Shown: piece after piece, positions 1 to 64,000 of the stretch | How positions within the stretch are numbered: position 1 is the stretch's first letter | Layout of the letters: every line of letters starts with the position of its first letter | Assembly: GCA_039028615.1 (NCBI GenBank) | Contig: JBCCHT010000012.1 | Location: 128,001 to 192,000 of the forward strand | Direction: 5' to 3' | Origin: Myxococcota bacterium | GTDB lineage: Bacteria; Myxococcota_A; Polyangia; Nannocystales; Nannocystaceae | Length of the DNA stretch: 64,000 nucleotides | Made by a program: the position numbers and the translations under genes | Notes under the pieces: generated by a model | Seen by the model: only the letters and a program-made list of their open reading frames with translations | What the model was told of the DNA's origin: nothing | The model's database searches: none

Positions 1-235
1 CATCGGCCGCGCGTTGACCGGCTTGGGTGCCTTCGCCTGAGCCTCGACCCCTTCGTCCCACCGTCCATGGGGTGATCCAACCCCAGGACGGGTCCCGGGT
101 TTATTGTCTTGCGCACTATACGCGCAGCGCCTAAACCCCCTTCAATCGCCCCCCTGGCCAGCCCGCGTGGCTCACAGCGTACCGCGCGGCTGTATCTCGC
201 TACCCGCACGAGAATCCGTTACGCTGCCGATCCCG

Positions 236-754
236 GTGGTGCATCCCGTTCAGAGCGTCATCGAGTCGTTGCAGGCAGCCAGCCGCTGCCCTCGGCTCCA
301 CGTCAACGCCATGTTCGATGGCGTAGTTTGCCCTGATTTCATCCGCGATCAGTGGCGTGAGCGGCTCATCATCGACCTCGATCCGAGCTATCCGCTGGAC
401 CTGACCTTCCTCGATGAAGTGCTGTCCGCGGACCTGTCGTTCGGTGGCTACGTGACCCGCTGTACCTTCCCGTACGGGGCCATTTACGTGGTCGCCGATC
501 GAAGCACGGGGCGCGGCATCGTGCTCGATCAGAACATGCCCGAGTCGGTGAAGCGCAGTCGCTACGGCAAGGGCGACGAAGCCCAGCGACCCACGCTGCG
601 CACGGTGGGCGGCTCGGACGATCCTTCGGGACCCGCCTCCGAGCCCGACGCCACCCGCAGCACGGACGAGCCGGCCACGGACATCGAGGCGACGGACGAC
701 AGCCAGGTCAAAAAGCGCCGCGCGGCCTTCAAGGTCATCGACGGCGGCGGCTGA
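236..754 (+). CDS. SspB-like (stringent starvation protein B / ClpXP specificity factor) protein
   Basis: Core 'LHVNAMFDGVVCPDFIR...LIIDL...DLTFLDEVLSADLSFGGYVTRCTFPYGAIY' resembles the SspB fold, followed by an acidic disordered linker and a C-terminal 'RAAFKVIDGGG' resembling a ClpX-binding tail. Start chosen at GTG 236; the ORF track starts at 104. Confidence 0.7.
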   Translation: MVHPVQSVIESLQAASRCPRLHVNAMFDGVVCPDFIRDQWRERLIIDLDPSYPLDLTFLDEVLSADLSFGGYVTRCTFPYGAIYVVADRSTGRGIVLDQNMPESVKRSRYGKGDEAQRPTLRTVGGSDDPSGPASEPDATRSTDEPATDIEATDDSQVKKRRAAFKVIDGGG

Positions 755-771
755 TCCGAGAGGTCGAGACG

Positions 772-1089
772 ATGAAGCCGGGCGTGCTTCCGAAGATCCT
801 GTCCGCCAGCGTGTTCGGACTGACCTTGGCGCTGTTTTCGGTGTGGTGGTTCATGATCCGCGCACCGGGCCCGGCCGAGGTCTGCGAGCACATCCTGCAG
901 GTCACCCTGCGCGAGGCGTCGGGCCAGGGCCTCAGCCCCGAGAGCCAACAGAAGCTGGTCGAGTCCACGCGCACGCAGTGCATCGAGCACAAGCAGGACA
1001 AGATCCAGCTGCGCGGGCGCATCAAGTACGCCACCTACGCCAAGTGCGTGATGGCGGCCCAAGACTTGCTGACCATCGGCCGCTGCTAA
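772..1089 (+). CDS. Small membrane-anchored protein with four Cys
   Basis: N-terminal hydrophobic helix (ILSASVFGLTLALFSVWWFMI) and Cys pattern VCEHI...QCIE...KCVMAA...GRC; strong GC3 bias; GAGAGG upstream. Confidence 0.8.
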   Translation: MKPGVLPKILSASVFGLTLALFSVWWFMIRAPGPAEVCEHILQVTLREASGQGLSPESQQKLVESTRTQCIEHKQDKIQLRGRIKYATYAKCVMAAQDLLTIGRC

Positions 1090-1095
1090 GCTGTC

Positions 1096-1488
1096 GTGGT
1101 GCTCGAGCTGCGGGTCCACGAGAAGGTAGAGCCCACGACCGAGGCGCGGCTTTCGGGCGTGGTCGCCCATCAACATACGCTGCGCGACGTCGTGGCCTGG
1201 ATGGCGGCGGCCGGGGGCACCCCGTCCATCGTGACGATCATCGAGCAGGACGAGTTCACCAGCGATGTCGTCGTCCGCGAGTCCGACGGCGTGTTCCTGG
1301 TCTACGACTGCACCTGACTGGGCGCGGTGACGGCGGTCGCCGTCTGGGCCCACGCTCCCAACGCCGACGAGCTGCTCGACGCGCGCATCAGCGCGGGATG
1401 GCGGCCCGTGCCCACCGCGACCGTCAACGGGCCCGTGATCATGGGCCACGCCGCCACCCGTTGTACGCCGCAGCTCGGCTGCCGCTAG
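1096..1488 (+). CDS. Candidate selenoprotein (~130 aa, in-frame TGA at 1315-1317, C-T-U motif); otherwise a 73-aa protein ending at 1317
   Basis: The frame stays open after the TGA (LGAVTAVAVWAHAPNADELLDARISAGWRPVPTATVNGPVIMGHAATRCTPQLGCR, TAG at 1486-1488) with unchanged G/C third-position bias, and a SECIS-like hairpin follows the TGA. Confidence 0.65.
1315..1352 (+). promoter_or_regulatory. Putative bacterial SECIS element
   Basis: TGA, 11-nt spacer (CTGGGCGCGGT), then GACGGC-GGTC-GCCGTC (perfect 6-bp stem, GGUC loop, 1329-1344). A lower stem pairs TGGGC (1319-1323) with GCCCA (1348-1352). Confidence 0.6.
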
Positions 1489-1609
1489 CTGGCCGAAAAG
1501 CGGCGCAGGACAGGGTTCTGCGGGCCTGGCCGCCCAAGGGTCCTTTTTTCGAGATTTTCGTGAACTCGATCGAACGGCCGACAACTACTCCGGCGAAGGG
1601 GTTGTCCGC

Positions 1610-2362
1610 ATGTCTCGTTCTCGCTCGTTGCTGATGCTGCTCGCCATTCCGTTCGCCACCGCCTGCGCCGGGGGGACCCAGAACGAAGGCGCGGGAAGCC
1701 TGTCCGGCGGATACAGCGCGGGCTCGCCCGGCGGGGGCATGACCGACGGCGAGGAGCCCGAGGGCAGCGACACCGACCCCTACCCCACCGCCAACCCGAT
1801 GCCGGCCGAGGGTAGCGGGGATGGAGGCACCGACGGCTGGACCTCGGGGCAGGGAGACGACGGCGCCCCGGAGTGCTGCGAGGTCGCGCCCACCCCCGGC
1901 TGCGGCAGCGAGGTCACCGAGGCCTGTGTCTGCACGTTGATGCCCGCGTGTTGCCAGCAGGTGTGGTCCGCGGACTGTGTCGATCTGGCCGTGGAGTGTG
2001 GCGATCCGTACTGCGTCGAAGGGGGCAGCGACGACGGCGACATGGGCACCACGGGCGGCGACCCGGTCGAGCTGCCCTGCGACGACGCGTTCGACTTCTT
2101 CCCGCTCCACCCCGCCCCCGGCGTCGGCTTCGACGGGATGTTCAGCGACCCCAACGGCCTGACCTGGGTGCACATGCGGGCGGAGGGACCGGGCGGCGTG
2201 ACCATCGACGGCAGCTGGGTCGGAGTGGAAGGCGGCAGCCCCTTCACCTGGACGTGGAGCTTCGCCGGGATGGCGGCCGGGACCTGGACCTTCACCTTCA
2301 CCCATCGGGAGAGTGAAGGCGGACCCGAGCTGGTGCACGGGACATGTCAGAAGCAGTTCTGA
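1610..2362 (+). CDS. Cys-rich lipoprotein
   Basis: Lipobox FATAC, G/S/D-rich linker, Cys cluster ECCEVAPTPGCGSEVTEACVCTLMPACCQQVWSADCV, Ig-like beta C-terminus. Confidence 0.85.
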   Translation: MSRSRSLLMLLAIPFATACAGGTQNEGAGSLSGGYSAGSPGGGMTDGEEPEGSDTDPYPTANPMPAEGSGDGGTDGWTSGQGDDGAPECCEVAPTPGCGSEVTEACVCTLMPACCQQVWSADCVDLAVECGDPYCVEGGSDDGDMGTTGGDPVELPCDDAFDFFPLHPAPGVGFDGMFSDPNGLTWVHMRAEGPGGVTIDGSWVGVEGGSPFTWTWSFAGMAAGTWTFTFTHRESEGGPELVHGTCQKQF

Positions 2363-2364
2363 GC

Positions 2365-2859
2365 CTAGGGAGGCCCGGCTTCGGTGGTGAGCTCGATGCG
2401 GGTGGCCTCGAAGCGCGAGCCGTCGCGATCGAAGCGCGGCTGCCCCTCGAGGCGGTAGCGAGCGTCGAGGTCGAGCGCCTGGGCTCCGCACGGCGACGGC
2501 GGCGGCACCTCGCCATCGCTCGGCTCGGTGCAGCGGGCGGGCACCTCGATGCCCAGAGGACGAAGCACGACCGTCATCGAGCGCTCATCCTCCGCGTCGA
2601 CGAGCAGCCACGGCCCGGGGCCTTCGGCCTCGTAGCGCAGGCGGGCGAACAACACGATCGTCTCCCCGTTCCAGCGCGCGGGATGGCCGGCCATGTCGTT
2701 GACCCCCAGCGTGGCCGGGGCGGCGGGCGGGACATCGGGAGGCCGGGCGGAGTCCTCGGGTGATGGCTCGACCCGCGTCGGCGTGGGCTCGGGCCCGGCC
2801 GCGCGTGGGCCGGCGCACCCGAACGCCAGCATGCTCGTGGCCAGCGCGATCCGCTTCAT
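2365..2859 (-). CDS. Hypothetical lipoprotein
   Basis: MKRIALATSMLAFGC lipobox; ATG overlaps the upstream stop (ATGA at 2856-2859). Confidence 0.75.
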   Translation of the reverse strand: MKRIALATSMLAFGCAGPRAAGPEPTPTRVEPSPEDSARPPDVPPAAPATLGVNDMAGHPARWNGETIVLFARLRYEAEGPGPWLLVDAEDERSMTVVLRPLGIEVPARCTEPSDGEVPPPSPCGAQALDLDARYRLEGQPRFDRDGSRFEATRIELTTEAGPP

Positions 2860-3824
2860 GGATCGAGCTGCTTCATGCTCACCGACAGACCCATCTGCGT
2901 CTCGGCTTTCTGATGCTGCCCGAGCACCGTCAGGTCCATGACCATCGACATGTCCATCGTCATCGTCATCTCGACGGGCGCGGCCGCGCTCAGGTCGATG
3001 GTGCTCGACCCCTGGCCCGAGGCCCGAAACTCGCTCGCCCGCGCGGTGGACTCGGTCATGCCGGGCGCCTGCACGTTGGGATCGAGCAGCTCCTGCTGAA
3101 CCTGGACGTCGAACATCAGGCGGTCGCCGTCCCGCGACAGCAGGTGGTAGCGGCTCGTCTGGCGCAGCTTCATCCCGCTCTGCTTGATGTCCTCCACCGT
3201 CGTCCACTTCGCGCCCGGCCCCACCGCGGGCTCGGGCAGCGGCACCGACATCTGACCCAGGCTCTGGGTCATCTGCTGCATCATCGTGTGCACGTTGGCG
3301 GGCAGGTCGCGGGGAAGCTCGGCCTCTCCTCCCAGCACCGTGCCCCGGTCGTTCATCTCGATGCGCCCGCGATACTTCATCAGGGGCATCACCGTCTTCT
3401 CCACGTTCTCGACCACCGCAGGGGGGCTGTCTTCGGCCGCGGTGACGATGACGCCCCCGACCGATTGCTCGACGTGAAAGCCCGCGTCGCCCACTTCGGT
3501 GACCTTGCTCTCGAGCGAGACCGCGATCGTCGGGACCGGCAGCTCCACGGACTCTTCGGCCGCCTTCTTCATGGTCATGGTCGTGCCCATGGTGAGCTTC
3601 AGGACCTGGCTTCCCCCCGCCTTCGGGTGCAGCCGCAGCACCGCCCGGGGCTCCGCCCCCGCATCCTCGACCTTCACGGCCGGCGCCTTGCGAGCGGGGA
3701 TGGCGATGGTCTCGACCCCCTTCGCCGCCGTCGCGGCGCCCTCGGCCGCGTCTTCGTTCTTCTTTCCGCACCCGAGGCCGAGTCCGACCACGGCCAGCAT
3801 CATGACGAGAGCCCGCTTGTGCAT
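2856..3824 (-). CDS. Lipoprotein, DUF6263-like
   Basis: MHKRALVMMLAVVGLGLGC lipobox; 'DAGAEPRAVLRL' and 'VPLPEPAVGPGAKWT' motifs typical of this beta-rich family. Confidence 0.75.
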   Translation of the reverse strand: MHKRALVMMLAVVGLGLGCGKKNEDAAEGAATAAKGVETIAIPARKAPAVKVEDAGAEPRAVLRLHPKAGGSQVLKLTMGTTMTMKKAAEESVELPVPTIAVSLESKVTEVGDAGFHVEQSVGGVIVTAAEDSPPAVVENVEKTVMPLMKYRGRIEMNDRGTVLGGEAELPRDLPANVHTMMQQMTQSLGQMSVPLPEPAVGPGAKWTTVEDIKQSGMKLRQTSRYHLLSRDGDRLMFDVQVQQELLDPNVQAPGMTESTARASEFRASGQGSSTIDLSAAAPVEMTMTMDMSMVMDLTVLGQHQKAETQMGLSVSMKQLDP

Positions 3825-3925
3825 GGAGGCTGGACGGTAGCAGGCCCCGTTCCTCCTTCCCCAGCGAAAACCCGAGCGCTCTCGCCCTGGTCTCGTGATC
3901 CACACCTCGCTCCCAATCCACGCCG

Positions 3926-5416
3926 ATGATGATGAGCACGCAATCCTCGCCCCGGTGGGTCGTCACGCTCGCCGCCACGCTGCTGGCCACGGCCCTGCCC
4001 TCCACGAGCGCCGAGGCCTGTCCCTGGGCCTATCCCATCGGCGACTCGGCCGTCAGCCCGGCGCCGCTGTTCAACGGGCACCCGGTCGGCGGCGGCAACC
4101 TCCCCAACTTGGGCGTGCACCTGGGCGCCGACTACTGGAGCGGAGGCGGCTGCACCGACCTCGGGCAGACGGTCTACGCGGTGGCCGACGGGGAGATCGT
4201 GGAGATCGTCGACGGCCTGGGCAGCTACCTCGACGTCGTCGTCATCCGCCACGAAGACGCCTCCGCGGGCACCGTGTACTCGATGTACGGCCACATCTCG
4301 CGCGAGGCCGGCCTGGCGGAGGGACAGCTGGTCGACTACCGCCAGCCCATCGGGTTCATCGACGACGTCCTGGCCTACTTCAGCCCCTGCCACCTGCACT
4401 TCGAGATCCTCAACGAGCAGGCCTACCAGCAGGGGCCCTTTTGCAATGGCTGCGCGGCGGCGGGCTTTCACGTGTCCCCCGGCTACGACCAGCAGGCGGG
4501 CGTCGTGGCGGGCATGGACCCCAGCGGCGACACCTGGCTCGACGTCGACGACGGCATCGCGGACAACCGCTGGTACCACACCGACGCGTTCATCGACGCC
4601 CGCCTCGATGCTACCTGCGGGGAGTGTGGAGACGGGATCTGCGAGGGCAACGAGACCTACGACGAGTGCCCCGCCGATTGCCCTCCCTGTGCCCTGATCC
4701 CTCCCGAAGGCGGCACGCTCGACGAGACGGGCGCGTGCTTCTTCGCGGGCGGGGACCCGACCTACTGGAACGTCGACAACGACACGGGCTTCGAAAGCAG
4801 CCTGCGGTGGACCCACACCACCGACTCCACGATCGTCGACAACTACGGGATCTGGAGCTTGGCCTTCGCCGAAGCGGGGCAGTATCGGCTCGAAGCCTGG
4901 ATCGAGCCGGGCTCCGCCGACACCGAGCTAGCGAGCTACCAGGTGCGGCACGCGGGCGCGATGGACACCGTGGTGGTCGACCAATCCGCGGGGGATGGCT
5001 GGGTCACGCTGGCCGAGTACGAGTTCGCGGCCGAGGGTGACCAGTGGATCCGGCTCGACGACAACACGGGCGAGGCCTTCTCCACGATGACGCGCATCGT
5101 GTTCGATGGCATTCGGCTGACGCGGCTCGATCCGACGCCGGGCGGCAGCGAGTCCGGCGAGCCCCCGCCTGCGACCACCTCGAGCGGCTCGGGTGCGGAC
5201 GAGAGCGGTGCCCCGGCGACGACGGATGACGCGACGGACGAGGGTGGCTCCAATGCCACGGACACCGGCTCCCCGGGCGGAGGAGGCCCGGCCCTACCGG
5301 GTGCGCGCGAGTCCGAGGACTTTGGCTGTACCTGCCACGAAAACCGGAGCGCCCCGCCGTGGTGGGCGTTGCTGCTGCTCCCCGCGTTCCGTCGGCGCCG
5401 CTCCAAGAGGGCCTGA
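3926..5416 (+). CDS. Secreted M23-family peptidase with golvesin/xanthan-lyase-like C-terminal domain and MYXO-CTERM tail
   Basis: Signal peptide; M23 Zn ligands HLGAD and HLHFE, plus YAVADGEIV and YSMYGHI; beta-sandwich 'GQYRLEAWI...ASYQVRH...VDQSAGDGWVTL...FDGIRL'; tail GCTC...WWALLLLPAFRRRR. Confidence 0.85.
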   Translation: MMMSTQSSPRWVVTLAATLLATALPSTSAEACPWAYPIGDSAVSPAPLFNGHPVGGGNLPNLGVHLGADYWSGGGCTDLGQTVYAVADGEIVEIVDGLGSYLDVVVIRHEDASAGTVYSMYGHISREAGLAEGQLVDYRQPIGFIDDVLAYFSPCHLHFEILNEQAYQQGPFCNGCAAAGFHVSPGYDQQAGVVAGMDPSGDTWLDVDDGIADNRWYHTDAFIDARLDATCGECGDGICEGNETYDECPADCPPCALIPPEGGTLDETGACFFAGGDPTYWNVDNDTGFESSLRWTHTTDSTIVDNYGIWSLAFAEAGQYRLEAWIEPGSADTELASYQVRHAGAMDTVVVDQSAGDGWVTLAEYEFAAEGDQWIRLDDNTGEAFSTMTRIVFDGIRLTRLDPTPGGSESGEPPPATTSSGSGADESGAPATTDDATDEGGSNATDTGSPGGGGPALPGARESEDFGCTCHENRSAPPWWALLLLPAFRRRRSKRA

Positions 5417-5420
5417 ACGC

Positions 5421-6356
5421 TCAGCGGCGGTAGGGCGGCGGCTGAGCGAAGCCCGGCGCCACGTAGGGCCCCCGGGGGCGAGGCGGCGGCGGAGCCTGGT
5501 ACGTCGGCTGCGTGGTGACGCCTCGCGCCTGCAGCCCGACCATGCTGTCGTAGTACACGGTCACGAACGCATCGGGCCGACGACGACGGTGCCGCTTGAA
5601 TGCCACCTCTTGCACCGAGCTGTGCTGCGTGGCTCCGTAGCCCGTCCCCAGCTGACGCGGCTGCGCACGGGGGGCGAAGTCGCGGCTCTTCGCGGCCGCG
5701 GGCGCATCCTCAGCCGACTCGTCGTGGCTCGTCGCCCCCGCGTCCGGGAACGCACTCGGGGCGCGACGTTGCTCGGTCCCGCGATAGTAGGGCTCGTACA
5801 CGGGAGGCGGAGGCGTGGCCGCCTCCAGCTGCTTGCGGTACCGCCGAGCGCTGCGCCGACTCTCCTTGAACACCGCCACCCCGATCACCCCTGCGTTCTG
5901 TGGCGTGCCCCGCTGCGCGGTGTAGCTGTTTTCGAGGTTGGTGAACTGAAACGCGGCCACGTGATCGAGCGACTGGCGGAATCCATCGACGACGACGGTC
6001 GAGTAGGCCTCGAGCACATAGCCGCGCTGGCGCTTGTAGTTGCCCAGCTCTCCGCTGACCACGTCGCGACCATCCACCGTGACCACCACCTCGAGCCGCT
6101 CGCCGCTGTTGTTGGTCAGCCGCAGGCCGTAGTGCTGCCCCTCGGCGCCCGCGACATAGAGCGACCCGAGATGCATGAACGCAGGCAGCGAGGCACCCCC
6201 CGGCTGCACCACCTCGAGGCTCACCAGCGGATCGGACACGGGCTGCACCGGAGCGGGAGCAAAAGCGCGGCGAGGACGCGCTTGGGCCGGTTCGGCGACG
6301 GCGCCCGCGAGGACCAAGGACGCGAGGGCGATGAGGATCGAGCGGGATGGACGCAT
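5421..6356 (-). CDS. Conserved hypothetical secreted protein
   Basis: Signal peptide MRPSRSILIALASLVLAGAVAEPAQA; globular core LYVAGAEGQHYGLRLTN...VDGRDVVSG...GYVL...DGFRQS...GVIGVAVFKE; Pro-rich C-terminus. Confidence 0.8.
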   Translation of the reverse strand: MRPSRSILIALASLVLAGAVAEPAQARPRRAFAPAPVQPVSDPLVSLEVVQPGGASLPAFMHLGSLYVAGAEGQHYGLRLTNNSGERLEVVVTVDGRDVVSGELGNYKRQRGYVLEAYSTVVVDGFRQSLDHVAAFQFTNLENSYTAQRGTPQNAGVIGVAVFKESRRSARRYRKQLEAATPPPPVYEPYYRGTEQRRAPSAFPDAGATSHDESAEDAPAAAKSRDFAPRAQPRQLGTGYGATQHSSVQEVAFKRHRRRRPDAFVTVYYDSMVGLQARGVTTQPTYQAPPPPRPRGPYVAPGFAQPPPYRR

Positions 6357-6467
6357 GACGAAGGCTTCCGAAGGTCGTATTCGGCACCGTAGGGCCGATT
6401 CGACGCCCGGAACGCCTCCCCGAGCCCAGCCCTTACAGGGGAGTCCTCGGCATGGCACAACCGCCTC

Positions 6468-7295
6468 GTGCCCCGCTGGACCGAGCGCCGTGGCTTCACC
6501 CTTCGGCTGGCCGATCTCTCGCAGCTCGTGAAGCAACCCGCCGAGGCGCGATACCAAGTGGTGCGCCTGTCGCTGGTCGAGCGCCGCGGGCTGACCGGAG
6601 CGTGGTTCAACGTACGCGAGGCCCGAGCCGAGCTGAGCGACGACGACCGCGACTCGCCGCTGGCCGGGGGTCGAGCCCTGTCGTGGCGATGGCTGCGACA
6701 GATCGAGGCCGAGCGCCTGCTCGACCAGCGCCTTCGAACGCTCCAGGCCCTCGGGTACCACATGGTCGACGCGGCCATGACCGGGCGCGGGCGCTGGGAC
6801 TGGCTCTACGATCTGGTGCGTCGCGGCCTGGAGCCAGCCACCCCCGACACGCCCGAGTCCGCCTCCCCCGGCCAAGCCCTGCACGACGCCCTCGAGCGCA
6901 TCGGGTTGTCGCCCGACGCGATCACCGAGGGGGTCGCCACCGTACTCGAGCTGTCGATCCACGATCTGCGCGAGCCCAGCGCGAGCGTGGTGGCGCGCGT
7001 CGACTCGGAGCAGCTCGGGGTCCTGCTGCCGTTTTTGGTGGAGCACGGACACCCGGAGATCCGGGGCATCGGCGAGAACTGGGTGGCCTGCCCCGGTGCC
7101 GCGTTCCAGCTGTCGCCATCCGCCGTCGAGCAGTGGCTGACCAACCCGGGGCGCATGGGCGACCTGCTCGCCGATCGCGTGCGTGGAGACGGCCTGGCCC
7201 TGCTCGGGCCCGATGCCCTGCTGCGGCTGTCGAAGGCCTCGTCGCGCAGCATGGTGCGGCAGTCGGCCGCGCAGTGGCTCGGCCGACTCGCCTGA
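6468..7295 (+). CDS. Hypothetical protein
   Basis: 275-aa ORF with natural composition and GC3 bias; no recognised motif. Confidence 0.7.
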   Translation: MPRWTERRGFTLRLADLSQLVKQPAEARYQVVRLSLVERRGLTGAWFNVREARAELSDDDRDSPLAGGRALSWRWLRQIEAERLLDQRLRTLQALGYHMVDAAMTGRGRWDWLYDLVRRGLEPATPDTPESASPGQALHDALERIGLSPDAITEGVATVLELSIHDLREPSASVVARVDSEQLGVLLPFLVEHGHPEIRGIGENWVACPGAAFQLSPSAVEQWLTNPGRMGDLLADRVRGDGLALLGPDALLRLSKASSRSMVRQSAAQWLGRLA

Positions 7296-7460
7296 CCGCG
7301 AACGCTCGGTCGTTCGAGGGCTCGGCCCGTCGAAGCCGAATCTAAACATTTGAAATCATTGAAAAAGTTTGGAAATTCGTTCAACGGGCATGCCCTTGTG
7401 CAGCGCAATCGGTCCCCGCGAGGGTTGCGGCCGCATGGGCTGAGCTACCCTCCGCGTGCC

Positions 7461-8897
7461 GTGACGCGTTCGGCCCCCGCTCCCACTTCCGCTGTCGCTT
7501 CTTCGTTCCCCCTGCGTGGGACTCGGGCCACGTCTCGCCGCATCGCGATGGCCTTGGCCTTGCTCATGGGCGCGGCTCCGCTCGCATGCAAGACCTCCGA
7601 GCCCCCCGCGGGCTCGGCCGGAGCAAGTGCCACCGCGATGGGCAGCTGGTCGGAGTGGCAAGACCTCGGCCCGCTGGTCGAGGTCGCCCGCAACCACGCC
7701 GACGAGCGCACGGTCTCGGTGCTCGAGCAGACCCAGACCTTGTTGCGCGAGGGCAAGGCGGCCAGCGCCGATCGCCAGCTGTCGCAGGCCGCCGACACGG
7801 CGGGTCGACACTGGGTGGCCGTCGCCCGGGGCGACCTCGCCTCGCTGTACTTCACCGTCTGCATTCGCGGCGTGGCCTGGCGACTCGAAGACGGCCGACA
7901 GGGCGGCCCCACCGATCGCGAGGTCGACTTCTCGGAGGAGCGACGGATCAAGCCCGAGGACATCTCGGTCGAGGCCACCCTCACCAATCTCGACGCCGCG
8001 GTGTCCTCGGAGATCGACGCGCTCTCCGTGCAGGCTCGCATCGCCCGGGCCCGCGTCGCCGCCTATACCGAGCGCTGTCCGCCCAACGAGGACGTAGCCC
8101 GGCTCGCGCAGCGCATCCTCGACGCCGACCTGGCCACCTTGGCCGCGGAAGGCCACCTCACGCCCGATCTCGCCTATCTGTGGGCGGGCGTGCAGATGAC
8201 CCGCTTCTCGGGTTCCGCCGCCCAGCCCTTCCTCATGCAGGCGCGCGAGGGTGGCTTCGACCATCCCGCGGTCACGTACATGCTCGCGGTGATCTCGCTC
8301 GAGAACGGCGACCTCGACCGCGCGGACACGCTGGCGAGCGAGGCGGTCGCCACCTACGCCGAGCTCGGAGACAAGGCCCAGCAGGCCCAGGGTTCCTTCA
8401 TTCGCGGCGAGGTGTCCCGGCAGCGCAGCAAGATGGAGGACGCGCGCAAGCACTTCGAAGAAGCGCTAGCGCAGCAGCCCAGCCACATCCCCGCCCTGCT
8501 CGCCATCGCCGGCATCGTGCACGAAAACGACGGCGAAGACGCGGCCGTCGAGTACATCCACGGCGTGCTGCCAGCGCTGCTGCTCGACGGCGAGCTCGAT
8601 GCGGGACGTGCCCGCGAAGCCGCGGGCAACGTGGAGTCGCTGGTGATCGTGGCCGACACGCCCTTCCTCGCCCAGCTGTGCCGCGACGCCCTGCTCTTCG
8701 ACATCGACGACGAAGAAGACGCGATGCGCCGAGGCATTCGCTACTTCTACGTCGCCACGCTCGACGTCCGCCTGCGCGAGTACGAGATCGCCCAGGGGCA
8801 CGCCGTGTTGGCCAAGGACGAGTTCGAGGAAGCCTTCGTCCCGCCGCCGATCGACGTGCAGAGGTTCCTCGATCGGCTGTCCGAGTCGGGCGGATAG
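7461..8897 (+). CDS. TPR-containing lipoprotein
   Basis: Lipobox AAPLAC; TPR-like helices (YMLAVISLENGDLDRA, FIRGEVSRQRSKMEDARKHFEEALAQQP). Start uncertain (7461 or 7548). Confidence 0.8.
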   Translation: MTRSAPAPTSAVASSFPLRGTRATSRRIAMALALLMGAAPLACKTSEPPAGSAGASATAMGSWSEWQDLGPLVEVARNHADERTVSVLEQTQTLLREGKAASADRQLSQAADTAGRHWVAVARGDLASLYFTVCIRGVAWRLEDGRQGGPTDREVDFSEERRIKPEDISVEATLTNLDAAVSSEIDALSVQARIARARVAAYTERCPPNEDVARLAQRILDADLATLAAEGHLTPDLAYLWAGVQMTRFSGSAAQPFLMQAREGGFDHPAVTYMLAVISLENGDLDRADTLASEAVATYAELGDKAQQAQGSFIRGEVSRQRSKMEDARKHFEEALAQQPSHIPALLAIAGIVHENDGEDAAVEYIHGVLPALLLDGELDAGRAREAAGNVESLVIVADTPFLAQLCRDALLFDIDDEEDAMRRGIRYFYVATLDVRLREYEIAQGHAVLAKDEFEEAFVPPPIDVQRFLDRLSESGG

Positions 8898-8921
8898 GCA
8901 CCGCCCGCTCGGCTCATCTGC

Positions 8922-9542
8922 TCACTCGCAGAAAAGCCACTTTTGGGGCACGCATTCGCCCTGGCCGTTGCACGCGTGCTGCGACTTCACGCGCGAGGCT
9001 CCTCCGATCACGACATCGGCAACGGGCTCTGGCAAGGTCTCGGCCAGGCACTCGATCTCGTAGGCATCGCTCGGTCCGCAGACCGCTCCGGGCAGGCACG
9101 GAGTCCCGCATTCCTCTCCGTCGGAGCACGTGCCGCTACCGCAGGCCTGAGGCCACAGTCCACAGGAACCTTCTTCGGTGCAGTACCCCGTGGCCACCTG
9201 GCCGCCGGGTCTCTCGATCATGCACAGGCTTCCGCAGGTGGTGCACTCAGGCCCTTCGGGCTCGACCTCCAGCGGCTCGCAGCTCTCCGAAATCCGGTCC
9301 ATACACAGGCCGGTCGAGTTGCAGCGATACAGCTCGAACGCGGGCAGCTCGTCCGCGGGGCCTTGGTTCACCACCCCTCCGCATAGCTTCCCGCAGTCGT
9401 CTGCCTCGTCACAGATGGCGAACTTGAGGCCTCGCTCCTCGAGCTCGGGCGACGCATCTTCGATCACCTCGAAGTCCGGATCGTCGTACTCCGAGCAGGC
9501 ACCGAGCATCAGCAACGCGAGGGGGATCAGGCATCGTTTCAT
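8922..9542 (-). CDS. Cys-rich lipoprotein
   Basis: MKRCLIPLALLMLGAC lipobox; repeated CGxxC...CxxxGxC units. Confidence 0.8.
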   Translation of the reverse strand: MKRCLIPLALLMLGACSEYDDPDFEVIEDASPELEERGLKFAICDEADDCGKLCGGVVNQGPADELPAFELYRCNSTGLCMDRISESCEPLEVEPEGPECTTCGSLCMIERPGGQVATGYCTEEGSCGLWPQACGSGTCSDGEECGTPCLPGAVCGPSDAYEIECLAETLPEPVADVVIGGASRVKSQHACNGQGECVPQKWLFCE

Positions 9543-9672
9543 CGGGTCGGATAGTCCGGGCCGACGCCCTCATGATCACGAACGACGCGAACAAAACGCT
9601 CGCGTTGTTCGAAGGTGGGTCGGCCCGCCGTCCGGCCGTGGGTGGTCGACGCGGGAACGAAGCGGCCTGGCT

Positions 9673-10467
9673 CTAGCCCTGTCGACGACGTCGAGCAGCC
9701 GCCAACCCCAGCAACACGAACAGCGCCCACGTCGGCGAAGGCGAACGCGAGACGCTGCAGGTCCCCGCGTCCGAGAAAGGACGGCGCTCGATGTCCGTGG
9801 TGCAAAGCTCGCTCGTCGGCCCTCGGTTCCCGGCGAGGTCGAGGTACGAGGCGCGAACGCAGACCTGCTCGACTTGTTCGGGTCCGTCGAAGTAGCGACT
9901 CAGCTCGCCCACCTCGGCGTGGCGGGGAGCGACCAGTTCATCCGCGCCGCTGCTGCCGGAAAACTCGGCGTAGTCCCCTTCGATGAGCAGCCAGTGCTCG
10001 TGGGGCCCCTCCACCTCGACGTCGATGACCAGAGACTCGCGGCCGTACATGACCGCGTCGACCGCTTCGATCACCGGGGTGACCGTGACGGGCGAGGCGA
10101 CCTCGTCCACCACCTCGAGCGGGAGCATGACCTCGCGCGGGTCATCGCAGTACGGAGTGTGGAGCAGGCGGAGTGCGTACGACCCCGGCTCCAGCTCCTC
10201 GGGCGACTCGAAGACTTCAAACGTCCGATCGGTCTGCGAATCGAATGCCGGCTCCAGAGGGAGCTCGGTCCCCTCGGTGTCGACGAGCACGACCTCGCCG
10301 AGCGTCCCGTGGGGCTCGATTGCGATGAAGCCGTCGCGAACGGTCGGTTGGTTCGCCGTGTGGACAGCCGGTTGTTCCCCCGTCGGCCGACACTCGGAAT
10401 CGGCATGAGCCAGGCTCGGCAACAACGAAGCGACGATGACAGAGACAGTAAGGAAATATCTGATCAT
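9673..10467 (-). CDS. Secreted protein with MYXO-CTERM-like anchor
   Basis: Signal peptide ending LAHA; C-terminus GTCSV...WALFVLLGLAAARRRR. Confidence 0.75.
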   Translation of the reverse strand: MIRYFLTVSVIVASLLPSLAHADSECRPTGEQPAVHTANQPTVRDGFIAIEPHGTLGEVVLVDTEGTELPLEPAFDSQTDRTFEVFESPEELEPGSYALRLLHTPYCDDPREVMLPLEVVDEVASPVTVTPVIEAVDAVMYGRESLVIDVEVEGPHEHWLLIEGDYAEFSGSSGADELVAPRHAEVGELSRYFDGPEQVEQVCVRASYLDLAGNRGPTSELCTTDIERRPFSDAGTCSVSRSPSPTWALFVLLGLAAARRRRQG

Positions 10468-10505
10468 GCTACTAAGGGGTGAGGTCCACGACCGGACCTA
10501 TTGGA

Positions 10506-11051
10506 TCACTGCCACGTGCCGTTTTCCATCTCGATCGACAGCGTATTGCTCGGCGGGTCTCGGTGGGAGGGCAGGTCGTCGTACTCGATCGTGAAACCAA
10601 TCGACCACTGCATCGTGAACTCCAGGCTCCAGTCGGTCACGTCGCGGTCGAAGTAGAGGATCTGCGGCGTGCTGCACCGAGAGCCCGATTGGCCGCCCCA
10701 GGGCCCATCCGCGGGCAGCTCGAAGTGGAGACCCGTCGACCGATCCGAGACCGTGTCGATCGCCTGGCGCTGCAACCCGTCTTCGTCACCATCGATGGTC
10801 ATCCAGATGGAGCCTTCGCCCGTGCCCCGCCGCCTCACCACGTCACCCAGAACCGACGCGGTGGCAGTGACTCGTTCATCGCCCGGGCCGTCCATGCACA
10901 GCGTCACGCGGAACCGAGCCGGCGGATCGAACTCGGACAAGACGATGTCGTGGCCGACCTCTTCGACGTAGAGGCTCGGAGGCGAGCAGGCGGTCGCGCC
11001 CGCGATCGAGCCCACCAGCACAAAGCGGTATGCGATCGAAGACAACGACAT
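10506..11051 (-). CDS. Hypothetical lipoprotein
   Basis: MSLSSIAYRFVLVGSIAGATAC lipobox; beta-rich acidic body. Confidence 0.65.
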   Translation of the reverse strand: MSLSSIAYRFVLVGSIAGATACSPPSLYVEEVGHDIVLSEFDPPARFRVTLCMDGPGDERVTATASVLGDVVRRRGTGEGSIWMTIDGDEDGLQRQAIDTVSDRSTGLHFELPADGPWGGQSGSRCSTPQILYFDRDVTDWSLEFTMQWSIGFTIEYDDLPSHRDPPSNTLSIEMENGTWQ

Positions 11052-11471
11052 CCAGTGGCGATAGTGTCTCGAACGCGGGCGACGATCACATCGATTTCGA
11101 CGTTTCTCACATGCCCGCGGGCGGCCCCTACGGGGGGTTCTGAGCGGTTCCAACCAACAGCATCGCAAATGGCGCCTGGCGAAGATCGGCCGCAATGGGG
11201 AAAACGTTGGTGGGATCGGAGGACATCGATTCGAACCGGCGGCCACCCCCGCGCGAACGACGAAGCTCACGCCCGCGGTGACTCGCTGAGCTGACGCCGT
11301 TCTAGTGGCGCCGGGCGACGAGCAAACCGCGGCAATGCGGGACTGCTCACGCAACGTGATTCGACGGCGCGAAGACGGGCCGGCATGACCCGGAACAAGG
11401 GGTTCCGTTGGCTGTGCGGACGTTTTATGGTCGCCACCCCGCTCGGAGGGGCACCTTCCAAGGACTCAGGC

Positions 11472-13061
<1,590 letters not shown>

Positions 13062-13081
13062 GCCGCTCGGCCCTAGGCCAC

Positions 13082-13128
13082 GACGAGGCCGGCTCCGTCG
13101 CTCGACGGGCCGGCCTTCGTCTTTGGTT
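13082..13128 (+). terminator. Probable intrinsic terminator after pckA
   Basis: Long GC stem GACGA-GGCCGGC-CCGTCG / CGACGG-GCCGGCC-TCGTC followed by TTTGGTT. Confidence 0.6.
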
Positions 13129-13254
13129 GGCCGCTCGCCGACCCGCGCGCGACCCGAGGCTCGAAGCATCGGGGATTCCCCGGTCAGAGGCCGTTCAAAG
13201 CACTTCTGACCGCTCGGTAGACAACGACCGGCCCGCGTGCCTAGGCTGCCGCCC

Positions 13255-14319
13255 ATGCATCGCCTTGCCCTTTCCGTTGCTCTGGCTGCCTCTTTGCCCT
13301 GTTTCGCCGGCTGCGGCAGCGACCCGGACGATACGGACAGCGGAGCGGAGGGCACCACGGGCGGGGGCACCACGGTCGGCGAGACGGGGGCCGAGACCGT
13401 GGCCGCCGACAGCTCGGGCGCAGGCGAGACCGATGCCGTCGACACCACCGCCGCGGGCGAAGAGGAGAGCTCGGGCGACACCGGGCCCGGCGTGGAGTGC
13501 CAGCTCTCCGACGGCGAGAACCTCATCGACGTCAACGGCCAGATGCGCACCGTGTTCCTCGACCTGCCTTCCAACATCGAGGACGGCGGACCCTGGCCGG
13601 TCGTGTTCAACTGGCACGGCCTGGGCGACTCGGCGGGCAACTTCCGCCAGCTGGTCGCGCCCTACGTCGATGATCCCGAGTTCCCCTTCATCGGCGTGAC
13701 TCCGGAGGACACCGACTTCGCGCTCATGCTCCCGGGCATCGGCACCTTGCCGCTCGACTGGGAGGTGTTCATGGTCGACGAGGCCAACGCCGAGCTCGCC
13801 CTATTCGACGCCACGCTCGCGTGCCTCGACTCGCAGTACGGAGTGGATGCCGACCGCGTGCACACCATGGGCTTCTCGCTCGGCAGCATCCTGAGCGACC
13901 TCATCGGCAGCATGCGCGGCGACGTGATCGCCTCCATCGCCACCTACTCGGGCGGCTACTGGAACAACCCCAACTCCGACCTCGGCTTCGTGGCGCTGGC
14001 GGTGAGCTGGCCCGACCACCCGCACGATGTCCCGTACCCGCAGCTGTTCCTGCACGGGGGTGAGACCGACACCTTCGAGGTCAGCATCGCCGCGCTGTCG
14101 TTCTCGGACTTCGCCAACGCGGACGCGGCCTGGTTCGTGGACAACGGTCACCCGACCTTCCTGTGCGACCACGGCGGGGGGCATACCGCTCCCCCGGCCG
14201 CGATGGGCCCCGAGCAGCTGCTGCAGTTCTTCGCCGACCACCCGCGCGGCGTCGAGTCGCCCTACGTCGGGGCGGTGCCCGAGGCGTGGCCGGACTACTG
14301 CCAGCACGTGACCGAGTAG
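13255..14319 (+). CDS. Lipoprotein alpha/beta hydrolase (PHB-depolymerase/esterase-like)
   Basis: Lipobox FAGC; T/G/D linker; PVVFNWHG, nucleophile GFSLG, LHGGETD, HGGGH. Confidence 0.85.
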   Translation: MHRLALSVALAASLPCFAGCGSDPDDTDSGAEGTTGGGTTVGETGAETVAADSSGAGETDAVDTTAAGEEESSGDTGPGVECQLSDGENLIDVNGQMRTVFLDLPSNIEDGGPWPVVFNWHGLGDSAGNFRQLVAPYVDDPEFPFIGVTPEDTDFALMLPGIGTLPLDWEVFMVDEANAELALFDATLACLDSQYGVDADRVHTMGFSLGSILSDLIGSMRGDVIASIATYSGGYWNNPNSDLGFVALAVSWPDHPHDVPYPQLFLHGGETDTFEVSIAALSFSDFANADAAWFVDNGHPTFLCDHGGGHTAPPAAMGPEQLLQFFADHPRGVESPYVGAVPEAWPDYCQHVTE

Positions 14320-14339
14320 CGAGGTCTCGCAGCACGAAC

Positions 14340-14380
14340 GAGGGCGGCACCGCAGACGCGGTCGCCGCCCTCTTTTGTTT
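14340..14380 (+). terminator. Intrinsic terminator between convergent genes
   Basis: GAGGGCGGC-ACCGC...GCGGT-C-GCCGCCCTC followed by TTTTGTTT. Confidence 0.75.
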
Positions 14381-14392
14381 GGCCGGGCTCGG

Positions 14393-15223
14393 CTAGAAGG
14401 TGCCGGCCAGCGCGGCCTCGGGCGCCTCTTCGAGCGCGTCGCCCAGCTGCGCCTCGAGCAGCCCGGCCATCTTCGAGCGCTCCGCCTCGAGTTCGTCGCC
14501 TTCGATGCCCGTCTCGGCCTTGGTGTCGAACTCCCAGCGCGCTCGCTCGATGCGAACGGTGGGCGCAGGCAGGTACGACAAGATCGGCCAGACGTAGCGC
14601 TCGAGGGCGTGGTCGGGGCTGTCGGAGAGCCGCCAGCGGTTGCCGAGCATGAAGCGGTCGGCCCCCTCGATGGCCGCGGACAGCCGCACACCCAGCATGC
14701 CCATCACCAAGCTGCGCGCCTCGAGCAAGCGGGGCTGGACGCCGAAGGCATCGAGACGCTCGAGACGATCGGCCGCGGGATAGCGCTCGTCGCCGCGCCG
14801 AAACGCGAGCCACGACATGAACTCGTGACTGTGCCGCCAGACCAAGCGCTGCAGCTCGATGGTGGCGACCATGTTCGCGAGACGGCTGCCGTGCTTTTTC
14901 GTCAGCTCGGTCCCGACCTCGTTCATCTGCTCGCGGAGCTCGCGATCGAAGCGCGAGAGCGAGGCACCGCTGTGATGCTCGTCGAGCACCGTCAGCGCGA
15001 GCGCGGCTCCGAGCCCGACGTGACTGGCCAGCTGCACCTCGGTGGTGACCAACTGCTCGTACAGGTTGGGCATCACCCGCTGCTTGCCTTCGTCGTCGAG
15101 CTGCTCCACCTGCTGCAAGGCTTCTTGCTTCAGGTTCGTCAAATCGCGGCGAAGCTCGTCGACTTGGTCGTCTAGATCTGGAGTCCGTACCTGGGCAAGG
15201 AAGATCTCCCGAGCGCTCGACAT
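14393..15223 (-). CDS. Hypothetical helical protein
   Basis: MSSAREIFLAQVR...; N-terminal coiled-coil-like segment; strong codon bias. Confidence 0.8.
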   Translation of the reverse strand: MSSAREIFLAQVRTPDLDDQVDELRRDLTNLKQEALQQVEQLDDEGKQRVMPNLYEQLVTTEVQLASHVGLGAALALTVLDEHHSGASLSRFDRELREQMNEVGTELTKKHGSRLANMVATIELQRLVWRHSHEFMSWLAFRRGDERYPAADRLERLDAFGVQPRLLEARSLVMGMLGVRLSAAIEGADRFMLGNRWRLSDSPDHALERYVWPILSYLPAPTVRIERARWEFDTKAETGIEGDELEAERSKMAGLLEAQLGDALEEAPEAALAGTF

Positions 15224-15361
15224 GCGAAAATGAGGGTATGCGGGGGCGGGGGCGCTTGTCACCACGCAGTTCCCGCTGAACAGGCGACTCGGTCCGAGGC
15301 CGGGCTCACTTCGGGTACCGGCCCTCGTCGGGACGTCGGGAGACTGCCCGACATGCAATAA

Positions 15362-15374
15362 AATCAGGGTCTTG
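15362..15374 (+). promoter_or_regulatory. Possible IHF-type site in divergent promoter
   Basis: AATCAGGGTCTTG matches WATCARNNNNTTR and is preceded by an A-rich patch. Confidence 0.3.
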
Positions 15375-15443
15375 GGCCGCAAGTCGGTCCGCTCAGACCC
15401 ATTGACCCCGCCATGCGTTCGGACGCGATCGCGAGGCCTCTTC

Positions 15444-18400
15444 ATGCCCGACAGCGCCGTCGAACCCACTTCAGACCCGCGGCTCCGTGCCGTTTTCTGC
15501 CTTTTGCTGACGCTCGGCTGCGGCTCCGAGCCCCCGCCCACCACGGCGGAGGCCCCCGCCGAGGCGGCCGAGACCACACAGGAGGCCGCGGCCGTCCCGG
15601 GCGGAGAGGTGGTGGCCATCAGCGGCCCGGGTGGCCTCCGCTCGCCCGCGCTGCCCCCCGGCACCTTCATGGGCCCCGGCGGCCGGCTCGAGGCGGGGCA
15701 ATCGCTCGAGACCCCCAAGGGCACGCTGGCCGAGCTCCGGCTCGAGACCGGCGTCCGCATCCGCATGAACGAGGACACCGCGCTGTCGCTGCCGGGCTCG
15801 GGCGCGGCATCGCGACTCGTGCTGACCCGGGGCGAGATCGTCGTGCTGACCGAGCCGGGGGTCACCGCCGACCTGGCCGTCGCCGCGGGCGATGAGGTCC
15901 TCACCGTGGCGCAAGGTGAGGCTCAGATCCGTCACGACGGCGGCACCCGACGCTTCGCGGTGGTGGTGGGTCGGGCCGAGCTGCAGGCCCCCACCCGCAG
16001 CCTGACCCTGTCGGCGGGCGAGAGCATCGAGGCCCCGCTCCCCGAAGAGCGCGCCCGCGTACCCGAGCTCAGCCTCGCCCCGCTACGGGAGACCGGTTGG
16101 TCGCGCACCTTCGAGACCGCGGCCCAGATCGCCAAGGACGTGCCCGCGGGCGTCGGTAGCCTCACCGCGCGGCGCCCCGGCAGCCAGGCCCAGCGCCAGC
16201 ACCTGCGCCTCACCGATCAGACGGTCCACGTGAGCATCGCGGGCCGGGTGGCGCATACCGAGATCGAGCAGGCCTTCTTCAACGACCAGCCCGCCGTGCT
16301 CGAGGGCACCTACCGCTTCCCGCTGCCCGGCGACGGCTCGGTCTCGGGCTTGGGCCTGTTGGTCGGCAACCGCTGGATGGACGGCGAGATCGTCGAAAAG
16401 ACCCGCGCCCGGCGGATCTTCAAGTCGATCGTCGACGCCACCATCCCTCGCGATCCCGCGCTGCTCGAGTGGGAGCAGGGCAACCTGTTCAAGCTCCGCG
16501 TGTTCCCCATCCCCGGCCGCGGCGAGCGACGGGTTCGGCTGTCCTATACGCAGGTGCTCCCGGTCGCGGACGACATGCTGCGCTACCGCTTCCCGCTCGC
16601 GGGCAGCGGCGCGGGCGGGACGGAGATCGAGCACTTCGAGTTCCGGGTCACCGTCGATGGCGAACACCTCGACGAGGCCACGCTCTCGGACATCGGCACC
16701 CCGATGATGGAGCTCGAGCGCACCATCAAGGGCTCGCAGGTCCAGCTGCACGCCGATCGCGAGCACTTCGTGCCCACCGCGGACATCGGGGTCGACATCC
16801 CCATCCCGCCCAGCGAGGCCGAGGTCCATACCGCGACCCACCTCGACCGCGACGGCCAGGCCTACTTCATGGTCTCGATGCAGCCCGAGCTCGAGCTGCC
16901 TCGCCCCGAGGGCCCCACCAGCTTCGCGTTCGTGCTCGACCGCAGCCACAGCATGTCTCCCGAGCTGTGGACCGTGGCCCGGGGCATGGTCGAAGCCTTG
17001 GCCACCTCGATGGAGCCCGAAGATCGCTTCGCCGTGCTCGCCTGCGACACCGCGTGCGACGAGGTCCCCGGCGGCATGCTCACCGGGGAGCCCGGTGATC
17101 TCGACGAGATGAAGCGCTTCCTCGATGCCCAGGACCTGGCCGGAGCGAGCGATCTGGGCGGCATGCTGACGTCGGCGGCCGAGACCCTCGAGCGCGGCGG
17201 CGCGTCGGGTGAGCGAGTCATCGTGTACCTGGGCGACGGCACCCCCAGCTCGGGCGAGATGGCGGCCGATCGCCTGGCCGAGCACGTGGCGACGCCGCTG
17301 CGAGGGACTCGGGTCATGGCGGTCGCGCTCGGCTCTCGCTCCGACTTGACCACGCTGGGCGCCATCGTCAAGCAGACCGGCGGCGACATCCTGCTCGCCG
17401 ATCCCCGCGACGATCGCCTCCAGCTCGTTCGCGAGCTGCGACTGCGGGCGCGGGTCCCCGTGGCCCACGACATCGAGATCGACGTGCCCGATGGCATGGT
17501 CGCGGTGCACCGCCACGGCACCGATGGCCTGCGCCCCGGCGACACCTTGGTGGTCCTGGGCAAGCTCAGCCGCCCGGTGCACGACGACGTGGTCATCCGC
17601 GCGCAGGGCCCCGAGGGGCCGATCGAGCGCCGCTTCCGGGTCGATCTCGAGGCCGATCGCGACTCGCCGGTCGAGCATCGCCACCTGCCTCGGACCTGGG
17701 GTCAGGCCGAGATCGCCCACCTCACCCAGACCAAGGGCTTCGACGCCCGCGAGGACATCGTCGCCCTGTCCAAGCACTACACCGTGATGTCGCGGCACAC
17801 CTCGTTGCTCGTGCTCGAGAACGACGCGATGTACCGCGAGTTCAACGTCGTGCGAGCGGCCAAGAACACCGACAAGTGGAAGGGTGATCTCTCGAAGACC
17901 GAGTCCAAGACGCAAGCCGACGCGGGCTCGACCGGCAAGAAGACCGCCACGGCGGCACCAGAGACGGTCACCACGGAAGAGCTCGGGGCCGCGTTCAATC
18001 GCCAGGACCCCGCGGCCGCGGGTGGCGAGGGGCGCGAGCGCGAAAAGAGCGAGGATGTCGATGAGCTCCTCGATCCCGTGCCCGAGCCGGAGCCCGATCC
18101 CCAACCGAGTCCCCCGCCCTCGTCCGCTCCCACCGTTCCCAACGGGATCTCGGGCGGCGTGCTCGGAGGCGTTCCCGGCGGAGTCGTCGGCGGCAGCGGC
18201 AGCGGCAACCACTCGGGATTCGCCGAGCCCGAAGAAGAAGAGAACCGCAAAGCGGCCGAGGTGCGCCCGCAGCAGGCCCCCAAGGACGTCGGCGACGACT
18301 TCAGTGAGGACGACGATCTGTCGGACGTCGAATTCGGCGACGAAGACGTCGATGCTCCCGCGATCGCCACTGGCCGGACCTCGGGCTCCTCGAAGTCGGG

Positions 18401-19472
18401 CTCCCGCGGCGCCCCGGCCAAGACGGACAAGCCCAAGAAGAAGAAGCGCAAGCCCGCCTCCAAGAGCCCGATGGGCGACGACTTCGGTGGAGGCGGAGGC
18501 TGGGGCGACATCGAGCCCAAGCGCCCCGGCGGGGGCTGGGGTGGCCACCGCCCGGTTCGCCAGCTGAAGTCCCGGCCGCTCTCCGGGCCTCCCAGCGCCC
18601 GCACCCTCGCTCGAATCGAGGACCTACGGCGCGCGGTCGCGGCCGACCCGACCCAGCGCGGCCCTCACGGCAAGCTGGTGCGAGCGGCCCTGCGAGCGGG
18701 CGACACCCGGTCCCTCGACTTCGCGCGAGCCTGGGCCGAGGTCGACCCCGACCATGCACCCGCCTTGATGTCGCTGGCCGATGCCATGGCCGCCGACGGT
18801 GATCCCATGGCCCTGCGGGCCTACGAGAGCGCGCTGGAGGTCAAGCCCTTCGTCCGTCGGCACCACGCCGAGCTGGCCCGGGCCTTCGAGAGCCGCGGCG
18901 ACATGACCCGTGCCTGCTCGCATCGTCGGGCGGTGGTGAGCATCGATCCCAAGGACGGAGACCACCACGCCGACCTCAGCCGCTGCCTGGAGCGGGCGCG
19001 CCGACACACGGACGCGCTCGATGCCCTCGCCGACGGCCATCGGCGGGCCATCACCGACACCAGCGTGTTGTCGACGGTGGGCGCCGAGCTCAGCTCGGGG
19101 TCCGTGCCCGCGGCCTCGTTCAGCCTGCACTCGGGCGCCCAGCTGTCGCTGACGCTCACCTGGGCCGGCGAGGACGACCTCGACCTCGCGGTGGTCGACG
19201 CCAAGGGCCGACGCCTGTCCGGCTCGAGGCCTCAGGGCAAGGCCCGCGTCCGTGAGTCGGAGGGTCGCGAGCAGCTCACCCTCAAGAAGGTCCGCAAGTC
19301 GGTCTTCGTCGAGGTGACCCGGCGCTCCGCCACGCGGGACCGTGCGGACTCGGGTGGCGCGCCCATCCGCGGCGAGCTGACCATCAAGACCCCGAGCGGC
19401 ACCCGGCACGTGCCGGTCACCGTCCGGGACGGCACGGTGCGGGTGGCCAAGGTCTTCTGGATCACCCGCTGA
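15444..19472 (+). CDS. Large lipoprotein: FecR-like + VIT + vWA + low-complexity linker + TPR-like
   Basis: Lipobox LTLGC; FecR-like LRLETGVRIRMNEDT; VIT 'AHTEIEQAFFN...LEGTYRFPLP...RDPALLEW...FKLRVFPIP'; MIDAS VLDRSHSM and YLGDG; MSRHTSLLVLEND; helical repeats near the C-terminus. Confidence 0.85.
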   Translation: MPDSAVEPTSDPRLRAVFCLLLTLGCGSEPPPTTAEAPAEAAETTQEAAAVPGGEVVAISGPGGLRSPALPPGTFMGPGGRLEAGQSLETPKGTLAELRLETGVRIRMNEDTALSLPGSGAASRLVLTRGEIVVLTEPGVTADLAVAAGDEVLTVAQGEAQIRHDGGTRRFAVVVGRAELQAPTRSLTLSAGESIEAPLPEERARVPELSLAPLRETGWSRTFETAAQIAKDVPAGVGSLTARRPGSQAQRQHLRLTDQTVHVSIAGRVAHTEIEQAFFNDQPAVLEGTYRFPLPGDGSVSGLGLLVGNRWMDGEIVEKTRARRIFKSIVDATIPRDPALLEWEQGNLFKLRVFPIPGRGERRVRLSYTQVLPVADDMLRYRFPLAGSGAGGTEIEHFEFRVTVDGEHLDEATLSDIGTPMMELERTIKGSQVQLHADREHFVPTADIGVDIPIPPSEAEVHTATHLDRDGQAYFMVSMQPELELPRPEGPTSFAFVLDRSHSMSPELWTVARGMVEALATSMEPEDRFAVLACDTACDEVPGGMLTGEPGDLDEMKRFLDAQDLAGASDLGGMLTSAAETLERGGASGERVIVYLGDGTPSSGEMAADRLAEHVATPLRGTRVMAVALGSRSDLTTLGAIVKQTGGDILLADPRDDRLQLVRELRLRARVPVAHDIEIDVPDGMVAVHRHGTDGLRPGDTLVVLGKLSRPVHDDVVIRAQGPEGPIERRFRVDLEADRDSPVEHRHLPRTWGQAEIAHLTQTKGFDAREDIVALSKHYTVMSRHTSLLVLENDAMYREFNVVRAAKNTDKWKGDLSKTESKTQADAGSTGKKTATAAPETVTTEELGAAFNRQDPAAAGGEGREREKSEDVDELLDPVPEPEPDPQPSPPPSSAPTVPNGISGGVLGGVPGGVVGGSGSGNHSGFAEPEEEENRKAAEVRPQQAPKDVGDDFSEDDDLSDVEFGDEDVDAPAIATGRTSGSSKSGSRGAPAKTDKPKKKKRKPASKSPMGDDFGGGGGWGDIEPKRPGGGWGGHRPVRQLKSRPLSGPPSARTLARIEDLRRAVAADPTQRGPHGKLVRAALRAGDTRSLDFARAWAEVDPDHAPALMSLADAMAADGDPMALRAYESALEVKPFVRRHHAELARAFESRGDMTRACSHRRAVVSIDPKDGDHHADLSRCLERARRHTDALDALADGHRRAITDTSVLSTVGAELSSGSVPAASFSLHSGAQLSLTLTWAGEDDLDLAVVDAKGRRLSGSRPQGKARVRESEGREQLTLKKVRKSVFVEVTRRSATRDRADSGGAPIRGELTIKTPSGTRHVPVTVRDGTVRVAKVFWITR

Positions 19473-19482
19473 GGCGCGGGGA

Positions 19483-20094
19483 CTACTCCCCGAAGTGCTG
19501 GGAGTAGTCCTCGATCGAGGCGGCGATGACCGCCTCGGCGTGCTCGCGCCCGTAGGTCTTGTCGATGGACACCGCGGGCTCCGCCCCCGGCACCATCTTG
19601 TAGGTCGCGAAGTAGTGGCGCAGGCGCTCGACCAGCACCTCGGGCAGCGCCGTGATGTCGTCGACCTTCGACCAGATGTTGTCGTTCTCGAGGACGGCGA
19701 TGATCTTGTCGTCGGCCTCGCCGTGGTCGACCATCTGGAGGCCGCCGATGACCTTCGCGTTGAGGATGATCTCCGCGCGGTCGATGGGGCGCTCCGAGAT
19801 CACGCAGATGTCGAGCGGGTCGCCGTCGCCCCGGCTCGCGTTGGGAGACAGCGCGTTGACGCGGTCGCCACAGTAGGTCCGCGGCACGAAGCCGTAGATG
19901 GTGGGCGGCTGCGAGCTCGAACGCGAGGGTCGATCGACTCGTAGGTAGCCGGTCTCTTTGTCGACCTCGTACTTCACGTGATCGAAAGGCGTAATCTCGA
20001 CGAATGCATGCACCAGCCGAGGCGGCTTGGGTCCCGCCTCGAGCCCATGCCAGGGGTGCGGGCGAAAGCGGTAGTAGGGCTTCGGGAAGGCCAC
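19483..20094 (-). CDS. ppa: Soluble inorganic pyrophosphatase (family I)
   Basis: [55 protein letters not shown]. Confidence 0.95.
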
Positions 20095-20143
20095 GGGGGC
20101 ACAGAGTAGTCGCGAAAGCCCTCCAGGGCACGACGGACGAAGC

Positions 20144-20542
20144 TCACTCGAGCAGGGAACGAAGCCGAGCGCGCTCTAGTGGCCCCATCACTTCCGAAAG
20201 CCAGCGCGTGAGTTCGGACGGGTCGTCGAATGCCCGACGCTGCGGATGACCCGCCTCACGAATCATCCGCCCGATCTGGAGGGCGACCACGGGCGAGTCC
20301 GGCAGCATCGTTGCCGTTCGAATGAGCTGCTGTTCGGAGCGCATCACCGACACGTAGGCCTCGACCACGTCGGGCGGAAACACGCTCGCGCGACGAAGGT
20401 CGACGAAGCAGATGTAGGCTTCCCCGACCCCGTCGACGACCGCGTCGTGCTCACGCCCCCACTGCTCGACTTCGTCCAGCGACACGGGCGACCCGATGGC
20501 GATCTCGACGAGTCGACCGACCTGGTGCGCGACGCGATACAT
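20144..20542 (-). CDS. Small STAS/SEC14(SpoIIAA)-like hypothetical protein
   Basis: [14 protein letters not shown]...ICFVDLR...RTATML...[13 protein letters not shown] pattern. Confidence 0.65.
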
Positions 20543-20577
20543 CGGCTCGAGGATAGCGCGCTCGCGGCCGGGGCTGC

Positions 20578-21891
20578 CTACGGCTCGTACTCGAGCACGA
20601 ACATCCCGGGCGCGACCGCTTCTGCGGCCTCGGTGGTGAGCAGCTCCAGGCTCCCCGGAGAGTCCCGCAGGTGGCCGTTGAACAGGCCGATCGCGAAGTG
20701 CCGCTGTAGCGGGAGCGCGAGTTCGGGAGCGATGTGCTCCTCGGTGCAGCCATCGTCGAGCGCAGCACTCAGGCCGATCTCGGTGGCCGCCTCGATCGCG
20801 GCCGGGTCGAGCACGCACATGTCGCTGAACGTAAAGTGACCGCCCTCGCGAACCGTCAAGCGGCTGCGGGGGGCGGTCATGCGCGAGTAGATGGTGTCGG
20901 CGTCCTCGGGGGTGGTGGTGGCGTCGACCTCACCCACCTGGAGCATCACGGGGATGGTGATGTCCTCGGGCTCGTTGGCCAGCGCGCCGAACCAGGTGAC
21001 CTCGTATCCCGGAGGCGCCTGGGCCACGGCGACATCGATGGGTCGGTCTTGGCCGAGCATGCGCAACGTGGTGAGCGCACCGAAGGAGTGCCCCGACATG
21101 CCGACGCGCTCGCCATCGACGATCGCCCCGAGCGGGTCCTCGGCCCCCAAGCCCTGCAGGTGCGCCAGCACGAAGCCCATGTCGTCCGGCCGCAGGCCGA
21201 GGCTCTCGAACTGCGCCTCCGTGCTCTGCTCGCCGGCCAGGACCGCGTCGCTGAGGGTATTGCCCGCGTGATCCGGGGCCGCGACCACATAGCCGTGGCT
21301 GGCGAGGAACACGGTGAGGAAGGTCGACTGCATGCGAACCCCCGACGAGCCGTGGCTGAACAGCACGATGGGGAACTGCTCGCCCGTGTCGCGGGGGTCG
21401 GCATCACGGACCGCCTCGGTGGCGAGCTCGACCTCGAGCTTGCCCTCGATCTGCGCCCGGGCTTCCTCGGTGAGCAGGTCTTCCTCGGTATAGACGTAGC
21501 CGGGCTGGTCGCGCGCGGCCTCGACCGCCGGGTACCACAGCTCGGTCACCAGTCGCCGCGGCTGGCCGTCGTCGTCGGGGCGCGAGTCGTCGAGCAACTC
21601 GACGGTCATCACCCCCACCGGGTACGGGCCCATCCTCGCGGGATCGGGCGCAGCGTCGGGCCCCGCCGGATCGAAGGGCAGGCTGTCGTCGGCCCCGGTT
21701 CCGCTGCTGCTGCCGTCACCGCTCTCGTCGGCGGCTTCGGTGGTCGTGCCCACGCCCGAGGTCGTGGTGGCGTCGGAACTCGTGCTCCCGGCCGCGTCGT
21801 CCGCCGCCGGCTCCGTGCTCTGGCACGCGGCCAGGCTCAGAGACACCAAAAAGATCGAGCAGGGGATCGTCGTTCGCAGGTCCAAGGCCAT
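20578..21891 (-). CDS. Lipoprotein alpha/beta hydrolase (PAF-acetylhydrolase/dienelactone hydrolase-like)
   Basis: Lipobox [39 protein letters not shown], nucleophile [13 protein letters not shown]. Confidence 0.9.
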
Positions 21892-21995
21892 CGTCCTCAA
21901 AAGAAAGGACGAGGGTACGCGGTCGCCGTCGCACGTGTCAGTGCGATGCGAGGCCCCGCGCGGGCGGACGCGAAGAGACTCGCCTCACGATTGCG

Positions 21996-22187
21996 CTAGC
22001 TCGGGAGCAAGCCCCGAGCGCGCTGGCGTTGAGACCAGTGACGCGCGGCCGCGACCTCCTTCATGATCCGGGCGTGCCGGCCGTCGGTGCGATCTTCGAA
22101 CACGAAGGGGAGCGTGGTCGCCGAGGACGCAACGGCGGCGTCGGGGGAGGAGGAGCGGGAATCTCGAGGGGTCGGTTGCGGAGTCAT
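21996..22187 (-). CDS. Possible small protein (63 aa)
   Basis: [10 protein letters not shown]...[38 protein letters not shown] fills the gap upstream of the hydrolase, with G/C-ending codons in its core. Confidence 0.35.
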
Positions 22188-22325
22188 CGTCGTGGTTTTC
22201 AAGCTGGGTCCGGTTTCGGCGAGCGCAACCCCCCACGGGGCCTCCCACGCCACTTTGCGCGACTTCCGCGGTCGGGGTCTCCGCCTCCCCCTCGGTTTTC
22301 GTATAAGTCCCCTCCGAGGCACGCC

Positions 22326-24029
<1,704 letters not shown>

Positions 24030-24150
24030 GCCCGCCGACGCCGAGAGCCACGCGTCGTCGTCGAGGCGCGTGGCCTCGTCGCGAGAATCGGTCACAAAGC
24101 ACGTCCGCTCGGGGCCGCGCTCGTACTACGTATGTACGAGTCTGGTCTCC

Positions 24151-24681
24151 ATGGGTTCGTATCCGTCTCTCCCCTGTGTCCACCCGGTGGGGCTCGCCCT
24201 CGTCGTGGCGGGCCTGGGTGCCTGCGGCCCCTCCGTCGATGCCTCCGACCAACCGAGCGGGGTACTCGAGTACGAGACCCTCTACGTCGAGTTCTACCGC
24301 GACGGCCACCGCATCGAAGGCGTCCCAGGACACCTCTACGACGAGCGATTCTACAGCGACCGGATCGGGTGCCGAGTCCTCACCGACTGGGCCGTCGACA
24401 CCCTCGAAGGCACCATCGCCGGCCTCGACCCGAGCCGAGACTACGACTTCGGGATCGACGGCGAGGACTGCGGTTGGACCCATTCCCCTTCGGGCGAGGT
24501 CCACCTGCCGGACTTCGAGCGCAGCCCATTTTCCTGTGACTCCATGTGCTGCCAACGAGACCTCAGTCCAATCGGCCTCGTCTACCTCTACATCTTCAGC
24601 AACTATGCGGGCGAGACCATCCATGTCGTTGGCGAGGACGAGCCCAAGGTCGCGCTCGAGCCCGACGAGTCCTGCATGTGA
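24151..24681 (+). CDS. Hypothetical lipoprotein
   Basis: Lipobox LGAC after a hydrophobic stretch; acidic body with several Cys. Confidence 0.65.
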   Translation: MGSYPSLPCVHPVGLALVVAGLGACGPSVDASDQPSGVLEYETLYVEFYRDGHRIEGVPGHLYDERFYSDRIGCRVLTDWAVDTLEGTIAGLDPSRDYDFGIDGEDCGWTHSPSGEVHLPDFERSPFSCDSMCCQRDLSPIGLVYLYIFSNYAGETIHVVGEDEPKVALEPDESCM

Positions 24682-24702
24682 ACGGTGTAGACTCGCCGTC
24701 CC

Positions 24703-25674
24703 ATGAGTTCGACCGCCGCGACCAAGACCCTCACGCTCAACAATGGGGCTTCGATGCCCGCGTTCGGCCTCGGCACCTGGAAATCGAAACCCGGTGAGGT
24801 CGGGCGAGCGGTGGTAGAGGCGGTGAAGGCCGGCTATCGGCACATCGACTGCGCGTGGATCTACGGCAACGAGGCCGAGATCGGTGAAGCGCTGGCGGGA
24901 CTGTTCGCCGAGGGCGTGGTGACGCGGGACGAGCTGTGGATCACCTCCAAGCTGTGGAACAACCGGCATGCCCCCGCCGACGTCGAGCCGGGGATCCGCG
25001 AGACGCTCGACGCCCTGAAGCTCGAACGCCTCGACCTGTACCTCATGCACTGGCCCGTGGCGCTGCGACGCGAGGTGGTCCTGCCCGCCGCCGTCACCGA
25101 TCTGATTCCACTGGACCAAGCCCCGCTCGCCGACACCTGGGCCGCGATGGAAGGCCTGGTCGATGCCGTGCTGACCCGATCGATCGGCGTGTCGAACTTC
25201 AGCGTGCCCAAGCTTCGCGCCCTGCTCGAGCACGCCCGGATCCCGCCCGCCAACAACCAGATCGAGCTGCACCCGTACCTACGCCAAGCGGCGATGCTCG
25301 AGTTCTGTCGCAGCTCGAACATCGCCGTCACCGCCTACTCTCCGCTCGGCTCTCGCGATCGGGTGGCCGCCCTCAAGACCGAAGGAGAGCCGGTCTTGCT
25401 CGAAGACCCGGCCGTCGCCGCGATCGCCCAGGCCCACGACGTGACCCCCGCGCAGGTCCTCATCGCCTGGGCCCTACAACGCGGCACCATGGTCATCCCC
25501 AAGTCGGTCGACCCCGGTCGCATCCGCCAGAACCTCGCCGCGACCTCGCTGCAGCTGCGCGACGAAGACATGCGTAGCCTCGACGCGCTCGATCGTCATC
25601 GTCGTTATGTCGACGGTCGCTTCTGGTCCAGTCACGGCGGCCCCTACTCGCCGTCCGCACTGTGGGACGAATAA
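24703..25674 (+). CDS. Aldo/keto reductase
   Basis: GLGTW, GYRHIDCAWIYGNE, ITSKLW, DLYLMHWP, SIGVSNF, NQIELHPY, AYSPLG, IPKS. Confidence 0.95.
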   Translation: MSSTAATKTLTLNNGASMPAFGLGTWKSKPGEVGRAVVEAVKAGYRHIDCAWIYGNEAEIGEALAGLFAEGVVTRDELWITSKLWNNRHAPADVEPGIRETLDALKLERLDLYLMHWPVALRREVVLPAAVTDLIPLDQAPLADTWAAMEGLVDAVLTRSIGVSNFSVPKLRALLEHARIPPANNQIELHPYLRQAAMLEFCRSSNIAVTAYSPLGSRDRVAALKTEGEPVLLEDPAVAAIAQAHDVTPAQVLIAWALQRGTMVIPKSVDPGRIRQNLAATSLQLRDEDMRSLDALDRHRRYVDGRFWSSHGGPYSPSALWDE

Positions 25675-25811
25675 TCGCGTAGTCCTCGGTGCTCTCGTTG
25701 CACCCGATGTTCATGCGCCGACTCGATCGATGAACCCTCGATCGAGTACGCGGCCCATCCCGAGCACCAATCCTTGTCCGTCTCGCATTCGACGTGATAG
25801 TCGAATTTGCG

Positions 25812-27074
25812 ATGAGCTGGCATGGATCGACGCTGTTGGTGTGTCTCGGACTGGCATTGCTCGGGTGTGGCGACGACACCCCGGTGACCGGAGACGGCGG
25901 CAGCGGAAGTGGCAGCAGCGGTGGCGACCCGACGCCGGGCGCCACCGGATCGCCGTCCGCCCCCGAGACGTCCGGCGCCGCATCGACCGGCGAAGGCAGC
26001 GAGACGGGCACCAGCGGCGGTGAAGACTCGCTCGACGAGAGCGGCACCGGGTCAGAGCCTCCCAGCGGCAACCCGCTGCCCGAGGGCCCCGTCGGCGAGT
26101 GGACGTGGGTCGACGTGGAAGGTTCGATGTGCCGCGACGGCAGCATGGCCGGCCTGTCCGTACGCTACGGGACCTCTCCCAACGTGGTCATCTACCTGTC
26201 GGGCGGCAACGCGTGCTTCAACTTCACCTCCTGCTCGATCACGGGCAGCGACGTCTCCAATCAGCCCAACGGGGGCAACGTCGGCGTGCTGAACCGCGAC
26301 GACCCGGCCAACCCCGTCGCCGACTGGACGCACATCTACCTGCCCTACTGCACCGGGGACGTATTCGCGGGGAGCAATCCCGACTCCGAGCATCCCATCG
26401 TGCCGGGCGGGCCGCAGCAGTTCGTCGGCTACGACAACGTCACCCTCTTCCTCGAGCGCATCGTCCCGACCTTCCCCGACGTCGAGAAGGTCCTGCTCAC
26501 CGGTAGCAGCGCGGGCGGGTTTGGTGCCGCCTACAACTTCGACCAGACCGCCCAGGCCTTCGGTCCCGACGTCGACATGATCCTCATCGACGACGCCGGG
26601 CCGCCCATGGCCGACGAGTACCTGAGACCGTGCCTCCAGCAGCACTGGCGCGACGTCTGGGGCCTCGACGAGACCCTCCCCGCCGATTGCGACGAGTGCT
26701 TCGGCCCCGACGGCGGCGGCATCTCCAACTACGTCACCTATCTCGACCAGAAGTATCCCGACGCCACCCTGGGTCTGCTGACCTCACTTCAGGACTGGTA
26801 CATCCGCTTGTTCTGGGGCTACGGCAACAACGACTGCTCCACCCTCAACGCGGCCATCCCCCCGAGCTATAGTGGTGCTCAGTATCAGCTCGGGGTCGAA
26901 GACCTCCGCGACAACTGGGCCATCGGCGACCAATGGGGCACCTTCTTCGTGGCGGGTGACGAGCATACGTTCTTGGACAAGCCGATCTACTTCACGCAGA
27001 CGGTGGGCGACATGCTGGTGGTGGAGTGGGTGGCCGCGATGGTCGACGGCGAGCCCAGCCATCACGCGCCGTAG
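25812..27074 (+). CDS. Pectin acetylesterase-family lipoprotein
   Basis: Lipobox LLGC; CRDGS, YLSGGNACF, PYCTGD, LLTGSSAGGFGA, C-terminal His (GDEHT). Confidence 0.85.
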   Translation: MSWHGSTLLVCLGLALLGCGDDTPVTGDGGSGSGSSGGDPTPGATGSPSAPETSGAASTGEGSETGTSGGEDSLDESGTGSEPPSGNPLPEGPVGEWTWVDVEGSMCRDGSMAGLSVRYGTSPNVVIYLSGGNACFNFTSCSITGSDVSNQPNGGNVGVLNRDDPANPVADWTHIYLPYCTGDVFAGSNPDSEHPIVPGGPQQFVGYDNVTLFLERIVPTFPDVEKVLLTGSSAGGFGAAYNFDQTAQAFGPDVDMILIDDAGPPMADEYLRPCLQQHWRDVWGLDETLPADCDECFGPDGGGISNYVTYLDQKYPDATLGLLTSLQDWYIRLFWGYGNNDCSTLNAAIPPSYSGAQYQLGVEDLRDNWAIGDQWGTFFVAGDEHTFLDKPIYFTQTVGDMLVVEWVAAMVDGEPSHHAP

Positions 27075-27076
27075 GG

Positions 27077-30000
27077 TCAGGGCGCTCGGGCGCCGCCGTG
27101 CTCGGCGATCCACTGCTCGATCTTCGCGACCTCGGAGCTCGTGTCTGGCAGGGCGCGCCGGTAGTCGTCGCACGCTCGCACGGCCTGCTCGCGGGCGAGC
27201 CGCGGGTTGCGGGGCTCCAGCGCCTGCGCCAGGACGAAGCGGCCTTCGGCCAGGAACTCGATCTCCACCCCGTTACGCTCACGAATGTCGACGGCGCGTC
27301 GGGCCCGGGCGATGGCGACATCGACCTCGCCCTCGGCCTCGGCGATCCGAGCCAACCCCACGAGCGCTTCGGCCATCCGTTCGTGCTCGGGACCGAGGGT
27401 CGACTCCACGAGGGGGACCGATTCTTCGAAGAGCGTGCGGGCCTCGGTCAGCGTGCCACGATCGACCAGGATCTCGCCGAGGAGGTTGCGGCTGAAGAGG
27501 GTCCTCGGGTGCTCTGGCCCGAACGCGGCGAGCCGGATTCGCAATCCCTCCCGCGCATGAGGCTCCGCCGCTTCGAGTTCGCCCAGTCGCTGATGGGCCC
27601 GAGCGAGAGTCAAATGGGGATCGGAGAGGTCAGGATGTTCTGCGGGCAACGCAGCCTCGAGAACGGCGATGGCATGCGTCACGGGCTGGATCGCATCCGA
27701 CCAACGCCCCTGAAGACCGAGCAGCCAACCTAGTTTCATGTAGCTGTGGGCGGTGATGGGATGTTCTTCGCCGAACTGGAACAACCGGAGTTCCACACTC
27801 TTTCGGAACAATCGCTCTGCTTCCACGTGCTGCCCCAAGTTCGGCAACGCTGTCGCAAGGTTCTCCATCGCCAGCGCGACCTTCATGTGACGGTCGCCGT
27901 AGTTGGCTCGATGAAGCTCGAGCCCATGACGAAGGTGGTCGACGGCGGCTCGGTGATGACCAAGCCGAGCCAGCGCCATCCCGACCGCAGCAACTTCCGA
28001 CGCCGCATCTGGATGAAGTGGACCGAGCGAAGCCTGCACGATCTCCAGCGCGCGTCGATAGTCCCTGAGCGCGTCGTGGTTGCGCCCCATCATCAAGTGG
28101 ATGGTGCCTCGCTCCGAGATCGTGGACGCGGTGATCGGGTGCTCCTCCCCCAAGCGCTCGACTCGAGCCTTCAGGACCCGTTCGATGAGGGCCAGCGCGC
28201 CGTCGTAGTCCGCCTTGTTTCTCAACGTGACCGCGAGGTTGTGCTCCATGGACAGGACCCGTGGGTCGAGCCGGCCGAGCGCGGTTTGGTAGTAGACCGA
28301 AGCTTCGCGAAAGGACGACTCGGCCGCGCCGTAGTCGTCGTCGTTCAGCTGCACTGCGCCCATGTTGCCGTGGGCCGAGCCCAGCAGCTCGAAGTCGTTG
28401 AGCAGACGGGCCTTGGACAAGGCGACCTGGCCCCAGACCTCACCGAGCTCGATCCGCCCGCGGGCGAACCCCGTGACGTAGGCCAAGGCCGACGCGGCCC
28501 GAGCCTCGGTCTCGTCGTCTCCCTGCTCGCTCGCGATTCGAAACGCGCTCTCCAGCTCCCGCTCGGACTCCTCGTAGCGCCCGAGGTGGTCGAGCAAAGA
28601 GCCGCGCGCGTGCAGGGCCCGCGCGACGAGGGGCGCGTAGCCCAGCCTTCGGGCCTCGCGGAGAACCGACTCGACCTCCTGGAGCGCTTCGTCGTAGCGA
28701 GCGAACCTCTCTGCCACCCGCGCCGCGCTCAGCCGCCGCCCGAGTTCGTCGACCGCCAGCTTCATCTCGGCATCGCCAGGCGGGGGCACACGCTCCCGCA
28801 GCGAAGAGAGCCGCAGGACGTCGTCGCAGCGCACGAGACTCGGAAGGGCCGCCGAGGCTTGGTGGACCTTCGAGAGCGTGGGACCGTCGATGTCCGACAG
28901 CTCGTCGACGGTGGAGCGAAGGTCCTCCCTCCGCTGTCGAAGGCAGTCCAGCCTCATCTCCATGACCGCCTCGCTCTGCTCCTCGCGAACCTTGGTGGCC
29001 TCGCAGACCTCGGTATGGGCGGACTCCCACGCATCGGCATAGTCGTCCAACTCCCGAGCCACCCGGTGCCAGGTCTCCTCGGCGTAGGTGACTCCGGTGG
29101 CCAGCAACGCCCCTCGGACCTCGACCCGGCGCCCCTCGTCCCATACCCCCTCGAGCTGGTTGCGTGCTCCTTGGCAACGGAAACCGACCTCCGCGATGCG
29201 GCCGAGCCCCAACCCCACAGCCACCATGCCCACCGCGACCCCGATCACGAGCCATTGCCGCGTACGCGGTGCGGCGAGCCGACGCAGCTCGACCAGCAGC
29301 GCGTCCATCGAAGGCCAACGCAGCTCGGGGTCGGCCGAGAGCCCACGGAGCAGCGCCTCCCGCAGACGCATCGGCACCGAGGCCGCGTACTGGGAACGCA
29401 CCGAACCTCTCGCGATGGACCGCCGCAGGGTCGCCATGGTCCGCCCCTTGAACGGCCGTACCCCGTACAGCGCCTCGTAGAGCGACACACAGAAGCTGAA
29501 CTGATCGCTCCGCGAGTCGATGTCCTCCCCGTGCATCTGCTCGAGGGCCATATACGCGGGAGTTCCCATTACCACGCCGGACCGTGTCAGCGGCTCGAAG
29601 TCGAGGCGGACCTGGGTCGTGCCCTCGAGCGTCTCGTCGACCGCGGGCACGACCGAGCCGCCCACGAGACCGAAATCCAGGACCTTCGGCCAGCCCTTCC
29701 GATCGACGACACAATTGGCCGGCTTGAAGTCGCGGTGCACCAGGCCGGCCGCATGGGCCGCCGCCAACCCGTCGCCCACCCGGATGTAGACGTCGATGCA
29801 CTCCCGCCACGGCCGGGGCTCGCTCTGCCACTCCGCGAGAGATACCCCGTCGATGAGCTCCATCGCGATGAACCACTGCCCGTCGGCTTCTCCGACCTCG
29901 TACACGTGCACCACGTTCGGGTGCGACAGCTTCGCCAGCGCCAGGGCCTCGCGTCGCAAGCGAACCGCGTGCTCCTCCGAGGTCTCGGGGTGAAGCAGCT

Positions 30001-30274
30001 TGATGGCCACCGTTCGCTCCAGCGACTCGTCGTACGCCTCGAGCACGGTGCCCATACCCCCACTCCCGAGCTCGCCGAGTACGAGGTATCGCCCCAGCGA
30101 GTCGCCGCGCGTGACCGCAGGCGGCTGTCTCGGCTCGACGCTCAGACCATCGTGGAGCCCGTCGATGAGCTCCGCCATGTGGTGATGAGCAGTGTCCCGG
30201 CAAGAGTCGACCCGTTCGTCCACGGGAACGGGACGAGGGAGAGTCGCTGTCGGGTCGAGTTCGGACGGATCCAT
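27077..30274 (-). CDS. Membrane Ser/Thr protein kinase with extracytoplasmic TPR repeats (STK1)
   Basis: LGSGGMG, VAIK, HRDFKPAN, DFG, GTPAYM, SDQFSFCV; TM WLVIGVAVGMVAVGLGLG; multiple GxxHP TPR repeats. Confidence 0.93.
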   Translation of the reverse strand: MDPSELDPTATLPRPVPVDERVDSCRDTAHHHMAELIDGLHDGLSVEPRQPPAVTRGDSLGRYLVLGELGSGGMGTVLEAYDESLERTVAIKLLHPETSEEHAVRLRREALALAKLSHPNVVHVYEVGEADGQWFIAMELIDGVSLAEWQSEPRPWRECIDVYIRVGDGLAAAHAAGLVHRDFKPANCVVDRKGWPKVLDFGLVGGSVVPAVDETLEGTTQVRLDFEPLTRSGVVMGTPAYMALEQMHGEDIDSRSDQFSFCVSLYEALYGVRPFKGRTMATLRRSIARGSVRSQYAASVPMRLREALLRGLSADPELRWPSMDALLVELRRLAAPRTRQWLVIGVAVGMVAVGLGLGRIAEVGFRCQGARNQLEGVWDEGRRVEVRGALLATGVTYAEETWHRVARELDDYADAWESAHTEVCEATKVREEQSEAVMEMRLDCLRQRREDLRSTVDELSDIDGPTLSKVHQASAALPSLVRCDDVLRLSSLRERVPPPGDAEMKLAVDELGRRLSAARVAERFARYDEALQEVESVLREARRLGYAPLVARALHARGSLLDHLGRYEESERELESAFRIASEQGDDETEARAASALAYVTGFARGRIELGEVWGQVALSKARLLNDFELLGSAHGNMGAVQLNDDDYGAAESSFREASVYYQTALGRLDPRVLSMEHNLAVTLRNKADYDGALALIERVLKARVERLGEEHPITASTISERGTIHLMMGRNHDALRDYRRALEIVQASLGPLHPDAASEVAAVGMALARLGHHRAAVDHLRHGLELHRANYGDRHMKVALAMENLATALPNLGQHVEAERLFRKSVELRLFQFGEEHPITAHSYMKLGWLLGLQGRWSDAIQPVTHAIAVLEAALPAEHPDLSDPHLTLARAHQRLGELEAAEPHAREGLRIRLAAFGPEHPRTLFSRNLLGEILVDRGTLTEARTLFEESVPLVESTLGPEHERMAEALVGLARIAEAEGEVDVAIARARRAVDIRERNGVEIEFLAEGRFVLAQALEPRNPRLAREQAVRACDDYRRALPDTSSEVAKIEQWIAEHGGARAP

Positions 30275-30433
30275 TTCGATATCTCCCGGGAGCCTCTCCG
30301 AGGGGGCACACGAGGCTCGCGCGCGGAGATCGATATCCGCCTCGCCGACGAAGTCTGACTCCGATCACTCGACGATTTTTTCGACGACGATCGGCAGCGG
30401 GCGCTTCGAAGTCGATGCGCTACGTTGCCGACC

Positions 30434-31054
30434 ATGTTGGATGAACGTGTGCTGCTGGAGCGGTGGCGAGGCGGTGACGCGGCCGCCGGAGAGAAACTCG
30501 TACGCGAGTACTACCGCGAGATCTTCAAGCGCTTGCGCCGAGACGTGAACGGCGACTCGGACCTCGCCGCCGACTTGGCGCAGCAGGTCTTCGAGGTTGC
30601 CCTCAAAAAACGCGACGACATCGTGACCGACTTCCGCCGGTATCTCCACGGCATCGCCCGCCGCAAGGTCTGGGAGCACGCCCGCATCCAGATTGGCCGC
30701 GGCCTCGAGTCGAAAATCTCGAAGCTCGTCGACCCCGCTCGCGGTGCGGTCTCGGTGTTGGCCAAGGCCGAGGACGGCAGTGCACTGGTCGCGGCCCTTC
30801 GCACGCTCTCGGTCGAAGAGCAGTCCTACTTGATGTGGTACTACGCCGATCGCCTGACCCAGGGGCAGATTGCCGAGCGGGTCGGGCTCAGCACCCCGCA
30901 GGTCAACGGACGGATCCATCGGGCCAAGGAGAAGCTGCGCCGAAAGTGGCGAGCGCTCGACCAGGGCACCTCGGAGGTCATGACCGAGGAGGGCTTCGAG
31001 TCCTACCTGCACTCGCTGCGGCGACGGGTCGAGCCATCGCAGCTCGCGGGCTAG
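30434..31054 (+). CDS. ECF sigma-70 factor (ECF1)
   Basis: LLERWRGGDAAAG; sigma2 DLAQQVF...FRRYLHGIARR; sigma4 ALRTLS...LTQGQIAERVG...VNGRIHRAKEKL. Confidence 0.88.
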   Translation: MLDERVLLERWRGGDAAAGEKLVREYYREIFKRLRRDVNGDSDLAADLAQQVFEVALKKRDDIVTDFRRYLHGIARRKVWEHARIQIGRGLESKISKLVDPARGAVSVLAKAEDGSALVAALRTLSVEEQSYLMWYYADRLTQGQIAERVGLSTPQVNGRIHRAKEKLRRKWRALDQGTSEVMTEEGFESYLHSLRRRVEPSQLAG

Positions 31055-31270
31055 TCGGCTCCGTCGTTCCGTTCTGGAAAAAAGGAACGTTCGGGAGTCA
31101 GAACTTCTCCGACGCAACGATATCCAACCAATGGCGTGGGAACCGTCGTTTTCGCCAGTTTGAGGGCCCTGGCTCGACCCGCTCCCCGGACGAACCTCCG
31201 GGAGGCCGTGCGCCTCGACGCGCGCAGTCGCGCTTCGCGAGCCGGGTCGCCGTTTGCGGGCGTCACGCGC

Positions 31271-31311
31271 AAACGCAAACGGGGCATGGCCGCAGAAGAC
31301 GGCCATGCCCC
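31271..31311 (-). terminator. Hairpin terminator for the minus-strand secreted-protein gene
   Basis: Perfect 12-bp inverted repeat GGGGCATGGCCG/CGGCCATGCCCC (31281-31311), followed on the minus strand by GTTTGCGTTT. Confidence 0.65.
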
Positions 31312-31348
31312 TTCGCATCACCCGTGCTCGAAGGTCACGGGACTGCGA

Positions 31349-31777
31349 TCACGATCCGGCGGGCACCGTCTCGATCCACATGTGCTTGACGTCGACGTCC
31401 CAGTCCCATCCGTCCACCGGCGGCAGATCGAAGGTGGTCACTTGCTTGTACGCGAGCGCGACATCCTCGAAAGTGAGATAGTGGAACTCGCCGTTGTCGA
31501 GCAGCACGGTGATCTCGATGTCACCCGACATGCCTTCGCTGTCGTCTTCGAAGTAGATGTCCAACGTCGGCATGCTCTCGGAGGAATCTTCCGCGGCCCG
31601 CCCCGAGTTGACCCGGCACAGACTGCAGGGCCCGTTGAGATCGCCGTCCCGCGGCTCATTGAGCAGCTGCGTGGGGATCGGGTCACCGCCGGGGGTGGCG
31701 TGGGAAACGAGGCCGAAACCTCCGGTGAGCAGGAAGGCCCCGAAAGCGAGGCACGAGGGGATGAAGGGGTTGCGCAT
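31349..31777 (-). CDS. Small secreted acidic protein with CxxC
   Basis: Signal peptide MRNPFIPSCLAFGAFLLTGGFGLVSHA; CSLC; beta-rich acidic body; GGAGG upstream. Confidence 0.75.
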   Translation of the reverse strand: MRNPFIPSCLAFGAFLLTGGFGLVSHATPGGDPIPTQLLNEPRDGDLNGPCSLCRVNSGRAAEDSSESMPTLDIYFEDDSEGMSGDIEITVLLDNGEFHYLTFEDVALAYKQVTTFDLPPVDGWDWDVDVKHMWIETVPAGS

Positions 31778-32099
31778 GATGGCGCCTCCTCGATGCAGCG
31801 GACTACCGTTGACTCGCGACGCCCCGCTGCACCGTGGCGACGTCACGACAAACGACGAACCGAATCCTCCATATCGGGCCGTGAGCCTCCAATGACCACC
31901 GACCATTCGGGGGTCGAGCTCCATGCCCACCGGTCACGATCGTGGCGATGCCTCACCTCGTGGCCCGGCTACGACATCCCGGGCCATCACCCTGGGATGC
32001 GAGTCCTCGTCGTTTCGCTCACTGGTATGTGGCGAAACTGGTTCAACCACTCGGTGGCTATGCCGAGTTTTTTCTCCAACCAAACCGATCGTTCCGACG

Positions 32100-32816
32100 A
32101 TGCCCAAATCCCCTGAACTCGAGTCCGAAGCGCTCCACGACGCGATCGTCCTGGGGCGTCCAAAGGCCTTTCGGCGACTGTATGGCCACTACGAGCCGCG
32201 AGTCCGCTACGCGGTGGCTGCCGCCGCGTTCCGCCGTCGGCACACGCGCGACGTCGACGAGCTGGTCCAGGAAGTCTGGTGCCGCGTACTGGAGAACGAT
32301 CGTCGGCTGCTGCGCCGCTTCGACTCGACCCGGGGCCGGTTCGGGCCCTTCATCGCCGTCGTGGCCTATCAGCAGGCACTCATCGCGGTACAGCGACATC
32401 GCCGGCAACTCCCGAAGAGCGAGGGGGACGTGGCCGACGGGGCCTTCGAGGATCCGGGCTCGTCCGACTTCGTGACCGACATGATCCAGAGCGACCTGTA
32501 CGAGAAGGTCTTGTCTCGCGCGATGGAGCAGCTCGGGCCGGACGATCAGCTGCTCTTGAGCGAAGTCCATCTTCACGAGCGCAGCTTCCGGGAAGTCGCA
32601 GCCGAACTCGGCGTCAGCGAAAACGCGGCCTACAAACGCAACGAGCGGCTCAAGCGGAAGCTCGAGGGTATCGCTTCGGCGTTGCTGGGCACGTCCGAAG
32701 CTCGCAGCCACTCCCCCTCGGCCGGTGCCGTATTGGGCCTGGTGTTCGCCTCGCTCGCCTTGTGGCCCATGCTCCGCGAGGAACCAGCCCGCGCGACGGT
32801 GGAGGTCGGGCTATGA
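32100..32816 (+). CDS. ECF sigma-70 factor (ECF2) with hydrophobic C-terminal tail
   Basis: AFRRLYGHY; DVDELVQEVW...LLRRFDSTRGRFGPF; sigma4 SFREVAAELGVSENAAYKRNERLKRKL; tail GAVLGLVFASLALWPML. Confidence 0.88.
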   Translation: MPKSPELESEALHDAIVLGRPKAFRRLYGHYEPRVRYAVAAAAFRRRHTRDVDELVQEVWCRVLENDRRLLRRFDSTRGRFGPFIAVVAYQQALIAVQRHRRQLPKSEGDVADGAFEDPGSSDFVTDMIQSDLYEKVLSRAMEQLGPDDQLLLSEVHLHERSFREVAAELGVSENAAYKRNERLKRKLEGIASALLGTSEARSHSPSAGAVLGLVFASLALWPMLREEPARATVEVGL

Positions 32817-33682
32817 GCTTCAAACAAAGCGGTGGCCAGCCGAGCGAGAGTGTCGTCTCGGAGCTCGTGGGCTTCGCTCTGGCGGAGCAACACGACGGCG
32901 ACAACGTGTGGCGGGACTGGTGTGCAGGTACGCTGGAGCGGGACGAAGTGATCGAGATGCGCCAGGGCAAGGAGTCACCCGAGGGGATCGCCCTGCGGCT
33001 CGAAGCGTTCGCCCCCGCGTCGCGCAAGGCTCGCTCGCAGACGCTCGACACCCTCCTTTCACGGTTCTTCGCCGATGACGAGAGCCCGCTGACGCTGGTG
33101 CCGAACGAGGACGACGCATCAGGCCGCGGTTCGACCTCGAAGCAATCGCAGTCTCCCCAGCGAGGGCCCGACCTCAGAGTCATCGTCGGCGGAGTGACGG
33201 CTCTGGCCGCGGCCGCACTGTTGGTCTGGGTGCTCGACCCTCAGGGCTCCATCGACGAACAACCTCTGCCAGAGTATCGACTCGAGGCGGTCGGCGGAGG
33301 CAGCGGAGCGATGCGAGCCCTCGACGACGGCCCGCAGCGGGAAGGCTGCGACGCGGTCTATCGCCCCGGGCAAGACCTGAAGGTTCACATCGTCCCCAGT
33401 ACCGCTTCGATCGAGACGCTATCGGTCGCAGTCTGGGACGAGCCCGCCGCAGGCAGCTCACGATGGCTGCCGCTCGAGGCTCCGAGGCAGTCGGTCGAGG
33501 GCACGGTGACACTCCAGCAGTCGATCGAGACGCTGGGCCTTTCTACCGGGGCCCACACGCTGACCTTCTTCGTCACCCGCCAGGGTGAGCGCTTCGATCT
33601 CGAGCAGCTCCGCGCGCTGCCCCCAGGCTCGCACGCGGGTGTGTCCGTGTTCCGGCAGACCTTCTGCATCGAAGACCAATGA
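32813..33682 (+). CDS. Single-pass membrane anti-sigma-like protein
   Basis: ATGA-coupled to ECF2; short cytoplasmic helical domain, TM VIVGGVTALAAAALLVWVL, Ig-like extracytoplasmic domain. Confidence 0.7.
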   Translation: MSFKQSGGQPSESVVSELVGFALAEQHDGDNVWRDWCAGTLERDEVIEMRQGKESPEGIALRLEAFAPASRKARSQTLDTLLSRFFADDESPLTLVPNEDDASGRGSTSKQSQSPQRGPDLRVIVGGVTALAAAALLVWVLDPQGSIDEQPLPEYRLEAVGGGSGAMRALDDGPQREGCDAVYRPGQDLKVHIVPSTASIETLSVAVWDEPAAGSSRWLPLEAPRQSVEGTVTLQQSIETLGLSTGAHTLTFFVTRQGERFDLEQLRALPPGSHAGVSVFRQTFCIEDQ

Positions 33683-36528
33683 GGTTCGCCATGCGTCGCT
33701 TCGCCGTCATCGTACAGATCGTGCTCGCTGCAGGGCTGACGATGCTGTGGCTGCGATGGAATCCATTGTCCTCGGATTGCGTGGAGGGCAACTGCGACGA
33801 AGGCTTCGATCCCTTCGTCGACACCGTGCCGGAGGTTCTCCCGGAGCCCCCCCCGATCACCTTCGCGGTCCAGTACGGCGGCTGCGAACGAATCGAGCGC
33901 GGAACGGCCGGGCCTCGCTGCGTCTATCGCCCGGGCAGCGAGCTACGCATGTGGCTCGATCGGCCTCGTATCGACGACGTCGCGGTGTCGATCGATGGCG
34001 CCCCCGCCCCCTTGGTGCTCTACGGCACAGAGGAACGCATCGGCCAAGGGCTGCGGATCTCACTGCCCGAAGGGCTCGCCGAGCGACTCGACCTCATCGT
34101 CGCGAACTCGGAGCCGTGGACGCTCCAGCTACGTTCCTCCGCCCTCCCCGCCGAGGTCTCGGACGAACGACTCGGAGAATTCGAGAAGCGAGGGCTCGCC
34201 CTCGAAAAACGACTGACCCTGGGCAAGGTCGAGGCCCTGAACGAGACCAAAGTCCTCATCTCCGACTGGATCGACGCCGGCCGCTACAGTGAGGCCATTC
34301 GGGAGACCCTGGTCGCGTCGTATCACCTGGTCGAGAACTGCGGACGACCCGACCTCGCCCACGACCTCATCGAGACACAACGTGAGCGGCTCCCGGAGTT
34401 CCCATGGGGCACGGCGGCGACCTCCATCTACCGCGGTCACGGCCTGCGGGACGACGGGCGACTGGTCGAAGCGGCGGAAGCATACCGGTACGGCGGACGA
34501 TATGCGCTCGGCGTCGAAGACCGAGGATTGCAGATCGACGCGTTTTCCAACTACGCGCGCGTGCTCGCAGACCTGGGCTACTTCCGGGCCGCGTCCTATT
34601 GGGGCAACCACGTGCTGTCGAGCGCGGGCGAGACCGGCGTCAGACCGGCCGATTTGATCGGGGTCATGGATACCGTCGCCCACGCGAACCTCCGGTTGCG
34701 GCGAGCGGGGCGGACCTACGACGATCCGGCCCGGCTGTTCCGCCAGATCCTCGAGCTATCGGAGCGCTACGGGCCCGACGAAGACATCGGCGAGTTCGAG
34801 CCGGCGCGCCTGGGTCTCGCCGAGATCGCGCTGATGGACGGGGCTCCGGGTGAGGCCCTGCGGTGGCTCGACGAAGCCGATCCCACCCATTTCCGCCCGC
34901 TGGACATGGTGTCCATGAACGACCTCCGGGTCCGTGCCTTGCTGGCCAAGGGTGGCCAGAGCCGGGGCAAGATCCGCGCGACCTTGCGGGCCCTCGACGT
35001 CGCACGGAAGCGAACGCAGTCGCCCTGGGCCCAGTGGAGGGCCGAGCTGACGACGGGCCTGGTTCGCGAACACGAGGCAGATCGACGAGGCGCCCGCGAG
35101 GCGTATGCGCGAGCGGAGGCGATCCTCGACCGGGCGATCCCGCTGGCCTCGCTCGGGGTGGGTCGAGAGGATCACTCGGTGGCCCACGGCGAGAGCTCGC
35201 AACGGCTGATCGCGCTGCTCCTGGCCGAGGCGCGCCCCGAAGAGGCGCTGTGTGTCGCTCGACATGTTCATCGGCGCACCGCTCAGCTGACGCTACTCCA
35301 GACTCCGGCCGATCCCACCGCCCGCGCCAGGCTCGATGGGCAGATCGAGAGATTCAGAGCCCTCGAAACCGACTACGCGGCCACGCTCGGGCGCGAGGCC
35401 AAGCGGGCGGGTCCCGCGGCCGACACCGCCCCGCGCGAGTCAGCCGTCGTGCGCGGCCAGCTCGACGAGCTCGCGCTCGAGATCCTGCGGAGCCAAGGCG
35501 TCGAGCCCTCGCCATCGAGCTGCGACCACCTGGTGAAGCGTCGGCCCGGCGAGTTGCTGCTGGGCTTGTATCCTCACCTCGGCGGCTTGCTGGTCGTCGC
35601 CCAAGACGACCTCGCCACCAGCTACCGGGTGATCGCCAACTACGGCGAACTGGCGCGTTCCCGCGATTGGGCCTGGCTCGGTCGCTTGTTGCTCGGCCCG
35701 CTCGACGAAGAGCTGGCACGAGCTCAGCGAGTCCGGGTCCTCGCTCATGGAGAGCCATCGACGATCCCCGTGCACGCGCTGGCGGTCCGCGGCGAACCCC
35801 TCGGCACTCAAATCCCGGTGGTCTACGGGCTCGAGCTCCCGCCTCACGAGGCTCGCGCATCGGGTGCCGAGCACAACGCGTTGGTCCTCGAAGATCCCGG
35901 CGCGCTCGGGGCGAGCGAAGAAGCCGACGTCGTCATGGAGGTGCTCTTCGGCAGCGGTTGGTTCCCCAAGCGGGGAGGCACGGGGCCGGCTACGGCCGAA
36001 TCACTCGAAGAAGAGCTCGGCTCGGTCGACTTGTTCCACTACGCCGGCCACGTCGTCTACGACCCCGTGATGCCGGGTCGACTCGGGCAGGCTTCGAGCG
36101 CGTCGGGCCGAGGCTCGAGCGAGCTGGACTTCTGGCCGCCATACGCGGGCGGGGCCGCAGCACGACCGTCGTACATTCCGCTCGGCGAGCACGGTCGTCT
36201 CGGCGTTCAGCGAATCCTGATGCTCGAGCAGACGCCCCGCACTGCGGTCCTGATGGGGTGTGAGACGGGTGTCCAAGGCCCTGCGTCGACCCATGGCGGC
36301 GTCAGCCTGGCCGCGGCGTTCTTGGCCGCGGGCACCGAAGCGGTCGTCGCCAGTACGGCGAAGATCGACGGGAATGACGGCCTGCTGCTGGCCCGAGGGC
36401 TGTACGCGGGCTCGATGGGAGGGTCGATTCGTGATCCGGGCGCGTGGTTCATGGCCGCGCTGCGATGGGCCCGAGAGCGGGGCCTGTCCGACGAGTCGAT
36501 GGGCAACTTTCGCCTCCTGGTGCCCTAG
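33679..36528 (+). CDS. CHAT-domain (caspase-like) protease with TPR-like helices and N-terminal membrane anchor
   Basis: CHAT motifs IPVHAL, FHYAGH (His), VLMGCETG (Cys), SLAAAFLAAGTEAVVAS; N-terminal hydrophobic segment; ATGA-coupled to the previous gene. Confidence 0.88.
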   Translation: MRFAMRRFAVIVQIVLAAGLTMLWLRWNPLSSDCVEGNCDEGFDPFVDTVPEVLPEPPPITFAVQYGGCERIERGTAGPRCVYRPGSELRMWLDRPRIDDVAVSIDGAPAPLVLYGTEERIGQGLRISLPEGLAERLDLIVANSEPWTLQLRSSALPAEVSDERLGEFEKRGLALEKRLTLGKVEALNETKVLISDWIDAGRYSEAIRETLVASYHLVENCGRPDLAHDLIETQRERLPEFPWGTAATSIYRGHGLRDDGRLVEAAEAYRYGGRYALGVEDRGLQIDAFSNYARVLADLGYFRAASYWGNHVLSSAGETGVRPADLIGVMDTVAHANLRLRRAGRTYDDPARLFRQILELSERYGPDEDIGEFEPARLGLAEIALMDGAPGEALRWLDEADPTHFRPLDMVSMNDLRVRALLAKGGQSRGKIRATLRALDVARKRTQSPWAQWRAELTTGLVREHEADRRGAREAYARAEAILDRAIPLASLGVGREDHSVAHGESSQRLIALLLAEARPEEALCVARHVHRRTAQLTLLQTPADPTARARLDGQIERFRALETDYAATLGREAKRAGPAADTAPRESAVVRGQLDELALEILRSQGVEPSPSSCDHLVKRRPGELLLGLYPHLGGLLVVAQDDLATSYRVIANYGELARSRDWAWLGRLLLGPLDEELARAQRVRVLAHGEPSTIPVHALAVRGEPLGTQIPVVYGLELPPHEARASGAEHNALVLEDPGALGASEEADVVMEVLFGSGWFPKRGGTGPATAESLEEELGSVDLFHYAGHVVYDPVMPGRLGQASSASGRGSSELDFWPPYAGGAAARPSYIPLGEHGRLGVQRILMLEQTPRTAVLMGCETGVQGPASTHGGVSLAAAFLAAGTEAVVASTAKIDGNDGLLLARGLYAGSMGGSIRDPGAWFMAALRWARERGLSDESMGNFRLLVP

Positions 36529-39500
36529 GCTCGGCTGGCCAGCCATCGTCGGACCTCCCGTATCTCGTCGTGGTACCGCTCCGGCGCGCTCGAGTAGCTG
36601 GATAGGGCCGCTTCGGCCAGCCCGATCGCCTGACGTCGCTCGTCTCGACCACGAGCGGTCCTCCAGGTGGTGCGGGCCAGCAAGAACGCGGCTTCGGCCC
36701 GCGCCTCGGGTGAGCGCGTCGCGTCGCTCGCCTTCGACCAGACCTCCGTCGCAGCCGCGTGGGCTCGCCGCTCTCGCCCTCGTGAGAGCAGAGCCGACGC
36801 CAGCTCGATCCGGGCCTCCATCAGCGAATCGCCCGACCCGTCGTCGGCCGCCGCGAAGATCTCCACCGCCTTCTCCAAGAACTCGGACCCCTGCCGACCG
36901 TCTCCGGACGACACGAGGAGCCGACCCAGGTCCAGGTAGCTGCGCGCGACATCGGGATGCTCGGCACCACGGTCTTCGACGCGGATCTCCATGATGCGCT
37001 CCAGCTCCGCCCGAGCCTCCGCATGGCGCCCCTGCTCTCCGACCACACGGGCCAACCTGGCGGCATCGACGAGCGTCTGCGGGTGCCGCTCGCCATGATT
37101 CGCCTGATCGGCCTCCAAGAGCGCCCGTAGTTCGCGCTCCGCCTGCTCGAACTCCCGCTGTCGGGTCAGAACCCGGATGAAGATGCTCCGCGCGATCGAT
37201 GTCGTCGGGCTCAGGGGGCCGCTGGAGCCCTCCGTCTCGCGCAGGGCTCGCTCGGCCAGGTTCACCGCCTCTTCGAGCCTCCCGAGTGGGATCAGGACAC
37301 GCGCCAAGTTCATCTCGGCGGACGCGATCCGGGGATGACCTGCGCGTCGGTTTCGCTGCTGGATCTCGAGCGTGCGCCGCATCATCGGCTCCGCCTCCGC
37401 GTACTCACCCGAGTTCATGAGCAGGACGGCGATGTTCCCCGCGGTCTCGGCCACCATGGGATGGTGCTCTCCATAGATGGCGGTCTTGAGCTCGAGCGCT
37501 CGACGAAACTCCGCCTCGGATTCCTCATCGCGCCCCATTCGCATCAGCGTCACGCCGAGGTTGTTGTGGAGAAAGGCACTCCGCACGTCGTTGCCACCGT
37601 GGGCTCCTTCGCTCAGCTCCAGGGCCGCCCGGTACTGCCGCTCTGCGAGCGTGAACTGTCCTCGGCTTCGATGCAGGTTCGCGATCGAGTTCCGAATGGC
37701 GAGGATCTGGGGATGGTGAGGCGGCAGGGTCTTCAGCGAGATCGCGAGCGCACGCTCGTGCAGATGCTCCGCCTCGTCGGGACGGTCCATCATGCGCAAG
37801 ACCGTTCCCCGGTTGCTCATGTTCAGCGCTCGGCCCGGGTGATCCGGGCCGAGTACCTCGTCTTGAATCGCCGATAACTGCAGGCTCTCTTCCAGGGCAC
37901 CTTCGTGGTTCCCTCGCTCCAGCAGGACCCACACCAGATCGCTGCGAGACGACAGCGTGGTGTAGTGCTCGGGGCCCAGCGCTTCGGTACCGAGCCGGAT
38001 CGAGTCCCGCAGCTCTCGCTCCGCCCGCTCCCAGTCCCCCATCCTCTTCACCACCATGCCGAGGTGGTGACGTGCCCGCGCTTCCAACCCGGGGTTGTCC
38101 GCCGTCAGCTCCAGAGCGATGTCGGCGTAGCGCAGGCCGTCTTCCATCTGCAGCCGCTGGTAGCCCACGACGAACAGGAGCTGCGTAGCCGCCTCGGCCA
38201 TGAGACGCGTGTGATGCACTCGGGTCGCGACCCGGAGCGCACGCCGCAGAGAGGCTTCGGAGTCCTCGTATTCACCAAGCTCTCCAAGCAAGATGCCCTT
38301 CTCCAGCGCGGCTTCGCTCAGCAACGGCGCATAGGCATCGTCGTCCAGGCCTTCGTCGATCGACTCGAATCGGTCCCGGGCCTCCACGAAGCGCCCTGCG
38401 ACTCGGTCCAACCGGGCAAGCCCGATCTCGTCGCGAAGTGCCTGCACGTCCCCGTCTTGTTCCGGCGAGGGTGGGTCCACATCCGAGATGAGCGCGGCCG
38501 TGTCTTCGCACTCCGACAGCGGCACGAGCTCATCCACGAGTTCATGGGCCTTCACCAGCAACGAAGGGTCGGCCGACGCGACGGCATCGACGGTGCGGCC
38601 GAACTCTCGCCGCGCTCCATCGAGACAGCCCATGCGACGATCCATCACCTCGACCGACTGCTCCTGACGGATTCGCGTGGCCTCACACGCGGAGCGGCGC
38701 TGCTCGACCCACTCCCCGGCGTAGGCATCGAGCCGGGGTGAGAGCTCGCGCGTCCACATCGTCGAGGCGAACTCCATGTTCGTTTCGGCCAGCCGCCGCC
38801 CGATCTCGGCCTCATGAGCCGCCGTCCAGACCTCCGCGATCTCCGAGTCGGCGCCGTCGCACCGCGCCTCGAACTCGGCGAACCGAGCGAGCCCGAGGCT
38901 CATGGAACCAGCCCCGAGCAGGAGCCCCGTGAGCCACCACTTGGTCGAACGCCTCGCCACCAGCCGCTCCAACTCGGCCAGGAGCTCGTCCATGGAGGGC
39001 CAGCGGTGGGACGGCTCCGCCGATAGACCACGAACGAGCGCCCGATGTAGAGCGGAGGGCACGGCCTTCGATGGCGGCCGCTCTTCGAACTCCTCGAGGA
39101 ACTTCTCTTCCATGAGATCGACGAAGGTCGACCCCTGATAGGGGCGATGCCCGTAGAGCGCCTCGTACAGCGAGACACAGAAGCTGAACTGATCGCTCCG
39201 CGCATCGATCTCCCGCCCCGCCATCTGCTCGAACGGCATATAGGCCGGGGTCCCCACGACGGTGCCCGTGCTGGTCAGCGACAGCTCCACGGCCACCGAC
39301 CGCCAGCCGAGACGCTCCTCGAGCGTCTGGTCGGGGTCGGGGTCGCTCAAGTCACCCACGAGGCCAAAGTCGAGCACCCGCGGCCGCCCGGTCTCATCGA
39401 TGATGCAGTTGTCCGGCTTGAAGTCGCGGTGCACGAGGCCCGCGGCGTGAGCCGCCGCGAGGCCGCGGCCGAGCTGAAGATAGGTGTCGACACACTCGCG

Positions 39501-39917
39501 CCAGCTCCGGTGGTTTTGCTGCCACCGTCGCAGCGTGGGGCCCGCGACCAGCTCCATCACGATGAACCACCGCCCCTCGGCCTCGGTGACCTCGTAGACG
39601 TGCACGACGTTGGGGTGCGAGAGCCGAGCGAGCGCCTGGGCTTCCCGACGGAGCCGGTCGGTGTCTTCTTCCGTGGTCTGGGAGTGGAGCAGCTTGATGG
39701 CCACCACCCGGTCGAGAGACTCGTCGTACGCCTTGAACACCGCCCCCATGCCCCCGTGTCCGAGGTGGCTGACGACGACGTAGCGACCGAGGGTCTGGCC
39801 GCGAGAGAGCTCGCTGGGACCGACACCGCCCTCCGCGGGGAGCTCGTCCTGCATCTCCTGGAGCAGGCGGTCCATATGGCGAGCGACCGTATCTCGAGCG
39901 TACTCGGCCGAGTCCAT
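36525..39917 (-). CDS. Membrane Ser/Thr protein kinase with TPR repeats (STK2)
   Basis: LGHGGMG, VAIK, HRDFKPDN, DFG, GTPAYM, SDQFSFCV; TM; many GxxHP TPRs. Start uncertain (39917 or slightly upstream). Confidence 0.93.
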   Translation of the reverse strand: MDSAEYARDTVARHMDRLLQEMQDELPAEGGVGPSELSRGQTLGRYVVVSHLGHGGMGAVFKAYDESLDRVVAIKLLHSQTTEEDTDRLRREAQALARLSHPNVVHVYEVTEAEGRWFIVMELVAGPTLRRWQQNHRSWRECVDTYLQLGRGLAAAHAAGLVHRDFKPDNCIIDETGRPRVLDFGLVGDLSDPDPDQTLEERLGWRSVAVELSLTSTGTVVGTPAYMPFEQMAGREIDARSDQFSFCVSLYEALYGHRPYQGSTFVDLMEEKFLEEFEERPPSKAVPSALHRALVRGLSAEPSHRWPSMDELLAELERLVARRSTKWWLTGLLLGAGSMSLGLARFAEFEARCDGADSEIAEVWTAAHEAEIGRRLAETNMEFASTMWTRELSPRLDAYAGEWVEQRRSACEATRIRQEQSVEVMDRRMGCLDGARREFGRTVDAVASADPSLLVKAHELVDELVPLSECEDTAALISDVDPPSPEQDGDVQALRDEIGLARLDRVAGRFVEARDRFESIDEGLDDDAYAPLLSEAALEKGILLGELGEYEDSEASLRRALRVATRVHHTRLMAEAATQLLFVVGYQRLQMEDGLRYADIALELTADNPGLEARARHHLGMVVKRMGDWERAERELRDSIRLGTEALGPEHYTTLSSRSDLVWVLLERGNHEGALEESLQLSAIQDEVLGPDHPGRALNMSNRGTVLRMMDRPDEAEHLHERALAISLKTLPPHHPQILAIRNSIANLHRSRGQFTLAERQYRAALELSEGAHGGNDVRSAFLHNNLGVTLMRMGRDEESEAEFRRALELKTAIYGEHHPMVAETAGNIAVLLMNSGEYAEAEPMMRRTLEIQQRNRRAGHPRIASAEMNLARVLIPLGRLEEAVNLAERALRETEGSSGPLSPTTSIARSIFIRVLTRQREFEQAERELRALLEADQANHGERHPQTLVDAARLARVVGEQGRHAEARAELERIMEIRVEDRGAEHPDVARSYLDLGRLLVSSGDGRQGSEFLEKAVEIFAAADDGSGDSLMEARIELASALLSRGRERRAHAAATEVWSKASDATRSPEARAEAAFLLARTTWRTARGRDERRQAIGLAEAALSSYSSAPERYHDEIREVRRWLASRA

Positions 39918-40171
39918 GGCCGAAAACCCGGATGAATTGGAGTCGGTCACCCAGTTCGATATCGGACTCACCACCCCTTCGCAGCCGTCGGCCCCCGAAA
40001 AAAGTCGCAAGAACGAACATGGACGAAGACGGCCGGCCTCGCGCGATCTTTTTTCGTCAGGGTCGTGGATTGCGGCCGATATCGATCACGAACAAAGGCC
40101 CGGACCCGTACTCGATCGGCGTCCGAGCCAGACATCAGCCCGACATGATCGGGAGAACGGAGTCCTTCGAG

Positions 40172-40546
40172 ATGAAGATCGCAATGTTGTCCGTATTGAC
40201 CCTCGGGCTCGCCTTCTCACCCAGCCCCACCCCCTCCTCCTCGCAGGCCTCGGCATCGATCAACGTGAAGATCATGATGAACAGCCGCAAGCCCAACGGG
40301 AAGCCCTGGGACGGCTTTGGTGCGGGCGGGCCCGACCCCTTCGTGATCGTCGACGGACAGAGCTATCGGGGCGACCGCTGTCAGGACTCGTTCGTGTGTA
40401 ACATCCGGGTCTCCAGCTCGGACGACGCGATGCTCATAGAGGTACGAGACGCCGACATGCAGTTCGACGACCGAGCGGGCTCCACCACCTGCGCCGTCGG
40501 GTACGTGTGTGAGACGAGCGGCGCCACGATTGCGCTGTCACGATAG
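40172..40546 (+). CDS. Small secreted C2-domain-like protein
   Basis: Signal peptide; KPNGKPWD...PDPFV...IEVRDADMQFDD pattern resembles C2 Ca2+ loops. Confidence 0.6.
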   Translation: MKIAMLSVLTLGLAFSPSPTPSSSQASASINVKIMMNSRKPNGKPWDGFGAGGPDPFVIVDGQSYRGDRCQDSFVCNIRVSSSDDAMLIEVRDADMQFDDRAGSTTCAVGYVCETSGATIALSR

Positions 40547-40631
40547 GCCCTCGAGTCCAACGAGGTCCGCGGCTGCCCCCAGCACGAGCAACGGAACAGG
40601 CGGCAAGGATGCAGTGAGGGTGAAGCTGGAG

Positions 40632-42395
40632 ATGGCACAGACCGCACGACCGATTCGCAAGGAGCCTCGGGCATCTCACGACGCCCGGCAATCACCCGCC
40701 GCGGGGGCGGAGACGTGGATGCCCGACGGCGTCGGCCCCTATGAGCTCGTGTCCTTCATCGGCCGCGGAGGCATGGGCGAGGTGTGGCTCGCGGTTCGCC
40801 GCGAGCTCGGGATGGCCTGCGTCATCAAGGTCATGCGACCCGAGCTCAGCGCCAACGAGAGCTATCGGACCATGTTCCTCAACGAGGCCCGCATCGCGTC
40901 GCAGCTGCGACATAGCCGGATCGTTCGAGTTCATGACGTCGGTGAATCGCGGGGCCTCCTGTATCTGGTGATGGACCGGGTGGACGGGGTCAACCTGTCT
41001 CAGTTTCTGTCCGCCCATGCCAAGCAAAAGGCCGGCCCGCTGAGCCTGTCGCTCGTGGCCTACATCATCAACGAGCTGCTGGAGGGGCTGTCCTACGCGC
41101 ACGGGCGCCGGATCGACCGCGTCCACGATGCGGGCGTGATTCACCACGACATCACGCCGAGCAACGTCCTCATCTCATCCCAGGGTGAGGTCATGCTGAC
41201 GGACTTCGGCATCGCCCGCTTCGCCGGGGCACCGACCCTCGAGTCGCGTCCCTTCGGCACGCTCCGCTATATGGCCCCGGAGCGATTGACGGGGCGGGTG
41301 ACTCGGCAGTCGGACCTCTACTCGGTGGGCGCCGTGCTCCACGAGCTGCTCGCCCGCCGGCCCCCGCTGCCCAAGTGCTCCGACTCGGACGAGCTGCGAA
41401 GGGCCCTGCTCTTCGCCCCCACGCCTCCGACGGGGCGTCACGACGTCCCGCCCGCGCTGGAGGGGCTCCGCGTCGCGTTACTCGAGAAGAAGCCGTTTCT
41501 GCGGCTGCGCTCGGCCGACGAAGCGCTCGAGATGCTGTCGCGTGTCGACGGCAGCTGCGGGGGCGGAGCCAACCTCCGAGCCCTCTACGGTCGGGTCATC
41601 GGCCCCGCGAGCTCGGGCATGACGATGTACCTGCAGCAGCATTCGTCGTCACAGCTCCCCTCGTTCCTCGCCCCGATGCTCGAAGCTTGGCGAGGCGAGA
41701 GCCCAACGGAACAGCCCGCTGCTCCTGCCCGCGGTGCCGCGGCGCTGATGCTGCGCACGCAGGAGACGGTGGATGTGAACCCGTCGACGATCGACCCCGC
41801 CACGCGGCGCTGGGCTCCCGAGGCGTCCACGATCCAGGTCGGCCCGGTTGCCCTCGATTCCACGGGAGGCGAGCCCGAAGCGCCGACCCGCCGACATCGA
41901 CCGGTTCGCGCCGACACGCCTGGGCCGGGCACCGCCGTTCATCCCCGTATACACCGTCAGGTCCGAATCCAGCGCGCCGCGACCCGAGACCGACAGACCG
42001 CTCCCCCCAACGCGAACGCGCGTACCGTCGCTCGACCTCGACCGCGGCCAGCCCCGGTCGATCCCACACCGGCACCGTCAATGGCGATTGTTCCCGACCG
42101 AGCGCCTTCGGGCGGGGCGCCTTCCGTGCCCATGCCCGCCGCCGCGACAGTACCGACGGAGCTCGCCCGAGCTGCGGCCGACGTGGGGCGAAGTCGAGGC
42201 CACCAACGTCTGCGACAGGGCTCGTGGACGGGTGCGGCCATGGGTGCACTGGCATTCGTGGGCCTGGTGGCCGTGCTCGCCTGGCTCATCAGCACGAACC
42301 TCCGTCGCGAAGCCCATTCCGCAACGGGCGGATCGATCGTGGTCGAGAAGCACGACCCCGCAATCGGAGCCGCGGCAGGAGAAATTGCGCGGTGA
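40632..42395 (+). CDS. Ser/Thr protein kinase (STK3, non-RD, HHD) with C-terminal TM
   Basis: IGRGGMG, VIK, FLNEAR, HHDITPSN, DFG, GTLRYMAPE; Pro/Ala linker; TM near the end. Start may be 40719. Confidence 0.88.
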   Translation: MAQTARPIRKEPRASHDARQSPAAGAETWMPDGVGPYELVSFIGRGGMGEVWLAVRRELGMACVIKVMRPELSANESYRTMFLNEARIASQLRHSRIVRVHDVGESRGLLYLVMDRVDGVNLSQFLSAHAKQKAGPLSLSLVAYIINELLEGLSYAHGRRIDRVHDAGVIHHDITPSNVLISSQGEVMLTDFGIARFAGAPTLESRPFGTLRYMAPERLTGRVTRQSDLYSVGAVLHELLARRPPLPKCSDSDELRRALLFAPTPPTGRHDVPPALEGLRVALLEKKPFLRLRSADEALEMLSRVDGSCGGGANLRALYGRVIGPASSGMTMYLQQHSSSQLPSFLAPMLEAWRGESPTEQPAAPARGAAALMLRTQETVDVNPSTIDPATRRWAPEASTIQVGPVALDSTGGEPEAPTRRHRPVRADTPGPGTAVHPRIHRQVRIQRAATRDRQTAPPNANARTVARPRPRPAPVDPTPAPSMAIVPDRAPSGGAPSVPMPAAATVPTELARAAADVGRSRGHQRLRQGSWTGAAMGALAFVGLVAVLAWLISTNLRREAHSATGGSIVVEKHDPAIGAAAGEIAR

Positions 42396-44068
42396 GTTCG
42401 GGAGCCCATCGAGCGACTCGCTCGGTCGTGGTGCCGTTTCCACGTAGTGGAGTCCCTGCGTCTCCGCCCACGGGTCCCGAGGTCGGCGATGTGGTGGCCG
42501 CAGGCCGCTACAGGCTCCTCGAACACCTCGGCGAGGGCGGCCTCGGGAACGTGTTTCGGGCCGTCGATCCAGCCGGTCTCTCGGTCGCCCTCAAGGTGTT
42601 GATCCCCCGCTATCGGGGCCGACCCGAACGGGAGCAACGACTGCTCGACGAACAGCGCTACATCGAGCAAGTCGGCGACCGCCGTCACGTCGTCGGGGCC
42701 ATCGAAGGGGGACGGCTCGAGGAATGGGGAGGCTGGCCCTACCTCGTGATGGAGTACCTGCCCGGCTCCTCGTTGTTCGCCCGCTTCATCCGGCAGCCTT
42801 CCCTGACGGTCGCCGAGCGCATCGAGATCGCCCTCCAGATCGCCAAGGGACTGCGATCGATCCATGCGGCGGGCGTCATCCACCGCGATCTGAGCCCGCG
42901 AAACGTCTTGCTCGTGCAGCGGGGCCAGGCACTCACCGTCAAGATCATCGACTTCAGTCATGCCGCGCGGGTCGTCGGGGCTCGGAATGTCGATCATCGC
43001 CGCCTGACCGGGGCTCATGAGGTCCCCGGTACTGCCCAATACATGGCCCCGGAGCAGGCCCGAGCCGTTTCGGCTGCGCCCGCCATGGACGTGTATGCGC
43101 TCGGGTTGGTCCTGCACGAGATGGTCACGGGTCGCGCTCCGTTCGCGGGGTTGGATCGATCGACCTGCATCGACCTTCGCAGCCGGCACGCACTCGAGGT
43201 CGCGCCGCTCGATCCTCGGGTCTACCCGGACTTTTCGCGGGAGTTCATCGATCTCATTGCCGCGTGTCTCCAAGAGGGCTGGCAACGACGGCCCTCGAGC
43301 GACAGTGTCGTCGCTCGGCTCGAATCGCTCGGGGGCGCCCGGCCCCGCGGTCCTGCGCCCGAGCAGCGGAAGTGGCTGCCGCCCGCCGTCGACCAGCGCC
43401 AGCCGCTTGTTCGTCCGCAGCTCCCTCGCTTGATCGAGACGGAGGTGGTCGAGGCCGTCGCCGTCGAGTGGGATCCCAAACGAACCCGACGTCGGCGAGC
43501 GGCGCTGGTTCTCGTTGTACTCCTCGCCGTGGCATTGCCCTCGGTGGTGTGGTTCGCGAGTTCTCCCTCTCCTCGTGCGTCGTGGGGACTGGTCGCCCTT
43601 CCCGTTCCCCCGTCGCCCAGCGTGCCATCGGTCGTGGTTCCCACCCCGCACGAGCCGGCTGCTTCTCCGAGTGCCATCGATACGGGCCCCGAACCGGCCG
43701 TGGGCCACAGCGAGACCCGCCCCCACCGCAAGCGCTCCTCGAAAAGACGCCGTCGCGCCACCGTGCGAGCCCGTCGGGTCTCCACCCCGTCGAACAAAGC
43801 TACGGGCGAGCGTTGCCACGACGTGCGACAGTCGGCCCACGACGCTGGCCGCCACCGTCAGTGGACGACGGTGCTCGCCCATACCCGGTCGGAGCAGTGT
43901 TGGTCCGCAGACGCGAACACGCGCGGCGTTCTGCGGGCCCAAGCGCTGATGAACCTGAGTCGGTGGGCCGAGTGTGCCGCGCTCGGGCGACAGGTCGACG
44001 ACGAGCGCGTGCATCGGTGGGCGGCCCGGTGCGAGGCACGAGCAACCCGGTCGGGAGATCCATCGTGA
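42392..44068 (+). CDS. Ser/Thr protein kinase (STK4, DFS variant) with TM
   Basis: GTGA-coupled; LGEGGLG, VALK, HRDLSPRN, DFS, GTAQYMAPE; TM AALVLVVLLAVALPSVVWF; Cys-containing C-terminal helices. Confidence 0.88.
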   Translation: MSSGAHRATRSVVVPFPRSGVPASPPTGPEVGDVVAAGRYRLLEHLGEGGLGNVFRAVDPAGLSVALKVLIPRYRGRPEREQRLLDEQRYIEQVGDRRHVVGAIEGGRLEEWGGWPYLVMEYLPGSSLFARFIRQPSLTVAERIEIALQIAKGLRSIHAAGVIHRDLSPRNVLLVQRGQALTVKIIDFSHAARVVGARNVDHRRLTGAHEVPGTAQYMAPEQARAVSAAPAMDVYALGLVLHEMVTGRAPFAGLDRSTCIDLRSRHALEVAPLDPRVYPDFSREFIDLIAACLQEGWQRRPSSDSVVARLESLGGARPRGPAPEQRKWLPPAVDQRQPLVRPQLPRLIETEVVEAVAVEWDPKRTRRRRAALVLVVLLAVALPSVVWFASSPSPRASWGLVALPVPPSPSVPSVVVPTPHEPAASPSAIDTGPEPAVGHSETRPHRKRSSKRRRRATVRARRVSTPSNKATGERCHDVRQSAHDAGRHRQWTTVLAHTRSEQCWSADANTRGVLRAQALMNLSRWAECAALGRQVDDERVHRWAARCEARATRSGDPS

Positions 44069-44898
44069 ACGTAGCGGCGACGCTCGGGCTCGTCGGGCTG
44101 CTGCTCGGCGCCTCCACCGAGACCAACGCTCGAGGCTCGGGCTCGAACGAGACGACTTCGATCGCCGCCTCGGAGGCGCGCCCCCACTCGGTAGCGCTCC
44201 GCATCGATGCGTCGTCGCTGCACGAAGACGAGCGAGAAGACGTCGCCCGCTGGCTGGACGAAGATGCCCGAGCTTCGTTGGCGGAAGCTGGCGCCCACGT
44301 GGAAGAGCCGGCGCAGCATGAAGTAGAGATCATGGTCCGCCCCGCCGACCTGGGCTACGTGGTCTCGATCGCCGTCCGCGGCCCAGACCGCGACGTGGTG
44401 CTCGTCGAACGAGAGCCCCGAACCTGCGCGGCATGCAACCACACCGAGCTGCTCGCGATGGTCGACCGGGAGCTGATGTGGCTCGGAGGATGGCTCGCCG
44501 AATACGACCCCCCCTCGGCCGCCCCCACCCCGCACGTGCCCCGGCCGACCGTTCGCGTTGCTCTCCCGGCTCCCACTGTCGATTCGACCGACGATGCACG
44601 CTTCACCCGAACCCAACGCGGTCGGTGGGTCGCAGGCGGCGTGATCACGACGGCAGGGGCCGCGTTCATCGGGACCGGTCTGTGGTTGGCATCGCACCGC
44701 GAGGTCCTGCCGCATGGCGAGGCCGAGGGCGTCCCCGTCCGCAGCTTTCGCGATGCGGGAGTGGCCATGGTCGCAGTCGGTGGCGCGGCCGTGGTCACCG
44801 GGCTCGGGCTCGCCATTTCGGCTGCAGTTCACCGGCGCCGAGCAAGACGGTCGTCTCGCGCCGCATCCATGTCATCGCCGTTGCGCTACTCGTTCTGA
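44065..44898 (+). CDS. Secreted/membrane hypothetical protein with two C-terminal hydrophobic helices
   Basis: GTGA-coupled; signal peptide; CAAC motif; two Gly-rich hydrophobic segments near the C-terminus. Confidence 0.75.
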   Translation: MNVAATLGLVGLLLGASTETNARGSGSNETTSIAASEARPHSVALRIDASSLHEDEREDVARWLDEDARASLAEAGAHVEEPAQHEVEIMVRPADLGYVVSIAVRGPDRDVVLVEREPRTCAACNHTELLAMVDRELMWLGGWLAEYDPPSAAPTPHVPRPTVRVALPAPTVDSTDDARFTRTQRGRWVAGGVITTAGAAFIGTGLWLASHREVLPHGEAEGVPVRSFRDAGVAMVAVGGAAVVTGLGLAISAAVHRRRARRSSRAASMSSPLRYSF

Positions 44899-44913
44899 AG
44901 GAAATCAAGAGAA

Positions 44914-46413
44914 GTGAAACACCCCTACGTCCGGCGGGTAGCCGTAGTCGCCGTTTTCGCGGGCATGACGGCCTGCGTCGAGATCGGCGCCACGCCGCAG
45001 TTTCACTGTCGCTACAACGGGGGTGATCGAGCCTGCGAGCGCCACGGAGACGCGCGCGTGTTCTGCTCGTGGGGCAGTGAAGTCTGCGGGCCGAGCCCCG
45101 CCAACGACGGCTGTGTCGCTCAACGGCCGGCCAACGAGTGCTACACCCCCTGCGGTGATGTGTTGGTCGACGAAGACGACCAGTGCCTGTACGACAATTC
45201 GTCGAGCAGCTCGGGCATGGAGTCCGATGGCTCCGAAGACTCGTCTTCGAGCGACACGACAGCAATGGGGGAATCGGAAAGCGGGAACGAATCGTGCTCG
45301 AGCAACGACGACTGCTCGCCCCTCGAGGCCCCGTACTGCGACGACGGCCAGTGTGTCTCGTGCGAGCTCGCGCCAGACGCGGATGGGGCCGACCTCGCAT
45401 GTGTGTCCAGCGACCCGCAGTTCCCGGTGTGCATCGACGGCGCCTGTTTGGGGTGCCGACCCGACACCAACGAGGGGTGCGAGGGGCCGACGCCCATCTG
45501 TGATTCCGCCTCGCACTCGTGTGTCGGCTGTCGCGACCACGACGACTGCGGCGAAGCGGGCTGCAACCTGTTCACGGGCGCGTGCTTGCCTGCCGATCAG
45601 GTCGTGCACATCTGGCCAGATTCAGGAGTCACTGCGCTGGTTGATGCCATCGCCGGGTTCGGCCCCCGTAGCGAAGGCACGGTGGTGGTGCACGGCAACG
45701 TGATTTCGGAAGGCCAAGCCACCGTCGACGAGGGTCGTGTCCTCGCCATCGTGGGTGAATGGGACGAATCTGGCCGGCCACAGTGGGAGCCGGGGCCGGA
45801 CGTGCATGCACTCGTTGTCGCGGAGGCAACCGTGATGGTCGACGGAATCGATCTCGTCAGGGGGGACTTTGACGAGCCGGCAGTTCGACTCGACGGTGGC
45901 CAGGCCTGGTTCGAAAGATGCTCGATGTATTCGCTCCCAGGTGGCTCGCTGTCTGCTCACGCTGGCTCGAACATCGTCGTTCAGAACAGCTTCATCGCAG
46001 GACTATCCAGCAGAACCAGCGCGGTCATCGAGGAGTCTCGGGCCACCATCCGGTACACCACGATGGCCTCCGAATCTCAGACCGTTCCGATGATCATGTG
46101 TGTTGCCCCGGAGTCCGTGGAGATTCAGAACTCCATCCTCGTTGGGAGCATGGCTCCTGAACTCCCACTCGACTGCGTAGAAGCGTCGGTCGTGGATAGC
46201 GCATTGAGCGGACAATCCCAATCGAGCTGGTTCGAGGACTTCTCGAGCGGGAATCTACACCTCTCTGAAACGGGCGCAGCAGAGTTCCAGGGCATCGCCC
46301 GCTGGCGGTACGGACACCCTCCCCGAGACATCGACGGTGACCCCCGCCCCGTCACCGATGGCAGCCCCGACTACCCGGGCGCCGACGTCCCGACCTTCGC
46401 CTCCAACCGCTAG
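44914..46413 (+). CDS. Cys-rich lipoprotein with beta-helix-like C-terminal domain
   Basis: Lipobox MTAC; repeated CxxxxDC / PxC units; VVQNSFIA and IQNSILV strands; C-terminal NLHL...RDIDGDPRP...GAD (choice-of-anchor-Q-like). Confidence 0.8.
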   Translation: MKHPYVRRVAVVAVFAGMTACVEIGATPQFHCRYNGGDRACERHGDARVFCSWGSEVCGPSPANDGCVAQRPANECYTPCGDVLVDEDDQCLYDNSSSSSGMESDGSEDSSSSDTTAMGESESGNESCSSNDDCSPLEAPYCDDGQCVSCELAPDADGADLACVSSDPQFPVCIDGACLGCRPDTNEGCEGPTPICDSASHSCVGCRDHDDCGEAGCNLFTGACLPADQVVHIWPDSGVTALVDAIAGFGPRSEGTVVVHGNVISEGQATVDEGRVLAIVGEWDESGRPQWEPGPDVHALVVAEATVMVDGIDLVRGDFDEPAVRLDGGQAWFERCSMYSLPGGSLSAHAGSNIVVQNSFIAGLSSRTSAVIEESRATIRYTTMASESQTVPMIMCVAPESVEIQNSILVGSMAPELPLDCVEASVVDSALSGQSQSSWFEDFSSGNLHLSETGAAEFQGIARWRYGHPPRDIDGDPRPVTDGSPDYPGADVPTFASNR

Positions 46414-46730
46414 AGCCCCGTCATCCCCCTCCTGCGCCCAATTTCCGAAATCCTGCAAAAACGGAAAAGCCATCTGCGAGATTGTCTGTTGTGCCTCCGC
46501 AGGCCGAGGACTAGCTTCGTTTCGAGGCAAGGAAACCCCGGCCGCCCACCAATCACGGCGCTCGCCGTCTCCGGCCGGACCCCGCCTCCAAACCACTGAA
46601 CGAAGGCCTCGCGAGGGTCGGTGTCACTTGCGCGCCTGCTCGTGGACCGTGGACCGAAAGCTCGGGCCACGGCGCCCTCGTGACTTCATTTCACCGTCGA
46701 GCGCCCGGCTCGAGGCAACGGAGCATCATC

Positions 46731-47420
46731 ATGACCAAGCCACTCTCTCTTTCCCTGCGTTCCTTCGCCCTCGGTTCGGCCCTCCTGGTGCCGTTGGCCT
46801 GCGATCCGAGCAGCCCGGCCGAGGCCATGCCAGCCGCCCCTGCGGCGACGCAAGAAAAGGCCGAGACCCCCGCGAAGGCCGAGCCCGCGACTCCCGTGGA
46901 CGCCGCGCTGGCCAAGGCATCCACCGCCGCGGTGACGAAGTTCGAGTCGTCCGGGATCGCGGCGGCGCCGATGCGCGTGCAGGTCAAGGCTCGTCTCGAT
47001 GCGGCGCCCGACGAGGTCTGGGCCTACGTGTCCGACAACGGCAACCTGCAAGAATACGCGGCGTCGGTCGGAGTGAAACACGTGGAAATCGACGACTCCA
47101 AGGCCGATGCCAACGGAGTGGGCGTGGTGCGAGAGTGCACGGCGATGGGCGACGAGAACATCGTGGAGGAGATCGTCTATGCGGAGGCACCCTACGTGTT
47201 CGGGTACTCGGCGGTGCAAAACCCCCTCGGGATGACCGACCACACCGGGGTCATCATCGTGCGGCCCGCAGCCGGCGGGACGACGGAGCTGGAGTGGCGC
47301 CAGTATTTCAACGCGGCCGACCCCAGCAACGAGACTTCGATGGCGATCAAGACGAAGATCATGACCACCGGGCTGCTAGCCTTCTTCACCAACAAGTACG
47401 GCGGCGAAGTGGTCTCCTGA
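46731..47420 (+). CDS. SRPBCC/START (polyketide cyclase-like) lipoprotein
   Basis: Lipobox PLAC; Ala/Pro linker; LDAAPDEVWAYVSD...GVGVVREC...IVEEIV...GTTELEWR. Confidence 0.85.
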   Translation: MTKPLSLSLRSFALGSALLVPLACDPSSPAEAMPAAPAATQEKAETPAKAEPATPVDAALAKASTAAVTKFESSGIAAAPMRVQVKARLDAAPDEVWAYVSDNGNLQEYAASVGVKHVEIDDSKADANGVGVVRECTAMGDENIVEEIVYAEAPYVFGYSAVQNPLGMTDHTGVIIVRPAAGGTTELEWRQYFNAADPSNETSMAIKTKIMTTGLLAFFTNKYGGEVVS

Positions 47421-47559
47421 GCGGCTTGCGCGGTCCGGTGGAGTTCGGCGGAGCCCATGCGCTCGGCCGGCCTCCGTCGCGCCGCCCCGACCAACGAAAT
47501 CGAGCCGACCGTGGACCGGCGGCGGGGACCAACGCTACCCTCGCCGACGAACCGGACCC

Positions 47560-50061
47560 ATGGTGTCTCCCCTCGACGACTCGCCGCACGCGCCCACTTG
47601 GAGGCCCGCACACTCTTTTTGGGCCCGGCGGCGAATCTACGGCGTGTCGTTGCTGGTGGGGCTGGTGAGCGTGGCCATCGCGTGGATGAGCATGGGCGAG
47701 TCCGCGTTGAGCCCGGGGCGACTGTCTCGGGCACACGCCATGCTGGAGAACGACTGCGCTCGCTGCCACACGCTGCCGTTTCGCGACGTGCGGGCGATCC
47801 TCGGTACCGACGCACAACGGACGATGAATGCCGCGTGCCTCGACTGCCATGGGCCACGCCTCGGGCACGACCGCATCAACCTCGATCCTCACCACGGGGC
47901 ACCCGGTGCCCGCCTGAAGGACGTGGCGTGCGCGGACTGCCATGTGGAGCACGAAGCGGCGGTCGCCCTGCGCGACGTGGCCGATCCGGCATGCGTGCGA
48001 TGCCATGGCGCTCTGGACGAGCCGATCGATCGCTTCGCAGGGGCGAGCGGTGAGGGCCTGCACCCGGACTTCCTGCCGGCCGAGGGCAGCGACGCGAGCA
48101 CCCTTCGCTTCGATCACCAGCTGCACCTGAAGGGTGGCCGCTCGACCTGCAGCGACTGCCATCACACGGAGGCACCCGCCGCGGCGCACCTGCGCGGCCG
48201 CTACATGCTGCCCGTCGACTACGCCAAAGACTGCCGCCGCTGTCATCCGCTCACCCTGGAGGTGGCGGACGTGCGAATCGACCTGCCGCACGACGTGCCC
48301 GCGGTGGTCAATGCCCACGTCAATCGAGTCGCGACCGAGCGAGGGCAGAGCAGCGAGTGGCAGGCGAACGTCGCGATGCACCTGTACGCCGAGTCGGGCG
48401 TCTGCGGCACCTGTCACACCATCGAGTCACTGCCCACCGGTCCGGCCATCGCTCCGGTGGCGATCCCGGAGCGCTGGTATCCGAAGGCCAGCTTCGATCA
48501 CGGGCAGCACACGGCCGTCGGCTATCAGAACGAGGACTACGGCAAGGACGCGGCGTGCCGGCATTGCCACTCCAACGCGCTGGCCAGCAACCACGCCTCG
48601 GACGTGCTCGTGCCCGGCATCGAGACTTGCCGCCAGTGCCACGGCCAAGGCACCACGGACCAGTGCTCGAGCTGCCACACCTTTCATCAGGCACGGGGGC
48701 CGCTGTCGGTGCGCTGGGATGACGTCGACGAGGAGACGGTGGCGTTCGGGCGCGACCAGACGCTCTACGGAACCCGCCGCGGCGACTCCTACTGGCCGCT
48801 CCGTGCGTTCTTCGAGCTGCCGGAGAAGATCTGGGAACGGCCCGACATCCAGCCGCGCAGCAGAGAGTTCTACGACGAGGTCTTCCGCCGCTACGGCCTG
48901 CACCCCTCGCCCGTCGAGAACGACGGGCTACCGATGGGCCTCATTCGCACCGACCTCCCCTACAAGGACGAGCCCGGTATCGCGATGACCTGCGAGCTGT
49001 GCCACTCGAGCTCCTTGTTCGGCACCATCTACGAGGGGCAGCCCAACCCGTTTTCCTCGATGGAGCAGCTGTTCCGCGAGATGTCGCGGATCTCCGACGG
49101 CGACGAGACCGACCCGCTCTACGACAAGAACCCCGGCCGCAACTCCATCGTCAACGGCGCGGACCAGCTCGGCCTGGTGGGTCTGATCATTCGCCAGCCC
49201 GACCTCGCCCTCGACCTTCCGGTCCTGGCCCAGGTCGTGAGCGACACGGCGATGGAGTACAAGCCCGAGTTCGACGCGCTGGCCTACGTCAAGACGCCGC
49301 CCTGGTACACCTACCGCACCAAGCGGAGCGGAGCCGCGGGCTACTACTTCGACGGCGGGCACCCCAAGGACGGCAACTTCTCCGCCTTCACGTACCTCGC
49401 TGGGTTCCACGAGCCCGATGGCGCGGACGTCCGTGCGGCGCTCAGCGACTGGATGCTCGGCGGACATGCCTACCTCGCGACCCTGCGCGGCCCCGCGTAC
49501 CCCTTCGCCATCGATGCCTCCGCGGCCCGACGCGGGCGCTCGCTGTACGAGAAACACTGCGCCAGCTGCCATGGGCACTACGAGGGGGACGAGGCCACGC
49601 CCGAGACCCTCGTCTATCCCGGCCTGGTCGTGCCCATCGAAGAGATCGGTACCGACCCTCATCGCGCGCACTTCCCCGTCTCGTTCAAGGTGCGCATGCG
49701 AAAGATCCTGCGCGACGAGTACATCCCCAACCGAGGCTACGCCGCGATGCCGCTGAACTCGGTCTGGGCCCGCGCCCCCTACCTGCACAACGGCTCGATC
49801 CCCACCCTCGCCGCGCTGCTCGACCCCTCGCTTCGCCCCCGTCGCTGGGCCCTGGTCGCCAACCCCAACAACGAAGACGACTTCCTGAAGGACGCGGTGG
49901 GCTGGCGCTACGAGACCTTGGCCGATGGTGAGCAGACCGATCACATGCGGGTCTACGATCCCGACGTCGTGGTCGGCCTCGGCAACGAGGGGCACACCTA
50001 TGGCTCGCAGCTGCCCGCTTCCGACCGCGCGGCGCTCATCGAGTTCCTCAAGACGCTCTGA
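47560..50061 (+). CDS. Membrane-anchored 12-heme cytochrome c: decaheme module fused to RoxA/MauG-like diheme domain
   Basis: N-terminal TM; ten CxxCH (CARCH, CLDCH, CADCH, CVRCH, CSDCH, CRRCH, CGTCH, CRHCH, CRQCH, CSSCH); then CELCH and CASCH with IGTDP, WARAPYLHNGSIPTL, GNEGH, ALIEFLKTL. Confidence 0.9.
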   Translation: MVSPLDDSPHAPTWRPAHSFWARRRIYGVSLLVGLVSVAIAWMSMGESALSPGRLSRAHAMLENDCARCHTLPFRDVRAILGTDAQRTMNAACLDCHGPRLGHDRINLDPHHGAPGARLKDVACADCHVEHEAAVALRDVADPACVRCHGALDEPIDRFAGASGEGLHPDFLPAEGSDASTLRFDHQLHLKGGRSTCSDCHHTEAPAAAHLRGRYMLPVDYAKDCRRCHPLTLEVADVRIDLPHDVPAVVNAHVNRVATERGQSSEWQANVAMHLYAESGVCGTCHTIESLPTGPAIAPVAIPERWYPKASFDHGQHTAVGYQNEDYGKDAACRHCHSNALASNHASDVLVPGIETCRQCHGQGTTDQCSSCHTFHQARGPLSVRWDDVDEETVAFGRDQTLYGTRRGDSYWPLRAFFELPEKIWERPDIQPRSREFYDEVFRRYGLHPSPVENDGLPMGLIRTDLPYKDEPGIAMTCELCHSSSLFGTIYEGQPNPFSSMEQLFREMSRISDGDETDPLYDKNPGRNSIVNGADQLGLVGLIIRQPDLALDLPVLAQVVSDTAMEYKPEFDALAYVKTPPWYTYRTKRSGAAGYYFDGGHPKDGNFSAFTYLAGFHEPDGADVRAALSDWMLGGHAYLATLRGPAYPFAIDASAARRGRSLYEKHCASCHGHYEGDEATPETLVYPGLVVPIEEIGTDPHRAHFPVSFKVRMRKILRDEYIPNRGYAAMPLNSVWARAPYLHNGSIPTLAALLDPSLRPRRWALVANPNNEDDFLKDAVGWRYETLADGEQTDHMRVYDPDVVVGLGNEGHTYGSQLPASDRAALIEFLKTL

Positions 50062-50642
50062 GACGTTCGCTAAAGCGTCGAACGAGGCGACGGTCGTGTA
50101 GCCTCGGCGACGCCGCGCTGCGCCTGGACATGGCTTCGGGTCGAGTTTCCGTGGGCGTGGCAGCCCCCGGTAGAGATATGAGCCAAGTCGAAATTCGGTT
50201 ACCGAAGAATCGAAGACGGGGACGAGTTTTTCTGGCCTACACGACCTCCCGTGCAGGCTTCTGCGCGATTGGGTCCCGATGAGGGCCCGCGACCGTGACC
50301 GTTCTCCACCGCTCCGTACGCTGTCGGGCATCCGCTGCATTCGTCGGTATCTGCGCAGCACTCCTTCGACTCGCCTTCGGGCATCGATCGGTGTCGGAGG
50401 AATGTGCGGATATTCGCTATCGTGAACATTCTCGTTTTTCTTTGAGACAAAACGAGTGACCGGACGGAGACAATCTTCATAAACGTCATTGATGGAATCA
50501 TCTCGCCAATTCGCACACGACGCCGTGGAGCTCCACGCCGTCGTCGAGGCCTCATCGACGCCTCGCCTCCTTCGTTCGAAGGCGTGTCGGCCACTTGGTC
50601 AGTCTCGCCCCGGCCACTTCGGTTCACTAGGCTGACTCGACA

Positions 50643-51266
50643 ATGGAGCGCAGCGACATCGAACTGCTCGATGCCTGGCAGAGTGGAGAGGGTGATGCCG
50701 GAGCCACCCTATATGCCCGGTACTTCGAACTCGTCCGCAACCTGTTGCGAGGGAAGACGGCCGAGGAAGAGGACGTCCTGCAGCGCGTCTTCGAATGCCT
50801 GGCGCGATCCCGCGGGGCGATGGAGATCCGCACGAGCTTTCGCGCCTATCTCGCCGCGATCGCCCGCAACGAGCTCATCAAGCACCTCCGCGAGCGGGCC
50901 AAGGACCCCCAAGACTTCGACCCGCAGATGGCCTCGGCCGAGTCCTTGATGCCCTCGCCGAGCGAGGTCGTGGCCCGACGGGCCGAGCACCAGGTCCTGC
51001 TCATGGCCCTGCTGCGAATTCCGCTCGATGCCCAGATCTTGCTCGAGCTGCACTACTGGGAGCACATGTCGACGGCCGAGCTGGGCGAGGCCTATGACGT
51101 CCCCCGCAGCACGGTCAAGTCCCGGCTGCAGCGAGCACGACGGCAGCTGGAGGACCAGTTTCGCGCCATGACCCTCGATCCGACGCTGGCCGAGCACACC
51201 ACGCGGAACATCCAGCGCTGGGTTCATGCCATTCGCGAGCAGGCCAACTGGGAGCTCGGGCGGTGA
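50643..51266 (+). CDS. ECF sigma-70 factor (ECF3)
   Basis: LLDAWQSG; EDVLQRVF...SFRAYLAAIARN; sigma4 LELHYWEHMSTAELG...TVKSRLQRAR. Confidence 0.92.
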   Translation: MERSDIELLDAWQSGEGDAGATLYARYFELVRNLLRGKTAEEEDVLQRVFECLARSRGAMEIRTSFRAYLAAIARNELIKHLRERAKDPQDFDPQMASAESLMPSPSEVVARRAEHQVLLMALLRIPLDAQILLELHYWEHMSTAELGEAYDVPRSTVKSRLQRARRQLEDQFRAMTLDPTLAEHTTRNIQRWVHAIREQANWELGR

Positions 51267-54022
51267 GCACGACCTCGGTCTCGCGTGTCTTCCGACTCAA
51301 CGACCGCCCGGTCGACGAGGTCGCCGATCGCCACCTCGAGCGGAGGATCGCGAGCCGGCTCTTTTCGACCGTCGCCCCCCGCATGACGATCGGGCGCTTC
51401 GAGGTCCTGGGGACCCTCGGCAAGGGCGGCGGCGGCATCGTCTACGAGGCTCGCGATCCCAAGCTGCATCGTCGGGTCGCGATCAAGGTCTACGCCTCCC
51501 ACCCCTGCGCGGCACGGGCCAGCACCCTGCGCTTCGAGGGCAGCGAGCTCCATACCGAGGCACGCACCCTCGCTCAGCTCTCGCACCCCAACATCGTCAA
51601 GGTGTTCGAGGTCGACGAGGACGGCGGGGACGTGTTCATCGTGATGGAGAAGGTGGAGGGCGCGAACCTGCTGCAGTGGCTGCTGGGCGCGGGGCAGCAC
51701 AGTCCCCTGGCAACGAAACTTCGGTTGCTCAGCGGCGCGGCCAAGGGACTGAGGGCGGCCCACGCCCACGGGGTGGTGCACGGGGACATCAAGCCGGGCA
51801 ACATCCTGGTCGACGGCAAGCTCAACGCGATGCTGGCCGACTTCGGCCTGGCGTCGCCGCTCGACGACGACACGGGCTCGGGCGCCCGCCGCCAGACGCT
51901 CGCGGGCACGCCTCCCTATATGGCGCCCGAGCAGCACTACCGCGCCCCCCCGAGCGTGCGCACCGACATCTACTCGTTCTGCGTCACGGTCCTCGAGGTC
52001 CTGACGGCGCAGCGAGTCTTTCGCGGCACCTCGCTCGAGGAAATCATCGAAGCCAAGACGCGCGGGGTCGAGCAATTCATGGGCATGGTGCCTCCGCACC
52101 TGCGGGCCGCCTTGCGAGCGGGGACCCAGCACGATCCTCGTCGGCGGCTCGACACCATGGAACCGCTGGTCGAAGCGCTGAGCCGACCTGCGACCGGACG
52201 ACGCAAGGGGCTATGGGCCATCCTCGCGGCGATCGGCCTGAGCTCGGCCACGGCCCTGGCGAGCGTCGGTGACCACGACGAGCCGTGCCAGCCCTCCCCG
52301 CACCGTCTCGAAGAGGTCTGGAGCGGGGAGCACCGCGGCGGCATCGAGGAGGCCTTCGTGCGCACGGGTCTCGAGCTGGCCCCGGAGGCGGCGCGGCGCA
52401 CCATCGTCGCGCTCGATGGCTATGGAGCCCAGTGGCAGCAGGGGGCCCGTGAGCACTGCGATGCGATGGACATGATGAGCACCGAGCTCAGCCTGCGCCA
52501 AGCCGCGTGCCTCCATCGCAGCCTCGCCGCCATGACCTCGCTGGTGCAGCTGCTGCAGACGGCCGATGCCGCGTTGGTGACCTCCGCCCCCATGGCCGTG
52601 GCTTCGCTGCCCGGGATCGACGGCTGCGAGGCGGACGTGCTCGACCCGCAAGCCCGCACGGCCTCCGAGGCGGAGATTCTCACCGAGCTCGCCCGCACCG
52701 AGATCACCCGAGAAGCGGGCCGCTTCCGCGAGGCCGATGCCATGCTCGGCGGGCTGGTCGAACGCTCGGAACAATCGAGCCCCGGCATTCGTGCCCGCGT
52801 GCTCGACGTGGGAGGCATGACCGCTCGCGATCTCGGCGACACCGAGCGCGCCCACGCCATGCTCGAGCAAGCCTATGAGTTCGCCGTGCAGGCCGACGAC
52901 GACGAGATCGTGGTCCGTACCGCCGCCAACCTCAGCAGAGTCGTGGGGTTCTACAACGGTCGGCAGGACACGGGCCGCACCTGGGACCAGGTGGCGATGG
53001 CTCGCGCCCAGCGATTGCCGGCCGATTCCGAGGCGCGGCTCGATGCCATGCGCAACCACATCTCTCGGCTTTTTTTCGAGACGAGATACGCCGAGGCCGT
53101 GCCGCTGCTCCGCGAGTACGGCGAGCGCGTGCGGGCGGCCGGGATCCGCCCCTTCGAACGCGTGGGAGTACCCAACGACCTCGCCGTCGCCTGCATCCAG
53201 CTCGGGTACTACGCCAAGGCCAAGGTCCAGCTCGAGCGCGCCCTCGCGGCGGGCAAGGAGCTGCTCGGGGCCGACCACCCCCGGCTCAACGAAGTCTATT
53301 TCAACCTCGCGTTCGTCAGCCGCTTCGAGGGCGAGAGCACGAAGGCCCGACGCTACCTCGAGCGCGCGTACTCGATCTCTCGCGCCGCCCGGGGCCCCGA
53401 CCACGAGGCGGTGGCCATGCCCGCGTTGATGCTGGCGGAGCTCGATCTGGAGGCGGGGCACATCGAGCGAGCGCGCGAGCGCGTCGACATGAGCCACCAG
53501 ATCCTCACCAAGCTCCACCCCGAGGGCACCCGGGATTTCTCCGCGTCGTATCGCATGCAGGGAGAACTCGCGCGGCTCGAGGGCGACCACCAACGCTCGA
53601 TTCGGCTCCAGCGTCGGGCCCTCGAGGTCGTGTACCGCTACACCTCGCGGGACTATCCGGGCAGCGCCAAGTATCTGCTGACCCTGGGGCGAGCGCTGCA
53701 CGACGGCGGCAAGCTCGAGGAGGCGCACGAAGTGCTGGCCGACGCAGAGGCGATGATGCGCGAGCATCGGGCCGAGACGGTCATGCGCTGGCAGGCCACG
53801 CTGCATCGCGCCGCCGTGCTGTGGGACGAAGGCCAGATCGAGCACGCGCGCCGAGTCGCTCGGCCGGCCCTGCGCGAGCTGTCGCAGCGTGGCACCGAGG
53901 CGGCCCTGGCGTCCGTGGAGTGGTGGAACGAGCGCGACGACGGGCCCTCAGTGGCCAGCAATGGCCTCGAGCCACCGGTCGATGGCCGCGACATCCTCCG
54001 AGTGTCGATCCACGCCCCGTAG
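51263..54022 (+). CDS. Membrane Ser/Thr kinase with TPR repeats (STK5, non-RD, HGD)
   Basis: GTGA-coupled to ECF3; LGKGGGG, VAIK, HGDIKPGN, DFG, GTPPYMAPE; TM; TPRs. Confidence 0.92.
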   Translation: MSTTSVSRVFRLNDRPVDEVADRHLERRIASRLFSTVAPRMTIGRFEVLGTLGKGGGGIVYEARDPKLHRRVAIKVYASHPCAARASTLRFEGSELHTEARTLAQLSHPNIVKVFEVDEDGGDVFIVMEKVEGANLLQWLLGAGQHSPLATKLRLLSGAAKGLRAAHAHGVVHGDIKPGNILVDGKLNAMLADFGLASPLDDDTGSGARRQTLAGTPPYMAPEQHYRAPPSVRTDIYSFCVTVLEVLTAQRVFRGTSLEEIIEAKTRGVEQFMGMVPPHLRAALRAGTQHDPRRRLDTMEPLVEALSRPATGRRKGLWAILAAIGLSSATALASVGDHDEPCQPSPHRLEEVWSGEHRGGIEEAFVRTGLELAPEAARRTIVALDGYGAQWQQGAREHCDAMDMMSTELSLRQAACLHRSLAAMTSLVQLLQTADAALVTSAPMAVASLPGIDGCEADVLDPQARTASEAEILTELARTEITREAGRFREADAMLGGLVERSEQSSPGIRARVLDVGGMTARDLGDTERAHAMLEQAYEFAVQADDDEIVVRTAANLSRVVGFYNGRQDTGRTWDQVAMARAQRLPADSEARLDAMRNHISRLFFETRYAEAVPLLREYGERVRAAGIRPFERVGVPNDLAVACIQLGYYAKAKVQLERALAAGKELLGADHPRLNEVYFNLAFVSRFEGESTKARRYLERAYSISRAARGPDHEAVAMPALMLAELDLEAGHIERARERVDMSHQILTKLHPEGTRDFSASYRMQGELARLEGDHQRSIRLQRRALEVVYRYTSRDYPGSAKYLLTLGRALHDGGKLEEAHEVLADAEAMMREHRAETVMRWQATLHRAAVLWDEGQIEHARRVARPALRELSQRGTEAALASVEWWNERDDGPSVASNGLEPPVDGRDILRVSIHAP

Positions 54023-56977
54023 CAGGGCATCCAGGGCCTGGCGAGCGAGCTGGGCCGCATGGGCCGAGTTGTCTCGAGCTTCGTGCACGCGGGCGACCCC
54101 GAACAGGGCGCGGCCGCGAAGGACCAGGCCGCTGTTGCCTCCCTCGGTGAGGGCCAGCGCCCGCTCGAGGTGCGTCGCCGCCTCGTCCACTCGCCCGGAC
54201 TCGAGCTCGACGATCCCCAGCTCGAGGAGCAGCTCGATGAGGTTGCGATGCTCCCGTCCCCACTCCTTCTCGGCCCGACGCAGCCCTCGCTCGAGTTCAT
54301 CGTGGGCCTCGTCGAGCTTCCCCGTGCGTTGCAGGAGTGCGCCCCGCAGTCGGTGTACGGGGGCATCCCCGGTCGGCGCCGTACCGACGCCCTCGTCGAG
54401 CGTCTCCTCGACTGCTTCGAGCGTCTCGGCCGCTTCCTCGAGGCGGCCCAGGTCGAGCAATGCCCACACCTTGTAGGCCAGCAGACGCCGCACCGTCTTG
54501 ACGTTCGACTCCGTTCCTCGCTCGAGGATCCGCAGCCCTCGCTGCACCTGGACCAGCGCCCGCTCGGCATCGCCCTGACGCCGGTACACGTCGCCGCGAT
54601 CGCCCAGCAGCATCGCGTAGTCGGGATGCTCCTCCCCCATGACCGGGGCATAGGCCTCGAGCGCCTGGGTGAAGTCGCGCTCGGCCTCGCTCAGGCGACC
54701 GAGCTGCACCAAGATCGCCGCCCGGGTGCCCTGCGAGCGAGCGAAGGTCGGATGCCCCTCGCCGACCGTCTCGCGCAGGACCTCCATCGCCCCGTTCATC
54801 TCGTCGAGCGCCAGCCCGTTGTTGCCCTGAAACATCAGCAGGAGCGCATACGCGGACTCGACCTGAGCATAGCGCGGGTGCTGGCGACCCACCGCGACGT
54901 CGAGCAGCTCCATCGCTCGCTGCAGATGCGATGCGGCATCGTCGAGCTTGTTCAGGCCCTGGTAGCAGAGGCTCAGGTTGAAGTGGCACACGCCCGCGCT
55001 CAAGCTCGCGGGGCCGTCGGCCTCGATGGTCTCGTCGAGCGAGCGCTGAAAGTGGGGAAGCGCCCGCTCGATGTCGTCGTTGACCGCGTAGACCACCGCC
55101 AGGTTGCCCTCGAGCTTGGCCCGCAGCGACCGTGAATCCGTCAGCTCGGCGAGCGAGGCCTCGGCATGCCGGGCCCATTGCTCCGCGGCCGGGGTGTCGT
55201 CGAGATCGGTGCCCGCCACGAACACCAACGCGATCGCAGCCGTGGCCGCGGTGTGGTGCGCTCCGTGGCGCTGGGCCTGGTAGGCCGCCTCGGACAGGTG
55301 TTCCCGGGCTTCCCGGGGTTTGCCCGCCCCGAGGAACGCCTGCCCGAGCCGGAGCCGGGCACGGGCCTGGAGCGTGGGATGGTCACCGCTCTGCGCCAGC
55401 TCCAGCGCCTTGCGAGCCGCCTCGATGGACCCCTCGGATGCGCCCTGCTCCTCGGTGTCCATGCTCTTTTCCATCCACGCTTCGACCCGAGATTCGAGGG
55501 CCAGGTACTCCTGGCTCGGATCCCGCGGCGCACCATCGCGAAGCCGCTCTGCATCTTCACACCGCGCGACATCGGGCCACGACGAGACCTGCTCGATGGC
55601 GCTGCGGATCGTGCCCACGTCTGCCTCGCGAAACCGTCCCAAGGTCTCCGCCATCCGCGAGCGGGCTCGGTTCAGGCATCGCAGCTGGCGCTCGAGCCCA
55701 GGCGCCGCATCGTCCGCCTGAGCGTGCCCGGTGCACACGGCTTCGTAGGCTTGCTCCCATCGTCGCGTCCGCTCGTCGACCATGGGAACGACCCGCGACG
55801 CGGTATCGGCCGCATAGGTGAGCCCGGACTGCGAAAACCCGTCTCGGACCTGCGCCCGCGCTTCATCGTTCCACATCGCGGCCGTACTCGCGTCGCGAAG
55901 ATCGCAGCGCCGTTGGGTCCTCGCGTCGAGGCCGACGAAGCTGATGCCCGCCACCACCGTCAGTGCGACGCCCGCCCCGAGCAAACGTCGGCGCCAGGGA
56001 AGTCGGGCGCGGATCCGCCGTAGCTCGTCACGCACCACGTCCATCGTCGGGTGGCGCTTGGCCGCCTCGGGGGCCATGCCGACGCGCAGAAGCTCGATCA
56101 GCCGCCGCGGCAGGCGAAAGCGACCGTTGCCGAAATCGATCGGTTGGCGCAGCTTGGCCCGAGCCAACCACCGCAGGTTCTTGTCGACATGCGGCCGACG
56201 CCCCATCAATAGCTCGTACAGCGCGACACAAAACGCGTACTGGTCGCTGCGCGGCCCCACCTCGCCCGTGGTCAGCTGCTCGGGGGCCATGTAGGGCGGC
56301 GAGCCCATCACCACGCCATCGCTCGTCAGCGAAGAGCGCCCATCCAGCTCGTGCTCACCGAGTTCATCCAGATTGACGCCGAGCCTCGGGCTCAGGTCGT
56401 CCTCGCGGTTGGAGATGCGGGCGAGCCCGAAGTCCATGACCAGCACCCGGCCGGAGGGTTGCCGCATGAGGTTGCCCGGCTTGAGATCGCGATGAATGAA
56501 GCCCGCCTCGTGGACCGCGGCCAGGCCGGCCGCGACTTGCTCGAAGACCTCGAGGATCTCCGGCAGCGGGGGCTCCCCCTTGGCCCACCGCGACAACGTG
56601 CCCCCCTCCACCAGCTCCATGGCGATGAACACCCGCTGCTCGTGTACGCCGACGTCGTAGATCGAGACCACGTTCGGGTGGGACACGCTCGCCGCGGCCA
56701 TCGCCTCGCGCCGTAGCCTCTGCGCTGCCCGCTCGTCCTGTCCGATGCGATCGTGGAGCAGCTTGATGGCGATGGTCCGCTCGAGTCGAGGATCCCAAGC
56801 ACGCCACACCACCCCGAACCCACCTGCGCCGAGCTCCTGCAGGATCTGGTAGCGGTCGATGGAGCTGCCCGGGTAGCGGCTGGCCTCGAACGCGTTGCGC
56901 AGCTCGTCGTCGAGTTCCTGAGGACCGCCCAAGCCCGAGGCCGTCGCCTCGAGCCTCGGATCCTCGCCATCGGTCAC
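53948..56977 (-). CDS. Membrane Ser/Thr kinase with TPR repeats (STK6)
   Basis: LGAGGFG, IAIK, HRDLKPGN, DFG, GSPPYMAPE; TM; GxxHP TPRs. Confidence 0.93.
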   Translation of the reverse strand: MTDGEDPRLEATASGLGGPQELDDELRNAFEASRYPGSSIDRYQILQELGAGGFGVVWRAWDPRLERTIAIKLLHDRIGQDERAAQRLRREAMAAASVSHPNVVSIYDVGVHEQRVFIAMELVEGGTLSRWAKGEPPLPEILEVFEQVAAGLAAVHEAGFIHRDLKPGNLMRQPSGRVLVMDFGLARISNREDDLSPRLGVNLDELGEHELDGRSSLTSDGVVMGSPPYMAPEQLTTGEVGPRSDQYAFCVALYELLMGRRPHVDKNLRWLARAKLRQPIDFGNGRFRLPRRLIELLRVGMAPEAAKRHPTMDVVRDELRRIRARLPWRRRLLGAGVALTVVAGISFVGLDARTQRRCDLRDASTAAMWNDEARAQVRDGFSQSGLTYAADTASRVVPMVDERTRRWEQAYEAVCTGHAQADDAAPGLERQLRCLNRARSRMAETLGRFREADVGTIRSAIEQVSSWPDVARCEDAERLRDGAPRDPSQEYLALESRVEAWMEKSMDTEEQGASEGSIEAARKALELAQSGDHPTLQARARLRLGQAFLGAGKPREAREHLSEAAYQAQRHGAHHTAATAAIALVFVAGTDLDDTPAAEQWARHAEASLAELTDSRSLRAKLEGNLAVVYAVNDDIERALPHFQRSLDETIEADGPASLSAGVCHFNLSLCYQGLNKLDDAASHLQRAMELLDVAVGRQHPRYAQVESAYALLLMFQGNNGLALDEMNGAMEVLRETVGEGHPTFARSQGTRAAILVQLGRLSEAERDFTQALEAYAPVMGEEHPDYAMLLGDRGDVYRRQGDAERALVQVQRGLRILERGTESNVKTVRRLLAYKVWALLDLGRLEEAAETLEAVEETLDEGVGTAPTGDAPVHRLRGALLQRTGKLDEAHDELERGLRRAEKEWGREHRNLIELLLELGIVELESGRVDEAATHLERALALTEGGNSGLVLRGRALFGVARVHEARDNSAHAAQLARQALDALLRGVDRHSEDVAAIDRWLEAIAGH

Positions 56978-56996
56978 CGCGTAAGCATACCGGTTT

Positions 56997-59792
56997 CTAT
57001 ATCCACTGGTAGCTGGGCATCTCGGTCAGACCGGGCACTTCGCGCACCGTGCCCAGGTTGTTGCCACGCGGGTGAAACAGAGGAACCAGGATGAAACGCC
57101 CGTGGGGCACCGTCCACGCCCCGCCAATGCCCTCGAGGTTGTGGTGGGCGACTTCGACGAAGTTGTCGCCCTCGCGGCTCATCCAGATCGGCGAAACTTC
57201 ATCGTAGTGGGCGAGCAGTCGATCGCGAGCCTCCGTCACCAGGGAGGGTGCTCCCGAGACCGGACAGTGGTTGAAGGTCGCGATCTCGCCGTCGTACTGC
57301 ATGCTGCGATAGGTCCAATTCGAGGTCCCGCACACGAGGTACTCGTCGTCGAAGATCGCCAGCTTGGAGTGGATGGTCGGCTGGTCGAGGCCCACGTGGG
57401 GCGGCGCCCCGAAGCGCACCGGAGTGTAGAAATGAAACGTCCCCTCGACGGCGGTGATGCGGGTGAACGGCACCGTCTTGGTGCCCCGCCCGTTCTCCTT
57501 CGTGATCTCGAGCCCGTCGCCCAGCAGCCAGCGCTGGTGAGGTTGGAGCGTAGCGCCCGTCGAGCCGTCGTAGGAGTCGATCACGTTCCAGACCGATGCC
57601 CCCACCCGGTCCACGTCGCGCTGCTCGTTGGGGTTGCTCTTGGACATGTAGAACACGCGCTGGCAGATCGGCGGAGGCATCCGCAAGATGAGCTGCAGCC
57701 ACGAACGCCTGGTCATGAGACCAAAGCCCCCCGGGGTCCCGATGTTGGTGAGGATGCGGATCCGCAGCGCCGGGTTGGCCTGCCAGGCCTGGTACAGCGC
57801 ACGGACGATCTCCGGGTCCGTGAACTGGTTGTTCTCCATGTAGATGTAGTGCTTGGCGGCGGAGATGCGCGCGAGGATCTCGTCGCGTAGGTCGCGGTGG
57901 CGGAACAGCGTGGTGGAGCGGGTCAGCCGAATGGCGGTGGTCGTCGTCGGCGTGGTGACCGTCTGCGGGGTGTCGTTGGGCTCGATCCGCACCGCGGCCG
58001 CGCGCAGGGTGCTGCGACTGCCCGCCCCCACGTAGCGCGTACGCACCTGACGGGTGAGCCGAGCGGTGGGGATGGTGGCCGCCTGCATGGCCACCGCCCG
58101 ATTCCACCGCCGCATCCACTCCGCCTCGATGGCATCCGTACCCGGACCCACCACCCGGACCGCGGTGTCGTGCCATCCGTTCTTCTTCTGAGGATCGTTC
58201 ATGTGGCGACGGTGGTCACAGCAGTCCCAGTAGTAGTTGGCGAGGTTGAAGCCCCCCACGATCGCCGTACGCTGGCCGCCGACGGAGAAGATGGCGATCT
58301 TCTCGTGATTGCTCGATCCGGTGACGCCTTCGTAGCGCTCGAGATAGACCCGGACTCGCCCCGGCAGCGGGTCGGGAGGAGGCTTGGCCGCGGCGGCCGT
58401 GGCCGCGATCGCATCCTTGACCATCAGCGCATCGGCCAAGCGCGCGTGCTCCTGGGCGTGGTGCCCCTCCTTGAAGCGGTCCTTGAAATTCGGATACCAG
58501 ACGATGATGTCGACGTCGTGCCCGGCCATGATCACGCGGGCCACGTGCTCCACCAACGTCTCCTGCGCGTTACCGTAGTGCGTCCGGTCGCCGAGATAGA
58601 CCGAAGCGTTGATCATCCAGTAGGCCAGGCGCACATAGGTGTGAGGCCCGGGCTGGGCGGCGGCGACGGCCATCATCTGGGTCCGCAGCTCGCCGAAGTA
58701 CTGCTCCCCGTCCATGAGGAAATCGACCTCGTCCGTGCCCATCGTGGCCTTCTCTCCGTACGTGAAGCAGCCGGGGAGCACCGCGCTTTGGCCATCGGAG
58801 CCGGTCACCTTGACGTCGACCGTGCCCGGGCCCACGCCGGGGGGCGCTCGGACGTAGAGCAGCTTGCGGTGCATGAACATCCGCTTGGCGGGCACGGTGC
58901 CGAACTCGACCTTGGGGTACTTGGCGCGCTCGAAGTACTCGCCTTCGATGCGCACCGTGGTGCCCCCGGCCACGATGCCGTGCTTGGGCATCAGCGCGTC
59001 GATGCGAGGCGCGTGATAGGTGTAGGCATCGGGGAGTTCGTCGAAGGCGACGTTCGAGTTCCCCACCGCCACCGAGACGGGACCTTCGGGACCCGGGGGG
59101 ATGCGAACCCGCAGCTGGGTGGTGCTCAGGCGCTCGATGTCGGTGACGTTGACGCCCCCGAACTCGACCCAGGTCTTGCCGTTGAAGTGGGTGCCCGTGA
59201 TCGTCAGCCGGGTCCCGCCCGCGGTGGGCCCTCGCGTCGCGCTGAGCTTGGTGATCGTCGGGGGGTGGAACTCGAAGCCCTGCGGGAGGTCACCGTAGAC
59301 GCCATCCGGGTTCTGAATCCGCACGTCCACCTTGCCGACCAGGTCGATGGGCAGCATGGCCCGCACGTCGGTGGGGCTGTCCCAGACCTCGTGGGACGAC
59401 TGCGCGCCGTCGAAGTAGACCCGGCATCCCGGCGCGAAGTAGTCGCCCGTGATCAGCACGACCTGCTCGGCCCCGGCCGAGGCCGAAGTCGGCGCGACCG
59501 CATCGAGCCGCGGCGCGTGATACTCGAAGCCCTCGGGCAAGGTCGCCACGCTCCCGTCGGGCCGGGTGAGCACCACCGCCACCGTGCCCGGCATGCTCGG
59601 CCCAACCGTGACCGTCAGCGACTCGGGCTCGACCCTCACCACCGTCGCCGGACGATGGCCGACCTTCACCGTCAGCCCGGGCTCGAAGCCCTGCCCTTCG
59701 ATGACGACCTCGTAACCGCCTCCGGTCGGGCCTCCGGGAGGCACGCAGCGACGGAGGGTGATGGGTATGGCGTGTTCGGCTTCGGTCAGCAC
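56997..59792 (-). CDS. IPT/TIG-repeat (x4) phospholipase D-family protein
   Basis: Four IPT/TIG units (e.g. GPTAGGTRLTITGTHF); PLD motifs DGEQYF, HEKIAIFS...GGFNL, AKHYIYMENNQF, HSKLAIFDD...GTSNWTYRS. Confidence 0.88.
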   Translation of the reverse strand: MLTEAEHAIPITLRRCVPPGGPTGGGYEVVIEGQGFEPGLTVKVGHRPATVVRVEPESLTVTVGPSMPGTVAVVLTRPDGSVATLPEGFEYHAPRLDAVAPTSASAGAEQVVLITGDYFAPGCRVYFDGAQSSHEVWDSPTDVRAMLPIDLVGKVDVRIQNPDGVYGDLPQGFEFHPPTITKLSATRGPTAGGTRLTITGTHFNGKTWVEFGGVNVTDIERLSTTQLRVRIPPGPEGPVSVAVGNSNVAFDELPDAYTYHAPRIDALMPKHGIVAGGTTVRIEGEYFERAKYPKVEFGTVPAKRMFMHRKLLYVRAPPGVGPGTVDVKVTGSDGQSAVLPGCFTYGEKATMGTDEVDFLMDGEQYFGELRTQMMAVAAAQPGPHTYVRLAYWMINASVYLGDRTHYGNAQETLVEHVARVIMAGHDVDIIVWYPNFKDRFKEGHHAQEHARLADALMVKDAIAATAAAAKPPPDPLPGRVRVYLERYEGVTGSSNHEKIAIFSVGGQRTAIVGGFNLANYYWDCCDHRRHMNDPQKKNGWHDTAVRVVGPGTDAIEAEWMRRWNRAVAMQAATIPTARLTRQVRTRYVGAGSRSTLRAAAVRIEPNDTPQTVTTPTTTTAIRLTRSTTLFRHRDLRDEILARISAAKHYIYMENNQFTDPEIVRALYQAWQANPALRIRILTNIGTPGGFGLMTRRSWLQLILRMPPPICQRVFYMSKSNPNEQRDVDRVGASVWNVIDSYDGSTGATLQPHQRWLLGDGLEITKENGRGTKTVPFTRITAVEGTFHFYTPVRFGAPPHVGLDQPTIHSKLAIFDDEYLVCGTSNWTYRSMQYDGEIATFNHCPVSGAPSLVTEARDRLLAHYDEVSPIWMSREGDNFVEVAHHNLEGIGGAWTVPHGRFILVPLFHPRGNNLGTVREVPGLTEMPSYQWI

Positions 59793-60910
59793 AAATGCAG
59801 CTCCTCGAGGGCATCCACCGTGGCGTCGTCGAGTGCGCCCGTCTCCGGGATGCCCGCCTCGCGTTGGAGGTCACGCAACGCCCGAACCGTGCGGGGTCCG
59901 AGCTCGCCCTGTTCGTCTTCGTCGTGGACGAGCAAGCCCAGCGAGCGCAGCCGGGCTTGGACGCCGCTCACGCGATCGAGCGGATCCAGGTGATTGACGA
60001 GCAGCTCGTAGCGCTCGGTTTCGGATTCGGCGCCCAGCTCGAGGGTGACGCGCTCGGTGTCGATGAGCATGGGCTCGTCGAGCTGCCCGTCGGCGTCGAG
60101 CCGACCGTCACGAACCTGGCCTCCGCCCGAGCCGTGCAGGGTGAGCAAATACGGCACGTCCGCGCGTGCCTCCCCGGCCCCGTCGAGGAAGCGCAGCTGC
60201 AGCATCGGTGTTTCCACGAACCGACGCACTCGGACCCGACTGCCCGCTTCCACGCGCTGTGGCTCGACCTGCAGGGCGGGGATCTCCACCACGTCCCCCG
60301 GCGCGAGCACGTTGGGGTGCGGCCGCTGCTGCCTCAGCGCGGCGTTGGCCTCCCAGAGTCGCTCGCAGCCGAAGCCATGGCGAGCGGCGATCTCGCTCAG
60401 GCCCTCGCCCGGCTGGACCTCGTACTGCGTCGGGCCCGTGGTCGGGGGCGGCTCGCTCCACTCGGCTTTGGCCCGGCTGCTCGCCTCCGCGTCTTCCATC
60501 CTCTCGCTGTCCTCGAGCGTCCATCGTTCGGCATCCACATCAGGCAGGCTCAGCGCGTAGCTCCCGGGCTCGAGCCCCTCGAAGCGCAGGTCACCGCGCA
60601 CGTCCGTCCGCCCGAGCAGCGACTTCCCGTCGCCGTTGCGCAGCTCCACCGTCGCCCCCGCCACCGGGTGCTCGTGTTGGTCGCATAGCCGCACCTCGAT
60701 CGCCCGCCGTCGCGGATCGCCGCACCCCTCGACATCCCCCGCGATGCATCCGTTCGCAGCGCCCCCCGTCGCGGTGTCGGCCGCAGCCAATCGCGCCGCC
60801 ATGTCCGACACGACTGGTTCGGGCTCGGTCTCCTCTCCCGGATAGGGATACGCCAAGACGCTCGGCCAGCGAGCACCCCCTTCCAGACGAAGCGCGCGTT
60901 CATGGCTCAC
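59786..60910 (-). CDS. LysM + peptidoglycan-binding domain protein
   Basis: GTGA-coupled; carboxypeptidase-regulatory-like strands (PVAGATVEL...GRTDVRG); LysM YEVQPGEGLSEIAARHG...LAPGDVVEIP; PG_binding_1 VQARLRSLG...GELGPRTVRAL...TGALDDAT. Confidence 0.85.
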   Translation of the reverse strand: MSHERALRLEGGARWPSVLAYPYPGEETEPEPVVSDMAARLAAADTATGGAANGCIAGDVEGCGDPRRRAIEVRLCDQHEHPVAGATVELRNGDGKSLLGRTDVRGDLRFEGLEPGSYALSLPDVDAERWTLEDSERMEDAEASSRAKAEWSEPPPTTGPTQYEVQPGEGLSEIAARHGFGCERLWEANAALRQQRPHPNVLAPGDVVEIPALQVEPQRVEAGSRVRVRRFVETPMLQLRFLDGAGEARADVPYLLTLHGSGGGQVRDGRLDADGQLDEPMLIDTERVTLELGAESETERYELLVNHLDPLDRVSGVQARLRSLGLLVHDEDEQGELGPRTVRALRDLQREAGIPETGALDDATVDALEELHLC

Positions 60911-61341
60911 CGCCTTGCACCGCCCTCCGCCGCCGCGGCGTGCCGCTGTCGAGCCTGCGCGTTGGCGTGCTCGCTCCGCAGTCGCTCGATCGAAGCCCTC
61001 ACCAGCCGATCGAGCCTCGCGCTGGGCAACGGGACCTCGCCGTCGCTCAACAACGCCGCCATCCATGGTCGCTCGAGGTCGCAGTTCCAGCCGTAGACCA
61101 CCAGTAGATTGAGGAACCGCGCGAGATCTCGAAAGGTCACCAAGCCATAGCCCACCGCCCGGAGCGCGCCCTCTTCGACCTCATCGCGGAGTTCGTCCTC
61201 GTCGAGCGCCACCAGCTCCTCGGGGAACGAGCGCCGAAGCTCGGCCACCAAGGTATCGAGGAGTGGCCGCACCCGCGGCCGACGAAGGCCCCGAAGGTGC
61301 TCGGGGCGCATGACGAAGAGCTCAGTGAAGCCAGCGTTCAT
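60907..61341 (-). CDS. Small helical protein resembling the C-terminal part of T6SS effector chaperones (DUF4123-associated)
   Basis: MRPEHL...LRRSFPE...EEGALRAVGYGLVTFRDLARFLNLLVVYGWNCD...PWMAALLSD...RLDRL; family resemblance from memory only. Confidence 0.6.
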   Translation of the reverse strand: MNAGFTELFVMRPEHLRGLRRPRVRPLLDTLVAELRRSFPEELVALDEDELRDEVEEGALRAVGYGLVTFRDLARFLNLLVVYGWNCDLERPWMAALLSDGEVPLPSARLDRLVRASIERLRSEHANAQARQRHAAAAEGGARR

Positions 61342-61411
61342 TGGCGTGCCCCCATGAAGAGACGAAGTGGCCGCGGGCGGACGATGCGATCCAAACAGAC
61401 ACCGTTTTCGG

Positions 61412-61576
61412 CTACAGCAGCCACACCAGCACCACGATCCACACCGTAAAGTTGAACACCAGCACGCCCACGCGATCCCACGCCACCATGGGCATCGCCG
61501 GCGGCCGCCACTCCACACCACTGGTCGCAGGAGCGACCACGAAGATGTCGCTGCTCCCCGGCTCCGTAATGGTCAT
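61412..61576 (-). CDS. Small membrane protein (54 aa) missed by the ORF track
   Basis: MTITEPGSSDIFVVAPATSGVEWRPPAMPMVAWDRVGVLVFNFTVWIVVLVWLL; AAGGGA upstream; C-terminal TM. Confidence 0.55.
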   Translation of the reverse strand: MTITEPGSSDIFVVAPATSGVEWRPPAMPMVAWDRVGVLVFNFTVWIVVLVWLL

Positions 61577-61848
61577 CACCAACGCATTCCCTTCATCGAA
61601 TCGCAGGCCACATCGATGAAGAGTGTGCTCACGGTCGGTCGGACGACGGTTCGACGCTCCGGCGGCATGCAGGGCGTCGGCGACCGGCTACCGACCCGCG
61701 TTCTTGCTTCGGGCGCTCGCAGCACGGGGCTGCGCCGCGCCGAGCGAGCCCCGTATCGCCTTGAAATCACACACGGAAGGCCACGCGAAGCACCACGCCT
61801 TGACCGGGGCGCCCGTGCGACCGATTAACGCCTTCGGAAAGCACCGCC

Positions 61849-62541
61849 GTGCCCTCGCACCCCTCCTCCGTCACTTTTCGCCTTCGTCGCCTGCTCGGGC
61901 TGGAACTCGACGTCTCCCCGCAGGTCGATGTGCCCCGGGAAGTGCTCGGCACGGAATACGGGGGGCACTGCGTGTCGCTGCCGCCGCTCGACGCCAGCAG
62001 CGTGGTGTACTCGGTCGGCTTGGGCGAGGACATCTCGTTCGACCTCGAGCTCATCGAGCGCGTCGGGGCCCAGGTCCACGGCTTCGATCCCACCCCGCGC
62101 TCGATCGCCTGGGTGAAGGAGCAAAACCTGCCGCCGCAGTTCGAGCTGCACGAGATCGGCTTGGGTGCCGAGGACGGCGAGCTGGCCTTCAACCCGCCGG
62201 AGAACCCCGAGCACATCTCGCATACCCTGCTCGAGCGGCCCAAGACCTCCGGCAGCAGCATCACCGTGCCCATCCGCAAGCTCTCCACCGTGATGGAAGA
62301 GCTCGGGCACACCCGCCTCGACGTGCTCAAGCTCGACATCGAAGGCAGCGAGTACGAGGTCATCGACGACCTGCTCGCTCGCGGCACCGACGTGGGTCAG
62401 CTGCTCATCGAGTTCCACCACCAGTTCAAGTCGATTCCCGTGGCTCGCACCCGGGACGCGATCGCCAAGCTCAACGACGCCGGATACTCGGTCTTCAGCG
62501 TCTCGCCCAGCGGACGTGAAGTCTCGCTCATCCGTCGCTGA
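61849..62541 (+). CDS. FkbM-family SAM methyltransferase
   Basis: VVYSVGLGEDISFD, VHGFDPTP, LDVLKLDIEGSEYEV, QLLIEFHH. Confidence 0.9.
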   Translation: MPSHPSSVTFRLRRLLGLELDVSPQVDVPREVLGTEYGGHCVSLPPLDASSVVYSVGLGEDISFDLELIERVGAQVHGFDPTPRSIAWVKEQNLPPQFELHEIGLGAEDGELAFNPPENPEHISHTLLERPKTSGSSITVPIRKLSTVMEELGHTRLDVLKLDIEGSEYEVIDDLLARGTDVGQLLIEFHHQFKSIPVARTRDAIAKLNDAGYSVFSVSPSGREVSLIRR

Positions 62542-62556
62542 CGAGCCGGTATCCAC

Positions 62557-63660
62557 ATGCGGATCCTGGTCGTTGCCACTCACATCAAGGTGCCCGACTC
62601 GCACGGCGGGTCGACGCACGTCAGCGAGCTGCACCGCAACCTGGGGCGCCACGGACCCACGCTGCTGTTGTGCCGCAACGGCTCGAGCGGCGACAACGTG
62701 GTCGGCGTGTCGTTTTACGGCAAGCACCCGCCGCTCGGCCTCAAGCACGCGCTGTCGGTGGCCTACCTGCCCAAGGCCCTCCGGGCGGCGCGTCGCTTCG
62801 CGCCCGACGTGATCTACGAGCGCGGGTCTTCGAACGGCCTGGGCATGATGCTCAGCCGCATCCTGAAGATCCCCATGCTCACCATGGTGCTCGACGAGCA
62901 CTACAGCCCGCTGTCGCTGGCCCACGCGCGTCGCATCATCGCCACCAACCTCGAGCTCATCCCCGCCGCGCACCGCCACAAGGGGGTGAAGGTCAGCTGG
63001 GGCGCCAACACCGACCACTTCCGGGCGGACCTCGACGGTGCCCCCGCCCGCGCGCAGTTCGGGTTCGAACAGGACCAGACGGTCGTCGGCTACACGGGCT
63101 CCTTCCAGGACTGGCACGGCCTGCGCTACCTGGTGCAGGCCGCCGAGCGGCTCCGCGATCGCCCCGTGCGGTACTTGCTGATCGGGGATGGCCGTCGCCG
63201 CGAAGAGACCGAGGCCGCAGTGGCCGAGCGAGGGCTCCGCGATCGTTTCGTGTTCACCGGGCGCGTGCCCTACGACGACGTGCCGCGGCTGCTGGCCGCC
63301 GCCGACTGCTGCGTCGCCCCCTTCGACCCCGATCGCCACCCGCTGTCCGCCCGCGAGGGCTTTGCGCTCGATCCCCTCAAGGTGTTCGAGTACCTCGCCA
63401 TGGCCAAGCCCACGATCACCATCAAGGCGGGCAACATCGAGGCGCTGTTCCGCGATCCCGACCACCTGACCATGGTGCCGCGCCGCGATCCCGCCGCCCT
63501 GGCCCAGGCCATCGAGCATGTGGCCGACAACCCGGAGGCCGCCCGCGAAGCGGCACGGGCCGGGCATCAGCGCGTGCTCGAAGACCGTACCTGGGCCTCC
63601 CACGCCGCTCACCTCGCGACCCTCTTCGAGCAGATGATCGAAGAGGATCGGCGCGGCTAG
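62557..63660 (+). CDS. Glycosyltransferase family 4
   Basis: MRILVV, GGSTHV, PDVIYER, GYTGSF..WHG, LLIGDG, FTGRVP, PLKVFEYLAMAKP. Confidence 0.92.
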   Translation: MRILVVATHIKVPDSHGGSTHVSELHRNLGRHGPTLLLCRNGSSGDNVVGVSFYGKHPPLGLKHALSVAYLPKALRAARRFAPDVIYERGSSNGLGMMLSRILKIPMLTMVLDEHYSPLSLAHARRIIATNLELIPAAHRHKGVKVSWGANTDHFRADLDGAPARAQFGFEQDQTVVGYTGSFQDWHGLRYLVQAAERLRDRPVRYLLIGDGRRREETEAAVAERGLRDRFVFTGRVPYDDVPRLLAAADCCVAPFDPDRHPLSAREGFALDPLKVFEYLAMAKPTITIKAGNIEALFRDPDHLTMVPRRDPAALAQAIEHVADNPEAAREAARAGHQRVLEDRTWASHAAHLATLFEQMIEEDRRG

Positions 63661-64000
63661 CTAGCCACAGAAGCCGCCCTCGAGACTGAGGGCCGTCCCC
63701 TGGACCACCACCTCGGGGATGTTGCAGCTACCCCCGTTGCAGTCGCCGTTGTCGGCACACTCGGAGCAAACCTCCAGGACGGGAATGCCCATGATGTCGG
63801 CGGGCACGCACAGGTCCGAGGCGCACTCTTCCGGGCCGTTGCAGCCGCCCAGCAGCGGCTGCGAATCGGGGGCGACGCAGTGCCAGAATCCACCCAGCAC
63901 CCCGAGGTCATACTGCGGTGCGCACTCGAGCCCCGGGGCGCAGTCGGAGTCGGTGATGCACTGGCCGCACGTGCTGTTGTCGAGGATGCCCGGGACCTCG
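63661..64000 (-). CDS. 3' end of a Cys-rich protein (runs off the window)
   Basis: Open frame from the window edge: ...TCGQCITDSDCAPGLEC...CSECADNGDCNGGSC...GGFCG-TAG. Confidence 0.7.
   Translation of the reverse strand, partial: EVPGILDNSTCGQCITDSDCAPGLECAPQYDLGVLGGFWHCVAPDSQPLLGGCNGPEECASDLCVPADIMGIPVLEVCSECADNGDCNGGSCNIPEVVVQGTALSLEGGFCG

Follow-up and report, generated by a model that had tools for sequence, protein, structure and literature searches.

In Escherichia coli fdhF and related SelB-dependent genes, an in-frame UGA is followed directly by a stem-loop that lies within the coding region. The SECIS loop of fdhF is GGUC, of which G23 and U24 are bound by SelB. Among the bacterial selenoproteins catalogued so far, most are from anaerobes, adopt thioredoxin-like folds and have many Cys homologs, and selenoprotein genes are systematically mis-annotated.

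In the bSECIS model, as set out in the legend to Figure 2 of PMC13188914, the apical loop is 3–9 nt and the upper stem 4–16 bp long, a G at loop position 1 or 2 is followed by G or U, the UGA-to-loop distance is 16–37 nt and the minimum free energy (MFE) is at most −7.5 kcal/mol. Table 1 of the same work also lists hypothetical families without a recognised domain, for example GOS_B (NF041374), GOS_C (NF045500) and the hypothetical proteins DG/DW/DF.

Here we analyse a locus in a 64,000-nt stretch of the genome of a member of the Nannocystaceae (Myxococcota; contig JBCCHT010000012.1, positions 128,001–192,000; hereafter the window). From comparative evidence we conclude that positions 1096–1488 very probably constitute one gene for a 130-residue selenoprotein, in which the UGA at 1315–1317 would be decoded as selenocysteine (Sec). 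A first-pass annotation, made from the letters of the window, had proposed a selenoprotein of about this length, and the proposal is now supported by homologs, Cys forms, hairpin covariation and the Sec machinery. The locus shares with fdhF-type genes the in-frame UGA and the coding-region stem-loop directly after it. It differs from formate dehydrogenase in that the protein is unrelated and has neither a UHxP motif nor a molybdopterin domain.

An open frame interrupted by TGA

The gene lies on the forward strand and consists of a 130-codon frame with a GTG start at 1096, the predicted Sec as codon 74 (U74) and a TAG stop at 1486–1488; homologs align with it over its full length. A second GTG at 1099 is an alternative start and is the one used in a public 72-aa call (P0002). 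In the ORF listing, a 73-aa ORF from GTG 1096 ends in ...VFLVYDCT at TGA 1315–1317, and the frame then stays open for 56 codons up to the TAG, all as the first-pass annotation had described. Its remark that the downstream codons mostly end in G or C also holds: 52 of 56 do so in the read-through frame (93%), compared with 40/55 and 35/55 in the other two frames and with 67/73 codons upstream of the TGA.

For a single sequence, however, the open frame beyond the TGA and the fold energy are within chance. The window has a G+C content of 68%, and of the 403 open frames in it that reach 60 codons and end in TGA, 178 stay open for at least another 56 codons. A 42-nt segment folds into a two-tier hairpin of −22.2 kcal/mol, lower stem included, but comparison with shuffled sequences gave z-scores of 0.28 (1300–1375), −1.36 (1315–1356) and −1.17 (1315–1350). 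As the hairpin is no more stable than shuffles, folding energy was not counted as evidence. Since such single-sequence signals do not exceed chance and one sequence could not prove the reading, the case rests on comparative data.

Conservation of the TGA column and of the protein on both sides

Homologs were chosen by protein similarity from genomes of the same order and related genomes, from a phylum sample and from soil metagenomes. The TGA occupies the identical column in 30/30 sequences extracted from related genomes, with the protein conserved on both sides. Among 41 relative genomes, eight have a match (spanning residues ∼10–123), each with exactly one in-frame TGA. Within the order, 28 of 29 matches carry an in-frame TGA, the 29th being a weak match without a stop, and among 401 genomes sampled evenly from the phylum, 21 of 27 matches have the TGA. 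Beyond the 30 sequences, the phylum sample contributed 20 further rows with the TGA; counted by parsed homologs, the addition is 17. As an unbiased sample, soil-metagenome loci were chosen with a peptide pattern that lies upstream of the Sec codon; in the best 80 of 278 relatives, the codon is TGA in 77 and TGC in three. Columns downstream of the TGA are strongly conserved (W84 96%, P88 100%, L94 97%, R97 99%, W102 100%, G117 100%). Conservation on both sides of the TGA, a check that the first-pass annotation had suggested, was thereby found in three protein-based samples.

Had only one genome been available, an in-frame stop would ordinarily be taken as a sign that a nonsense mutation had turned the gene into a pseudogene. 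This explanation is refuted by the comparative data and can practically be dismissed: the same TGA is shared by over 120 independent loci, which come from at least four phyla, and the protein downstream of it is conserved.

Among the 150 matches listed, 25 proteins span the Sec column, and 12 of these have Cys there. Some others have W (four), S (three), R, P or G, with R in one, so some lineages can dispense with the residue. Each Cys form is one continuous protein, as long as the read-through product. Together with the three TGC loci in the metagenomes and a sister family with Cys in 6/6 members (see below), they are the Cys orthologs that had been proposed as a check. A search of genome contigs with the Cys-read alignment gave three pattern matches, none of them related, which shows only that the exact Cys-codon pattern is absent there.

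Could the TGA be an ordinary stop that ends a 73-residue protein, the conserved sequence beyond it being a small gene in its own right or an RNA element (an attenuator, for example, or a stability hairpin)? Public gene callers annotate the locus in this way (P0002, P0003), and here a GTG at 1327 would be a possible start for an ORF of 53 aa. That GTG is not conserved, however, homologs having CTC, GTC, ATC or CTG in its place, whereas the residue pair directly after the TGA is conserved in frame (L-G, or N-A in one subfamily). Same-frame GC3 remains at 93%, the Cys forms run through uninterrupted at the same length, and AlphaFold predicts one domain across residue 74 for the read-through sequence (pLDDT 94.4). 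We therefore regard an ordinary stop as very unlikely and continue with the 130-residue selenoprotein. None of the outcomes that the first-pass annotation had named as contradicting its proposal (homologs ending at the TGA, a TGG/CGA nonsense pattern or a lack of sel genes) was seen.

Family distribution and annotation

Members of the family were found in Myxococcota, Gemmatimonadota, Planctomycetota and Acidobacteriota, and about 96% of those sampled use Sec (77/80 metagenome loci, best 80 of 278 relatives). Among the 150 matches listed, public calls are split at the TGA: 98 rows end at profile position 72–73 and 26 start at 75–83. Gene callers treat the TGA as a stop, and family members appear as fragments of 72 aa and 50 aa, just as the first-pass annotation had expected standard annotation to truncate the gene. 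A homologous-protein search returned only two 72-aa N-terminal fragments. The ten homolog clusters whose names were checked all carry the label 'hypothetical protein' or no name. One candidate from the representative search, a 1645-aa protein with 17 repeats (P0014), was rejected as a repetitive false positive.

The read-through protein matched no family in Pfam-A or NCBIfam release 20 at E up to 1, and 16 Cys, Ser and Trp homologs had no credible Pfam match. The 119 families and subfamilies in Table 1 of the 2026 inventory (PMC13188914) include no entry for it; the direct scan covered all but the few families of that table identified by CDD or PANTHER ids only. The absence of a Pfam or NCBIfam match, of an entry in that table and of a clear structural match (see below) agrees with the earlier impression that the protein resembles no known selenoprotein family. 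Like the GOS_B, GOS_C and DG/DW/DF-type families of the same table (PMC13188914), this one consists of small proteins and is recognised by its Sec/Cys pairs, the conservation of the flanks and the presence of a bSECIS. It is unrelated to them in sequence, their NCBIfam release 20 models missing the protein at E up to 1, and it differs further in being dominated by Sec (77/80) and in lacking a CxxU/UxxC-type motif. Literature searches found no report on selenoproteins in myxobacteria and nothing relevant among the papers listed for selenoprotein or SECIS combined with the phylum names; in the papers listed for the family's peptide motifs, only an unrelated letter string matched. Deep-Sep and the main text of BSepDB contain no word beginning with Myxococc, Polyangi or Nannocyst.

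We conclude that the family is previously unnamed, widespread and routinely halved by gene callers. It differs from most catalogued selenoproteins in being concentrated in large-genome lineages of soil and freshwater, in using Sec in ∼96% of sampled members and in having no recognisable fold relative. It is not visible in public protein sets. It is an added target for annotation pipelines, and it points to selenium use in soil bacteria.

A conserved hairpin downstream of the TGA

A spacer of 11 nt (1318–1328), without gaps in 47 aligned homologs, separates the UGA from the core hairpin at 1329–1344. The hairpin consists of a 6-bp stem, GACGGC/GCCGUC (arms 1329–1334 and 1339–1344), defined by the RNAalifold consensus and by pair counts, and a GGUC tetraloop (1335–1338) that is invariant in 47/47 genome homologs. 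The first-pass annotation had placed this hairpin on a lower stem. The hairpin and its distance from the TGA are present as described and are conserved; the lower stem (5′ arm UGGGC, 1319–1323; 3′ arm GCCCA, 1348–1352) can pair in this genome only and lies outside the family consensus. Of the 1206 TGA triplets in the window, four precede the same geometry (11-nt spacer, 6-bp stem and 4-nt loop whose first or second nucleotide is G), and the other three look like chance occurrences.

Covariation, a further check that had been proposed, is present in the stem. In the 47 protein-selected sequences, 96.7% of stem cells are paired, compared with 25–77% when the partner is slid, and five of the six stem pairs show compensatory changes. 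The covariation score was 0.407 compared with 0.161 for shuffles and was reached by 0/500 shuffles; RNAalifold independently gave the same 6-bp stem and tetraloop. Many of the compensatory changes lie at synonymous sites (for example ACG...GCC to ACC...GCG or ACA...GCT, and a third-position G-C replaced by C-G). The peptide encoded by the hairpin, T-A-V-A-V, is kept in Sec forms and varies freely in Cys and Trp forms; the family is a clear natural case of a bSECIS dictating the encoded peptide. The consensus stem is broken in 2 of 124 Sec-form hairpins (L193 and L271), which would need a shifted hairpin of 3–5 bp.

The tetraloop of the 77 soil-metagenome Sec loci is AGUU in 61, GGUC in 15 and GGUU in one, so that the common core of the loop variants is xGUx. 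With a loop of 4 nt, a stem of 6 bp, a UGA-to-loop distance of 17 nt and an MFE of −13.6 to −22.2 kcal/mol, the element falls within all four constraints given in the Figure 2 legend of PMC13188914, and it has the G at loop position 1–2 followed by G or U that the same legend specifies.

Selenocysteine machinery and an internal control

All four sel genes whose presence the first-pass annotation had wished to see confirmed were found in the host genome: selA (315 bits), selB (308 bits), selD (385 bits) and a tRNA-Sec with anticodon tca (selC). Within the order, 28 genomes carry the gene and 25 of these have SelA; the remaining three have a tRNA-Sec at 70–75 bits, and two of these three have a selD that itself bears an in-frame TGA. 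Carriers from other groups have SelA and tRNA-Sec in 5/5 tested. The host also encodes an FdhA-type protein (...CSRA-U-HAPTV; contig C36, locus L184), whose Sec codon is separated by an 11-nt spacer from a 7-bp stem that carries a GGUCU loop. This gene is an internal positive control for the hairpin. It shares with the new locus the spacer of 11 nt and the apical loop GGUC(U); unlike in fdhF/FdhA-type elements, the conserved part of the hairpin in the new family is only 6 bp long.

In other systems, a hairpin located after a stop codon can favour read-through, and the hairpin described here might likewise stimulate near-cognate decoding (Trp, Cys, Arg) or other recoding of the UGA, giving a protein that contains no selenium. 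Four full-length public homologs with W at the column and one with R fit this possibility. Of the four W forms, however, three no longer encode the T-A-V-A-V peptide, so they are apparently true TGG substitutions and not evidence on how UGA is decoded. The agreement with all four bSECIS constraints (Figure 2 legend of PMC13188914), the match in spacer and loop to the host's own FdhA Sec codon and the presence of Sec machinery in every carrier genome tested all argue against such decoding. So does the identity of the commonest alternative residue, which is Cys, the usual replacement for Sec (12/25 proteins that span the column, 3/80 metagenome loci, 6/6 sister-family members). Read-through without Sec thus appears highly improbable, and decoding of the UGA as Sec remains the preferred reading. 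The coding-region bSECIS (11-nt spacer, 6-bp stem and GGUC tetraloop) would then recruit SelB, which together with Sec-tRNA(Sec) would decode UGA 1315–1317 as Sec.

Protein motifs, predicted fold and possible function

Upstream of the Sec codon, codons Q51-D52-E53-F-T-S-D57 (1246–1266) represent the local version of a Q-D-E-[YF]-T-H-D motif in alignment A3. In 97 sequences, D52 and D57 are invariant and Q51 and E53 are conserved in 95% and 97%, respectively. The first-pass annotation had pointed to a CxU motif and to two further C-terminal Cys residues. Of the 47 protein-selected homologs, only three (L031, L048 and L188) have a Cys at the second residue ahead of Sec, so that CxU, as judged from the alignment, is a feature of this genome and not a family motif; a conserved CxxU or UxxC motif is likewise absent from the family alignment. 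One of the two C-terminal Cys residues, and only that one, is widely conserved, as part of a G-[HY]-A-A-C sequence. Its counterpart here, shifted by two residues, is Cys123 in ...GHAATRC (codon 1462–1464).

The AlphaFold model predicts a compact α+β fold in which strands 3 and 4 flank residue 74, placing Sec in the turn between them. This turn probably adjoins the β1–β2 turn that carries the invariant acidic Q-D-E...D motif, as judged from the meander topology on the basis of secondary-structure order only. Foldseek found no match in the PDB at E ≤ 0.001. In the wide VIA-align search the best Z was 6.1 (OsmE, 4dm5_A), where 7–8 is a typical best value for models without relatives, and seven RelE/HigB/GraT-type chains scored Z 3.5–5.0, below the tool's stated noise level. 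The order of elements (strand, two helices, antiparallel sheet, helix) resembles that of RelE/HigB- and OsmE/BamE-type folds; the family shows no sequence similarity to these, no conserved antitoxin-like neighbour and only Z values below noise. Thioredoxin-like chains do not occur among the listed Foldseek or VIA-align rows, an absence from a list that does not exclude the fold. The best feature score in the ESM Atlas was 0.76, for a Cys homolog (P0004).

In 76 loci compared over up to 5 kb on each side, no ORF cluster was present in more than six, the gene itself and shadow frames aside. The comparison ruled out the SspB-like and 105-aa neighbours in the window as conserved partners. With no conserved neighbourhood, genomic context gives no functional clue.

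As a tentative working mechanism, Sec74 might act as a redox-active nucleophile that in each cycle forms a selenenylsulfide with the Cys conserved in the G-[HY]-A-A-C sequence of the C-terminal tail. More doubtful, and in our estimation rather unlikely, is the wider idea that the protein is the first representative of a class that depends on selenium almost obligately, has its own fold and is abundant among aerobic soil bacteria from at least four phyla. Sec at the tip of a β-hairpin, beside an invariant Asp/Glu (and usually His) cluster, might then form a new selenium active site, catalytic or metal/metalloid-binding, unlike thioredoxin-type CxxU chemistry. If this were true, the Sec:Cys ratio of ∼25:1 would mean that sulfur cannot substitute. 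The compact 130-residue protein is suited to the study of Sec preference over Cys.

The distribution of the C-terminal Cys can be viewed from both sides. A Cys within 10 residues after G117 is present in 70/77 Sec forms of alignment A3, and 77/77 metagenome Sec forms have a C-terminal Cys, which speaks for a redox role. On the other side stand its absence from 7/77 Sec forms, its retention in 6/8 forms with neither Sec nor Cys, and the lack of a CxxU/UxxC motif, of thioredoxin-like chains among the listed structure matches and of a conserved redox partner gene nearby.

An unnamed sister family (L055 and L179–L183), which matches no Pfam family, shares the N-terminal module to just past the Sec column (hhalign probability 93.8%, 53 columns) and has Cys exactly at that column in 6/6 members. 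It differs in having Cys instead of Sec, no hairpin peptide and another, Cys-rich C-terminal half (W-R-C-P, D-P-C), and it carries a motif of its own, Q-Q-G-E-F-H-H-D ... V-V-A-T-N-C-N-G-G-V-K-E.

An in-frame TGA and its hairpin in a single gene

The gene under study opens with a GTG at position 1096 of the window (+ strand), and its 73-codon frame ends ...VFLVYDCT-TGA, with the TGA at positions 1315–1317; the frame then continues for 56 further codons to a TAG at positions 1486–1488. Eleven nucleotides past the TGA, on the same strand, is a core hairpin, GACGGC-GGTC-GCCGTC (positions 1329–1344), and TGGGC may pair with GCCCA (positions 1319–1323 with 1348–1352) as a lower stem. A 42-nt fold of the post-TGA region reproduces this two-tier hairpin, and the first-pass annotation had described frame, TGA, 56-codon extension, hairpin and lower-stem pairing correctly. 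Past the TGA, 52 of 56 codons end in G or C, as against 40 of 55 and 35 of 55 in the other two frames; 178 of the 403 long TGA-ended frames in this G+C-rich window also stay open for at least 56 codons further. The fold energy of the TGA-hairpin region is no better than that of shuffles (z from 0.28 to −1.36). The exact hairpin geometry is found 3' of 4 of the 1206 TGA triplets in the window, and the other three look like chance occurrences. Taken alone, the open frame, fold and hairpin geometry of a single gene have no significance.

Two ORFs precede the gene on the + strand. One is SspB-like (104–754; Pfam SspB, 34 bits); the other, of 105 aa (772–1089), is hydrophobic at its N-terminus, has no family assignment and ends in a TAA 6 nt ahead of the start of the gene under study. 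Other family loci conserve neither of them as a neighbour. The window also encodes a protein of 348 aa that matches DUF6263 below threshold (2856–3905, − strand) and one of 496 aa that carries Peptidase_M23 and Golvesin C-terminal domains (3926–5416, + strand).

Conservation of the TGA among homologs

Whole genomes were searched in six frames with the read-through protein as query. Matches were obtained in 8 of 41 relatives' genomes, each with exactly one in-frame TGA and each spanning both halves of the protein, so that the conservation on both sides of the TGA that the first-pass annotation had proposed to look for is indeed seen. The family is patchy, occurring in 2 of 6 genomes of the window's genus and, with a profile (A1) built from the eight matches, in 29 of 73 genomes of the order. 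Of these 29 matches, 28 are strong (138–193 bits), all with an in-frame TGA, and the remaining one is weak and without a stop. When these 28 sequences and two from other families of the class were extracted, all 30 had the TGA at one and the same column, within L-V-[YF]-D-x-[TS]-TGA-L-G. Sampling 401 genomes evenly across the phylum yielded 27 matches, 21 of them with an in-frame TGA; five of the others are weak and lack a stop, and the sixth is a C-terminal piece lying at the edge of a contig. Besides the window's own, this sample held 20 TGA rows, 17 of which were parsed (L201, L206 and L207 were left out), and six of the 17 parsed homologs form a subfamily with U-N-A replacing U-L-G. Metagenome contigs were picked by an upstream peptide pattern, [VI][VA]QDE[FV][TS][HQY]D, that is independent of the codon and the hairpin; they provided 278 relatives, the best 80 of which comprise 77 with TGA (Sec forms) and 3 with TGC.

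Covariation in the hairpin

RNAalifold predicted a 6-bp stem with a GGUC loop, and nothing else, from the first 30 sequences; the lower stem TGGGC/GCCCA of the first-pass annotation falls outside this consensus. The same stem and loop were predicted from A4, an alignment of 47 protein-selected sequences used for the hairpin statistics. Standard pairs fill 96.7% of the stem cells of A4, compared with 25–77% after sliding partners by 1–3 columns. Five of the six stem pairs show compensated, both-sided changes (G-C/C-G, 22:17; A-U/G-C, 37:6; C-G/U-A, 35:7; G-C/C-G, 40:5; G-C/A-U, 45:1), and the covariation score of 0.407 was reached by none of 500 shuffles; hairpin covariation was among the checks that the first-pass annotation had suggested. 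The loop is GGUC in 47 of 47. Compensating changes are often synonymous, as in ACG..GCC to ACC..GCG and at third positions of flanking codons; L204 keeps this loop on a wholly different stem (AGCAC/GUGCU), with an altered peptide.

Among the 77 Sec forms from the best 80 of 278 metagenome relatives, 48 keep all six stem pairs, 27 keep five, one keeps four and one keeps two; a compensated ACAGC/GCUGU stem is present in seven metagenome sequences. The loops of these 77 are AGUU (61), GGUC (15) and GGUU (1), and the common loop core is therefore xGUx. The shift from GGUC in the 47 genome-derived forms to AGUU in most of the metagenome Sec forms (loci L209–L287) comes about by synonymous changes, GCG GTC to GCA GTT, and suggests that SelB preferences differ between lineages. 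The consensus stem is broken at two pairs in two Sec forms, L193 (315–362, − strand) and L271 (peptide ...S-V-S...), which would need a shifted short hairpin; an alternative displaced by two nucleotides, with a UCU triloop, could serve. In homologs with Cys or Trp at the Sec column, the residues encoded by the hairpin region are free to vary (A-I-A-I, E-A-V-A-A, T-G-V-V-A, Y-G-A-S-A and others), which shows that the T-A-V-A-V of the Sec forms is kept by an RNA constraint and not by a protein constraint.

The consensus bSECIS model, as set out in the Figure 2 legend of PMC13188914, has a loop of 3–9 nt and a stem of 4–16 bp; the same portion of that review specifies a G at loop position 1–2 followed by G or U, a UGA-to-loop distance of 16–37 nt and an MFE of −7.5 kcal/mol or lower. 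With a UGA-to-loop distance of 17 nt and an MFE of −13.6 to −22.2 kcal/mol, our hairpin agrees with all four constraints as worded there. At the level of sequence, these comparisons establish that the UGA is selected as a sense codon and is followed 3' by a bSECIS-type, structurally constrained hairpin.

Public gene calls and homologs without Sec

When 1.84 billion representative proteins were searched with a profile, 860 matched at E up to 0.001, and positions were counted on the 150 matches listed. Among these 150, 98 stop at profile position 72–73, immediately ahead of the Sec column, 26 start at position 75–83 and 25 cross the column; P0014, also in this set, was rejected as a repetitive false positive. 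Such halves-only proteins are the pattern that would be expected of gene callers splitting Sec genes in two. The public call for the window's own gene is a 72-aa fragment (P0002), a truncation that the first-pass annotation had anticipated. At the Sec column, the 25 spanning proteins listed have Cys (12), Trp (4), Ser (3) or Arg, Pro and Gly (one each), with three poorly aligned. Cys orthologs, another proposed check, are thus found both here and among the best 80 metagenome relatives (TGC in 3).

A sister family with the motif Q-Q-G-E-F-H-H-D...V-V-A-T-N-C-N-G-G has the N-terminal module in common (hhalign 93.8%), and all 6 of its sequences carry Cys where Sec would stand. Its members (L055:1459–1878, + strand, and L179–L183) are unnamed proteins of ∼140 aa with a Cys-rich C-terminal half, and no Pfam family covers them. 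One TGC form, L229, is near-identical in protein to neighbouring Sec forms and keeps its hairpin intact, with 6 of 6 pairs and a GGUU loop; either the Sec-to-Cys change is very recent or the TGC is a sequencing error. On a Planctomycetota MAG contig (L060:41–868, − strand), the family domain reads on, with no stop, into a DMP19-like domain (PF14300, 91 bits), a single apparent fusion.

Selenocysteine machinery of the carriers

The host genome (12.3 Mb, 94 contigs) has all four genes singled out for checking in the first-pass annotation: selA (315 bits), selB (308 bits, C-terminal part included), selD (385 bits) and selC, the tRNA-Sec (68.6 bits; ARAGORN call tRNA-SeC (tca)). SelA is present in 59 of 73 genomes of the order and in 25 of its 28 carriers. 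The three carriers without it (G064, G068 and G077) each have a tRNA-Sec of 70–75 bits, and two have a Sec-type selD with an in-frame TGA (G064:C237:1250–2179 and G077:C35:52381–53346). SelA and tRNA-Sec were found in 5 of 5 carriers tested from other groups. Together with the homologs that have Cys at the Sec column, these genome comparisons establish that the in-frame UGA of the family occurs in Sec-competent genomes and is interchangeable with Cys.

The host selD (G000:C12:10471–11406) has no stop and lies within a 627-codon open frame, which may be a fusion or merely an open G+C-rich frame. A second selenoprotein gene of the host, outside the window (contig C36, locus L184, position 1951), encodes an FdhA-type molybdopterin oxidoreductase with its TGA in the catalogued UHxP context (...CSRA-U-HAPTV...). 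Downstream of this TGA, a spacer of 11 nt leads to a 7-bp stem with a GGUCU loop, and in hairpin geometry and loop the two genes of the host agree.

Predicted fold and possible function

An AlphaFold model based on A3, a 97-sequence alignment also used for residue counts, is a confident single domain (pLDDT 94.4, pTM 0.88). In the predicted order, a strand and two helices precede four antiparallel strands, after which come a helix, a small hairpin and a short helix; residue 74 would lie in the turn between strands 67–73 and 77–84. D52, D57, P88, W102 and G117 are 100% conserved in A3, and Q51, E53, G76, W84, L94, R97, G101, P104, G112 and A119 at least 95%. Of the 77 Sec forms in A3, 70 have a Cys at most 10 residues past G117 (G-[HY]-A-A-C), as do all 77 Sec forms from the metagenomes (among the best 80 of 278 relatives); in the window's gene this Cys is displaced by two residues (G-H-A-A-T-R-C). 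The CxU motif first noted does not extend to the family, a Cys two residues ahead of Sec occurring in 3 of 47 only. Foldseek matched nothing in the PDB at E ≤ 0.001. Of the 48,161 chains compared by VIA-align, OsmE scored highest (Z 6.1) and RelE/HigB-type chains scored 3.5–5.0, all below the tool's stated noise level; the ESM Atlas gave nothing above 0.76.

SelB and Sec-tRNA(Sec) very probably insert selenocysteine at residue 74. There, at the hairpin tip, it would act as a redox nucleophile to be resolved by the C-terminal Cys. We offer this redox role as a tentative prediction, somewhat short of even odds. Against its details, the C-terminal Cys is absent in 7 of 77 Sec forms (A3) and retained in 6 of 8 forms without Sec or Cys, and no partner gene is conserved nearby: in the 76 loci compared, the gene and its shadow frames are the only ORF clusters shared by more than 6. 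The invariant acidic and His residues adjoining Sec74 could equally constitute a metal or substrate site.

Novelty and distribution of the family

The read-through protein has no family in Pfam or NCBIfam. Table 1 of a May 2026 review (PMC13188914) lists 119 prokaryotic selenoprotein families and subfamilies, each with a domain identifier, and the protein matches none of their Pfam or NCBIfam models, which bears out the initial judgement that it resembles no known selenoprotein family. In the consulted sections of the deep-Sep paper (PMC12013277), none of nine new selenoprotein families comes from Myxococcota, Gemmatimonadota, Planctomycetota or Acidobacteriota; those of the BSepDB paper (PMC13326102) describe searches for known families only, with Myxococcota in the genome list. 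Literature searches on the family's motifs and on selenoproteins in its phyla found nothing relevant. We therefore rate the gene as a new family within a well-known kind of gene, the selenoprotein genes.

A DNA pattern of TGA plus hairpin core, scanned in one-genome-per-species contigs, matched at least 120 stretches; the 80 loci fetched comprise 75 family members and 5 chance matches. Because the hairpin core is part of the search pattern, these loci are not counted in its favour. The 75 loci are labelled Myxococcota or 'delta proteobacteria' (27), Gemmatimonadota (21), Planctomycetota (15), Acidobacteriota (5) and other or doubtful (7). Some family members occur on MAG contigs labelled Klebsiella pneumoniae (L105), Enterobacterales (L066) and Streptosporangiaceae (L121), which are probably mis-binned, because the sequences resemble Myxococcota or Planctomycetota groups.
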